From NCBI RefSeq assembly GCF_964204865.1, contig NC_135255.1:13640001-13704000 (forward strand): a DNA stretch of 64,000 nucleotides, given 5' to 3'. The translations under genes and the position numbers were made by a program. How positions within the stretch are numbered: the first letter of the stretch is position 1; each line of letters begins with the position of its first letter. The notes under the pieces are model-generated. The model saw only the letters and a program-made list of their open reading frames with translations, did no database searches and was not told the DNA's origin. This document shows positions 1 through 64,000 of this stretch, one piece after another. The stretch is from Styela clava. Taxonomy: Eukaryota.

Positions 1-3000
1 GATTTATTTGTAACAATAAGAAGGAATAATACTTTAGCTATATGTATCACGTTCATTGTTACATATGAATGACCAAAGTATTTCTTATAGATGTGTTGCC
101 TCGCGTTTAGAGTCAGTGTATGGGAGATAGTGTAACAGGTGTACGAGGTGCAACTCGGAACATAACTGAAGTTATTGCAACTGGTTGGTCATGAACGAAC
201 TTACCGGTAACTGTGAAGAGATGACATTTAACCCATTCTGTTTTTAATCGAAGGACATAAATATGTTTCCTCGTGAAAGCGGATCACCAGAAATTCTATC
301 TTTATAGTTAGGAAGTCTTTTGCTTTTAAACAAGGCAAGATGCAATACTGTGTACAATATCTTTAGAATTCGAGTTAATAATTAGATTTTTCTGCAAAAT
401 ATTGAGGACAGATTTCTTCTTATATCAGTCTAACTTATTTGTTGCATTTCCTTGAGTGACAGTGCAAGCATTTCCTCTTCTTCTGGATTATTGTTTATTT
501 TAGTCTCAAAACTTATTTTTAAAATTAAGCGGAAGGAAGGTTGACTGTGCAGGTACGTGATCACGATTATGTATATTTAGTGGTGCGTCACTTATTTTAA
601 GATGCGTAACGTGAGATCCAAGTCACCGTGCGTGCGTAAAACATAGTCAACAACTTTCGTTGGCAATAATTCCAAGCCAACCACCTAGATTTATACAGTA
701 TGAATCACTCGGAAAAGACTGTGCTTATTAACATATTGAGATACTTGTTTTGGGTGGTTACAATATCTGTTGTATATAGCCTTATTTGTAGCCAATTCTT
801 TTTTGTTTTCCAACTTGTTATATTGCATTCAAAATAGTTTTAATTTATAAATACTGACGAATGATGAACTCAAATATTGTTTACGGCTTGCGTATATGCC
901 AAAATGATTGATGGTCGTTAATCGTGGCGCGACAAAAATTAATTTAGAATTTAATTGCATCCATTACTTCAGAGTGCATGTTTGTTGTTAACTTTTTGAG
1001 TAAAATCAACTGAGGATTGAATAAAGTTAAGATATCTATGACATGATAACTTCGTTGAAGTCTTCCAATGCATTCCATGTTGGCCTACTTGTATCGATAA
1101 GTAGAAATCTTAATACGTTATCGCGGTGAAAGATTATGTCATTATGGTATACTTTGTATAGGATTACATAAGTTGCCCAAATTTTTGTTACGTTTTATTT
1201 AGCAAACTTTCGCTATTCCATGAAATTAATTGGTCACGTGATGAAAGATTTTTGCGCTTATGTACCACAGCGGTTATAAATCATGCAGAAATATGAGAAT
1301 TTTCCTATAATTAGCACCAGACTGCATGTCGATTAATAATACTTCCATAATATGAACCTAATTTTGGGGAAAAAGTATATTTTGTAAATAGCGTGTAAAA
1401 TCGTGCAGGCCTCACGTCCGAGGGCTACGATTGCTAATTGACTAATAATATTTGGCCTCCATATCATAAATTCGTGCCTAAAAACCTTTCCATCATAACA
1501 AGTAACTTGAATAAAGATACCAACAGGAACGCGTTGTTTGAATAAATTAATGCGTCTTACAGCGTCCCAATCAGTACCATTTTAGGTGTATGACAAAAAC
1601 ATCAGGACAAAATCGTTATTTTGAAGTAATTTTGAATTCGATAGCCCGAAAGCAACATATATTATAGCCATGGAAAAGGGCAAAACGCAATTTATGGTCT
1701 ATATACGCAAACAACCAGCTTTTCTACCCAAGATATATTGTGGAACATATCAATAAATATTGTTTTCAGTATTATTTGCATTAAAATGTTATTTGAGAAA
1801 TTATTGAGGCTAGACTGTTTGGACATTTCTCTGTAGACATTTTGGGCCAGAGATGCATTCTCAATTAATATAATATTGTATGAATGTATTGAGGACGAAA
1901 AATACATCCTGTTGCCAAAATTGTTTGTTCGTTCTGTGCGTTAATTGGGCGAAATACGACTGAATTTTCAATTCTTAAGCAAATAATGATTGCATAATAG
2001 AGGGCCATTTACAAATTCTTGGAACTAATCATGTTTTCTTATTGATGTTCGGTTTCCCTAATCACCGCATCTTTTGAATGAATCAAGGTGTAATTGGTAC
2101 AGTACAGATACAACGAGGGCATTCGGGGTCTAAATGTTTCTATTTTATTAGCTGTGTATTGACTTGTTAGGGTAATTTACTACCTACTTATTATCATTTA
2201 TTATAAGTTCAAATGGCAATAAAACATTTATTAAAATTATGTTCACAAGCTCATTAATCGAAATTATATTACTGATGTTTTTTTCACGTGTATGGGTTTT
2301 GTATATTAACCCCAAACGACGCAATATTGCCGTGAAATGTCTGAGTACTTTTCGTACTCTAAAAATCCGGTCATTTAGTTTTCTTTTCTGATGATCTTCC
2401 TTATGCAAACTATTTGTTTTTACCATTTCATTTCCTAATGTGAGAAGCACCATTTGCCGTGGTCGGATGTTGCTGTTAGCTGGCTTTAAGCTTCTTGTGC
2501 GCTTATGATGAAGTTCACGCACAAGAGTAAATATCCGAACGGATATGCATGTTTGTTTGCGTTTTGCACGCACGCGCAAGTTTGTTTAATTTCGGCAAAA
2601 TCAATCACGTACGTCCCTAGATTCACCTGTAGCGAAGCAAAAGCGGGGAATATGCACATTTCGTGTTTGTTTAAGTGTATATACGTGTAATGCTGGCGAG
2701 GAAGTTTTTTCTAATTAGCACGTTGGTGCGTTTACACGCTTTTTCACGCCATTGATCGTTTTAGCGCGCGTACTTATAGCCTAGAATATTGGTTAGGCGG
2801 ATCATTCACCATCGAGATGTGGTAGATAAAGGAGCGTGGCGTAAAAGAGAAAAAACGAAAAAGCTTAGTACTTAGTTTTATTAGGTAATGGTCCAGTTGG
2901 CTAATTAAGTTAAAAGTGCTGTTTCTCTCAATTTTAATATTATTTTTTATTTTATTAGTCTGATGATTGCGCACAAATTAGTCTTATGTATCTTTGAAAA

Positions 3001-4283
3001 CGCGTGTACGCATTGTTTGATCAAAGATTAAATTGAGTTTAAATATTAAAATCTCAAGCCGCCATCTCTTGATTCGTAATCTCTTACAATATCAGTAAAT
3101 ACAGACAAGTATAATAGAATTAAGTAACGATTTCAAAGAAATAGGAATGTCTTAGAAGGTTTTTCGCTAGACGGTTAATGAGATTTGATAGCGAAAAAAC
3201 ATTCATTCTAAAATGCTTAATTCATTCTAATGAAGGTACGAGTATAATTTTTCTTGATAAGCAACATTTGATCATTTTCGAAAGTAGCGTCGATTTGGTA
3301 ACATCTTAAGCGGTTTCTATCAGCTGTTATCTATCCCTCTACTAAATTACGTTCTTGTATCAAGGTGACAATATTAGATGTATTGTTAATAAGTAGAAAT
3401 AGGTTTCAATACATGCAGCTGTTCATTTCGCTATTAAAATTGACAATGAGACTTGCTTTACACAACAATGAGTTTATTTTGTATTTATTTGGGATGAATG
3501 TATAGAGAGTTTAGGGCGTGACTCACATGGGTGATGTAATTATAACGTGTAAGCCCAAAACGTGTAAGCCGGAAACTTTACCGAAATCGAAATCGCGTGT
3601 ATAAATTTTTGTTCAAATTTTGTCAAGTGGGCACTTGGTGCACTGTATTCTTGTATTACATTACTTCAATGCTTTCAACGCATGGATACCTACTTAACTC
3701 GTGGGAGCTACATTGTTTAAAGAATTCAAAGAATAATACGAGAGAATATTCGTCCAATCATGTCAAACAAAGGCGTCACGTCGCTGTCTGCAGTCAGCCA
3801 TTCCGCACCTCTGGCGGGGTTTTAAATCGCCCTATTCATACACACATTCGCTCATCCGCAAACTGTTCGTCGCTTGTCGGCCGCCGTTGTAAATGTAATC
3901 CGATGGTTTTGTACCCCACGTAGGTCTAGAGAGGCACAATTCATAAAATTATTACACGATCAATAACGCAGCTGATAGATAGAAGAGGATTTGACAGATG
4001 TTGCCCAGAAAGTTAAATCGAAGAGAGTCGATTGAGAATGACTCATTTGGTACCAAGTTTTTCAAAGAGAAGGGTCACGGCAATAGTCGAGAAATATTAG
4101 TCAGGCTATACAGTCTGCCAGTAGTGAGTGATAGTACATGGAAACGAATTTGAAAGAATACATTATACTAATATAGAAGTGCTATTTCTAACTATCTGAA
4201 TATTTTTACAGAGTACATAAAATACGATAACCGAACATAATACTTTCTGAATTGCTGCAATTCAGTATTGCCTTTTTGTAATC

Positions 4284-7200
4284 ATGGTATACCAAGGTAT
4301 GACCAGCGAAGATACGCCGAATACAAGCATTATGAGCAACAGCAAGAAACTGACACCGGGACCTTATAGAGCCACAAAATTATGGAATGGAATAGTAAAA
4401 AAATTTCGAGAAGAAATGCAATGCAAAAAACATCGCAGACATTTGAAGACTTACAATGCATGTTTTTCAGCAAGCGAAGCTACTGACTTTTTGCATGATC
4501 TTTTGAAGAAAAACTGTAACATCGGAAACGATGTGGCCAGGCACCAGGTAGGAAAATTAATTGAGGCATAACAAATTCAAATGTACATTTTTTAAGGTGT
4601 TCAATTTTAAATTCATTTTTTTAATATTCAAATCGCCGATAATAGTAAAATAGTATACAGTATTTGGCATATTATATACTTTGTCAGCGATCAAAACATG
4701 ACTCATTGATTAACTCAAAAATTGTGTGGTATCGACTTTTACTACATTACTTAAATAGAGACGACGCCGGTTTCCTCGCTAATGTAGAATTTAACAGAAG
4801 TTAATAATTTACCTTCAATTTTCAGACTGTTCAACTCTTACGTAAATTTTTGAAAAATCACGTCATCGAAGACGTACAAGGTCGATGGGGAAACGAGAAT
4901 TTCGAAGATGACGGACGACTTTTCAGGTATGTTCTATTTTAAAACAATAATGACTTTTCATGTGGGCTACATAAAAGGCGAATATAATCATTACGCAAAT
5001 CAAGCATCGCTGTTTTAAATAACCATTTAACTTTTCTCACCTTGAAGTTGACCGCAAAATATTTCTAATTTGGTATAAAATTACAGATTTCCGCTCGATG
5101 TATCATTGGAGCAAACCCTTCGTCATCCTTTGGGAACACTAGACGACAACGTGCCTAAACATACAAGGAAAGCAAACACGTCAAAAAAGATGAAAAGAAA
5201 AAGCAAAATCTCGGTCGGATTTGAAAACAATAACGTAATAGAAACAGAAAAGAAACAAGAAGGTGTGATTTGAATTATGAATGTTGGAACGGTTTTGATA
5301 AACAGATGTATTACAACTTAGCGTAGTAATATGCTTGTGTTATAGGTTATAATAACCAGTCATATTGATTAAATATATTAGTGTCATAAACATCAGTCTT
5401 TTGATATATATTCGGTCAATATATATCGATTCCATATTTGACATTGGGGCGCAAAAAGCGTTTCGTAAACAATCATATATTTAAATTACCCCACATTACA
5501 GCATTAACTTCAATCGCGCAAGCGTTTTATGCATTGTAAATGTGACATTTCTAGGCGCGATAATCTAACAAAAAGAAAAAACATTCTCTTTGAATGTAAC
5601 AATTATCACGGTAATTAAGCCATTTTCGCAGTATAGGTTGAGTACGAGTTAGCCAATAGCGTATCTTTCTTATCTATGATAATGTAATGCTGACCTAAGG
5701 GTGGTCATTAAATTCTTATAATCAGAAATAATTTTGTACTTCAGAAACCGAAAAAGTAACAGCAATTAAAAGTTCATCGACGTCGTCAACTTCGTCAAAT
5801 GACCACCTAAAACGGCCGTTGCCACCGGTGCCAGTAATTCCAAAATGCCGGGTCCTCTCACAGACAATAACAGAAGCCGATGTACAAGACGCATGGAAAA
5901 AGGAATTATTATGTAGACTTCAAGGAGCACTTAAACTCGACACACTGGACGAAATTCTTAATGAAAATGAAATAAGCGGTATGTATTTATATATAAGCGA
6001 TGCGGACGTAGCAAGATTCTAACTTGGATCGTTTTATAATGCTTTTGTTGTTTATTTTTCTACAGGCGAAGATATTCGACACAACTCAACGAAAATAGGA
6101 AAGTCAGGTGTTGTTCAAGTCGAGAAGGGAGAGGATATTCCATACTGGGCACTGAGCGCAATGACATGTCTTGCTAACTGGCCTAATGGCAAAGATACAG
6201 GTAGGCTGACTTTTGTATGCATTCTTACGGAATACTAACTTTGTAAAAGTAATCAAATCGACTCACATCACATTAAATCAATTAGACATTGCATGTAACA
6301 ACCCTTTTACATTTTAGGCCTACCCTGCTATCCAGGTTTTGAAAAAGACGTTTTCAAAGCGGTGTGCGACTACTATTGTGGTATGCAGTCTGCCAACACT
6401 CTTGAAAATTTCGGCACAACAAAAAGACGACAAGCAATGAGCTCGCAACCAGTTCTCCAGCCAGAACCACTGCTCACTTATGAACACTATGAACTTTTTA
6501 CAAATATTGTGTGTCTCATACAACCGGACATGGAGAAGGTCGCTATCGAATCATTGCGTCTTGCCTTGCTCATTTTACCTCCATCAAACAGAAGAAAACT
6601 TCATTTACTCTTGCGACTGATGTCAAAAATGTGCAGCAATCCACATTTAGTAAAATTGGGTGGTCACACAAGTACCAGGTAAAAATTCTATTTTTAATTT
6701 AATAAAAATAATAAATAATAAAAAAAATTGGAAGCACAATATCGATTGCTAACACTTCTTTCTTGGTTATAATTTAGATCTCTATTACTTCAAAAGTTTT
6801 CGCGACACATTCTATCATGTAACGAAGAAGTTTACTTAGACGAGCTATTGGCGATGAGGCTGGTTTCATTCATGGTCGACCATCATACAGAGGTAAATAT
6901 ATTTTGTAATATATATATTAATAATTGCGATGTAAAAAGTAAAAACCAGGCTTAGTGTAATTCACTGCATTTATTGATTTTAATAATTTGACTTGGAAAT
7001 GAATTAATAAATAATAATATTTTTTCAATTTAGGTTATGAAAGTCCCGACCGACATTGAAAAAGCCGTTGGTGATAAAATTGCCAAGATGCGTCGCCCCG
7101 ACATTCGCTATAACGATTCCGGAGAAGAAGTCACGCCTACACATTACGTTCTGTCGTCAAATAGTGAAGCAAAGGCAAGATGGCGATATAGAGCACAGCA

Positions 7201-8140
7201 AGTTCAAGGAGAACGACACCATTTCAGACGCAAATCCACTGACATTATGAAATCTTGGGATAAACTGGTCTCTTCAATTAAAAATAAGCACTCAACACAT
7301 GCTTCGTCAAGCGCCACCGATTCTTCAGACAGTGAATCGTAAGTTTCAATTCTATGTACATATATGTTTACAATTATTGGAATAATTTTGAAAAAAATAT
7401 CTGTTACCAATACATTACACGAATTTATATACTGATTTCGGGGCTCCCGAAGTATGCGAACCAAGATGGCGGACATCGGAATGTATTATGTGTACTAGGT
7501 TAGGGTTAGGCCATAATTTTAGGTATAAATACTACGGGAGGCTCTTGGCTAGTCTTCAAACTGATAATAGGACTAAAATAAGGGAAATTGGAAAAAAATT
7601 ATGGCCTAACCCTAACCTGTTACCCATGTTACGTTGCGATGTCCGCCATCTTGGTTAACATGCTTCGGGAGCACCCTGATTTCTGTTTAAATGTCATCCT
7701 CCGTTAAGCGCTATAGAGCTACCCCCTAGATAGCATAGTCTAAGTCTAATCCTACATAACTAATTATTCATCTATTGTTTTTCAGGTACGTTAAAATGAG
7801 TAAACTCCACACGAAGCGGAATAACAGATTTAGTCATCTCCCCCAAGAATCAGCAACTCGTTTCAGACAGCGAACGAATACAGTTGGGACAAGGTTTCTG
7901 GAACCGTCTTCATCTCCCGCAGATGTAAGTCAAGGGCATCGATCACCACTGAATGTAGATTTCAACGAATCAAGAATCAAGCCAGCAAAATCATGTTCCG
8001 ATATCTTTGATTTAAAAACGTCGTCTTCCTCTTCAAGTACTAAATTGCAGAAAGCGTCTGATTTGGGGTCATCATGGAATTTAAGATTACGACCGATGCT
8101 AGGAAAGCCCTTTAGTAAATTCAGAAGATCTAAGGTCTAA
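4284..8140 (+). CDS. DEPDC1: DEP domain-containing protein 1-like (DEP + RhoGAP-like), 9 coding exons: approx. 4284-4547, 4826-4926, 5087-5262, 5745-5978, 6066-6200, 6318-6678, 6778-6892, 7034-7338, 7786-8140
   Basis: The N-terminus [11 protein letters not shown]...[13 protein letters not shown]...[24 protein letters not shown] matches the DEPDC1 DEP domain. The RhoGAP-like part contains [38 protein letters not shown] and [20 protein letters not shown] junctions join in phase. Confidence 0.9.
7440..7675. mobile_element. MITE (family A) with GG...CC termini and 8-bp TSD, in the last DEPDC1 intron
   Basis: TIRs GGGGCTCCCGAAGTATGCGAACCAAGATGGCGG / CCGCCATCTTGGTTAACATGCTTCGGGAGCACC. Direct repeat CTGATTTC at 7432-7439 and 7676-7683. 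Internal GGTTAGGGTTAGG / CCTAACCCTAACC. Confidence 0.85.
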
Positions 8141-8989
8141 TCGTAAATCATCTAATTGATGCTGTGTAGTGTGTACTGCTGATATAGATAGATACTGCCC
8201 GTCTAAAATTCACTCTTAGCCTATATTATTTTAATACGTAAACAACCTTAACTAATCTATTTCGGCAGTGGTCGTGAATTGTTCCAATATTTCAAAACAC
8301 TTGTTTCTGGTATATTTGTTACCGAACTTTTTTGTTTCTTATTTGCCCATTAGTTCCAAACTATGCAATCACCTGGTGTTTCTTAGACATGGTGAGAAGT
8401 TGTGCTTTTAATAACAATGAGCAAAGTTAGTTTTTCAATTTTGAATCATTTTCTTCAACTTATTGTAATGCTATCCCAGAACAAAAGGGTCGTTGTATTA
8501 GCAGAATCAGTTGAATAAATTGGAAAGTAAAAAACAAAGTTCAAATTCGGCAAACTTTTGAAATGTCCATATATGAAGCAATGTTTTACATAATTTATAC
8601 TGATATAATAATATCATAAATTGGCAATTTGATATATAATTGAATAATTCCCTTTTTATATTATGTTTACTATTTTATATTCTGTCGTCTTTTATGTGTG
8701 TCTGTATGTGAACTGTATTTTCCGTGATACTTGTGCGTTTCTAATGTTTGTTATCTATACTAAATATGATGTCAAATGACCTGCGCAATTGACACAGCCT
8801 TTTCCATTTTACGAATAAAATTTAACTTATCAACAGAAATTTGCTTCGTATGTTGATGTAATACAATTATTCAGGTTCTAAGCCAGCCAACGAGAAAAAT
8901 ATTAGGCAAACACATATTTCACAAAGACATGACATCGACATCAACCAAGAATTGAAAGATTACTTACAGATAGTTTGCAAGGACTGGCT

Positions 8990-9447
8990 ATATGTGGTTT
9001 ATCAGATTACCCACTGTCCGTCAGCCACACCGTCGAACACAAAACAATTGGACATTGACAGGCGAAGAAATCACACTTGCACTCTGACTTCCGGTCATGT
9101 GGTTGCCCCTATAGGAGAAATATATAGTTTTTTCATTGTCAGTTGCTTCCATTGACTATATTGTCTGCATTTGTATTAGCAAAGCTCCCATGACATGACT
9201 AGTCGCAATAAACATGTAATAAATATGTGGTTTATCAGATTACCCACTCTCCGTCAGCCACACCGTCGAACACAAAACAATTGGACATTGACAGGCGAAG
9301 AAATCACACTTGCACTCTGACTTCCGGTCATGTGGTTGCCCCTATAGGAGAAATATATAGTTTTTTCATTGTCAGTTGCTTCCGTTGACTATATTGTCTG
9401 CATTTGTATTAGCAAAGCTCCCATGACATGACTAGTCGCAATAAACA
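8990..9447. repeat. Near-perfect direct tandem duplication, period 233 bp
   Basis: ATATGTGGTTTATCAGATTACCCAC...GCAATAAACA occurs at 8990-9214 and again at 9223-9447 with only a couple of substitutions. Confidence 0.9.
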
Positions 9448-10984
9448 ATAATGGAGCGCAAGCCAAATCTATAAATACACATTTGTGATTGTGCAAAGCT
9501 GACCGAACATTTCCCAAGCTTAGAATCTCCATTACAACATTCACTTACAGCTCATCGAGTCTAAATCACTACAGTTGGACAACACCATATTGTTCGCCAC
9601 GAAAACACCCGCACGGCGGGCTTGACCACCGTCACTTCTGAAAGTCGAAGCTCAATACAAGAGTATATTAGGCACTTTCCCATTCTGATAAGGTGTCATT
9701 ACCATTGAAGTTTAGTAAGCCGCAATGGCCACTTACTCCACACTAAATAAATGAAGAGATAAGTATAAAATAATTGTTACTGCGTTCGTTGTCTGTAGCC
9801 TATGTTGACTTTTATCCACGTTGCATGCAACAAGTGCCTGTTTTTGTGTGTCGCTCTTTTTTGACTAATAAAACATGCAAAAAATAGCTTTGATTGGCAA
9901 CAATGGAATACAAGCCAGAAGAGGATTGTTAAAGACGAAGATTGCCAGAAGTTACTCCAAGTGACATTTGTTGTGATTTTATTAGCACATGATGCCTGCT
10001 GAACGAAGAATGTGTGCGCATAGGAAAGGGGTGATGTTGGGGCCCTGTGTAGGACACTATTCTAATCTTTAACAATATGAAATGCGGCTCAGGCTGATTT
10101 AAGAGCACGACGAATAAGCTCATTGAATACCTCTTAGCAATGGGTCAAATATATTACACTGACGGACCATTCCACATTTCACCCGATTTTTTTTTCCAAT
10201 TCATTGTAGGTTGCATCGCACATTCTAAATATAGAAAAAACGTAGTTTGCAAGTTGATTGGTGGACAAAAACTCCGTATATGAACTTTAAATAAAAATGA
10301 AAGTATAACTTTGCTCTGGTACATTGGGTACTCTCAATCAATGTTTGGGCACATACTTAACGTAGACGAAAATATTTAGATGCAGAACCGATGCTATCAT
10401 AATTTTTTCATTTTATATTTTAGGGGCTTTTAAGTCTTTGAAAAAATCTGTAAAATCGTTTCTAGTTCTTAAAAAGGCTACCAAGTGTGTTCTTTTCTGA
10501 TTATATGGCTATCAGATAAGAATTTGTTTGATATTGTAATGCTAGTCAAAAGGATCATCAGTGGTTAGCTAGAAAGTACCGGATTTTAGGGGATGTCTTC
10601 GGGTTTCAGGATTTTTATTGTACATATTATTTTTCTTGCTTCGTGATGCCTGGTGTTTTTTGTTATTTTCATTGGAGTATTTGATTGTATTAAATATTTG
10701 GTATGGACACTTCACTTCCTCGAACTTTAGCCACAGAGAATTTCTCAAAAAAATTTACGTCTACATTATGAGTTAGCTCTTATAAACTGGCTTACATGTT
10801 TGAAACCAGAATTCTGAATTAGAATTATCTATCCGTTTACAAATACTGAGCGCTAATTTTAGCCTAGTCTATAGCTATCAAATAGTAAGCTGACCTCATT
10901 TATGACAACTGACACTAAGGACACAACCTTACCTGAATATCTGTCTGGTTGACAGAAGCGTATGAACGACCACAGAAATTGCAA

Positions 10985-11190
10985 CCATTCTATCCTCGAG
11001 TCCTCGACCCACTGCCATGTGACCCTCAACCTTCCTCTCTTCGATCCAATGCACTATCTCCCTAGACCTTTTTATCCTCGACCCACTGCCCTATCTCTCT
11101 CAACGCACTACCTTATTACCCTCAACCTTTCGATTCTCGTCTCACTGTCCTATCTCCCTTAACCTTCCTATTCTCCACCTGCTGTACTAC
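10985..11190. repeat. Degenerate pyrimidine-rich minisatellite (~35-bp units)
   Basis: Recurrent CTCGACCCACTGCC / CTATCTCCCT / CTCAACCTT motifs. Confidence 0.5.
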
Positions 11191-11668
11191 TGATAATCCA
11201 TGCTTAGCGGTTATTTTAAATAAAAATGTTTTATTTATAAGTAACTGGATATCGGTTTTCATATTTTGTATATTTGAAAATCTGATAATTCTCTAAGTGA
11301 AAATAAAAGCCATCCCCCCAAAATATGCCCTAGTGTTATTTTTCGAAAAAAAAAGGGAATTAATATTGCTCGTGCAACAAATTTATGAATATTGCGTGTA
11401 TGTCTTTGCCAATTTATTTGTCTATAATGAAGTCGAATATTTATTATCTGTGTTATTTGAATATTTATCGAGATGAACTTGATAGTGATAATAAAACCAA
11501 CGAGCCAAGAAATAATATATACTAAAATAAATGATGAGCGCGCAATACATTTTCATAACAAGGAAAATAAATATATATAATCCTTGAACCGTATTGATAA
11601 AATTTGGCATAGGTATTAAAAGTACATACCGGTATTAGAAAATGTTTGCAAATCGCCTTCAACTAGAC

Positions 11669-12097
11669 CAGGGGTCGGCAAACTTTCGTCGTTCGCGGGC
11701 CAAAATTCAAGGTTGCAAGTCATTGGCGGCCGGACATATTTTTAGAAAGTTAAAAACCGAGAGAATGGACAATGAATCACATTTTTCACATAGATTTCAG
11801 TTTGATTTAAAGCTGCGCGCGAAGACTGGTCATTTGAATATTTTCTGCGCCATCAAACCATTTGCACTCTGCAACAACTTTTTTACGTTCTGTTGCCATT
11901 TGTCTAATTATATTCAATTCCTAGGCTTATTAAACGAGTGTTGTGAATTATATACTTGTTAGGTTATAATATAATTTATTGTCTCAAAACATTCTGTTAC
12001 GTAAAGAATATAATCGTTAATACAGTTGTTTTGGTATTATAATTCAGTGACGCGTCGCGGGCATATTGTTCCGTCGGCAGTAGTTTGCCGAACCCTG
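11669..12097. mobile_element. hAT (Charlie-type) non-autonomous element
   Basis: TIRs CAGGGGTCGGCAAACT / AGTTTGCCGAACCCTG. 8-bp TSD AACTAGAC / ATCTAGAC with central TA. Confidence 0.8.
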
Positions 12098-12487
12098 ATC
12101 TAGACATTTTATAGAAGTTTTTCAGGATCCCGTCTTTGGCATATATATCCGATCACCCACGAATGACGGGAGAAAATATATTTCGCTCTCGTCTTAATTT
12201 GCTAATCTCAAAGTTGGCTGTTTTACCAATGCAAGTCTTGCTATTTAAAGTTCTCGAGCTGTTTTCATGAATACTCAATCCGGAATCTTGAGTCTTCTGG
12301 TGAAACAGCCATAGTAAAACAACCTAACTGTGACATTATGAGCGCGACGACGAATTTGGTCAAGTAGGCAACTATTCATTCCATTCCGGCCGTCGTCGGG
12401 TGTGGACATGTCTGCTTGAAAAGACTAGACGTCACTAGAGAATGCTACGCGCTGTATGTTTCGGTACTTGTATCGCGTAATATTAAC

Positions 12488-12710
12488 ATGAGCAAAGCCC
12501 ATCCACCGGAATTAAAGAAGTTATTGGATAAAAGATTGGATTTAAAGTTAAATGATGGACGATCTATTACGGATATATTGCGAGGTTTCGATTCTTTTAC
12601 GAATCTAGTTGTGGATGATCGAACAGAGCGCAGAAAAGACGGTACCACTGAAACTGTTGGTCGTCGGAAATTCGATATTATTGTTGGAAGTATTGGAACG
12701 GATACAATGA
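12488..12710 (+). pseudogene. SNRPG: Processed pseudogene of Sm protein G
   Basis: MSKAHPPELKK...LKLNDGRSITDILRGFDSFTNLVVD is SmG, and it is intronless. A deletion/frameshift near 12660-12665 moves GNSILLLEVLERIQ* into another frame. Conserved Gly, Pro and Met positions are substituted. Confidence 0.85.
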
Positions 12711-12773
12711 TTTTAAATTGAACTAATCGAAAACGACAAAAGAACCCGATAACCCAATCCATGACTTGTGCAT

Positions 12774-13352
12774 GGGTCTTACTACTTACTGAATACAGCG
12801 CAAAACACCGCAAAACAGAAGGAAACCAACGCAAAACAGGGAAACAGCGCAAAACAGGAGACGCAGTCATTACCACCTCCTGCCACGAAAGAACCACGGC
12901 GCCTCTCGCCATGGTTTTATGGCGCTATTTCCGGCATATTTACAAGGTTATGTACCGGATTACAGGTCATCATGCGAGATTTTATCTACCTTTTTGGTGC
13001 TCCAGAAGTATGTGCAACAATATGTCGCACAACCTGAATCCGCTACACACACACCCACACGTACTATTTTCAGGTTGTGCGACATCTACGTGCACATACT
13101 TCTGGTGGTCCCTTTTTACCTAACCCTAAAGCCAACCATATCCATATGGAAAATGTTCTAAATTATGGTACCCAAAATGTGTCACCAGCAGGGGCAGACC
13201 TGCCATTACAGCATTTCTGGCTACATACGTTGGTTTGTGTTTTTAATTTGCTGCCGTGGTACTCCAACTCAAAACAAGGTGCCCCGAACTCATTGCAAAA
13301 TTTTTTTCCGCTTCACACTGTTTCGCGCTGTATTCAGTAAGTAGTAAGACCG
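12774..13352. mobile_element. Non-autonomous Mutator-like MITE (family B, GGGTCT termini, 9-bp TSD)
   Basis: TIRs GGGTCTTACTACTTACTGAATACAGCGC / GCGCTGTATTCAGTAAGTAGTAAGACCG. TSD CTTGTGCAT at 12765-12773 and 13353-13361. Confidence 0.85.
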
Positions 13353-13969
13353 CTTGTGCATAGACTGCTATGGAACATTCAATCTATTTACCGAGCTTGT
13401 TTTTTAGTAACATTTTTTGTCACTGTGATATTTTTGCAATCAAATTGAACTAGGCCTACTGCATCATCATTTTAGCAAGTGTTTTTTATTCCATAGTATT
13501 TTTCTACACACTCCACCCGTTTACTAATTCGATGTTGTATTTACTTTGGCAATCTCTACAAAATTATTCTTGGTGTGGCCAAATATATGTATATGTTACG
13601 CTTCTCCAGTGATCTCTTCCATTATTACCGCCAACAGTAAAAAATGAGAAAAAAATGTTTACTTTATTTTAATCAAGCATTCTTCGTGATACTACTCCAC
13701 AAAATCTGTTGACTATATTATACTTTACACCAAGCCAACCGCATGCCTGCGTGTGTGATTCGACTTTGTTCGGACATGAAAGATTGAGTTTCACCACAAC
13801 CCAAAATTAGAGAATTACTCAATATATAAAACTTACGGAAGTAGAGTCAAAGATAAGTTAGAATCATAGATAAATAAGAAAAAATTATGTAAAGAAAGTA
13901 AATTAGTAAAGAAAAATGAATTATAATAGTAGGTAAATTGCATAAAAGCTCGATTCAAACATTTGGCGA

Positions 13970-16900
13970 TCATTCGAACGTATGACCCCAAGTTGGTTTT
14001 CTCTTTTCATTGAAAGCAGCAAGTCCTTCCTTGCCATCTTTCAAGCCAAGATTATCAACCATTACACATGATGTATCCCTGGAATAGAAAAAAGATGATA
14101 GATGCAATGGTTGAAGACGATGAATAAGTCCACATCCCAGAAAGTTTTCTTGGGTTCATTCTCAAATCGAGAAGAGATATATTAATTTCAACACAAAACG
14201 AAAATCCAAATTTTGATGTATACCGGGAATATATTTTTACTACATGATTTTGATGTGAAAACTTGGATGAAATTTGTTTAACTCTCTACACAATTCGTTA
14301 AAGACAGTGTTCTAATATTGACATCTTCAGGGGTGGCCAAAACCAGCTACCGTGATCTACTACAATTTACATACATTTTAAAACAATATTCGAACAAGGG
14401 AATATATTCTGAATGGTTCAACAAAGAATACCTGTAAGTCAATGTGTATGAATTAGAAAATGCAGGGAAATTAGTACAAATGTGCTTTTACTAGTTCTCA
14501 GAAATTAAATACAGGTCTTGTTAATTGTTCTGTGAGACTTCATTTGTTCAGTATGATAAATATTTCATAGGAAACTATCAAAAAGTTATTTCAAAAATCA
14601 AGACTACAGCTCTACAGGGTATACCCAAATGATTTAAAACTGATTTGATTTTATATTCGCTTCGGAAATCCTTAAGTCAGCTTACTTGTATGCAGAGTGT
14701 GTGTCTTTTGTAATTTGTCTATAGAATGTAGATTTCCCAAGGGCCATAACTGATCGACTATTATTACAAATCTTTTTCAGCATTTCATCTGTTTCTTTGT
14801 TTAAATCATCTTTTGGAACAACCCTGCTAACGAGACCATGCATCAAGGCCCCTGATGAGTAAATAAAATATAAATCAATTGAGTTAACATAAATCAATTA
14901 TAATTACATTTCCAAATGTTAGCTACCAGCTTAATTAAGCACTCACAATCCTTGATCTATTTTCTTCAACAAAAAAGCATACTAATCGAATTTTGATATT
15001 GAAAAAAAAAAACATCAAAGCTGAATCTTTTTCAAAATGACTATATTCTAAATCTAGAAAAAACAGCAGTTAACTACAAATTTAATAAAAAAAATTATTT
15101 TGCTCAAGAAATATTAGTAAAATGAAGAACGTCAAAGTTGTTATATCATCTCAGAAACAACCATTTTGAATCTACAATTTGCTTCCTGAAGGTAAACAAT
15201 CAAAAGCAAAACAGAAAGAATCTTACTTTGTGCAGATATAACTTCACCCGTAAACAACATTTCCAAAGCAAGTTTCTTTGGCACTGAGCGTCCAAGAGCA
15301 ACAGCAGGTGTGGAACAGAATAGGCCAACATTTACTCTGTAAAACAAAAAAAGAGAAAAATATGTCATCAATCTCTGATATAATAAAAATGACCAAATCC
15401 AAACTTAGTAGGAGGGTGAAACTGAGAACAAAGTCGCAATCGTCAGTTTCCAGCAGATATTTCAGTTCCGATCAACTATTGACTAACTAATGTTGCAATT
15501 ATAATTTTCAAATTACCTACGCACTTGTTAATTACTACAAACAGGTCCTTTACGATTAAAATACAATATTTAACACAACCCATGTTTGCCATTCCTCTCT
15601 TTATTTTGGAAACGATGATGAAACAGAAAATGGAAACATATAACAACTACAGAAGAACCTGGGACATGGACGTGTCATACACAAACTATTTTACATATTG
15701 TCGATGTGCCGTACCCCTCTGCCTTGTATATTTTATCAAAGTTCTATTTGTATGTCTTCTCCATTTCATGTCCTACTATAACACAGCAGTCCTGAACTGC
15801 TGTCATACTTGTTGAGGGTACATGTCGCACAACAGTGTCTTAGGCCAGTAAGGTCTTGAACAGGTATCACGTCTCTGCTATACTGTTTAATTATTATGCA
15901 GATACTGTTACATTTTCGAGGCAAATAAACATACATACATATAGGTGGTTTATATTGCATTTCTTGAACCTACCCTGGAGTACAAAAAGTTGCATTCTCT
16001 GATGCAATTGCAATGTCACATGTTGCAACTAACTGACAACCTGCTGCAGTAGCTAGGCCTTCAACTTGACAAAGTACTGGAACTGGCACATTTTGAATCA
16101 ATTCCATCACTTCGCTACAGAGACTAAATACTTCTGTGTGTTTTGATCGATCATTAAACGACATCTGAAGCATATATATCACATGATGTTAGACACAATT
16201 AATCACATAGAAAATACATAAACATAAAAATTCAATTAGCAAATATATGTCCACACACTGACCAAACAATTATTGAGCAAATGTTAAAAAAATTCAAGCT
16301 TCATTTTTTGGAGAATTTTTATAAAGAGTAAGTGGTGATCACCTACTGCTTTCAACAATACTTACCAATTCTTTAAGATCATGTCCTGCTGAGAATACAG
16401 GTCCATTCGCAGATAAAACAATAACTCTAAGCTTTTCAGAATCAACATCCTTGGAAATATTTTCTTTCAGTGTATTGAGCATATTTAAAGAGAGGGCATT
16501 TCTAAAAAGATATGCAGATTATAAGTTGATATAGTTGGCAAAAAGTAGACTCTCTCGAGGATAGCTCTGAAAAGAATGTTATTAATTTAAAACTGACCAA
16601 ATTTAAACTTACCTGGTTCACACAGAAAAACAACAAGCCATACACAGTTTAGAGCAGTATGATGTTATAAATTTCAGGTTCAAATCCCATATCCATCACA
16701 TCACCAAGGATGTATTAAAATTGAGTATGAAATGTCGGATTGATAATATTTCAAAACATAGGGGCTTCTCATTTGACAGTAGTGGTCATGTTCGGAGCCT
16801 TGGCCCTGGAGTTTGGCCTGACATATCCGTACTGCAGGCTGAAGATCTTGGGTTTAAGAGTCGAATAGATAACTGTTCAAGGCAAATGTCAAAACTCAAG

Positions 16901-19900
16901 CAATAAATGAATAACTGAGTGGTGTCTGTGTGTCTCAGTGGAAGCCTCCGTGCGAGGATTATATGTAAAACATCTCAATAGCCGATACCATCAAAAATTT
17001 ATATTCCTACGAAAAATTCAGTAAGAAAAAAACATCAAAACCTTTTACGAGGATTATTGAGAGTGATTCTTCGTATTCCATCTTCTTCTTTAACAATTGT
17101 AAGAGGTTCCGCAGTGGATGAAGCAAAACTACGACATGAAACAGCACCGAATTTCTGTACAGAATAGTTGCAAGATTAAATGATGATTACAAGAGTTGCA
17201 AGATTGAATGAGTTATTTTATAATATACTGCATGATAAAGATAGCGACTCAAATCCAAATGGAAGAGTATTTCATCAATTAAAAAAATGTTCATTCAATT
17301 ATTCAAAAAAATGAAGATTACGTCCCAATTTTATGATTTGTGATGAACATTTGTTAGACTTTAAGGAAACAAGTAGGCGTCTGAATAGATTAAGAGAAAG
17401 AATAAACCAAACAGATAAATTAAGAATTGCCTTTGTAAGGATTTATCAATATATGGAGCACAGTCAGCTTCCCTCAACTAGGAAAGGTCACTAAATTTAT
17501 AATGACCATAAAATTCTTTAATTTTGGATATCTTAAATCCTATTTGAAGCAAATATCATTTAAAATTCACTGTGTAGTGTAGTTGAAACTCAAATTAATT
17601 AAAGTGATATTAATTTTAATAATCTCCTTCAATAGTGGAAGTATTACTTGAAATATGGGGCCGAATGTGACAAAGATTAAGTGCAAAATTTTTTTCACCT
17701 TTATATATATTGCATTTTCCCTCTAAATATAACGACAACAAATAAAGGCAGAGGTATATTATCATATGAGGTGTTGCATTACACTACACTACGCCTCACT
17801 ATTAAATAGTATAAAATAAAACTCACTAGTATTAATCTCTGAAACTTGAGGCACTGCATAATACAGCGACGTTGCTTTCAGATCAAAATAATCAATCAAA
17901 TTTTGACTGTAAATACAAAAACGTTTCAAATATGTCAATTACACTCCCATATTTTTAAATGAAACAGGTAATATTTGTACAAAAACTTCCATAAAAAATA
18001 CATCCTGCAACTGTTCTTGAGTATCGTTTGCTATTTTACGTGAAATGCGATTAACCATATTATAATGACTCTTTTTTCCACATAAAACCTCAATTTCAAC
18101 ATACAAGCGCCCATCATCAATTTCACCCCATTCAGTGATTCGAGGAATAACTCTATATGGGATTTCTTCCGGTAAATGTTCGAGAAGTCCAGCACGAATA
18201 GAGTCCATAATGATCTGCTTAGGGCTGGCATCAGTCTTTACCTCACTGTGATATTTCCACGAACCAGGTTTTGCATGGGTCAACATATAGTTTTTAATAG
18301 GATCAAGACCTAAGCCTTCCTTAGCAGAGATGACAAATACTTCTTCGAAATGGGGCCATCCCCTACAAAATCTCAATTTGTTCAACAGTCTATGTTCACT
18401 TCCTCCCATCCATTTTTTCAAGGCAGTTTCATCAGCTAAGTCCAAATTTTCATATTCCGTAAGCGCATTTTTTTTTATTTTTGGAGTCCTCATAGGAGTA
18501 AGTTTTAGCCTCTCTGGCTCAAAAGACTCACCAGCTATACGCCCCGCGGTTAAGGTATAAATCAAAGGTAACAAATGATCCTTCTTTTTGTATTTATCAA
18601 CCTTATTTAAAACGAGTACAGTTGGTACATGTCTGTTTTTAATCATAGTCATGAGAATCTCGGGCTGTAAAAAACCATCTTTGATTCTCAAGGAAGTTAA
18701 ATCAGCCAAAATGATCCCAATATCAGAATCAAAGAATGAGTCATTGGGCAGAGAAACAGACTCCCTTGCAAGTCTATGACGACCAGCTTTTCGATTGTTC
18801 ATTATACCTGGTGTATCTTGAAACAAAATTTGTGTGTCACCCATTGTACGCACTGCTGAAATATTTTCCATAGTGGTGTCAATTTTGCACGAGGTTGCCA
18901 TGATTTTCTTCCCCAATATTGCATTAATGAAAGTCGACTTCCCTGCATTTGGCATTCCCAAAACGGAAACTTTCAAAATTTTTGGATTCAAGGGCTGATC
19001 AGGTGGTCGTATTATTAAAGATTGATGTCTGGATTCAGAGTATGTAACAGGAGCAAAATCAGTACCATCGTTAAATATTAAGCTTTCGTCTTCATCAATG
19101 AATGTTATATTTTGTCCACCGTCTATACTTGACAAAAAACGTGTGCTACGTTTAACAAATGCGAATCCCCTTCTCAACACAACACTGCAACGTGTTGAAA
19201 TCAACATTGCCGTTAATTGACAAAAACTTATATAAATAATAGATTACATGAAAAATATCAGGCTGTTAAAGATGGAATCAAAAATTGGGGTCTGGTATAG
19301 TTTAGTACCACATGCACTTCTAGTTGGCCTGGCTCAACAATTTTTGCATAACGTTATGTCAATCCTAACCCTCACCTGACTACGTCACCCAAAAATTACA
19401 TCATTTCGACGTCACAGTGGCGTACTAATGTCCACCAAAGTATGCGAACGGTCGTCCAAAACGCGCAGAGCACCCGAAATCGAGCAAGCTATCTCTCTTG
19501 TTTTCTCGTCACAATAATCACGATAGGAGAGAGATCGCCGGCTTTAGCGAGTACGTTATCGGGGGCGCAGATGTCATTTCGGGCGATCGTAATTATACTT
19601 TGGCAAGACCTATGACGTGATGGCGACGTCATAGTGACGTAATTTTTGGATGGCATAGTCAGGTGGGGGTTAGGAATAACATATGCAAAATTCGTTATGC
19701 TACGCCCACTGGAAGGGGAGGCGGACAACTCGACTACACGGACAACTCACCAGAGACAACTCGACTACCTGGAGACCTGGTGAGTTGTCCGTCTTTTCGC
19801 ATTTTCTACGATGGTGTTTTAGGTCTATAGAAATGCGTTTTTGATATTTTTAGTGCTCAAATGTTGAGAAAAATACATAAATATTCTCTAGAAAGCATTT

Positions 19901-22900
19901 TTATTTGTATAAGTGGCTTATTTTAATCATGTTGTATGAATACAAATACAGTCTACAGACGAAATTGGAGTAACGTTAGCGAAGTTAGACCGTTGACTTA
20001 TAAGACTGTGTTCGTTTAATTTTAGGAACTTTATTGGTATTAAATGTTTTGAATGAGCACATTTGAATATATTAAAACCTTTATACTTCACAGTAACACT
20101 TAAATATTTATGAATGTGAGCTTAGTAGTCTGTGGTTGCAGTAGTCTAAACTCGCCTACGGCAGTCGCCCGTCAACTCACCAGTCGAGCAAACGCTCTGC
20201 GACGTGACGTCATCGATGCTCGAGGTAAAGACAACTCGACTACCGAGCAACGAGAGGCAGACAACTTACTAGTCGAGCAATCGCTCTGCGATATAGATGC
20301 TCGAGGTAAAGACAACTCGACTACCGAGCAACCTCACTAGTCGAGCAACCGCTCTGCGATATCGATGCTCGAGGAGAAGACATTGCTTTGCAAAACGCAG
20401 ACTCAATAGTTGCATAGCATTTACTTAGTGCCGACTGATATTAGTTGTAAGCCAACTCACCACGGCAAGGTTTCAGTCATAGAGTTGGAATTTCTTTTTG
20501 CAGAAGAAAACCAGGAACAGATAGGCACTGTCGCTGCGCCTGGCAAAGAAACTGGGCCGAAGAATGGATAAAAGATGTTTACTTTTTACGATTGATGAAT
20601 TTGATATGATATTTGAATACTAAACGTTATGGGGAAATTTATTGGATGGAAGGTTTTGTTTTCTTTTTCGCTACGAATATTGAATTTCATTTGAATACTA
20701 AACGTTATGGGAAATTTGCTGCGTTACATACTTACTCTTTGCAATACTGCGGCCCGTAGATCCTTGAACACCTCCGAGGAAGAGAGTCCACAGATAACTC
20801 TCCTTCCTTAAACTGTTCCCAAACATGTTGCGCCCTCTCGTTGGCTTCCGCATACCTGCCGTTGACACGCCCCACAACATTCTCTTCCAAAATATCCACA
20901 ACGTCCGCCTCTATCCCTATACTTACCTCGTGCCAACCTTCCAGATGATTGTTGGTTCTTATTTCTACGTCGAATACTGACCAATCCTTGGGAGTCCAGA
21001 CACTGTTGTATAACCATGTGTTTTGAAAATATTCGGCGAAGTTCTTGAGATCTTGAGTGTGCATCTTTTCTTTCAGTGATTTGAACCTGGACGTGATAAA
21101 CATAGCAGGTATATAGCACAGCGCCATGACATGCTTTATCAGGTCTCTTGTTCCAGCGTCCCTAAAACAAAACATGTTAAAACAAAAGAAGTGGAAGAAG
21201 TACAAAGACATATATATAAATATGGTTAACCACTTACTTGTTGTATAGGCGAGCCAAATTATTGTGGCGCACATTCTTCATGATGGCCTGAGTGAAGTGG
21301 AAAGAGCATCCCTGCTTTTCGACGTCCGGCCATACTGAAGAAAGTGCTTGCCACGTTGCGGCTTCGAAGTCCAGTACGAATCTCTTCACACTTGCACCGG
21401 AAAACGAAAGGGTGAGTAGGTTGTTAATTACATTGAAGATATGGACGTAGTCAATTTTCCTGCGCCGGGACATAAGGACAAAAACCAACGGAATTTGTTT
21501 CGAGCATTCGCCGCTCCTGATGAATGCATGGATAGAAAAAAGTTGATAAAATGGGTCTTTAACCACGTCGAACGTCCCATCCATATACCAGCTTTTTGAT
21601 CTCATATCACCAATCTGGCACAGATATCCATGTACGGAGATTAGATAAGGTGCAAGGTCGGTGATAATGATGCCGCGCGCCGAGATTACTGCTCGGTTAT
21701 CGCCGAGTTTACAGCCTCATTATCGCCGGCCTGGCACCTTACAAACGTAGATACTCATTAGCCGAGGTCGTTTCCATCACAGTTTTATACTGAAACGAGG
21801 ACGACTAACGGTATATTAACTCCACAAAAACTACGAAAGAATTCAAGATGACTACTCCAAATATGTGCAAGAGATGTGACGACAATGTTTCCATGAAGCA
21901 GGAGGGACTCATCTGTGACGTCTGTCGAAATTGGTTTCATAGCAAATGTTTTAATAATTCAGATGTGGCAATGACAAGGGAACATTACAGGCTATTGAAA
22001 AAACAGGACGTAACGTTTGAGTGGAAGTGCCTGAACTGCTACCAGGCCCAGGACACCCATCATGACTCCAACCCGATTGTTGTATCTCAGCAGATGGAAC
22101 CCAACCTGGCCTGGCCGCCTGGATTGCAATGGTATATAAGAGTGGTGAGGATTTTATTTTGTCGACGCAACCGCAGGTTAAATTGAAGACAATTAAATTA
22201 ATAAGAGCAAGACATTTTAAATATGCCCGTGTCGGTCACGAATTCATCACTTTGCACAACAGAAAAATATATATTCGTTGTTATATTATTTGTTGTGAAA
22301 GTCGACTCTTTTAACAGGCATAATCGCGGCGATGAATATGTATTTTTAATTTATTGCTAAACTTTATATGTATATTCATTGTATGAAATGAATTATTCTC
22401 TACACCTACACAGGATTTTATATAATTACTTGAGATTTTTCCAACGGCGATAACGAGTTGGCAAGATTGCAAAAATACCTATTAAAATCAAATACATCAA
22501 GCAGTTTATCTCGTAATTTTAGGTCACAGATTGCCGTGGACCGAATAGTAATGTTTTTTTTTTGACGTAAGAAGAAGCAACCGCGAGTTATGTTGGACAC
22601 GTTAAATTAATATATAAAGATATTTTAGAATCTCCTAGTTGTCATGGATTGAATATTTTACGTAACAGAATGATCATTATACGCTGACAAGACGGCTCTT
22701 TTAACGAGCGCGGAATCGCGGTGGGTGTTACAGGCGGCAATGAGAATTTCCGATTTCGAAAATCCTGACTGCGCGCTGGCAGTGGTGGTCATCTATTCTC
22801 TACTAATTTATTTCTAACTCCAAACACTACAATATGTTACACATAATAACAATATGGCTCACATAAATTAATATATAAATATACTGGTAGGTAGTAGAAT

Positions 22901-25900
22901 ACTCTAGGCTTAAATATTAGAATTTTTAAAGGCATAATGGATTTTCGATTGTTGTTGCCTGTATTGCCAATAAATTTTATTACTCTCAGAAAATATACAC
23001 AATTATCTGAATACAAGTAGTATTTTTGTCAATAGACTCGACTATTATCGTAACATCATGGTACCAATGATAGAAAGCGTCAGACAACTCCTTGGCTATC
23101 TTTTCATATGGTCATTTATCAAAGTGAATAATTTTAATAAACTGACTGTGTCACAAGTTGCAATATTTTTTATTAATAGCTATAAACTATCAATTACTTT
23201 GTGTACATATACTGTTGGTCTGTGGCTTCATTCTGATATTTCTATTGAAGCTTATTTCCTAATTTACTGGGTTTTAATCAACTAAAGCAAAAATGTGTTA
23301 TTTTCGATTTTAGAATGTATTCGGAATTCCAGATTTGAAAACATTACTTTAGAATGTATTCGGAATAGTTTAGTATTCGGAAATGGCCATCCCTGGCCGC
23401 AGTATTGCAAAGAGTAAGTATGTAACGCAGCAAATTTCCCATAACGTTTAGTATTCAAATAAAATTCAATATTCGTAACGAAAAAGAAAACAAAACCTTC
23501 CATCCATTAAATTTCCCCATAACGTTTAGTATTTAAATATCATATCAAATTCATTAATCGTAACAAAAAGTAAACATCTTTTATCCATTCTTCGGCCCAG
23601 TTTCTTTGCCAGGTGCAGCGACAGTGCCTATCTGTTCCTGGTTTTCTTCTGCAAAAAGAAATTCCAACTCTATGACTGAAACCTTGCCGTGGTGAGTTGG
23701 CTTACAACTAATATCAGTCGGCACTAAGTAAATGCTATGCAACTATTGAGTCTGCGTTTTGCAAAGCAATGTCTTCTCCTCGAGCATCGATATCGCAGAG
23801 CGGTTGCTCGACTAGTGAGGTTGCTCGGTAGTCGAGTTGTCTTTACCTCGAGCATCTATATCGCAGAGCGATTGCTCGACTAGTAAGTTGTCTGCCTCTC
23901 GTTGCTCGGTAGTCGAGTTGTCTTTACCTCGAGCATCGATGACGTCACGTCGCAGAGCGTTTGCTCGACTGGTGAGTTGACGGGCGACTGCCGTAGGCGA
24001 GTTTAGACTACTGCAACCACAGACTACTAAGCTCACATTCATAAATATTTAAGTGTTACTGTGAAGTATAAAGGTTTTAATATATTCAAATGTGCTCATT
24101 CAAAACATTTAATACCAATAAAGTTCCTAAAATTAAACGAACACAGTCTTATAAGTCAACGGTCTAACTTCGCTAACGTTACTCCAATTTCGTCTGTAGA
24201 CTGTATTTGTATTCATACAACATGATTAAAATAAGCCACTTATACAAATAAAAATGCTTTCTAGAGAATATTTATGTATTTTTCTCAACATTTGAGCACT
24301 AAAAATATCAAAAACGCATTTCTATAGACCTAAAACACCATCGTAGAAAATGCGAAAAGACGGACAACTCACCAGGTCTCCAGGTAGTCGAGTTGTCTCT
24401 GGTGAGTTGTCCGTGTAGTCGAGTTGTCCGTCAGCCACTGGAAGTAGGCTACCTGTGGTACTAAACTATACTAGACCCAAAAAATTGCTTATACTGTATA
24501 CAGAGTACGGTACCGGTACCGTAATATGAAGCAAACACACCTTACTTAATTCAATATAGCCTAGCCTATACCCCTATCCTGTTGCCATAATATGGTGGGA
24601 TATGATTCCACTATTTCATAGTTAAGCAGTTAACTTATACCACATTCTAGACCTGGCATGGGCAAACTACGGTCCGCGGATTGCAGCATTGAGTAATCTG
24701 TCCCGCCTGATGCTGTCACAACCAAACTAGAACCAAATTTTGATGTTATAGCTAAAAATAGCTCAATGAATTTGTTGAGATTGCGATTAAATTTAGTTTT
24801 GGAACAAGGACCACTGAAATCCCGGACATGTCCGGGCAAAATATGGCGATTGGTAACCATCAGCGGATTCGAGAAGGGGGCATTGTTACGTCACTTTTTG
24901 CATCTTGCTGGTTGGCAAATGTCACGAAGTAAACAAGGAGGTCGATGCTCGGGGAAAGGTCAATTACCAACTATGGCTAGGCCATTACGGAACTTAGTCT
25001 TCTAAGTCTCTAAATCTAAGACGATTGATAAATATTAGAACTTGGACCTCTATGTTCCGAAATGGCCCAGTTGGTAAAGGCGGTCAATAAACCTCTCATT
25101 TGTTCCTGGTGACCAAAGTTTGAATCCCGCGATCTTGATATGTCGTATCAATTTCGTAACGTCACTAATTGAATGACACAGATATCTGAAAAACGAATAA
25201 AGCTCTGACTTGAAAGACAATAGAAATCCCTAGATAGGCGAAAAATGAAGGAAATCGAAGGGTCAGACCTAGAAAAGTAGCGATTTTTAAAATTCATAGC
25301 CAGACCATGCATGATCTGACCTGAAAGACAATAGAAATCCCAAAATAGGCGAAAAATGGAGGAAATCGAAGAGTCAGACCTCGCAAAGTAGCGATTCTTG
25401 AAATTTATAACCGGACCATGCATCATCGAACACGATCACGGATAAACTTCTGGAATTATATAGCCAATAGTCGATCAAAGATAAAAAAAAATTCGCGTCG
25501 TTCGGGCCGGGATCCGTCACCAGCGCGCCCCATAAAATCGCGGCTCGCTACGGTGAGGTCTTAATTTAGTTACGTCATTCCCAGGTTGCTTGCACGCCTT
25601 TTCTACACCACGCTGATCGTTAGTTTAATCGGTGAGGTCTTAATTTAGTTACGTCATTCCCAGGTTGCTTGCACGCCTTTTCTACACCACGCTGATCGTT
25701 AGTTTAATCCCGAACAAAACTATTCGAAACCTTGCAGACCTATCCGAGCTTCAGAGCCAGCAAGGTTAGTATTTTCTTACCGATTAAATTTATTAAATAT
25801 GCATTAACAAAAAGCAATCAAACTTCCTTAATTAAGTTAAAATAGCAAATCACGAAGATTATAGGCACACAACAAGGAACTTTATTAACTTAAAAAATAC

Positions 25901-25936
25901 CTCATTACGAAGAAACCTTGGGCGTATATTTACCAT
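13970..25936 (-). CDS. ECHDC3: Enoyl-CoA hydratase domain-containing protein 3 (mitochondrial crotonase fold); exons 25936-25901 (putative), 17154-17042, 16501-16366, 16164-15974, 15336-15227, 14851-14686, 14078-13970
   Basis: Spliced protein: ...GIRRITLNNPRKRNALSLNML...GPVFSAGHDLKEL...[29 protein letters not shown]...TPGVNVGLFCSTPAVALGR...EMLFTGE...DGKEGLAAFNEKRKPTW. Exons 2-7 are firm. Exon 1 (MVNIRPRFLRNE, phase 0, Arg-rich presequence-like) is the best candidate found but is less certain. Confidence 0.85.
17939..19207 (-). CDS. ERAL1: Mitochondrial Era GTPase (12S rRNA chaperone), intronless CDS, 422 aa
   Basis: G1 GMPNAGKST, G2-like KIDTT, G3 DTPG, G4 NKVD, G5 ISAK, and a KH domain with LLEHLPEEIPY. 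The N-terminus is basic and presequence-like. Confidence 0.93.
   Translation of the reverse strand: MLISTRCSVVLRRGFAFVKRSTRFLSSIDGGQNITFIDEDESLIFNDGTDFAPVTYSESRHQSLIIRPPDQPLNPKILKVSVLGMPNAGKSTFINAILGKKIMATSCKIDTTMENISAVRTMGDTQILFQDTPGIMNNRKAGRHRLARESVSLPNDSFFDSDIGIILADLTSLRIKDGFLQPEILMTMIKNRHVPTVLVLNKVDKYKKKDHLLPLIYTLTAGRIAGESFEPERLKLTPMRTPKIKKNALTEYENLDLADETALKKWMGGSEHRLLNKLRFCRGWPHFEEVFVISAKEGLGLDPIKNYMLTHAKPGSWKYHSEVKTDASPKQIIMDSIRAGLLEHLPEEIPYRVIPRITEWGEIDDGRLYVEIEVLCGKKSHYNMVNRISRKIANDTQEQLQDVFFMEVFVQILPVSFKNMGV
20732..21605 (-). pseudogene. 5'-truncated MULE transposase (exons 21605-21238 and 21161-20732)
   Basis: WYMDGTF, YQLFSIH, LDFE, GCSFHFTQ and RTNNHLEGWH give the DDE triad plus the CxxH motif. 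A 76-nt GT-AG intron lies at 21237-21162. Sequence upstream of 21605 does not resemble a transposase, so the N-terminal DNA-binding region is missing. Confidence 0.85.
21848..22186 (+). CDS. PHD-finger ORF inside the MULE
   Basis: C4HC3 pattern CKRC...CDVC...WFHSKC...WKCLNC in the first ~64 aa. The 3' end is uncertain (possible splice donor near 22131 or 22176). Confidence 0.7.
   Translation: MTTPNMCKRCDDNVSMKQEGLICDVCRNWFHSKCFNNSDVAMTREHYRLLKKQDVTFEWKCLNCYQAQDTHHDSNPIVVSQQMEPNLAWPPGLQWYIRVVRILFCRRNRRLN
25062..25130 (+). mobile_element. Degenerate tRNA-derived SINE head
   Basis: A-box-like TGGCCCAGTTGG and B-box-like GTTTGAATCCC at Pol III spacing; no proper cloverleaf. Confidence 0.4.
25206..25427. 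repeat. Diverged direct tandem repeat, 2 x 111 bp
   Basis: TGAC(T/C)TGAAAGACAATAGAAATCCC...ACCATGCAT(G/C)ATC at 25206 and 25317. Confidence 0.8.
25551..25709. repeat. Perfect direct tandem repeat, 2 x 79 bp
   Basis: CGGTGAGGTCTTAATTTAG...CGTTAGTTTAAT at 25551 and 25630. Confidence 0.9.
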
Positions 25937-26982
25937 GACCACCCTGAGGTAAATTTTCGATTCACGTTGAGACTGGACGCATAAATCTTCATCGTCACAC
26001 TTCCTCAGGTTTAGAGCTCAATAGATTTATCGGCCCGATAATATATCATATCGTCAGTTAACGGCCGATATATATCGGTTATAAATAACAGTTGCAAAAC
26101 CTAAAAATGTTCGTAAAATTTGTTTTATCGTATGTGGTTCATTGTTTTTCATAATTAAAATTGAGCAGATGTAAATGTTAAATTCGACACACGGAGACTT
26201 AAAATTTGAAAACTATTGCATTCTAAAATTGAAATCACCAAATCGGTAAAACTCAGATGCTCTGTGGAAAGCCCACCCCAATCCTAGAATTAACATTAAC
26301 GAATATTGATTGACACAACAGTTTTACCCTATGTAGAAAATACAGGGGGTTCGCATATTTATTATTTAATATCGTTATTTCGAAGTCAAATCAATTTGAA
26401 ATGAAAAGGGTATAGCCTACTCAAGAACACTTTCGCAATTCGCAAACAATTCGCAAAAAAATAATATTTCAAAAAGTTTATTTTCAGGAACATTTTCATA
26501 GCCAACAGCGCGTTATATATAGCATTATCATGTTATTAGTGACAAAACAACTAGAATATTTCTGAAACGGAGCAGCATAAAATAAATATAAAAAAAATCT
26601 AATGCAAAGGTTTTCCAAAATTCAAGTAATCAGATTGTGCGGATGCAAACTGAAGAGAGTTATATTACTACATTAAACCTACGCAGCCGTTGTTAAACCT
26701 TCATACTTCAATGTTAATGCATGTCACTACAAAATAGAATTGCTGTAAACCTTAGGCCGGCCGGCCGCACACAGCATCAATATTTTTCTGCAAAAAATAT
26801 TTTCTACGCAATATTTCTCATGAAAATATTTCTTGGCGCAATATCAAAAAAAATATTTCTTCGCTAGCGCACATTTCGATCATTCAAAATTCAATAAAAT
26901 GGAACACTACTTCCTGGGAACACTACTTCACGGGAACAAATATTTAATACTTTTTAGACAACATAACGAAGGATCAAATAAG

Positions 26983-27268
26983 ACGAGAATATCGGTCAGA
27001 GACCGAAGACTTATCGATCGAAAGTTAGGGAATCCCCCCAAAAAGCGCTCTTACTCCATAGTGACACCTTGTGTCCCATCACTAATTGATTAATAACTCG
27101 CTGATTATACGACATAATTCATCCAAAATCAGTAGGCTTCTGGTCCGACATATGATGAATGCACATGCAAAATCTGGAGCAGATTCAATCCTGCTTTCGT
27201 GAGATATCGCGTGCATCTAACAGACAGACAGACAAATCAACATACTTACCGATAAAATCGATAAGTAA
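26983..27268 (+). mobile_element. Interspersed repeat, probable Helentron-associated (HINE/DINE-1-like) element, copy 1
   Basis: Three copies in the window. ACAGACAGAC microsatellite, terminal hairpin ACTTACCGAT..ATCGATAAGT and subterminal inverted motif ACTTATCGAT. Confidence 0.65.
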
Positions 27269-27829
27269 TGAATCGGAAACTTTTTGTATTAAATTCTCGA
27301 AATCCTGTCCTTATATTATATCGATTATATTACTTTGTAGATGTAGGTAACAATCATTCGGAATACTTTTTTTTTTATAATTCCACACGATAAACATCAT
27401 ATTACGATATACGCGGATATAATGGTGACAAATAAAACTGTTGTATTTGCACCAATCAGTATTTTCTTTCATTTACTCCGTTCATCGAATAAAATATACA
27501 GTGCAATGCTACAGTTAGATGTAGCCAGATGACCAACCATGATGACCCATGAATTTATGATGGCACAACCATGGCGGTTGACTTTTTAATTGGCACAAAC
27601 AAATGGCGCGAGGCGGGGTATCATCAGGGCAGGAAATTTAAAATCATGGCGGGTAAAATTGTGCTGCCACAAACCAAGGCGTGAAGGCTGTAATGGCAGG
27701 ACTGCCCCTGATGGCGACACACTCAGGATAAATTGGAACCTTTGCCTTGTGAATACAGTTTTGATTAATTTAAGGTTTGGTTTCGGGTTTAGGCAGATAT
27801 ATTTTCACTTGATAAACTAAAAAATGGTG

Positions 27830-28082
27830 CATGGCTTTGTTAAAATACTGGTAATAGCGCCATAAATCAATGTCCAGGGACGCCGCGGTTCGTACGTGGC
27901 AGGAGCCGCCAAGAGGTGATATTAATTGCGCCTCCTATTTTGCGCTGTTTCCATCTGTTCTGCACTGTTTCCTTCTCTTCTGCACTGTTTCTCTCTCTTC
28001 TGCACTGTTTCGCGCTCTTTTCGGTATTTCGCGCTCTTTGTGGTGTTTCGCGCTGTAGGCTACTCAGTAAGTAGTAAGACCC
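27830..28082. mobile_element. Partial copy (one end) of MITE family B
   Basis: Ends in CTCAGTAAGTAGTAAGACCC. It is the reverse complement of the arm at 12774-12950, including the GCGCTGTTT-type short repeats. Confidence 0.7.
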
Positions 28083-29091
28083 TTTAACCTTAGTTGTTTA
28101 CGATTGGCTATACCTTATTTTACTGAATAAATTCAAATTCCGAACAATCGGCCATACCTATCTTATTTCTCTTAAGATATGAAATTCATTCAGAGGCAGC
28201 GCTAAACAGGCAAACTAGCACAAATGACAAAATTGACATTTCATATGAAAAAAAGTGCTAGCAGAACCTGAAACCATGACTAATTACTGACATGGGAAAG
28301 CCTTTCTACTCCTCTCCCGTTCGAATTAGAATTATCATTAATATATCATCAGTATTGACTATTTTATTTAATCGGATCACGCGCTAAAAATGAAAAATCG
28401 TTTCATACTTGCTTTAATGACGTCATAATAAAAACTCAAAAACACGTGTGATTTGCTTGGGTGGTTTTAACCAAAACAATGCTTTTCCATTTCCTCTTTG
28501 TTTTGTTGCTTTGTTTTTTATTATTCAAAGGTAGGCATCACAGGTATCCCAGTAAATTTTATTTTCTATTTGGCATTGAAATTTTGCTCAATAGAAACTG
28601 TGTATGTGGGAAGTATCACAAGGTAAAAAACTTGTAAGCATCTATTCTGTTTATGTAAAGCTACACCACGATTTTTAAAAATCGCTGATGGCAAACAAAT
28701 AATAATATTGAAGTAATGTCTGAATGTACTAAATATTGAGGAAAATAAATGATATGTAAAAATGATTGTTTTTTGTTATTATTAATAATTCGATTTTGCT
28801 GCCATAGATCAGTAGCTGTAGAACCACTACATGCTGTTTAATATTTGAAAATTATTTAAAAAAAATTTGGGTCACTTGAAAAAATGGCTGGGAACCAATG
28901 CTCTATTACTCATTGACATGTAAGCTTGTAAAAACAAAAAAATTAAAAATACTAATCAATATCTACAAATCTTTAATTTTGAAAATGAAGTGTTAATTCC
29001 GGTATATCTTAATAAATATTTAATGGCTTTAATTGTATATGCAAAGCTTAATTACAATTAACTCAATGCTGTTATTCTTAATTCAGTTTTT

Positions 29092-30753
29092 ATGGTCAAA
29101 CTCAATAGGCCTAATATGATAGGGATAACAGCCATGTCTGTTGCCATGCTCCGAAATTTATGTATAGGCCAAAAATTAACTGTAACATCAGTTGCCTGCA
29201 GCGTCAGATTTGCTTCTTCAGTAAAAGTAAATGGCCAAGAAATTCCCATTATTCGTTATCCACTTGGACAGCAAAAAAAGTTCATTCAAGCGAAGGATAA
29301 GAAGAAAAGAAGGGGTAAACTCATCTGCGTTCCTAAGCCCGGGAAGCTTTTGATTTCAACAGATGACCGAAAACTTAATATGTACACGAATGAGTTTCCG
29401 ACAAAGTTTGAACCACCAACTCTTGCATCACAAACATGGACAAGCAGGAATAGTCCAGGAAGATTTTTTGTTATTCACGCAACTAGGAATAATCCTGCAA
29501 CTGATTATGATGATAAGGATAAAGCAAGTTTTAACGATTATGGATTGAATACCACTGTTAATGAATCATTACAGAAACTAGGTGTTGAGGCACCAACTCA
29601 AATTCAAAACAAGGTCTTACCTATCGTTATGAATGGTGAAAATGTTATGCTGGCTGCGGAAACTGGCAGTGGAAAGACATACGGATATCTTATTCCAATT
29701 ATTAACAAAATATTAGAAATTGACAATGAGGATTTTGTCTCTTCTGGACCTACAGCATTAATTTTAACTCCCTCAAAAGAGTTGAGCGCCCAGGTCGTAA
29801 AAATGACGAGAGACTTCAACCTTGCAATTAATGTCACTGACTTAGATAATTTTCATTTAATGCGAACAAAAAAACATGTAAATCATGCGGATATCGTGGT
29901 TGGGACACCAATTATCATGTTAACGATGTTACGTAATCGTAAACTATCGTTAGATAATATTAATTTCGCTGTTGTTGATGAGTGCGATACTTTACTTGAT
30001 AAAAGTTTTAGTACATTTACTTGTGCCATACTTGGAAGACTGAATATTAAACATGGTTTGTCAAAACCATTGGTCAGTAGTTCAGATGTTCAATTAATAT
30101 TATGCAGTGCTACGTTTCCTGATTATGCAGAACAAGCACTCGAAGATATAGTTTCGTTATCGAACATATCTGCGATTTCAACCGGGTATATGCATCGTAT
30201 TTCACCCCACGTTACCCATAAATTTCTAAGGGTTCGAAGCTCTGAAAAATTAGCCACACTTCTCAATATTCTCAACGAATCTAAAGTAAATGAATATTTA
30301 ACGATGATATTTTGCAATAAAAAAGAAAGTGTACACTGGCTAACAAAAGAACTTATATTTCATGGACTACATGCAGAAATGATTCATAGTGGACTTGATA
30401 TAAAAAAACGAAAGTCGATCATTCAACAAGTTCGGGCTGGTAAGGCGAAAATCCTTGTATGTACAGACCTGTCTTCTCGAGGAATTGACACTCAATCGAT
30501 TCATCATGTTATAAACTTTGAGTTTCCGAATGCTGCCTCGGATTATGTTCATAGAAGTGGTCGTGTCGGACGAGTGGGACAAAATACCGGTGCCAAAGTT
30601 ACAAGTTTGATAAGTAAGAGGTGGGAGATTCCACTTCTTATGCAGATTGAAGAAGCAGCAAGGAGAAGAGAGAGAATTCAGAATGTAAATGCTAATATCA
30701 AGTCTCACCATAAAGACCGATGGAACGAAAAGAAAGAGGAAGAATTAGAGTAA
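29092..30753 (+). CDS. DDX28: Mitochondrial DEAD-box RNA helicase, intronless CDS, up to 553 aa
   Basis: Q motif PTQIQ, AAETGSGKT, TPSKEL, GTP, DECDTLLDKSF, SAT, CTDLSSRGID and HRSGRVGR. The C-terminal IEEAARRRERI tail and N-terminal extension resemble DDX28. Confidence 0.85.
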   Translation: MVKLNRPNMIGITAMSVAMLRNLCIGQKLTVTSVACSVRFASSVKVNGQEIPIIRYPLGQQKKFIQAKDKKKRRGKLICVPKPGKLLISTDDRKLNMYTNEFPTKFEPPTLASQTWTSRNSPGRFFVIHATRNNPATDYDDKDKASFNDYGLNTTVNESLQKLGVEAPTQIQNKVLPIVMNGENVMLAAETGSGKTYGYLIPIINKILEIDNEDFVSSGPTALILTPSKELSAQVVKMTRDFNLAINVTDLDNFHLMRTKKHVNHADIVVGTPIIMLTMLRNRKLSLDNINFAVVDECDTLLDKSFSTFTCAILGRLNIKHGLSKPLVSSSDVQLILCSATFPDYAEQALEDIVSLSNISAISTGYMHRISPHVTHKFLRVRSSEKLATLLNILNESKVNEYLTMIFCNKKESVHWLTKELIFHGLHAEMIHSGLDIKKRKSIIQQVRAGKAKILVCTDLSSRGIDTQSIHHVINFEFPNAASDYVHRSGRVGRVGQNTGAKVTSLISKRWEIPLLMQIEEAARRRERIQNVNANIKSHHKDRWNEKKEEELE

Positions 30754-31556
30754 TATGTCATGCTGTTTCTTATTCTTCTATAAGCTACTATTTTATTTTA
30801 TAATCTTTTGTGTTTTTCATATGTTTTATTGCGTCTGTGTTAATAAACTTTCAGAAAAAAAGTCTTTCCGAAATGAAGAAAAGTAATAAATGTGTAGTAG
30901 TTCAGGTGGAAATAATTTACCAAATTACTATTTACTTGAAATATGAATATTAAAAAATGTTGGGATTAAAATAAATACGAATACTACAGACCCTAGTCAC
31001 CTTTTACGAAAATCATCGATCCAAAATATCAATGATTGCTGAAATATTATGTTGCAATTTATTATTGCAATTTCAAATATGATTGTGTTGCCCTAATTAT
31101 TATCTGTCTCTGGTTTTATCTATCAAAAACGACTGTCATGTCTTTACCTTGGCGTTAATTACCGGTAGCTACAATTATTTAAAAAAAATTTATTTGTGAA
31201 ATCACTTTCGTTTACCTATTACTATTGACTTTATTTAAATGTTTCTACTGACATCCCTTTGCACTGATTTTTAATGAGAATATGTAGGGTCACATGCACT
31301 CACTTTAAAGTATAGGAACTCGCTTTTAATCAATGTTACGGACTAACAGTGAACTGCTGAAACCATGCGAATTTTGATATTGCATTGCGCAATAATAAAT
31401 TAAAGTTGGGGCGTGAACCTGTTCTAGTTCTTACTATTTCCACATCTGGTGAAATGCTCACAACTTCGCTTTTGGCAAACACCAATAATAGTGAATTCAT
31501 TCATAGAATACTCATTATCCCTTTTCATTATTTCAGACCTTAATTTATGTATAACT

Positions 31557-32357
31557 ATGTTTGAAATTACGAAAACAGTTCTGGAGAAAAGCACTGAGAC
31601 TGAATATCCTTTGCTGACATCAGAATGTGAACTAACCATCAAGGACTTTAGCAGTTTTCCTAATGCCTGCACGGATGAAGACATTTTTAAAAATTTTGGA
31701 ATAAATGCAAATATTCGGAATGTATTTTCCTGTTGTCAAGTGAAGTATTATTATTCTGCAATTCTTTGTGAATGTGTGGAAAACATGAAAAGATCTGAAG
31801 TATCAGAATTTGATATCAATTTTATGAAAACTGACTTCGACAAGCCGAAAAGTTTCAAATTTACACTCACATTGCATTCTATATCATCAGGAAAAGATTT
31901 TCATGATTTATCACTTGAAGAAAGGATAAATTTATCAGAGAATTGGAAGGTTTCTGGAAATTCCTTATTTGTTGAAGGAAACATTTATATGGCTGGATAC
32001 TGGTATAGCAGATCATTGAAATCGCTCTTATTATGCTGTACCGATGATATGGAAAGTCCCATAAAAGAAAAGTATAAAAAATTAGTTGGTCAATGCCGAA
32101 TCAATCTAGCAGCAGTACAGTTAAAGAACCATTTATATGATCATGTTATTTCAAACTGTTCTCAAGCTTTATATATTGATTCAAAAATGATTAAAGCCTT
32201 ATACAGAAGAGCTCAAGCCTATTATGCAGAAGGAAAAATGGAAAATGCAATGAAAGATTTAAAACAAGCTTTAAAAATTGAACCTAAAAATAGTTCTATT
32301 CGAAAACTCATTACGCAAATTAGACAGAATACAATTGTAACAGCACATGCAGTATAA
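31557..32357 (+). CDS. FKBP-like TPR co-chaperone (FKBPL-like; degenerate FKBP region + 3 TPRs), intronless CDS
   Basis: The TPRs carry Hsp90-clamp-type residues: KVSGNSLF...Y, INLAAVQLK, KALYRRAQAY...DLKQALKIEPKN. The likely ATG is at 31557, just after an acceptor-like TTTCAG at 31536. Confidence 0.75.
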   Translation: MFEITKTVLEKSTETEYPLLTSECELTIKDFSSFPNACTDEDIFKNFGINANIRNVFSCCQVKYYYSAILCECVENMKRSEVSEFDINFMKTDFDKPKSFKFTLTLHSISSGKDFHDLSLEERINLSENWKVSGNSLFVEGNIYMAGYWYSRSLKSLLLCCTDDMESPIKEKYKKLVGQCRINLAAVQLKNHLYDHVISNCSQALYIDSKMIKALYRRAQAYYAEGKMENAMKDLKQALKIEPKNSSIRKLITQIRQNTIVTAHAV

Positions 32358-32504
32358 TTTTCTTATTATTGTTGCTCGATACCTATGCTTCTGAAAGTAT
32401 ATCATTTACACTAATTTGTTATGCTCACACCCTCAATAAAAGAAGATGTAGTGTTCATAATAAGGTGTTACGTTTGTTCTATACAATTGTTGAATCCATT
32501 AGAT

Positions 32505-32734
32505 CAGTGGCTCCCAACCGGGGGGGTCGGCCCAGAGCAGTTATTAAAGGGGGCCACAATGCCGGGCGCAAAACTTGATAATGTTATTTCATCAGGTTTT
32601 TTATTTATTTTTTTGATTTGGAATCTACTGAAGAACATAACACTATAAATACCACTGGATTGATAAACAGGGGGACCATGAGCGTTAAAATCCGCCAGAA
32701 GGGAGCCCAGCCCATAAAAGGTTGGAAACCACTG
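32505..32734. mobile_element. hAT-type MITE
   Basis: TIRs CAGTGGCTCCCAACC / GGTTGGAAACCACTG. Degenerate 8-bp TSD CATTAGAT / CAATAGCT. Confidence 0.65.
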
Positions 32735-34164
32735 CAATAGCTGATGTCATCAACATTTTCATCAGATTTCAAAGCTTATTTTAATTAAAGTGAATTGGAG
32801 GTCTGATATAGAATCCAACTTCTTGATTTTATAGTGCCACTTTGGTATGCGATCTCGAGTATGTGTGTTTTCACTCATTTTGGTAACTGAATTCTATGAG
32901 AATGTTTATATGAGATTGGACATATATAAAAAATGGCACCATAATCTGTGTGCCACTTTGATATGCGGTTGATATCATGTTAAGCACGTGGGATCACATA
33001 CCAAATTAGTTTCATGATGCTGGGATTGCATACCAATGTGGCATCGATTTCTCTTACCACTCGAAATCACAATACCCCCTCAATCAATCTTTTCTACACT
33101 AAAATGTATGAAACAACTGATTTATATAGTTTTTTCATAAATGATTATTCATTGAAATTCATTTCTACTAACTAAATAGTTGAAATTGACAAAAAATGTT
33201 TTATTGAAATTAATGAATAAATACTACTTATTCAAATATATTGAAAGTAGACCCAGAATTTATTTTTGTAATTTGTATCGTTTTGTGGATCAGACAGTTG
33301 ATGTAGGATTTTGAAATAATAAAAATATCACGTATAGAGATCCTCATATTTTGGGAATAGATATAGGCTACAGTCTGTATTGTATGGAAAAAAAGCATAT
33401 GTGTGTGCTGCATGCTCTATCTCTATACTTTTGGAAATCAGGATGTTGCAAATACAAAGAGATGTAAAAGCAGACTAGAGCGATGCTACCTTCCATGTCA
33501 ATAAGGCAAAGGTACCATGATATTAACTGATATAAATGAATTATAGTCATGGCGTTGAAGCTTTAAAAGCATGTGTTAAATCATGTTGTTAGTGGTTTAA
33601 ATCCTTATATGTTAGCATTGGTGATTACACCTGCAGCAACTTCGATTCCCCTTTTTTTTTTAAATCGATAGTACGCCATTGCGCCTAATATATGGATCAA
33701 GTAGTGGTTTATTGGTTACACTCAAGACCAGTACTATTGTTATAAAAACAAATCATTGTTTTACATTTTCTTGAAATAAAATACAATAATCATAAGAAAT
33801 GTAAATTTCATTTTGTTTAATAGGTTTTGTACAACAACCTTTTCTCCCTTAAAAACTTTGTGTCATTTAGTCAGGTACGCTTTGAGCATGGACAAAACCC
33901 CAATCTGAGTAATTTATTCCTGGTATCTCTCGTAACTCAGTACGCATTATGGTCTTTATATGGTACATTTCAGTGGCTGACTCCTTTGTTTTGTGTTTTG
34001 ATGAAAATATGGAAACACTTTTCAAAAAATATTCCACAGGCAAGATAATTGTTCTAAAAAGCATGCTTACAGTTTAGGATCTTTAAATTTTGAACTAAAA
34101 AATGCAGTACTTTTTTACATAAAATAAGATAAATGTGTATTTTGCTGTGTTTTTTTTTTCTCAG

Positions 34165-34251
34165 AGATTGGCTGGGAGGATCCAGATATCGAATTGCAAC
34201 ATTTTTAACTACGTTGTTGGATTCTAATCTAATGTTTTTCGTCACAATGCA
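34165..34251 (+). other. Candidate non-coding 5'-UTR exon of gephyrin
   Basis: Strong acceptor TTTTTTTTTTCTCAG ending at 34164 and consensus donor GTAAGT at 34252. Confidence 0.4.
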
Positions 34252-34499
34252 GTAAGTAGTAGTAACTTATTGTTAATATGATATGTGAATGTGCAGTTTG
34301 TAATTGTTTACATTATTCGTGATCAATTTTTTCTCATGGTTTAGCAGTTATATTCACATGTGCTCATCCACATATTCACTGCTACAAGGTTATTAGATGA
34401 TTCCTAAATATGTATTATGATTATGGAGTTATCAAAAGTGTTTGCACTTCTAACCACGGTTTCAAACTAAATTTTGTTGATTACAAAACCTTATTCCCT

Positions 34500-34851
34500 G
34501 AGTCACGAATCAAATTGAATCATTGGTCACCCAAGTCTCGAGTCGAGTCAGATAATGAAGCCAAGCTAATCACTGAGTTAGGTCTCACTAGCGGTAAGTT
34601 GATGATTGGTTGAGACTGAGTTGTTTCATTTAGATGACTTGAGTCTCTTTTATATAAAATGACTCAATCAAGTTTAGTCATAAGTCACCTGAGTCAGATA
34701 TTGAACTCGAGCAAATCACTGAGTTAAGTCTCATAAGCGGTAAGTTGATGATTGATTGAGTCTGAGTTGTTTTATTACATTACTTGAGTCTTATTAATAA
34801 AAATGACTCCCAACTCGAGTTGTTTCAATACCTCAATTCTCCCCAACACTG
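34500..34851. repeat. GAGTC/GACTC-rich repeat with an internal ~147-bp duplication, probably a DNA-transposon remnant
   Basis: ATCACTGAGTTA(G/A)GTCTCA..AGCGGTAAGTTGATGATTG...TAAAATGACTC occurs twice (~34569 and ~34716). It ends in hAT-like CCAACACTG. Confidence 0.6.
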
Positions 34852-35959
34852 TGAAATATTTTTAACTTTTTAGGCTCAATTTTTACCTACAATGTACAGT
34901 TCAAAAGGGAAACATTATTGGGATGATTTTTTTTCTATTTATCAATAAATATCTAATTCATAATAAATGCCGAATTACTAAAAAGCTTGGTTGGTTATCA
35001 GATTATACCCAATTCAACCCAATTATTTCTAAATTTATTCAAGAGTGGATTGTCCTATTCACAGTAATATGTTAATTGAAGGTTGGAGTTTTATTGATCA
35101 AACAATTCTGGCCTTTGAAATCAGCTGAAACGCATGTGTCTAATTTATTTATAAACTTGTATAATTATTTAATATTCATCATGCTAATCTCTGACAACAT
35201 GTTCAGCCAAAATATGATAATCACATAAGAAGCGGATTAGGTTTTGTTTTTTCTCCATAGCAGGATAAATTATATAATACACAGAATATGCTCAGAATTA
35301 ATAAGGTGTTATTATGAGTGATTGTTGTTGACTAATGGAAGAACCATTTTAATTTATACAAAGGAGATAAAATGTGAATAATTTTCAACAATTTGTCAAA
35401 AATGTGCTTCACACACACACACATAAATGAGCCCTTTTATTCATGGAGTGGGAAAATATCATCACAGAATTATATTATATTAGTATTTATATTCTAAATC
35501 ATTATTTAAAAACAGGAATATATATATTATGTGTCATCATAAATGTTGCAAGAGCTTTGTTTATTATTTTTGCAATAGATAAATTTACTATAGGTATGAG
35601 GAGAATACACAACAGATTATCAGCTCTGAAAATTCGTTAAAAAAATCATTATTATTTGTATACATAATAATGATATGCGACTCGGAAATATTTGCATTGA
35701 TTGCATGGTATTAAATTCATATATTGAGTTATGCATTACCATCAATAAAAAGAAAAAAGGTTTTTTTAATTTATTCTTCCTGGTAACACATTTTTAAAAA
35801 TTATGAACGTCAGAATGCGAGAAATACAATTTTATGCCCAAGGCTATGAGGAGAAAAAATGATAGCTGGTTTTCTAGGTAAACTTAAATTGCTTGCTATT
35901 TTTTGGTTGAAATTTTACGCTGGTGGTGATTGATCAAAGTACTTTCAGGAAAGTAGCAA

Positions 35960-38900
35960 ATGTCTGCGTTAGGGAAGTTCTCAAAGATTCGAAGACTTAA
36001 TGGTAACGATGATGTGGAGACTTCTCCCGGAATTACCACCGATCCTAATCATACTATTTTTATTGGAGTTTTGACAGGTATATCATGTATTTCGTTACCA
36101 ATGTTACCATGTTTTTGTTTATGTGTTATATAGTGAATTGGACAGTATATTTGGTGTTGTAGGAATATTCCAATTAAGGATTGGAAAATGCAGGTACTTG
36201 TAAAGCTTAATTTCTGAAATCTCTAAATTTCAGTGATATTATAAGTTAAAAATCTTTATTGCAATTTTCTCATAAAGTCTGATTTCATTATCAGAATTGT
36301 ATTTGTACTTTTTCTCTTGTTTTTGATTTTTACTGAATTTATACCAAAAGCATAGTATTGTAAAGTGTAAACTAATATTTAAAATAACAATATATACGGT
36401 AACAATCATATGGTTGGTTACCTTCATGATTTACAAAGATGATCTGATTCGTCAATTAAATTGCCTCAAGCCAAAATACAATTCTGATTTAAATCCGAGA
36501 GAGTGGTTTGCAAGAAGCCAAAACGTTTCTTCAAATTTTTTATTTAAAGATACAAATATGTACAAATTCTATTTAAAACAATGTCACACAACCTTGTCAA
36601 AGAAATTGAATAACAACCAATAAACTCAAATCATAATATCTACCAAGTGATTCAAAGCACAGTTTTATTTTAGGACTATGAGATTTAGATATTTTTAGTT
36701 AAAAGCTTAAATAGGGGATTGGTGTAAAGCAAATGGAATAGGATGGATCCATTGCAAAATCAATAGTGAATAAGACATTCGATAATATCAAATAAATTTG
36801 GTAAGTTACGGAGTGCTGCAATGAATCTAAATTAATTATTGAAGAAATTAAATGCTATGCTTTTGCATTAGGGTTGGTTGGACGGTCCAATAGGTAATAT
36901 AATTTTGGACTGAACATTTATTATTGGTTACCTAATTCGATTCATAAATTACCCTTTCATAAAATGCAATCGTTAGTTTACCAAATTAAACAAATTGACT
37001 CGTTTCAATCAGTCGTTTACGTTTTTTTAGAAGTGCAATATTCCCCCTCATCTCGGTGATAATTTTTCTGCCTAAATAGTTTTGCAATCTAGAATTTTTG
37101 CGATTGAATATTGATCTATGTCTATGATATTCGTGAAATGACCCGAAACTATATTTCCTAATTGAAATAACATGTTCACATTATATTTAAATTGATGATT
37201 ATATATTTCTTAAAAACACTGAATTACTAATGGTAAATTTAATTTCATTATACATGATAAATTATTGGTTTTTCTATTGGTCTGCAGAAGGTATCTCGAA
37301 GAGGTTGCTAGTATCCAAATGTTCAAATGTGGAAAACTTCTCTGCAATTCAATTTCCTACTCTAGATTGATGCAGCAGTTATACAACAAGTTTTGACTAT
37401 GTTAATTAGACCTAAATATGAATAATTTGAATTGGAAGAAAGTTTTTTTAATCATTTAAATCTGTGGTATTCATAGAAATAATGGGCAATTTGTGCATGA
37501 CTGGGTGATTCCATAAATTACTCTCTATGATCATACTTCATAAATTTTCCTGTTTCAGTTAGCGACCGATGTGCGAGAGGAGAGAAAACTGATCTGAGTG
37601 GACCTTACTTACAACAAATATTACAGGAGTATACTGGGTATGTGTTAAAATTATAAACCATTTTTTAATAGAGACCGTAGACAACCAATAGGAATATGAT
37701 GAATACTTTATATAAGAGTTTGCAAAGGAAGGTTGCGAGCCCTCAACTGAAAATGGAATAAATGAGTATTGCTAAAAGATTTGCAAGCAAGCACTAGGGA
37801 TGTCAGTTTCAGAACTTCGAATCGATTGGAATTGATGTTGATTCGGAAGGCTTGATTCTATTTAAAAAAGAATTATATAGATAACACACTGCAATTGCAC
37901 GACACAGCGGCGTTGTCTCGATATCGACCAAGAGCTTTCATTTTCCTTACGTTTACAACTTTCCAAAGTCGTAACACTCCCAGAGTTGCATTATTTTTTT
38001 TATTTTGGTAGCAGGTTTAGAGAGACCAACTGTTTCGCTCAATTTTGTTTGACTACTAAAAATGTTACCAAGTTTCACAATCACAAATATTCTAATATAT
38101 AGTTAAACATTTCTTTAAATTATCTAAATAATATTTTTATAATTAAACAACATTGCTTCATACCTTCTCAAAAACAAGTCTGCGATGCTTCCATCGTTAT
38201 CATTTTTTTTTTTTAAATCACGGCGCAAACGGTACTAACCAGCGTTTATCATATAGAGGTGTCAATAGATACTGTAATTGTTGGCACGGGACATGAAACA
38301 ATTCAAGCTAACTCTGTCATGGAAACTCCTGAAATTTCATGAAGCAGAATATTTGGCTAGAACAATTCGATTTGTTTTTTCTTTGTTTCTTCTAATTAGC
38401 CGTCCTAATACTGTTTTCTATAATTCTAGATTTCGTTCTGCAATAAAAGTTTACAAAATCCTTCCGGATGAGTCGGACGAAATTGTGGTAAGGAATATAT
38501 TTTGATAAATCGTCTTGTTATACCGATAAATATAATGTACCGATTTTATATTTATATACTAAATGGGTATAAATATATTTATTCCAAAACATGCACAAAA
38601 TATTGCTTTTTCACAATATTTCGAATTTAATTGAAAACCCAATTTTAATTTGACTCAAATATGAATGAAATTGGCAAAAGGTTGAAAGACCTTTTTGCAA
38701 TTTTTTTTTCAATATTATCAGCTTTTGACTAAAATGATAGAAAAACACTAAAATATACACGATTCCAGCGTATTTTCATTTTGTTGAAATTATAAAGTTA
38801 TGATGTCCAGTAGCAGTAAGTAGCAGAGAAATGCTACATGTTCTTTTCAATATTGAAGAGCTTCATAGTTCTCTCGCTCAATGCAAATTTGCTTTTGGAA

Positions 38901-41900
38901 AAAATTTAAGTATCAGTGACTTGACAAAGTTGATTCACTGCATGATTAAACACTGTTTCTATTCATTTTCTTTTATTTAGGCAACTCTTGTGGACTGGTC
39001 TGATAATCTCAATTTAGAATTGATAATTACTACTGGAGGAACAGGATTAGGACCAAGAGACATCACCCCAGAAGCAACTGCTGCCGTCATTGAAAGAGAA
39101 ACTCCTGGATTTACGATTGCAATAATAACAGCATCACTTAAAGTAACCACAGATGCAATGGTGACAAGGTACGTTATAGTCATTTTTGGACATGAGGTAT
39201 ATGCATTCTTTACTTACATGTTTTGTGTGGTCCTGCATACCCTAGGAATTGATGGATAGCATAAGATGTTTCCTTCAAATACTGCACCAGGGAAAGGCAC
39301 ATGGACACTTTCATGTTATAGTTGAAAAATACTTGCTCAAAGAAGTCTGGCCATGGTCAGTTTGTGCGCATCAGTACTTGAAACCAATTATAACAAAGTA
39401 TAACTCTTGCCAGTATATTAACAGGCTCAACATATTATCACTTGTATAATGATGACAAATATAGTCCTAACGTTAATTTTCTTCTCCTTGTATGTTATGT
39501 TTTAAATACAAGATGCATTTATTTATATTTTTATTTAGACTGAAGAGTGGAATTAGAGGAAAAACTCTGATCATTAATCTGCCAGGAAGCAAGAAAGCAT
39601 CATCAGTGAGTGTTACAGTTAATCCTCTTAAAACTGTTGAATGTTATTGGCCATAATTATTTTAACACCTTACCAGATTAATTTACTAAATTCTAGACCA
39701 ACAAAGTTTCACAATTTCTGTGATGCCAGAAACCGAACAAGACTCAAAACAGCCTACTGTAATATATTAAATGAACTATTGCTTAAATAGAAATGCGTAC
39801 ATTTTTTAATAGGAATGTTTGAAAGTTGTTCTTCCTGCAATTCCACATGCAATAGAATGTCTGCAAGATGTCAAAGCCAGGATTTGCATTTGTACCTCCG
39901 TTGATGATTACCCGTAAGTACTTTTTATACGAGCAAGATCGCGAGAGCCCAAAACTGGTGAAAAGGTTACTAATATAAGAGATGTAACCTACTAATGCGT
40001 AAGATTTAATTTATATATATTTTTTTAATATGTTAGTAGGTAACAGACATTTTTTTTAAAAGATATTTTTTTCATTCCTTTTCTATAGACAGTAGGTTGA
40101 CTAGATTCCATAATTATTTACTTTGAGGCCTGATGCAGAATCCTAACTGCCAGTATTTTTATTCCTTTTCAGAGACGTTGAGGAAATCAAGAAAAATAGT
40201 AACGATGCACATGTGATCAAACCAACAATAGTTATTCAAACTAACAGTGGAAGTCTGGAACCTCAAGGGCATTCACAATTCCAATCCCAACATCATGTGG
40301 TAAGCAAAGCAAGCATGCAAAACATAGATAACTTATATAAATTTTTTATGCAAACTATCGTAAGCAGCTATCGCAGGATGTCCACTTACAGTTACAGCAG
40401 AGTTCAGGTTAATTAAGGTAAAAGCCTTCACTTTATTAATGCAAGGATGCAAGACTATGATAACCAAATTATTATGTTATTTAAAGATGTGTTAAAATAA
40501 TATTGCGTTTAATAAATTAATGAGTATTCACAGAGATGCAAAAAATCAAAGAAAAAGATGATTAAAATGAGTATCATTTTACATACATATCACTGCTGTT
40601 CTAATCCAGTGGTTCCCAACATGGGCTTCCATTATCTCCAGGAGTCCACAGACAGATTTTGATGGGTTTGTGCGCTTTGAATGTATAGTTTAAAAACGGT
40701 CAATGTCACGTCAACAAGTGCTTGGTACTGTGTCGTGTCTATGCTAGGGGTTTCTGAAATGAACAACTTTAATGATCTTTTGAATTTGAGGTGACTTTTT
40801 GTGCACCGATTTCACAGACCATAAGGCGTACTGTCAATAAATTGCTTAGATTCGATTTTTATTCATACATAAGGCGTGCCGGGCTATAAAATGCAATTGT
40901 TTTTAAAGCAATACTGGTACTAGTTTTGAGTGTATGCAATAAGCATGAAGTAGCCTACCTAATCCATACGTTGAGCACACCAGTTTACACGGCACATGAT
41001 CGATTTTTGAGAAAAATAGGATTCAAATTACGCCTTGGGGTCTGTTAAATACGGTACTTTAATGAAAAACATTGCTTCTAGTGGAGACAACATATATATA
41101 TAACAGTAAGCGATGGTTTCATTTAATAAAGGGGTTCGTAGCTTACAAGCATATCATCAAATAGTCCATCGCACTTTAAATTGAAAATCACTGTTTTATT
41201 CTGTCATAATATCGGTACTCCCGAAGTATGTGAACCAAGATGGCGGTCACCGGAACATAGGATATGTATCAGATTAGGGTTAGGCTATAATTTTATTCCA
41301 ATTTTAGTTCTATTACGAGTTTGGGGACTAGCCAAGTGACTAGTATTTGTACTTGGAATATGGCCTAACCTTAACCTGGTACACATACTATGTTTCGGTT
41401 TCCGCCATCTTGATTCACATACTTCGGGAGTACCATAATATCTACATTATAATTTCCGATGAATTTGTTATTTTAAGATTTAATTGAGATCGGTAATTTT
41501 ATATTATAGCTCATAAAATCCAAGAAGTTCTTCAATTTTTCGTAATCAAGTATATATACATATTTATAAATATACCCACAGGGCATGTGAAACGAGACTG
41601 CAGTATTTTGCCTTTTATATAATGTTTTCCGTTATGTAACATTATTTTCATTGGCCATTGTCAAACGTGAATATAGACAGGTTATATAATATTCACAATG
41701 ATTTTTTTCATTGGAAGTTCAAGGAAAAATTATGTAATAAAACTAAAAATTATTGTTTACAAATTTATTATATCTGTTCGGTCAAATTTTTTCAGTTCAT
41801 ATAAATTTGCTCAAAGCGGGATCGCGAGCTTTCAACTAAAAGACAAAAATTACTGCTAGAAAGAGTTGTAAAGACTGGTAATGGATCAAAAACATGGCGT

Positions 41901-44900
41901 ATGCTTATGAGGCTTGCAAACACAGATAGATGTGTTTTTTGTTGTTGATAATGTACAAATAAATAGATCAATATTATTGAATGTTGGGTTTCTAGAATGT
42001 CAACGGCAAAAAGTAAAGATAGTACTTCCTGCTTCATTTTTAAGACACGTATAATCAATTATCATTTAGAATTTCGAATGTAACGTATTTGTACGGATTC
42101 TAAGTGAACTGTCGATAAATTGCTTAGATTGGGTTTTTATTCATACATAAGGCACAACTGGTAAAGATTTTGAATGTAGGCAGTAAAGCATAAAGCACTA
42201 CCTGATTCATTCAGTGGGCGCATGATCGATTTTGGCGCACGATCAAAGCGGTAAAATACAGTATCTGAATTGATAAATCCATGACCGCGCACTGTCTTCC
42301 TCTAACCTAACCCAATGACCAGATTCGTCTACAGTACCATATAGCTGATGTATTTTTGAGGATTTTGAATATCATGTTTTTATGTTTGTTGATTTTAAAT
42401 CTATGATTTTTCTTAGAGTCTCCCTGAAAGAACGTTGATCAACTTTTCTGAAGAAGATTTGGCTGATGCTGACGTGGACTTGGAGAGTCTTCTGTCAAAT
42501 GTATTTTTATAAATTAATAATTTTTGCAAAAAATAAGATCATTGTTAAGTTAAATATGAGGATATCACTCTTATAGATATACTCAATATAAAGATCACTC
42601 ATCTTATACTCTACTATGAGATGATGTCATGTGAGACTCACTACTTATTCTTGCTGACTTATAATCAAGATGAGAAACTATGAATATTTTTTAAGAGTAT
42701 TTTAATCCTTTATATGCACAAGCGGAAGTTGATGCTTAGATAGTAAACTACTATCTTTTTAGTAATTTAGTTATATTTCAGATTCTCTCATCTGCTTTTC
42801 TATGCCCTAAATAAATATGAAATTATATTTTGTTAAATATAGTTTATCTTTATTTCAAACCTTGCTACTTTTTTCGCAGAATGCTACAAACTCTTCAACT
42901 GAAATCATATCGAAAAAAGAAGGTACAATTTTTAATTGATATTTGGTTGTTCTAATATTTTTTGTTTTACGTAACAATACCCTGAGATTTTATTAATTTT
43001 AATATGAATCGGGCTTTACAGAATCATATTTGACCGCTAATATATGGTTATATATAATAATATGGTTGTCTGTATTTTAATGGTTTGTTATTTTAAACTT
43101 GGATCCCAACTATTTTTAACGATAATACATGTAAAATCCGTGTTCTCTCATGACTTCAACCTAATTTAGATTACCCAGTAAGAATTGAGTGATTGTGATG
43201 ACTGATGATGCACTAAAACCAGTGGTGGTATTCAGGGGCTTTAGCGCCCTAGTTCTTTTTTAGGTGTTAGACTACAGCAACATTTGATTTGCACTGTATC
43301 TGTTGACGAGTGTTATATTTTGCGTTTCGAAACTTATAATTTGACTTTTATTTAAGGCATGTCATGTCAATGTAGCTCATGTAGTGGCTTTTGAATCTCG
43401 CCACTGACTCTATCTGACTGATAATGAGACCTTTACTAACAAAATGTTGATTAAAAAACTGTCTCGGTTTACAGAGTTACCCGCAACTTTTTTCAGCCTA
43501 TTATCCAAGAAAATTTATGTCTCTCTTTGTTTCTAGAGCAGGAATTCCCACCCTTAAGTGTACAAGGAGCTCTTGACACTGTTTTAAATACAACAGCAAC
43601 ACTCAAATCTGAAGAAGTAAGTTTGGCAGGGGCTTTTGGGAGGATTTTAGCTGAAGATGTGAGTGTTATACAACAAAACCAAACCCAAACTGCCGGGAGT
43701 AGTGGTTATGCACTTGCAGGTAAGTTATTCATATTTGTGATTAATTCTGTCTGCCAGAGAAAATGACCATCACTAATTACCAACCAGTATATCAGTAACA
43801 ATGATGTAATTTGATACTGCAAAATTTACTTAGCTTGCGTTAGAGCAGGGTGCCTCAAATGGGGCTCTCAGCGCCCTAGGGGCCAGCCATAAGCAAAGGC
43901 CTTCACTAGCATGGTTACATACCCAATCTTACGTATTAATTGGTAATCGGCGGTTAAACTTTAAATTGTTGTTTTCATTATAAGGTCATAGACTTCCCAG
44001 TTGAAATTCTCTGACACGCCAGTTTGTTGGCTTTTTATTATAAAATGTGGCAATTGAAGTATCTGATGAAATATCATTCAAAGCAAAACTACCATATATT
44101 ACGGCCAATAGGGCGCACTTTTTCCAATCTTATTTTTCTCTCAAAAACCGATCGTGCGTCTTTTGAGCCGGTGCACCTATTGTATGGACCAGGTAGTGCT
44201 TTATTCAGTTTATTGCATACACTCAAAATTAGTACTGGACACTGGTCTATTGTTTTATATACAAACTGCCGTCTTTAACTTCCTAAAAATCGATGTGGGC
44301 TCAATGGGCCTTGTATGAATCTCAAAAGTATGAATGTATGAATCTCAAAAGCTCAATCTAAGCAGCTTATTGACAGTGTGCCATATGATTCGTAAAATAC
44401 ATTATTTTTCTGAAAAGCATCCAGGCAACCCTCCCCCTCCCCCCTCATGGGGTCCAGATCTTGAGAGTCTTTGGAGGAAAGTTTGAGAACCACTGCACTA
44501 AGGCATAGTGACGGAGTGTATCCAAATTTAACATTATTTCTTATGTATATTGCACACATTATCAAAGAGTATAGAAAATTAAAACTACCATACCATTTTG
44601 TAATAAGACATAAAGTGGTATATTCGACTGTCAATAAAGCTCGCATTTCCAATGTTGTCCAGAATATCCTGAATACATAATTAATACAAATATCTATTTT
44701 TCTAGGTTCAGTATTGGCTGGAGAGATTCGAAACATCAATACAAAGGGAGTTTCGATTAATTATGACCAAGCGAGGCAAGTATCAGCTGGATCTCGTCTT
44801 CCGAGAGGAACAAACACAGTTGTGTCAGTTCGTGATACCAGACTATTGGTTGGAGTAAGTTTAAATAATTTTTCTAATGACATCAATGGTATTGGTACTA

Positions 44901-47900
44901 TAATGAGGATAGGTTACATATGCAGGCTATGGAAAGATGGATCTACTAGCATCACAGAATTCAAATTTTTTTGTACAACAAATTCTTATATTAAATAATT
45001 GGGATAATTAATATTATAGAATGACTTTGTTTTAGATACTGATAGATTACTGATATGATTGGAACTTTGCACCCCAAGTAAAATTATACATAAATAAAAA
45101 ACAATAAGATAGGGAAAATTGGAATAAAATTATGGCCTAACCCTAACCTGGTACACATACTACGTTCCGGTGTCCGCCATCTTGATTCACATACTTCGGG
45201 AGTACCAGCTACAATATTTACATTAATAAGAAAGAATTATTAAGCGACAGAAAGTTAATCAGGCAGTATAATCATGATGTACCAACAGTTGAGCATTCAA
45301 AATCAAACATGGCAGAAGCGCCAATATTCCATTTATCTTCTTGTTTTTGCAGAATAAGATTCAAGTTATTCAAAATGTGAGATCAGGTCAAGGAGTGCAG
45401 AATTCTCAGCTAAGTAACAGCCTTCGACCTTTGGTAAAGAAAGGAACCAAACTAGGACCGGCGAAAATTGGACAACTCACCACAAAAGGCATAACATCCG
45501 TCAGAACCTACAAAAATCCTGTGGTTGCTGTACTATCAGTTGGAAGACAGGTACCATAGTAATTCTATCTCCAATCTCATTTCTATATTTTTTGTTTATA
45601 GTTGTCTGACAACTCCCTTTAGTTGGGAATATCAAGTGTATTTGCAGTGCAGAACATTAATCACTCATTGGTACCATTACATATATTCAAACAGTGCACG
45701 AGGACACACATTTCCAACTTGGTTTCCGAAGTATATTTCCTTACACTCCTAAGCTTCTTGAACAAAAAGCTCTAAATTTAGACAAAAAACTCAACTCTTA
45801 ATGACAAGCAAATACATTTTTATTTTTGAAAAGTTAGTCTAATTTTTTCCCTAAATTCACATTCCTTTTTTAAATACTCATGTAAAAGGATATTGAAGCT
45901 ACAAATCACATAACAATACAATCGTCTCTTCGTCAACATTCGGTTGTTCCATTGGACATTGGCATCATATCAGAAGAAAAAGAAATTTTATTTGCATCTA
46001 TCAGCCAAGCTATAGCAAAAGGTAAGATGACCAGATAAGTTTCTATACCAGTTGTTTGCAAAAAACGTGTTCAAAAACAGGGTGTTCATAATGTCCAATT
46101 TTATTATTTTGTTACAAAGTCAGTTAGCAATATATTTTCTGTTTGTTTCATTTTATTCAGTGTCAATTCAAGTTTTTTTTTTCTTTATACACCTTTATTA
46201 TATCATATGCCCACCATTAAATGGATTAGACGAATCTGAAACGAACATTACAACAAATTACTGGTTAACTAACCATTCCTAAACCTGACATGAGCTGGTA
46301 ACAAGGCGAGAGGCGTATTTCATCATATGGTTTGGCTATCTTATTAGCTTTACTCTCCCCTGTGATAAATTTCCTAGAGCATTCGTAGCAAATGCTAATT
46401 CTATCTCACCGAAGAAATGTTGCGTCGCTTTATTTATTCTGCAGATATTATAATGGACTTCTTCGGAACTTACTCCTCTAAAAAAATATTTATTCCCGAA
46501 GTTTTTATTCCACGAACCTCAGTTGAATGGGTAACTCATCACCGCATACCTGTTTTCCTGATCGTATTAACAAACAACTGCTTCAAATCTAGCGACATTC
46601 GGTACTTACTAACTCGCAATACCCCACTATAAGTCTCAGTAGGTATTGGCACTTTAGTGGTCACCTGCTGCTTCCGCATTCTTTGAGAAAATTTGCTTAT
46701 AGAAAAATGTACAAACCATTATAAACATCTGGCATTACATGTATTTTCATGTGTGGCATAGCTGAGCAATGGTGGGGTTGTCTGCTATTTGGTTATTTTG
46801 ATACAAAACCTTTTACATCCAGCTGATGTTATTGTTATTGGAAGCAAATCAGAGGCCAGCAGAGATGTTATTAGATCACTGATTAGGAATAAATTTGAAG
46901 CCATTGTTCATTTCGGGACTGTTTCGATGCTTCCGTGGTAAGTATAAAAGTTGTTGCTAGAGTTCGTTCTCGGTAGGAAATTTGTTTTTAAATCAGTGGT
47001 ACACTCCGCAGACCTTCCTGCAAGACCGCCAGTCTGCAAAATTAGTTCTGCAATTTCCCAGTCCACAAAAAAAGTTGAGAACTACTGTTTTAAATGCTTA
47101 TCCTGTACACAAGGTCTTGGTTTTTCTAAAAGTTTGAATTTCTAGGGTACCGAGCTATTATGCTACAACGAGATATGAAACTGACAGAAAATTATTCTTT
47201 GTCCTACCAGGTGAGTGATGCATAATAATTTCTCATGTCGACTTGGCTTGCTCACCATCACTCAGGGTGTGATAGATTTGAGTAGGCGATGCCGAACTGG
47301 AAAGATTACGGTTCATCCAAACTTTATTAGATCCTTACCTAGTTGATTGTGCAAAATGGAAGATGTATGAGCACATCGCAGTAATTGTAACTTTGTGGTG
47401 TTCATATTTCCAGCGTATTGACCATTATGACATTTCCATTATTTTCTCAAGCGGGTCTCATCAAACTGGGGGTTCAAAAAGGCTCAATGGGGTCATTGGT
47501 TACCCATAATTGTCAGAACTAGCTATACTCGCTCTTCTTCTTTTATCCTTCTAATAGTTTTCGACACTAACTTAAACATCGATCAAACCGGAATCAAGCC
47601 AAGGATCGATCTTTTGTGTGACAATATTCACCTCGGTCTCATTAAAGTTCCTGAGGGCCGCAAAAAAAAAAAATTGTCTTTTTAGAATACAATTATGAAG
47701 CTTGTGTATAAGGGGTGCATCTTGCAAAAGTACAGTGGTATACTATACCTTAAACGACATGCTATTTACAAGGAAAAATCATTATGTACGAATTGAACTA
47801 ATCATAATTATCTTGTTTATTAAGAGTGTCCTTTGGCAAGTATTCTGTGCACATTGTATATTGTTCCTGCTTTGAGAAAATTGGGAGGTCTTGAAAATAC

Positions 47901-48926
47901 AAAGAATACTGTAATCAAAGCTAAGGTATTGATCTTTGTTTATGTCTCACAGTATGGAAAAATTATAGAAAAGAAAATGACCTAAGAAAACTGTAATTTC
48001 TTCTCGACATCAATCAAGAATATAGCATATCACTAACTAATCTGTTGAGGTTTATTTTCCTAAGGTCGTTCACACTTCTTAAAAGAGTTATTACTGGACA
48101 TTTCATGGTTTCGCGTAAATTGGTTGTTAGTTAGGTCCAGGGTTATACGGATTGTCTTGTTCCTAAATTTGTGACCTTGATATTGAGTCTGGGACTCGAG
48201 CGACATACAGGGATGTACAAAATGAATTTTATGTATTGGGAATGTTTTCATTTTAAGGCATTTAATATCTGATTGTCAGACAAAAAATAAACCAATTTTA
48301 CACCTCCAGCTCAAACATAGAAAAAATTCGTTATATTCGAATGAATAAAGATGTGTGAAATTCATTATACAATTCTTACCATACGTGTGTTTTAGTTTAG
48401 TTTGTCTTTTTATATTTACCTGTATTTCGAGGACCCTTAATTTGGATATACTTCATCTGGGTCCAGTTACTGTGAGACTCAGACCACCAAGTCAAGTCGT
48501 GAGATCTTCTTCGCTTGACTGTGTTGGGTCTCGAACGTATTTTCCTGTGGTCTCTGTTTTAACTGTGAAGCTGCCTCATAATAAACCACAAATCCGGAAT
48601 CTTCTGATTCTTTCAACACACAGAATAAAATCCATTTTCTGTGACACATGCTAATAAATTCAGTTAGGTTATAAGTAATCATGTTTCCTTCATTTATTTA
48701 GTTGTCAAATGACCAACCGCTCAAACAAGATCCAGAATATTTGCAATGTCAAGTTAGCTGGCGACCACAAGAAACCGTTCCATTTGTGGAAAACATTGGG
48801 ATCAACTTGGGTGAACAAGAAGCTTACGATGCCAGTGCAATTCTTGTGCTTCCAGCCAAAAGTAATCAGTTGTCTTTACTGAGAAAGGGAGATACCGTTG
48901 ACATTATTTTAATAAGAAGTGTTTGA
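35960..48926 (+). CDS. GPHN: Gephyrin-like protein (MogA/G domain - linker - divergent MoeA/E domain); exons approx. 35960-36077, 37559-37637, 38430-38487, 38981-39168, 39539-39605, 39812-39912, 40173-40299, 42417-42500, 42880-42922, 43537-43719, 44706-44854, 45353-45550, 45889-46021, 46823-46937, 47146-47211, 47825-47925, 48702-48926
   Basis: G domain: IGVLTVSDRC, DLSGP, LPDE, TTGGTGLGPRDITPEAT, GIRGKTLIINLPGSKKA, PAIPHA. E-domain framework: FPPLSV, GRILAEDV, GYA, KGTKLGP, PVVAVLS, HFGTV, VPALRKL, PEY, LRKGDTVDI. All junctions are GT-AG and in phase, with no premature stop found. Confidence 0.9.
41214..41434. mobile_element. MITE family A, full copy
   Basis: TIRs GGTACTCCCGAAGTATGTGAACCAAGATGGCGG / CCGCCATCTTGATTCACATACTTCGGGAGTACC. 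TSD ATAATATC at 41206-41213 and 41435-41442. Confidence 0.9.
45060..45206. mobile_element. MITE family A, partial copy (right arm)
   Basis: GGCCTAACCCTAACCTGGTACACATACTACGTTCCGGTGTCCGCCATCTTGATTCACATACTTCGGGAGTACC matches the copies at 7440 and 41214. Confidence 0.8.
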
Positions 48927-49901
48927 TTTATGACTGAAATTATGTATATATGGTGCTGTTAATATGCTTTTCCAACTTTTCTAGCTCATCTGCAACTAAA
49001 TACCCTAGTAATTATTGACTTGGCTAGATATAACACTTGTAATGGTGCACTTGGTTTTCTACGAGTTTATCATTCATGTCCCTTTTGTCTCACTTTCACT
49101 GTAATTTGCATATATTTATTGTGTGTTACCATACAACAATATCGTTTTTTGATAGTTTATATAAGTGGGTGGGTGACCCATGCATATGCAGTTTACTGGA
49201 ATGGGACAAACTAAAGCCATCTGTGAATGGTTTATTAGCCCGCTACAAATTTGTAAAATATCAATTTTCAAACTATGATAAGTTCTTTTTGATATTGCTT
49301 GTCGTGATGAAGAATCCTCCTTGCTTGCTAAATTCAGACTGAATCAGTTCTGGGAAAAATCTACAATCAAGTCTAAACTCCGGGTTAAAAAATTTGATGT
49401 ATGCAAGCGATTACTCACGGAATTGTACAAATCATATGAAGTGCTCTTATGAATCCACTGGTCTACAGCAACCATTTCTCATGCGAAATAAAACTTGTAC
49501 AAATGAATTATATTTTGTGTAATGCTGTGAAAATGTGTGGCATTGCAGATGCATGGGGCAGACTGAAAGGGTTTGTAAGCTTTAAGAAAACAGTGGCGAT
49601 CGCTAGTTCACATAATTAAACTAAAATCTGTTTTCTCACATGTTTGAAGTTGTAGCTCTCTGTGTATTTTATTAGTCACGAGGATGAAAATGTCTCAAAA
49701 ACATACAACAGTGCTGCCGAACAAGGACGTTCGTTTATTTAAAAATGTTAAAATGGCAATGATAAAAATATTTTAAAAACAATGAACAGAAATTTATAAA
49801 AACTTTTGAATAAAAGGAGTGAACATTATTGAACTCTCTCAAAAACGCACAAGAACTAAGCAAAATTTTTGTCGTTATAAACTTCTATGCTTCCATCAAT
49901 C

Positions 49902-52900
49902 TCACACCACGAGTGGCCGCTGCTCTATCTTAATTTCTCCATAAATTTCTTTCTGCTTTATTACAACGGACCTAGCCTTTGCACATGCTGAAAATAAACC
50001 TCTGTTTAACGTATATACCTCTAGCTAACTAGATCTGTTTCTAATTCTGCCACTTACGATGCAAAATAAACTATTTCACAGGATATGTGCTCTTATCATT
50101 ATATAACACACCCTCTCTTTATGCACTTAATACAACTAAATAACCTACCGTATTTCCCGGCGAATTCTAGACCCAAATTGGCCTGATTTTGGAGGTGCCG
50201 TCTTATTGGGCGAGTATGATAATTTTCATTTTTTCGGGTCGGCGTATTATTCAATTCGGACCATAGAATACCTTGGGCGATAGCATCCCCATAACTTCCC
50301 GACAAGGTATATTTAAATCAATCTACGTTCTCGCGCTGTGAATCTGGAATTTCAACGCTGTGATTATCATATTTGAAGTTACCGCATTTGTGTGTGCATC
50401 ACGAGTGACGGGCTATTACCGATACCTTACCTTGGGCACAATTAGATTAAAATAGTTTGCATTCCCGTAGCTGTCATGAACTGAATATCACGCTACAAGA
50501 AAACGTCATTATGGGATATTTTAACGAATGTGCAAACGCGGGGAATGATCAGAAGCCGTTGCATAGTAATTTGAGGGTTCCATTACATTTGAACCCATGA
50601 CAATTGCACCTGCATACTATTTCACCTATGGAAATTTTTTTGTTTTACGGATATTTGAACCCATACTAACCCTAACCCATGGGTTTTAGCACCTGGATAT
50701 AGATTGAACCCGCGGATATACACATGGGTTCAAATGTACGTACGTTCACCTGATTTGAGATTCCGATTTTGATGCGATTTTACTGCCCGTCTTATTGGGA
50801 GGTTATGTGCAAAAACCCATTTTTTCAGGCATAAAAGCGGGGCTCGTCTTAGTCACCGGGTAAACTTATTTGCCAGGAAAAACCGTATATGTTAACATTG
50901 GTTCATACTTTAAAACCAACTACAATCACTTACCGAGCAGTCCATAAAACCTTCTAGCAGCTTCAGATCTCGAAGTTGATCTTGCTGGAGCAAGCATTGA
51001 GAATGTAACATGATCGTATTCTTCCCACAATGCTTTCACTTTTCTGAAGCAATTTAACAAGTTGTAAACCTGATTATTATGCTGTTTTCTATTTGTATTA
51101 TGACATATATTGAAACCCTACACAAGGAGTATTCAGATGCCCATGCAAAAATAATTGGTATCGAAATATAGTTTGATTAACTGCGAGTTCTTCCTACTTT
51201 TTGACTTGACAGTGCTGATAGTTGCCAGCAGGATGGTTGAACGATATAGAATTACAACAAAGGAAAATATAAAAATGGGAGAATCACAGCACAGTCAATT
51301 GTATGGGCCATACCAAATAAATGAAAATTTGTCAGATGTGTTTAGTGTCAAACGTCTGTCGTTTTTTTGCATGATTGCATTACGTGCACTGCTCCATTTG
51401 GAAGGACAAAAACAGACCGATTTTTTAGTGTCAAAGTCGCTCAATTATAGAATTTTTATTCAGTTTCACTGTTATATCTTGTTTTGCTTTGAAAGGTAGT
51501 CCACAATCTAAAAAATACTTGCGACTAAATTTTTTATTTGGTGAAAAGATTTTATAATATTCCCACACACAAATAGGCATTTCAAAGATGCACATCGACA
51601 TTCTAAATATTCATTTATTCTAAATCAAGCCGAGTTTATAGCTTGGTAAAAACTGGTGAAAAACATACTCAAGCACAGAAGCCTCTTGAAACTGATCCAT
51701 CCCCAGTTGCATATCATCGTCGATCAGTTGCAATGGTTCTTGAAAAGAAGGTTCTGTAACCACATCTGGCATATCTATGCTACTAGGTTGCTCTGGTACT
51801 GGTGGCAACAAGTCCCTATTGTTGTGAACATATAAAAACATTGAAATGTATTATATTTTTTTTTGTCAATTATTTGCTTGTACACAGGAAGCAAGACACT
51901 AAACATTACTCTCAGAATGCATCACATATGCTAAAAACTTTTTAGCTACTGTGACAAAATGCATGACCGTACTACTTCATGTCCATATATTCAAGCATCA
52001 CGCTCTTGTTTCTAACCAGCTCTTCAGCCCAGGTTCGAGTACCAGTAATTGGTCTATTACAAAGACTAAACTACAGAAAACGATTTCCATAGAATCTCAT
52101 ATGTATTTAATCAACCTATACAAATAAAACATTGAAAGGTCGTGGGAGCTAAATTTTCTACAATGTCTTGAGTTTTGAACTAAAAATATTCAGAACAACT
52201 CACATGTCAAATATATCTTCTCTTAGTGAAGAATGATCCTTGCTAGTACCATCTATAACAAATAATTTGATATTAATATTTGTTACGACATTCAAATAGA
52301 GTCTCACTCGCTCACAAAATATTCCCCTTCATTTATGTTTCTCTTTACTTTGTTTCACATAAATCAATATAAATCTGGTTAAATCTTCTCAAATTACTTT
52401 CTCAAAGGTGATTATGACTCTAATTACCTGATTTCGAAACCAAATATCCAGCACAAGTAAATGAATATGTTTCATGTCTCGGTTGCTGTAATTTTTGTAC
52501 CTAATTACTCATCGATTTTAATCGGTAAGTATGTTGATAGGTATTTGTCTGTTTGTCTGTTAGATGCACGCGATATCTCACGAAAGCGAGATTGAATCTG
52601 CTCCAGATTTTGCATGTGCATTGATCATATGTCGGACCAGAAGCCTATTGATTTTGGATGAATTATGTCGTATAATTAGCGAGTTCGATAAGTATCGATA
52701 AGTTCGGTCTCTGACCGATATTCTCGTTTCTTGGTTTGCGGCCCGCGTGGTCAATAAATTTCAAAAAGTGTCCCGCGACATGTTTTGAGTTGGAGACCTC
52801 TGTTCTAATCATATGCATGAAATCCAACAGAGAACACTATTTATTGTAGAATCGGATTTACAATTCGATAGGATGTCTTAATGATATGGCACCACAGCAT

Positions 52901-55900
52901 TTCATTCGTTTTCCAAATTATGTGGGTATGGGATTAGTTAGCAAGTTATTTTGTTTTCGGAAGCATGGACTTGACGGAGGAGGGAGCTGTGATTGACCAG
53001 CATTCACATAAACCACCCTGCGGCGCAAGAAGTCCAGCAATTCTTCTGCACATTAATATAATGGATAATACATTTTATTTTCAAACCTTCGGGAATATCG
53101 AGCATGCTCTTATTTCTTGTTGATCCTCTTCTTGTAGCAGGTCCTTCAAATGATGGATCAAGTTCGGGTACTGGTTCTAGTTCACTTAACCTTGATGCAT
53201 CTCTCACAGGAGCCATGGATGATTCATCAAGCTGAAACAATAGAATAAGACTGTATACTAGCATTAGATTCATCGATACTCCTGTAGTGTGTGTACCAGG
53301 TTAGGGTTGGATGAAAGTAAAATTTGATGTAAAGTAGGCGAACAAAATTAGTTACCTCCATATTGGTATACACGCTTCTGGAGTGCCGATTCATCAATAT
53401 TGAATGATAAATGATGTCGTGAATAAATAATACTCAGGCTTACACTAAAATACTTGAATTTAACTTGTTGTGTGATAAAACCAAACATGCCTTTCGATTC
53501 TCCTTCTCAATTTAAAATAAGGAAATGAAACAGCTTGCACTACTCATTTTTTCTTCATGATGTCACAAGCGAATAACTTTACGGGTTGCGAATAACTCCA
53601 CTTTTCGGGTTGTGAACTACTTCATTTAGAATCCAAAAATTCAAAAGTTTTTTCCCTATACAGATAGCAAATTGTATATTTGACATAAGCAGTAAAAAAT
53701 TAATTTCACATTCATATACCATCGAATCTTTTGATCTTGCTGCACTAATATCTGCTTCAATCTCTGGATCTTAAAACAAACATTACCTTATTAAACCATT
53801 GTCTTGCTAAAATAATCACACTCAAAAGTTATGATAACCTGTTCAACTTTACAACTGCTGCACAATATTCAGTCCGAAATTAACACTTTTATCAATGAAG
53901 TAAAAACATTTCTAAATTCTCATATTCATAATAAAAGCACAGTGTCATACATGTTATCAATGAAAACTTTGATAACAATTCCAATCTTCTACTTCAGGGG
54001 CAACTACTCTGAATTGGCCAGTTACAGATAATAGACTTGGTTACTCAATCACATTATGAAAATCTATGAATAAAAAAGGTTTATTTACAAGAGATAGTCC
54101 AACAGATAGGCTAACGTTTATATAATATAATAATAAGAAGCACAATGTAACAAATGGGGTCATCATGACGTTATTTTCAACATAACTTATATCCATAAAA
54201 AGAATATGTTGCATGTTATTTATCATGATTGCATTACGGTCCTAAAAATGAGTATTCAGAAGCCATGATGTTTAATTCTTGTAGAGCACTATGTTGAAAA
54301 AAATTTTTGATTTCAACTTTGATTAAATATGTATATGTAACATATGTAATACATGTATGTAGGGAACCTTGTGGCAAATGAATATCCCTTCTTATTGCTT
54401 GAATTGATTCATTGAATAAATCTTGAATGTCAGGTTCAATAGATGTTGTCGAATCCCTTTCTTGCACAGGCTAAACATGAAGCATGAAATTAAAACAAAA
54501 ATTATATTAATGTAATCGATATTATGAGAAATACCAGGCTTTCCAAATAGAATTGGAAATTTATGTGGAAAATATGAAAAAAAGGAGTGCTCACATATCT
54601 TGCAACTTTTTCATGAAGATTATGATTCTAGAACGGTGGTGGGCAAATTGCGGCCAGCGGGCCATATACGGCCCACAGACAAATTTTTCTGGACCTCGAA
54701 CAATTTCACTTTTAATGTGTAAAAACAAAAATTGCATATTCTGTGCAAGGCTTTAGCCATTTAACAAATTAAGGCAATGACTAACATGACGCCTGAAATC
54801 AGCAATTTCCTGTTCAACCACTGGAGCAATTCACATCGGTATTGATGAGGCCTTAGCTGATATCTGTGATTGTGGAAAGGATGAATGGAGTAGTCTGACT
54901 GTACCACATATTACTATTCAAAAGTCCTGTGCCCAAGACAAGGCTCGAGGCTTGGGAATAAAAACCAAAACATAAACATACCCTTTGATGATCTATCCCA
55001 CTACATTGTAGTACTGGTGTAGAAAACAACACGCTTGCAGGTACTATGTACAGCGGCTCTGCCAGTTGTTCCTACATGATTAAAGTAACATAATAATATG
55101 GCGTATGAGAAGTATCTCATGTGCCTGCCCACCAGCACGCACACAAAAACACAATTAAATGAGGCTTGGGCCAAACTTGAACAAACAAAATACACAATAG
55201 TATTAAACTTTCGGGCTGTTGTACTTTTAACAATTACGTTGATAATGACCCATACCTACAACCTCATGAAAAGATAATGTGGGATAGTCATACTCATGAA
55301 GCCATGAAAGCTTTAAAGAAAAACAAAGCCATGAAAAACTACACTGATTGCTAGATTGAAACAAACGCAAAACCATGGCGGCAAAATCGGTGTGCGTGTG
55401 AAAGTAATAATAGGCCTAAACTTTATATACACCCATATGCAACAGCAGACTGCGTTTAATATATAATTACGTATTTTTATCAGCGTTCAGGGAATATATA
55501 CCGTATACATAAATATATATAAAATCATATCCAATCAAGAAAACTATTTTGCTTATGAAATAGCTGTTTTTAGTATTGACTTTGGGTACTATTTTCTACT
55601 TGCTCATTTGCAATTGTGAGCTCTTTCAAGAAGCTATCTAGTCTTTTAGGCCGGATCAGTATTTAATTGATTGACAACACTTTCCAATACTGACATTAGA
55701 ATAGTTATATGCAAACCCTACCCTCACATAATCATCTTCAATCGTGTTCAATTTTGTTCTGAATTGTTGCCTGATTTCGGCTCCAGTCAGTCCAATCCTC
55801 TTGTCTATGATTAATTTTCTCTTTTTACGTTTCTTGGACAGAAGAAAACCTTCATCAATAGGGTCCAGTACAAGAGATGGCGGTTGAACTTCCTAATTAT

Positions 55901-58900
55901 CAAAAAAGATTAATGTTGATTCTATGTTGACATGGAAGAAGAAGATTAATTAAGTCAGGTCCAGAGCTTAACTTCTACTCTAATTAGACTACAGAAGAGT
56001 GTAGATGAGAAAAACTTAGTGAGCACCACATTAAAATTGGTACGCAATTATCATGATAAATATAAAAAAAGTTTAATAGATGTTGATAAAAAGAAAGAGA
56101 ATTATACCGATAAATTTTGCGCTGATGCACCTGCTTCTGGTGGAGGAAGCTGAAATTCTAGAAAAAAAAACAGAAATTGTTGAAATTAGTGCAAATAAAA
56201 AACGATGATTTTACAGAACAAATGCACGATCCCAAAATATAAATCATCAAATTACAAAAACTTTTGATATGTCATGTTGATAAAAATAATACCTGTAAAT
56301 CAAAAAGCAAAAAAATAAACCATTAAATAATCAAAAAATTGAGTAAAGATATAAGAAGGAAAGGAACAGATCAATCAACATAGTAAAATTTAGAAAGTGA
56401 CTAAACTGAACAAATAAACATTTTGCCATGAAAATGAACTTACAGGTTAATATATAAACACAGGATGCGAGTCAAACAATTGCCTAATTTGAATTACCCT
56501 CCCCCAAATGAAGCATAATTCCCCCAGTCCACCTACCTTCTTGTTCTTGTCCAACAACTGTGATATCTTGTATTGGAACAGCCAGTATAGATTCATCAAC
56601 ATCGGTTTGCCTTCTGCTGCTTCTTCTTATTTGTGGTGGCATTATACTGATGAGACATGGAGATTTTAGAAATTAGCTAGCGCATTTACATGTTACTGTG
56701 TACTTCCTGTGCTGTATGCTCCCACTGCACATCTAGTATTCGTGCACCATTTCTGATGCGGCTATCGCTACAGTTGGAGATGAGGATCCAGACTGTTGCA
56801 AATAAAGGGACCTTCAAATTTGGGATCCCGACACCCCAAATGGGGCACTAAATGGCACAATGAGGATGCGGTATGTTTCATGAAAATTATCACAGGTAAT
56901 AAAGTATCTTTTCTGACACTTACTCATGTTGAAATAGAATATTAATCGAATTAGAAACCAGTACTGTGACCCACCATCACCGAAATAGAGTCAAAATTTT
57001 ATCTCTTGTGTGAGAATATGCAAGCACCTCGGTCTCATTGAAGGTATTGTCAATTTTATTATTTTTCATTTTTTTACTTTATTTTCATTTCAGTTCCTGA
57101 GGGTTCCTGGCCGTGGTCAAGTGGTTTGTGATGAAAAAAGTTTGAAGAAAGGTGTTCTAGTATGCTTTACAAAATTTAAATATTTCTACAATGATTATTA
57201 AAAACATAGAGAACAGAAAACCAATCGATACCAGTGAGATCGCTCATTAATCAGTACATTTAAATAACACAGAAAAGTCGGTATTGGAGTAAGTGGCTCC
57301 TTGAAGAAATCGGCGAAAATGCTCCATGGAAATTTTTTAATTTAATACCATGTTTTCAAAATCAATAATTTGAAAATTTCATTCATACTAAATCTCTCTG
57401 AAATTCGTACTAGAAATGAAACACTAAAGGTCATAAACAAGAATATCGGTCGGAGACCAAAGACTTATCGACCGAAAGTTAGAGGATCCCCCATTCATTC
57501 ATTCTGATTCTATAGTGACACCGCGTGTCCCGTCACTAATTAATTGATAACTCGCTAATTATACGACATAATTCATCCAAAATCGATAGGCTTCTGGTCC
57601 GAGCTATGATGAATGCACATGCAAAATTTGGAGCAGATTCAAATCTCGCTTTCATGAGATATCGCGTGCATCTAACAGACAGACAGACAAATACCTATCA
57701 ACATACTTACCGATCTTAAGATCGATAAGTAACAATAGTATATGGGTATAGGGGCAAAATTTGGGTATTGGGTGCAAGTTAACAGCCTTTTAGCAACTTA
57801 AGTACATGAACTTTGAAACCTGCTGTTCCATTTAGTTGGGAAGAAACACTGTATTTCACTAACAACAATTTAGTAAGGATCCATAATGTCCACCTCGTAT
57901 CAAAACTATATGCCACAGTCTTATACTCACGGTGTTCCAGGTAACATAGCACCAGATGGTGTTGTGACATTTTGTTGTACAGTCCAACTTGGTTCTTTAG
58001 AAATTGATGGACCATCAAACATGGATGGAATGTTTGCGAATTCATGCAAATCATCAACATGAAACTGTCCTACTTCTCCCTGAATCAGGAGATCATCACC
58101 TCGCTGCTGTAAACAAGAGAGCAATGCTTAAATATGTGAAGGTTGAATGACCAATACGGCCAATGCGGTTCCAGCTAAATCTTAAAAGAATTATACTGAA
58201 TACCATATGAAGGTCTGTCTTTGAATTATATTCGGAAAGCAAAATTAAGAATTAAATATCATGCGCTGTAGTATTTGATTATCTCATGACAACAACATTT
58301 ATTCTTTATATGCCGTTTACTTTCGACCAATTAGCAATGAAGAATTCCAGCCTGAATACCTGCTGTTTTAATTTCCATAGCATATATTAAATTCAAAGGG
58401 CAGAAGAACATACAAATAAATATTGAAAAAGGACAGGAATAATTTAAATCAAACACACACTTCTGAATTTTGTAAAACATGATTTAATAGGGCCCACATA
58501 ACCACGTTCATGACTAAGCAAAATGTTTAGTTCAAATATTCAACTTCATAATCAATGCCAAGTAAAAAATCTTAAAAGTGATAAACTATAATTTTTATAC
58601 TTACTGTTTTTATATGCTGATTTTTTTACAAAAAAGATTCATCCAAATTAAAATGTATAAGACAGAATTTCAAACAATTGCAATTAATGTAAAGAAACAG
58701 TCAATAATTAAAAAACACCATGGTACGAAGATTGCACCATGAACAGTTGACCGAAGCGGTTTTCAGTATCAAAAACTCAACACAAATAACAATACATGTT
58801 ATAGAAGAAATCCAACTCAAGTTAGTCTGAAATATCCACAGGTAGATGTATTATCCAAATGCAATCCATAACACCACTTACGGTTTCCATGGTTGTAGAT

Positions 58901-61900
58901 ACTCCTTCTGGTAGAGTTATTTGACTGATATCGGCAACAACATGTCTATCAATCTTGCGACGTTTTTTGTCACCCTGGTAATGCATAGAGGTAGAGTTAC
59001 ACATACAGAAATTTTACAATGGTATAGATACAATTTGCTCGGAATAGAAATATGTCAAAAAAACGAAAGAAACAAAAACTGTAACTTTATTTACAACAAA
59101 TCATTGCTTGCCAGTGCTCTCACGGCGTTTAAATGGCGTTAAAAAGAAGTGAAGTAAGGAGTGAGAGTAAAGTCAGCGTAAAAGACAGTAGATTCCGAAC
59201 TCTAAAATTTCAACTTTTCTCAAATTAGATATTTGAACCTCGGGTGTCGCTGCTCAATAACCAGCTTCGGTTCCCCACGACTTCCCTTCCACAGTAAAAC
59301 TGTGTATTTATCATTACCTCGTAATTTGTGTTCGATTGTTGTTGATTTTACTGGTTGGAAAAAATAAACTTGACTTGACTGGTAAGCGAATGCCAATTGG
59401 AAATTTAATTTTTTTTATATGGCATCTACAACCCGCCTTTTGCTGCCTGAACAAGGCATTATACAGTATTAATGATATGAAACGAGCTACTATATATTTG
59501 GAAAAAAGGATCATATCTTTCCCGCTTCAGCATTGCCCCGACCCAATTTATTACGCCCTGGGTGAGGTGGGGTAATGATTATGAAATTTGAATCGGAGAT
59601 GTGAAATCTGTGATGCCAATACAGTCGAGTCTAACGCTTCAAATGCTTAGTAAATGCACCGCTTAAAAGTTATTTTCAATTAGAAAGTTGAGAACCTCAG
59701 ATGAAGATGATGATGTAGATTCCTCAGTGGTTGTATGAGGAGGTTTGATCGCCGGAAAATCTTCAAAGTTATCAGAAAATATCTTCCCAAACATCGGATC
59801 TTCATCAAAGTTTATGTCAAGTTGGAAATTCTGGAAATATAATGATACATATCTTTCAAAAAGGTGGAACGAACAGAGGACCTATTTCATTGTTCAAACA
59901 GAAGTCCCCAGCACTCAACTCGACAATAGTGTGTTGGGTATGGATAAAACACTCATCAGATGCACTCAGGCAGATGCTCTAAGTCTAAGAGTATAGACAG
60001 GTTTATTCATATAACAGTGTACATATGGGTCACATGATGAGCCTATCACTAGAGGAGAGATGCACCAAACTCAATACTGGATCCAAACATCATTTGTACT
60101 CCTACTGATTGAATGCTCAATATCAGAATAAAATTAGTATAGTAGACTAGTGGATTGACAGCCAGTAGTACCTCATCCACAGTATGGCAAATGATTGTTT
60201 AATGTATCTGCCAACAATCCTATAAAATGTTAGAAATATAAGTACCATGGACGATTTTAAAAAGTATAATAAACAACTGAATTTTCATCTCTGATGATGT
60301 ATTGTGTACTTTTAACAAAACTTTATGCTGGGTCACATCAAATCTACCGACGGGCTACTAACCAATATCTACCTGCCTTGATAATTTGACAAAAAGTGTT
60401 GTATAGGCGTTAGGAAATCTGCATTTAGGGTTTGGTTATTGTAGCTTTAATCTCTAATCTGATTTTATTTTTTTCTCGTTTTAAAATAAATCACCTGTTC
60501 CTTTTGCTTAGATATCTGACCTCTCTTGGATTCAGCAAGTTCCGTACAAAGTTCATGCATAAGATATCTTTTTGTGGCTGCAGATTTCCATGATGATCTG
60601 ACCTCATCTGAACAACATAATACATGAAAATTCAATATAATTAATATTATGAATAATATTATTATGGTCGTATAATAATATTATGAACTTATTATTAACA
60701 TGCTTGTCATACTTATATATCATGCTCGTTCAACCCCCATCCCGATTCAAAGTGTGAAAAAATATTATACACAGCAATTTCTCTTGAGACTTTTGAAAAC
60801 CCGCTTTTTTGGTTCGGCCAATCTTGGCAAGAGGAAGGACCCCTTTGAAAATTTCTGGCTACACCCTTCGTCATAATAAAAAAAGTAAATATAAATTTTC
60901 CCACCTAGGTTGAATACAAGCTGGACTAATGATGGTTGTGAGTCATTCAAATAAAAGCAAAAAACCTCCCAAAAGTACCACTTAAACTTACTCAAGAAAT
61001 AGGCCACTTTCAAATTAAAGCACACAATGACACCGTGAACAAGTTGAGCAGATAATCGGAGTGAGAATCCCTTGATATGCCCCATTCTAGGATCAGCAGA
61101 CGGTTTGATGTACTTTATTAGATCTTTGCTGAAATAAGAGATAGATTTTGAACATAAACGACAGAAACACTAAAATAATAGAACAAGCAACTAGAAAGAT
61201 TGACACTGATAGTGAGGTGGTTGATAGTAATATTGCCAGGATACAAAACTCATAATGGGATATTCCAAGCGACTCTACGGGACAATTCCAGAAATTTTGT
61301 ATGTTGTGATTTAAGGCTATATGACGCAATTTGTGTTGCTTACAATAGGAAATAATTGAGGCATGGCTGGTCAGAATAATTGTATTGTAACGAAAAAGTG
61401 CAGATATGTCTTTTCAGTTTTTTAATTTTAATCCAGCTTCCCAGTACTGACTGACTGATGTGTTATGGTAGACTATCGGTTTGTTACCTTATGGTATAGA
61501 CTTGTCTACCACAATAAAGCAGTATGGTTTAGTGACGTTGAAAATGTAACACAGTTGACCAGACTATTGCTGTATTGACTGCCTGTACAGCATTACGGTA
61601 TCTTTATACTAATATTCTGGCGATGTGCGGTAAAGTTACTGTACCGATGTAGCCTACCAGTAGTCTAGCACGCAGTCAGTACCGGTAGGCCTACCTGGTA
61701 GGACCCACATTATTACCGGTAGTCTAGCTGACTAAATGAAACTAGGCTACTAGGTACCGGTAAATACTAAAATAGCTATCGTCCAAGAAATAAAATAAAC
61801 TGATATCATTGATCCCTAGACACCACAGAAATTGCTTTGAAAACCAACCATGTTTCATAAACGTCAAGAGCATCCAGCTTTTTTTTCTTGATTTTCTCCT

Positions 61901-61973
61901 TTTTCATGGCTGCCCTCCATATCAGTGAAAACCTTCCACTTGGCCCAACGAGAAGATCATGAGTGTAAAACAT
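49902..61973 (-). CDS. REC8: Meiotic cohesin alpha-kleisin REC8-like, about 16 exons (first 61973-61849, last ~49987-49902; internal exons near 61123-60992, 60607-60495, 59831-59695, 58975-58882, 58106-57931, 56647-56536, 56158-56108, 55892-55723, 54471-54368, 53769-53720, 53232-53087, 52253-52204, 51814-51689, 51069-50934)
   Basis: The N-terminus MFYTHDLLVGPSGRFSLIWRAA...VYETC and FSLRLSAQLVHGV is REC8-like rather than RAD21-like (KIWLAAHW). The centre has KKRKRKLIIDKRIGL. The C-terminal winged helix reads FSMLAPARSTSRSEAARRFYGLL...KQKEIYGEIKI. Internal exon boundaries are approximate. Confidence 0.8.
52505..52728 (-). mobile_element. HINE/DINE-1-like repeat, copy 2 (inverted, internally deleted)
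   Basis: Reverse complement of 26983-27268, including the GTCTGTTTGTCTGT microsatellite and the terminal hairpin. Confidence 0.65.
57436..57732 (+). mobile_element. HINE/DINE-1-like repeat, copy 3
   Basis: AACAAGAATATCGGTCGGAGACC...ACAGACAGACAGAC...ACTTACCGATCTTAAGATCGATAAGTAA. Confidence 0.65.
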
Positions 61974-64000
61974 ACTTGAAATATATTTTCGTGATATTTA
62001 TACGATTCGTAAGCATTAAAACAAAATACAGACACCCAACTGCCTAACGCTAACTCTACAATATAACAACCAGCAGGAATCGCTGGAAAAACATCCGAAA
62101 ACTATCCCGCCAATTTAACGCGTCACGTGATGTAGCGATCGAAGTCGACTCCGTGTTAATTCGTTGGAGTCGACATACCGTATGTAGGATATTATGAATT
62201 CCGAGATCAGCCGAGGACAATTAGAAAAAAATGTTATCAATTATCATTTGGTAAACCACCTACCTGTACAATGTATTGTAATAGCATTTTTTGCACATTG
62301 CCCCGTTCAGAAAGCTCCCAAGCTTTTCAAATTAGGAAGGGGTGAAATTTGGGGGCTGGTAAATATTTTACTATTATCGATAAAACTATTTGTAACTTGA
62401 CCTATAAAAATAAATTATGTATTTGACTGACCATCTACACTGGTATATAAACCACTTTATGGATTTTCAGACACAAATATATTTAAGCTAGAAACTAATG
62501 TGTGGTGTTACATCTCAAAATAAAAGGGTGGATTTGGATTTTTAGTGAGAGTGTTCACCCCGTATAGGAAGGTATAGAGAAATCACTGCTTCGGTTACTT
62601 ATTTAAAACATTTAAATGGTACTAAAATATTTTCACAATTCAAAACACTATTCTCGACTAAAAAGAAATCCCATGGAAATTATTCTTAGTGTTACGGTTG
62701 AACATCTTTTTATTTTAATTAAATTCGTCGTTACGCGAGTACATTAGAGTTTCAAAATTCACATGCTTTACAAACAGAGCATAAATAAAGCATGCAATAA
62801 TGGTAGGCTATAGTAAAATCAAGGGTCTCATTATGACGGTTTGCAGCTGATATTATCAACAACAAACCACGACATCGCGTGAATCTATTGAACATATAAA
62901 TAATTGACAGCACATTAATGCAACAGCATATAAATCTGGTAACTTTCCATTAATTTTCAGAATGCACATATACTATTTACCGAACAAGTTTGACAGGTCA
63001 ATTCAAATATAAATATTCCAGTGTTAAAAGAAGGTACATTTGTTTGCTTTAGATTCTGCTTAGTCATGACCAAAGTAACTATAACAGCCACTTTGGTCAT
63101 GACTGCTCGATAACGCTAGCATTTTTATATTTTATAGGTGGGAAAGTGACGTAATAAATTTAGTATGATTTTGTAATTGAAACAGTCCACTATTTCCCGA
63201 ACCCGGCTTTATTCAAAAACCAGTTGTTTTGCAAAAAACTGACTTTTTCATTTTCAATTGCTAAAACAAAAGGACAATGCGATCGAATATTATGAATTAT
63301 GATGTAATTGACAGCATATCAGATGAAGATCTATTTGATATTTATCGAAGGAGGCGTTGGTTATGTGCAAATGTTGTCTTATACTTAATTACCCCCTAAA
63401 GACCCATATTGTTGCCATGGAACGGGATGGTGACGTCAAAGCTCCCTGTGCAAATCAAAATTGTGCAATAAACTTTGAATGAACTTATGCTTTAAGTGTT
63501 TTGGCTCTCGATACCGATAGATGAAGAGAGAAAGAGAGATAACAACTTCCGACTGCACCGTGACAGGCAAGAATGAAATTTTATGATTGTTCAATGATTA
63601 ACTTTAACGTTATATGATTTTGATAGAATTTAAAGGGCACGAGGCAGCTCAAAATGCACATTTCGCACCTGGCGTTTGACGAATACACAGTTTTAGTTGC
63701 TAAGCTATCCCAACCTTGAGTAATGCAGTCTAGCGTTGTCTACAGTCTGACAATATGTGCTATTCTACTAACAGCGATTTTAATAACCATCATCGTCGTG
63801 CTGGTGCCTGAATCGGATACACGTATGTTATTTGTATTTTTATTATAATGTAAACATTTGATGTGTCGTGAGTGTTAGCGCTCGCTTTTAAATGTAGTAA
63901 TATGCAAGCCCTTACCGGCGTGGTATTCGAAATCTCGAATACATTTATATTTTTGAGATTTGCTCACATATTTGAAGAATTATCTCAGATACTTCCGAAC

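Follow-up and report, generated by a model that had tools for sequence, protein, structure and literature searches.

The window analysed here covers 64,000 nucleotides of the Styela clava genome (NC_135255.1, positions 13,640,001 to 13,704,000) and contains a gene annotated in RefSeq as 'gephyrin-like', hereafter gene B. It occupies window positions 35960-48926 on the forward strand; its predicted product, XP_039253964.2 (P0006), has 677 amino acids and is encoded by 17 exons. Searching the window with P0006 by tblastn returned 17 collinear pieces, the exon cores being 100% identical. The exon chain and its splicing are those of the RefSeq gene model, which is a prediction, and the borders of the E-domain exons were fitted to P0006. 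The features of the locus are as follows.

35960..48926 (+): whole gene B, placed by tblastn of P0006.
35960..36076 (+): exon 1, with the start codon and the N-terminal tail (P0006 residues 1-39, 100% identical), predicted disordered (pLDDT <50 at residues 1-27).
37552..39947 (+): G (MogA-like) domain in five exons, recognised by Pfam MoCF_biosynth and the MogA model.
37552-37641, 38431-38487, 38981-39169, 39537-39620 and 39813-39947 (+): the G-domain exons, with approximate HSP borders.
40168..42921 (+): region of the linker (C-domain) exons, predicted disordered (pLDDT <50 at residues 201-289).
40168-40299, 42417-42500 and 42868-42921 (+): the linker exons, approximate, from tblastn of P0006.
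43537..43719 (+): E exon 1, MoeA subdomains; the Asp of DGYA is replaced by Ser, gephyrin D327 by Q and F330 by L.
44706..44854 (+): E exon 2; TTGAP reads SAGSR, and VEDT reads VRDT.
45353..45550 (+): E exon 3; IRPIGHD reads VQNSQLS, and STGNE reads SVGRQ (Cnx1E T198 to V, E201 to Q); matches GephE in a phmmer search of the PDB (31 bits).
45889..46021 (+): E exon 4; the loop after STGNE is about 12 residues short, IRDSN is replaced by IEATN and IVGD by IISE (D242 to E).
46823..46937 (+): E exon 5; SGGVSMGEKD reads GSKSEASRD, with D274 kept, and MKPG reads MLPW (K294 to L, G296 to W).
47146..47210 (+): E exon 6.
47825..47925 (+): E exon 7; LPGNPVS reads LPECPLA (S328 to A).
48702..48926 (+): E exon 8 and stop codon; DPRPEY reads KQDPEY (R369 to D), and STGNQMSSRL reads NIGINLGEQ (S400 to G); matches GephE in a phmmer search of the PDB (32.6 bits).

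The eight E-domain exons encode residues 290-677 of P0006. All have AG acceptors, GT donors are present at the seven E-domain introns, the phases are consistent and there is no internal stop. Together with the fit to P0006, this bears out the preliminary description, according to which the E domain is open across eight exons. Extension of E exon 4 is blocked by an in-frame TAA just upstream of its acceptor. The whole protein scored above the Pfam thresholds for both MoCF_biosynth and MoeA_N, E exon 1 alone matched MoeA_N with E = 3.8e-4, and exons of gene B matched the gephyrin E domain in the PDB with E ~1e-6 each. Homology searches were carried out with single exons or with the RefSeq protein; for the second gephyrin gene described below (paralogue A), joined E and G translations were used in local alignments and trees.

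Alignment of the E domain confirmed every motif replacement that had been reported, each at its position. In addition to those listed above, PPFxxSxxDGYA reads QTQTAGSSGYA, QMSSRL is replaced by NLGEQ, and LPGNP, now LPECP, reads LPDCP in the older RefSeq version of the protein (P0001). The E. coli MoeA residues D59, T100, E188, D228 and S371 presumably fall within the listed motifs of the family. The same five residues had been named in the preliminary description as catalytic, and PDB titles identify them as positions mutated in solved MoeA variants. A retained receptor-binding groove in B was considered and rejected because of the F330 to L and D327 to Q replacements.

Six E-domain residues described as vital (Cnx1E D274, K294, G296, S328, R369 and S400) are 92-100% conserved among 264 eukaryotic Mo-insertases (PMC13262936, Table 2). 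In gene B these positions are occupied by D, L, W, A, D and G, respectively, leaving D274 as the sole survivor. The Mg-water shell of Cnx1E is formed by T198, E201, D242 and D274 (PMC6954367), which read V, Q, E and D in gene B. In Cnx1E, even the conservative exchange D274E abolishes activity (PMC6954367). The E domain is not just poor in motifs but also a numerical outlier: it keeps 23 of 44 near-invariant columns (those at least 90% conserved among 36 reference MoeA and gephyrin proteins), whereas the references themselves keep a minimum of 77% and a median of 98%. The MoeA model gave 89.7 bits for B compared with 326.1 for gephyrin, and Pfam MoeA_N gave 46 bits against a cut-off of 30.8. 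Pfam MoeA_C gave no sequence-level detection in the B protein. Identity of the E domain to vertebrate gephyrin is 32.8% for B and 52.0% for paralogue A. Judged from these residues, the E domain of B looks catalytically dead.

The motifs of the G domain are canonical, as had been noted before (VSDRC, LPDE, TTGGTGLGPRD and INLPGS). Pfam MoCF_biosynth matched residues 36-182 with 130 bits, the MogA model NF006932 gave 129.7 bits compared with 136.8 for vertebrate gephyrin, and the domain is 54.3% identical to that of vertebrate gephyrin. Both the catalytic Asp of LPDE and the Asp of PRD are kept. They correspond to gephyrin D61 and D94 and thereby to Cnx1G D515 and D548, the catalytic Asp pair (PMC9458074). 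The label 'half-pseudoenzyme gephyrin', given in the preliminary description, is thus supported at the sequence level, five of the six vital and three of the four Mg-shell residues being replaced while the Asp pair of the G domain is kept.

The preliminary description had left two possibilities, either another gene supplying Mo insertion or a remodelled Moco pathway, and a search of the genome for a second GPHN or MoeA gene decided for the former. Pfam scans of the genome revealed a canonical gephyrin gene, paralogue A, at C6:4434840-4452944, on the same contig as B and 9.2 Mb apart. It keeps 42 of the 44 conserved MoeA columns and all six vital Cnx1E residues, and its E and G frames are intact. 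All seven E-domain introns are common to A and B in both position and phase. A retrogene origin of B was rejected because these introns are shared. The genome also contains SUOX, MoaC and MoaE genes and an XDH/AOX cluster, so that a remodelled pathway is not needed. The sole other MoCF_biosynth locus in the genome, on C9, is an FAD synthase as judged by its PDB match; a PAPS_reduct scan of this locus for FLAD1 gave no match. Moco metabolism in Styela clava looks ordinary, and the view of it is unchanged by gene B.

The two domains of B differ in evolutionary rate. In trees in which the node joining A, B and vertebrates is a polytomy, the branches of B and A measured 0.49 and 0.48 for the G domain, as against 1.54 and 0.47 for the E domain. 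The E domain of B thus evolves about 3.3 times faster than that of A, and the acceleration in B is domain-specific. Since the G domain keeps the rate of the canonical copy and the catalytic Asp pair, it has most likely retained the ability to adenylate molybdopterin. If it is catalytic, however, it would duplicate the G domain of A, and the keeping of both would thereby be left without an explanation.

Despite the loss of motifs, a MoeA fold was predicted for the E domain. In the AF2 model, which leans on an alignment of canonical MoeAs, the pLDDT of this domain is mostly 70-95, and Foldseek aligned the model to GephE with a TM-score of 0.72-0.77 over ~416 columns. A homodimer of two E domains was predicted as well, with an ipSAE of 0.77 compared with 0.00 for the best control. 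Three runs had at least 76% of contacts in common, with a partner pLDDT of at least 86. Of 30 proteins solved as pairs of one chain, 21 reached the mark used for dimers, and none of 23 solved as single chains did so, although the pass of B may reflect memory of the solved GephE dimers.

We consider it probable that gene B is a retained half-pseudoenzyme paralogue of gephyrin, that A carries out Mo insertion and that the dead E domain of B serves as a dimerisation or docking module. A gephyrin gene of G-linker-E architecture would have been duplicated at the DNA level, giving rise to gene B, which would have been retained as a protein-coding gene. Its E (MoeA) domain would be a pseudoenzyme that has kept the four-subdomain fold and the canonical dimer interface. 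Lacking the residues for the Mg-water shell, for molybdate binding and for contact with Moco-AMP, it would be capable of neither MPT-AMP hydrolysis nor Mo insertion, the latter being left to paralogue A in Styela clava. The G (MogA) domain, which evolves as slowly as in the canonical copy, would adenylate molybdopterin, and the protein would assemble into oligomers of G trimers and E dimers in which the dead E domain acts in dimerisation or docking only.

A related explanation, which we regard as unlikely, takes B out of Moco synthesis entirely. The protein would then be a dedicated regulator, binding partner or oligomeric scaffold, acting for instance at synapses, on the cytoskeleton or together with paralogue A, and the G domain would be kept for trimerisation. 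The E fold and the predicted dimer, retained without the catalytic residues, are in keeping with such a role, as is an acidic motif in the second linker exon that is common to A and B. Members of the MoeA family with roles outside Moco synthesis also provide precedents, namely Glp (PMC11733289) and LIN-46 (bioRxiv 10.1101/698977). However, if the role were purely structural, the active site of the G domain should have relaxed as that of the E domain did, whereas the G domain is not accelerated, has both catalytic Asp residues and reaches the full score of the MogA model. Moreover, the two main determinants of receptor binding in vertebrate GephE are lost from B with F330 and D327.

It is very unlikely that B is a young or unexpressed pseudogene in plain decay, for which the RefSeq model would be only an ab initio prediction. 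The strong divergence of the E domain fits decay, and so do the differences between the two RefSeq versions of the protein, six of the seven amino-acid changes falling within the E domain. However, the frame is intact and the splice sites are canonical throughout the 17 exons, and constraint on the G domain equals that in the canonical copy. In simulations of random substitution, the frame stayed open in 1.2% of cases at 0.1 substitutions per site and in 0.07% at 0.2 per site; such drift therefore nearly always adds stops. Selection on the upstream G domain could partly hold the E frame open, premature stops leading to mRNA decay, which weakens the open frame as evidence that the E domain itself has a function. 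The GC content at the three codon positions (0.50/0.41/0.285) is of the coding type and periodic as in paralogue A (0.505/0.426/0.312), the introns having 0.35. Furthermore, B-type last-exon fragments from two other assemblies (P0002 and P0003) align to E exon 8, are open and carry B-specific states, although both show the last exon only and P0002 scored near-equally against B (158) and A (150). When homologues were sought with the E part of P0006, the matches were confined to Styela itself, distant MoeAs of bacteria and a few two-domain proteins of fungi. With the whole of P0006, vertebrate gephyrins dominated and no tunicate entry was among the matches listed, and E exon 3 alone gave no match. 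Gene B does not appear to be in plain decay.

That the E domain of B is still an insertase, working with different residues or on another metal or substrate, is highly improbable. The D274 equivalent and the overall architecture of the cleft are retained, which speaks for this explanation. However, the 264 eukaryotic insertases show like-for-like changes only at the positions concerned (PMC13262936), whereas the changes in B (K to L, G to W, R to D, S to A and S to G) are non-conservative. The nucleotide-binding loop SGGVSMG is gone, and model confidence is low in the former active-site loops, where ten-residue blocks have a mean pLDDT of 66-77 and residues 419-422 fall below 50. It is scarcely credible that gene B is mis-modelled and that its real transcript regains the canonical motifs through alternative exons lying in the introns, as tblastn of the E domain of A and of vertebrate gephyrin against the whole window gave one match per E segment, always on the modelled exons, the exon after SVGRQ is blocked upstream by the in-frame stop and the intron positions match those of paralogue A. 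Alternative canonical exons were rejected, none having been found in the window by tblastn.

The half-pseudoenzyme reading of gene B bears on how gephyrin is understood. Gephyrin is a textbook moonlighting protein, active in both Moco synthesis and the clustering of inhibitory receptors. According to one survey, animals carry a single gephyrin copy for both jobs (PMC11733289), and according to another, eukaryotic insertases show essentially no variation in the catalytic residues of the E domain (PMC13262936). A long-retained second gephyrin in a chordate, with the chemistry of the E domain lost and that of the G domain not, would be a counter-example. Gene B would then be a natural experiment on which parts of the E domain serve something besides catalysis, and an entry point to the question of how an enzyme domain turns into a structural module. 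It is also a warning that the function 'Mo-insertase' should not be transferred to every RefSeq protein named 'gephyrin-like'. On a wider reading, which we put forward tentatively and hold to be doubtful, ascidians have split the jobs of gephyrin over two genes. Paralogue A would make Moco, and B, conserved in several ascidians, would be an oligomeric scaffold or regulator without insertase activity, with a dead MoeA dimer as its base. Its task might, for example, be to organise receptors, or to bind to A and pass MPT-AMP on to it. If this is true, the sister group of vertebrates would have a natural separation-of-function allele of gephyrin.

Among known systems, vertebrate gephyrin (GPHN) and paralogue A have the same G-linker-E architecture as B. 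The GephE fold is found in the E domain of B, and the similarity of the last exon is gephyrin-specific. In contrast to vertebrate gephyrin and A, gene B lacks Cnx1E K294, G296, S328, R369, S400, T198, E201 and D242, the loop of about 12 residues and the MoeA_C signature. Compared with two-domain Mo-insertases of the gephyrin/Cnx1 type, it thus has the Asp pair of the G domain and the MoeA fold, but not the active-site and Mg-shell residues of the E domain. Teleosts with gphna and gphnb resemble Styela clava in having two gephyrin genes in one chordate genome. However, both teleost proteins contain all three Pfam domains with similar scores and no such degeneration of the E domain. The C. elegans protein LIN-46 consists of the MoeA-like part only, whereas a fused, canonical-looking G domain is kept in B. 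LIN-46 is, like B, an animal protein of the MoeA/gephyrin family, the likeness being one of kind and not of clade. Its role lies outside Moco synthesis, in restraining the nuclear accumulation of HBL-1, and enzymatic activity may or may not persist (bioRxiv 10.1101/698977). Glp of Actinobacteria (PMC11733289; PDB 8bve/8bvf), which is among the structural matches of the B model in Foldseek, is likewise a MoeA-fold paralogue beside a canonical copy, with fold and dimer kept, the dimer of B being a predicted one. The active site of Glp is poorly conserved, which has been read as loss of Moco synthesis (PMC11733289). Unlike B, Glp is a bacterial single-domain protein that lacks a fused MogA and acts in the divisome, where it binds FtsZ; B scored 88.5 bits against the Glp model, whose cut-off is 475, and is not a member of that family. 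Gene B nevertheless has in common with such systems a degenerate active site within a retained fold and predicted dimer, and its canonical counterpart, paralogue A, lies in the same genome.

The last E-domain exon, used as the sole query, returned the 677-aa protein XP_039253964.1 (P0001), "gephyrin-like [Styela clava]", at 99% identity, of which XP_039253964.2 (P0006) is the newer version. Within the window (G000:C6:13640001-13704000, in an assembly of 377 Mb), 17 collinear exons at 35960-48926 on the forward strand match P0006 and form the gene termed B here. The exon borders of the MoeA-like Mo-insertase (E) domain were set by fitting to P0006:

43537-43719, forward strand, E exon 1 of B
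44706-44854, forward strand, E exon 2 of B
45353-45550, forward strand, E exon 3 of B
45889-46021, forward strand, E exon 4 of B
46823-46937, forward strand, E exon 5 of B
47146-47210, forward strand, E exon 6 of B
47825-47925, forward strand, E exon 7 of B
48702-48926, forward strand, E exon 8 of B

All eight have AG acceptors, GT donors and consistent phases, with no internal stops; the coordinates and eight-exon chain of the preliminary description were right with respect to borders, splice sites, phases and open frame. P0001 and P0006 differ at seven residues (249, 316, 365, 392, 436, 437 and 570), six of which belong to the E domain, whereas the G domain is identical in the two versions. 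Residues 436 and 437 fall within the predicted dimer interface, residue 570 within the degenerate LPGNP motif.

Alignment of the E domain with vertebrate, fungal and bacterial MoeA/gephyrins revealed every motif replacement previously read from the sequence alone. In B, PPFxxSxxDGYA is QTQTAGSSGYA, TTGAP is SAGSR, IRPIGHD is VQNSQLS, STGNE is SVGRQ followed by a deletion of ~12 residues, IVGD is IISE, SGGVSMGEKD is GSKSEASRD, MKPG is MLPW, LPGNP is LPECP and QMSSRL is NLGEQ. Of 44 columns at least 90% conserved across 36 references, B keeps 23, the references themselves keeping 77-100% (median 98%). The E. coli MoeA model scored 89.7 bits on B versus 326.1 on vertebrate gephyrin, and Pfam MoeA_C was not detected in B. 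Catalytic residues were mapped by counting along the Cnx1 sequence in PMC13262936, all named residues being landed on correctly. At the Cnx1E residues termed vitally important, D274, K294, G296, K297, S328, R369 and S400 (PMC13262936), B has D, L, W, V, A, D and G. The K297 position is already Leu in animals (PMC13262936); with it set aside, one of six vital residues survives, the Asp (D274). The same positions are 92-100% conserved in 264 eukaryotic insertases, with like-for-like exceptions only (PMC13262936). The Mg-water-shell residues T198, E201, D242 and D274 (PMC6954367) are V, Q, E and D in B, and D274E alone abolishes MPT-AMP hydrolysis in Cnx1E (PMC6954367).

Whole-assembly Pfam scans for MoeA_N, MoCF_biosynth and MoeA_C located exons of all three 9.2 Mb from B, at C6:4.435-4.453 Mb on B's own contig and strand. 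In this paralogue, A, the E domain (432 codons) and the G domain are open, all canonical motifs are present and 42 of the 44 conserved columns are kept. Thus the earlier proposal that another gene supplies Mo insertion was correct, while there is no need for the remodelled pathway also suggested: SUOX, a tandem XDH/AOX cluster, MoaC and MoaE were found in the genome, and the Moco pathway in S. clava is ordinary. Repeated MoCoBD_1 exon sets show that the cluster (G000:C3:15545000-15636000) comprises five or more genes of the XDH/aldehyde-oxidase type, spread over both strands; further single matches lie on C10 and C13. The one MoCF_biosynth locus outside A and B (G000:C9:12099283-12099694, reverse strand) is the N-terminal domain of FAD synthase (FLAD1; best PDB match 8ron, FAD synthase, E = 9e-10), excluding gephyrin identity; a genome-wide PAPS_reduct scan gave no match. 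Exons E5-E6 of A (G000:C6:4449847-4450690) read MKPGKP, with a plant-like Lys at the K297 position, which is Leu in 95% of surveyed invertebrate and in all vertebrate insertases (PMC13262936).

The E-domain introns common to A and B agree in position and phase in 7/7 cases, so that B is a DNA-level duplicate and an origin as a retrocopy is ruled out. A has one additional E-domain intron, lost in B or gained in A: the first E exon of B (43537-43719) corresponds to two exons in A (G000:C6:4445190-4446931), all other E-domain introns being common. Copies of one short repeat, probably MITE-like, lie in the introns of both genes and match each other by tblastx at 60-100% identity in non-coding stretches:

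window 41214-41454 and 45104-45220, short repeat copies in introns of B
G000:C6:4438108-4438309, 4446695-4446823 and 4449496-4449556, short repeat copies in introns of A

The linkers of A and B are disordered and unrelated apart from an acidic Asp/Leu-rich motif, EEDLADADVDLESLL in B (window 42417-42500) and DLELDDADLDSDLSL in A (near G000:C6:4443080-4443170); none was seen in the vertebrate gephyrin linker.

The G domain of B has the canonical motifs already ascribed to it, and both catalytic Asp residues, equivalent to gephyrin D61 and D94 (PMC9458074), are kept. The MogA model scored 129.7 on B versus 136.8 on vertebrate gephyrin. Identity to the vertebrate protein is 54.3% for the G domain of B and 32.8% for its E domain (A, 52.0%); the E domains of B and A share 33.7%. 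In maximum-likelihood trees, terminal branches were 0.49 (B) and 0.48 (A) for the G domain and 1.54 (B) and 0.47 (A) for the E domain; A and B were the only invertebrate sequences in these trees, and the A/B/vertebrate node is a polytomy. Relaxation or redirection of constraint is confined to the E domain of B.

When random substitution was simulated on B's own E-domain coding sequence, 1.2% of trials kept an open frame at 0.1 substitutions/site and 0.07% did so at 0.2; the excess divergence of B is far above these two rates of substitution. Codon-position GC is 0.50/0.41/0.285 in the E exons of B and 0.505/0.426/0.312 in A (introns, 0.35), a coding-type composition. Two short open fragments, P0002 and P0003, from other public assemblies, match the last exon of B at 57 and 44 bits; in that search every canonical gephyrin cluster fell short of E = 0.001. 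B-specific states recur in both fragments: Q replaces the Arg of PEYxRC, the residue equivalent to R369 is lost, STG is VE-x-I and LPP is LPA. This suggests that at least two other species have B-type genes, although P0002 is almost equally close to A and B. The open frame, the coding-type GC and these fragments argue against plain decay. The open frame alone is no proof of an E-domain role, since mRNA decay triggered by stops in the E exons would cost the upstream G domain as well.

An AF2 model of P0006 (alignment of 37 sequences; mean pLDDT 75) predicts a disordered linker and an E domain with pLDDT mostly 70-95, dipping at the former active-site loops. By Foldseek it fits GephE and Cnx1E over ~416 columns (TM 0.72-0.77). 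A homodimer of residues 290-677 was predicted with ipSAE 0.77 versus 0.00 for the best control, a mark reached by 21/30 solved one-chain pairs and 0/23 solved single chains, although a pass may be memory where the family has solved dimers. Contact agreement among three runs was at least 76% and partner pLDDT at least 86; the predicted interface pairs residues 432-443 with 469-483 and corresponds to that of canonical MoeA. The principal determinants of receptor binding in vertebrate GephE, F330 and D327 (PMC6143783), are L and Q in B, L and D in A.

The best reading of B is a half-pseudoenzyme that has been retained. Judged from sequence, the G domain probably keeps its MPT adenylyltransferase activity, since it lacks rate acceleration and has the catalytic residues, and the E domain has probably turned into a non-catalytic dimerisation or docking module. 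The main rival, a purely scaffold or regulatory B, accounts for the E domain equally well, but leaves the unrelaxed G active site without explanation. As a half-pseudoenzyme, B departs from recent surveys, in which animal gephyrin is single-copy (PMC11733289) with an essentially invariant E active site (PMC13262936). Its closest precedents are actinobacterial Glp and C. elegans LIN-46, both of which lack the fused canonical-looking G domain that B has.
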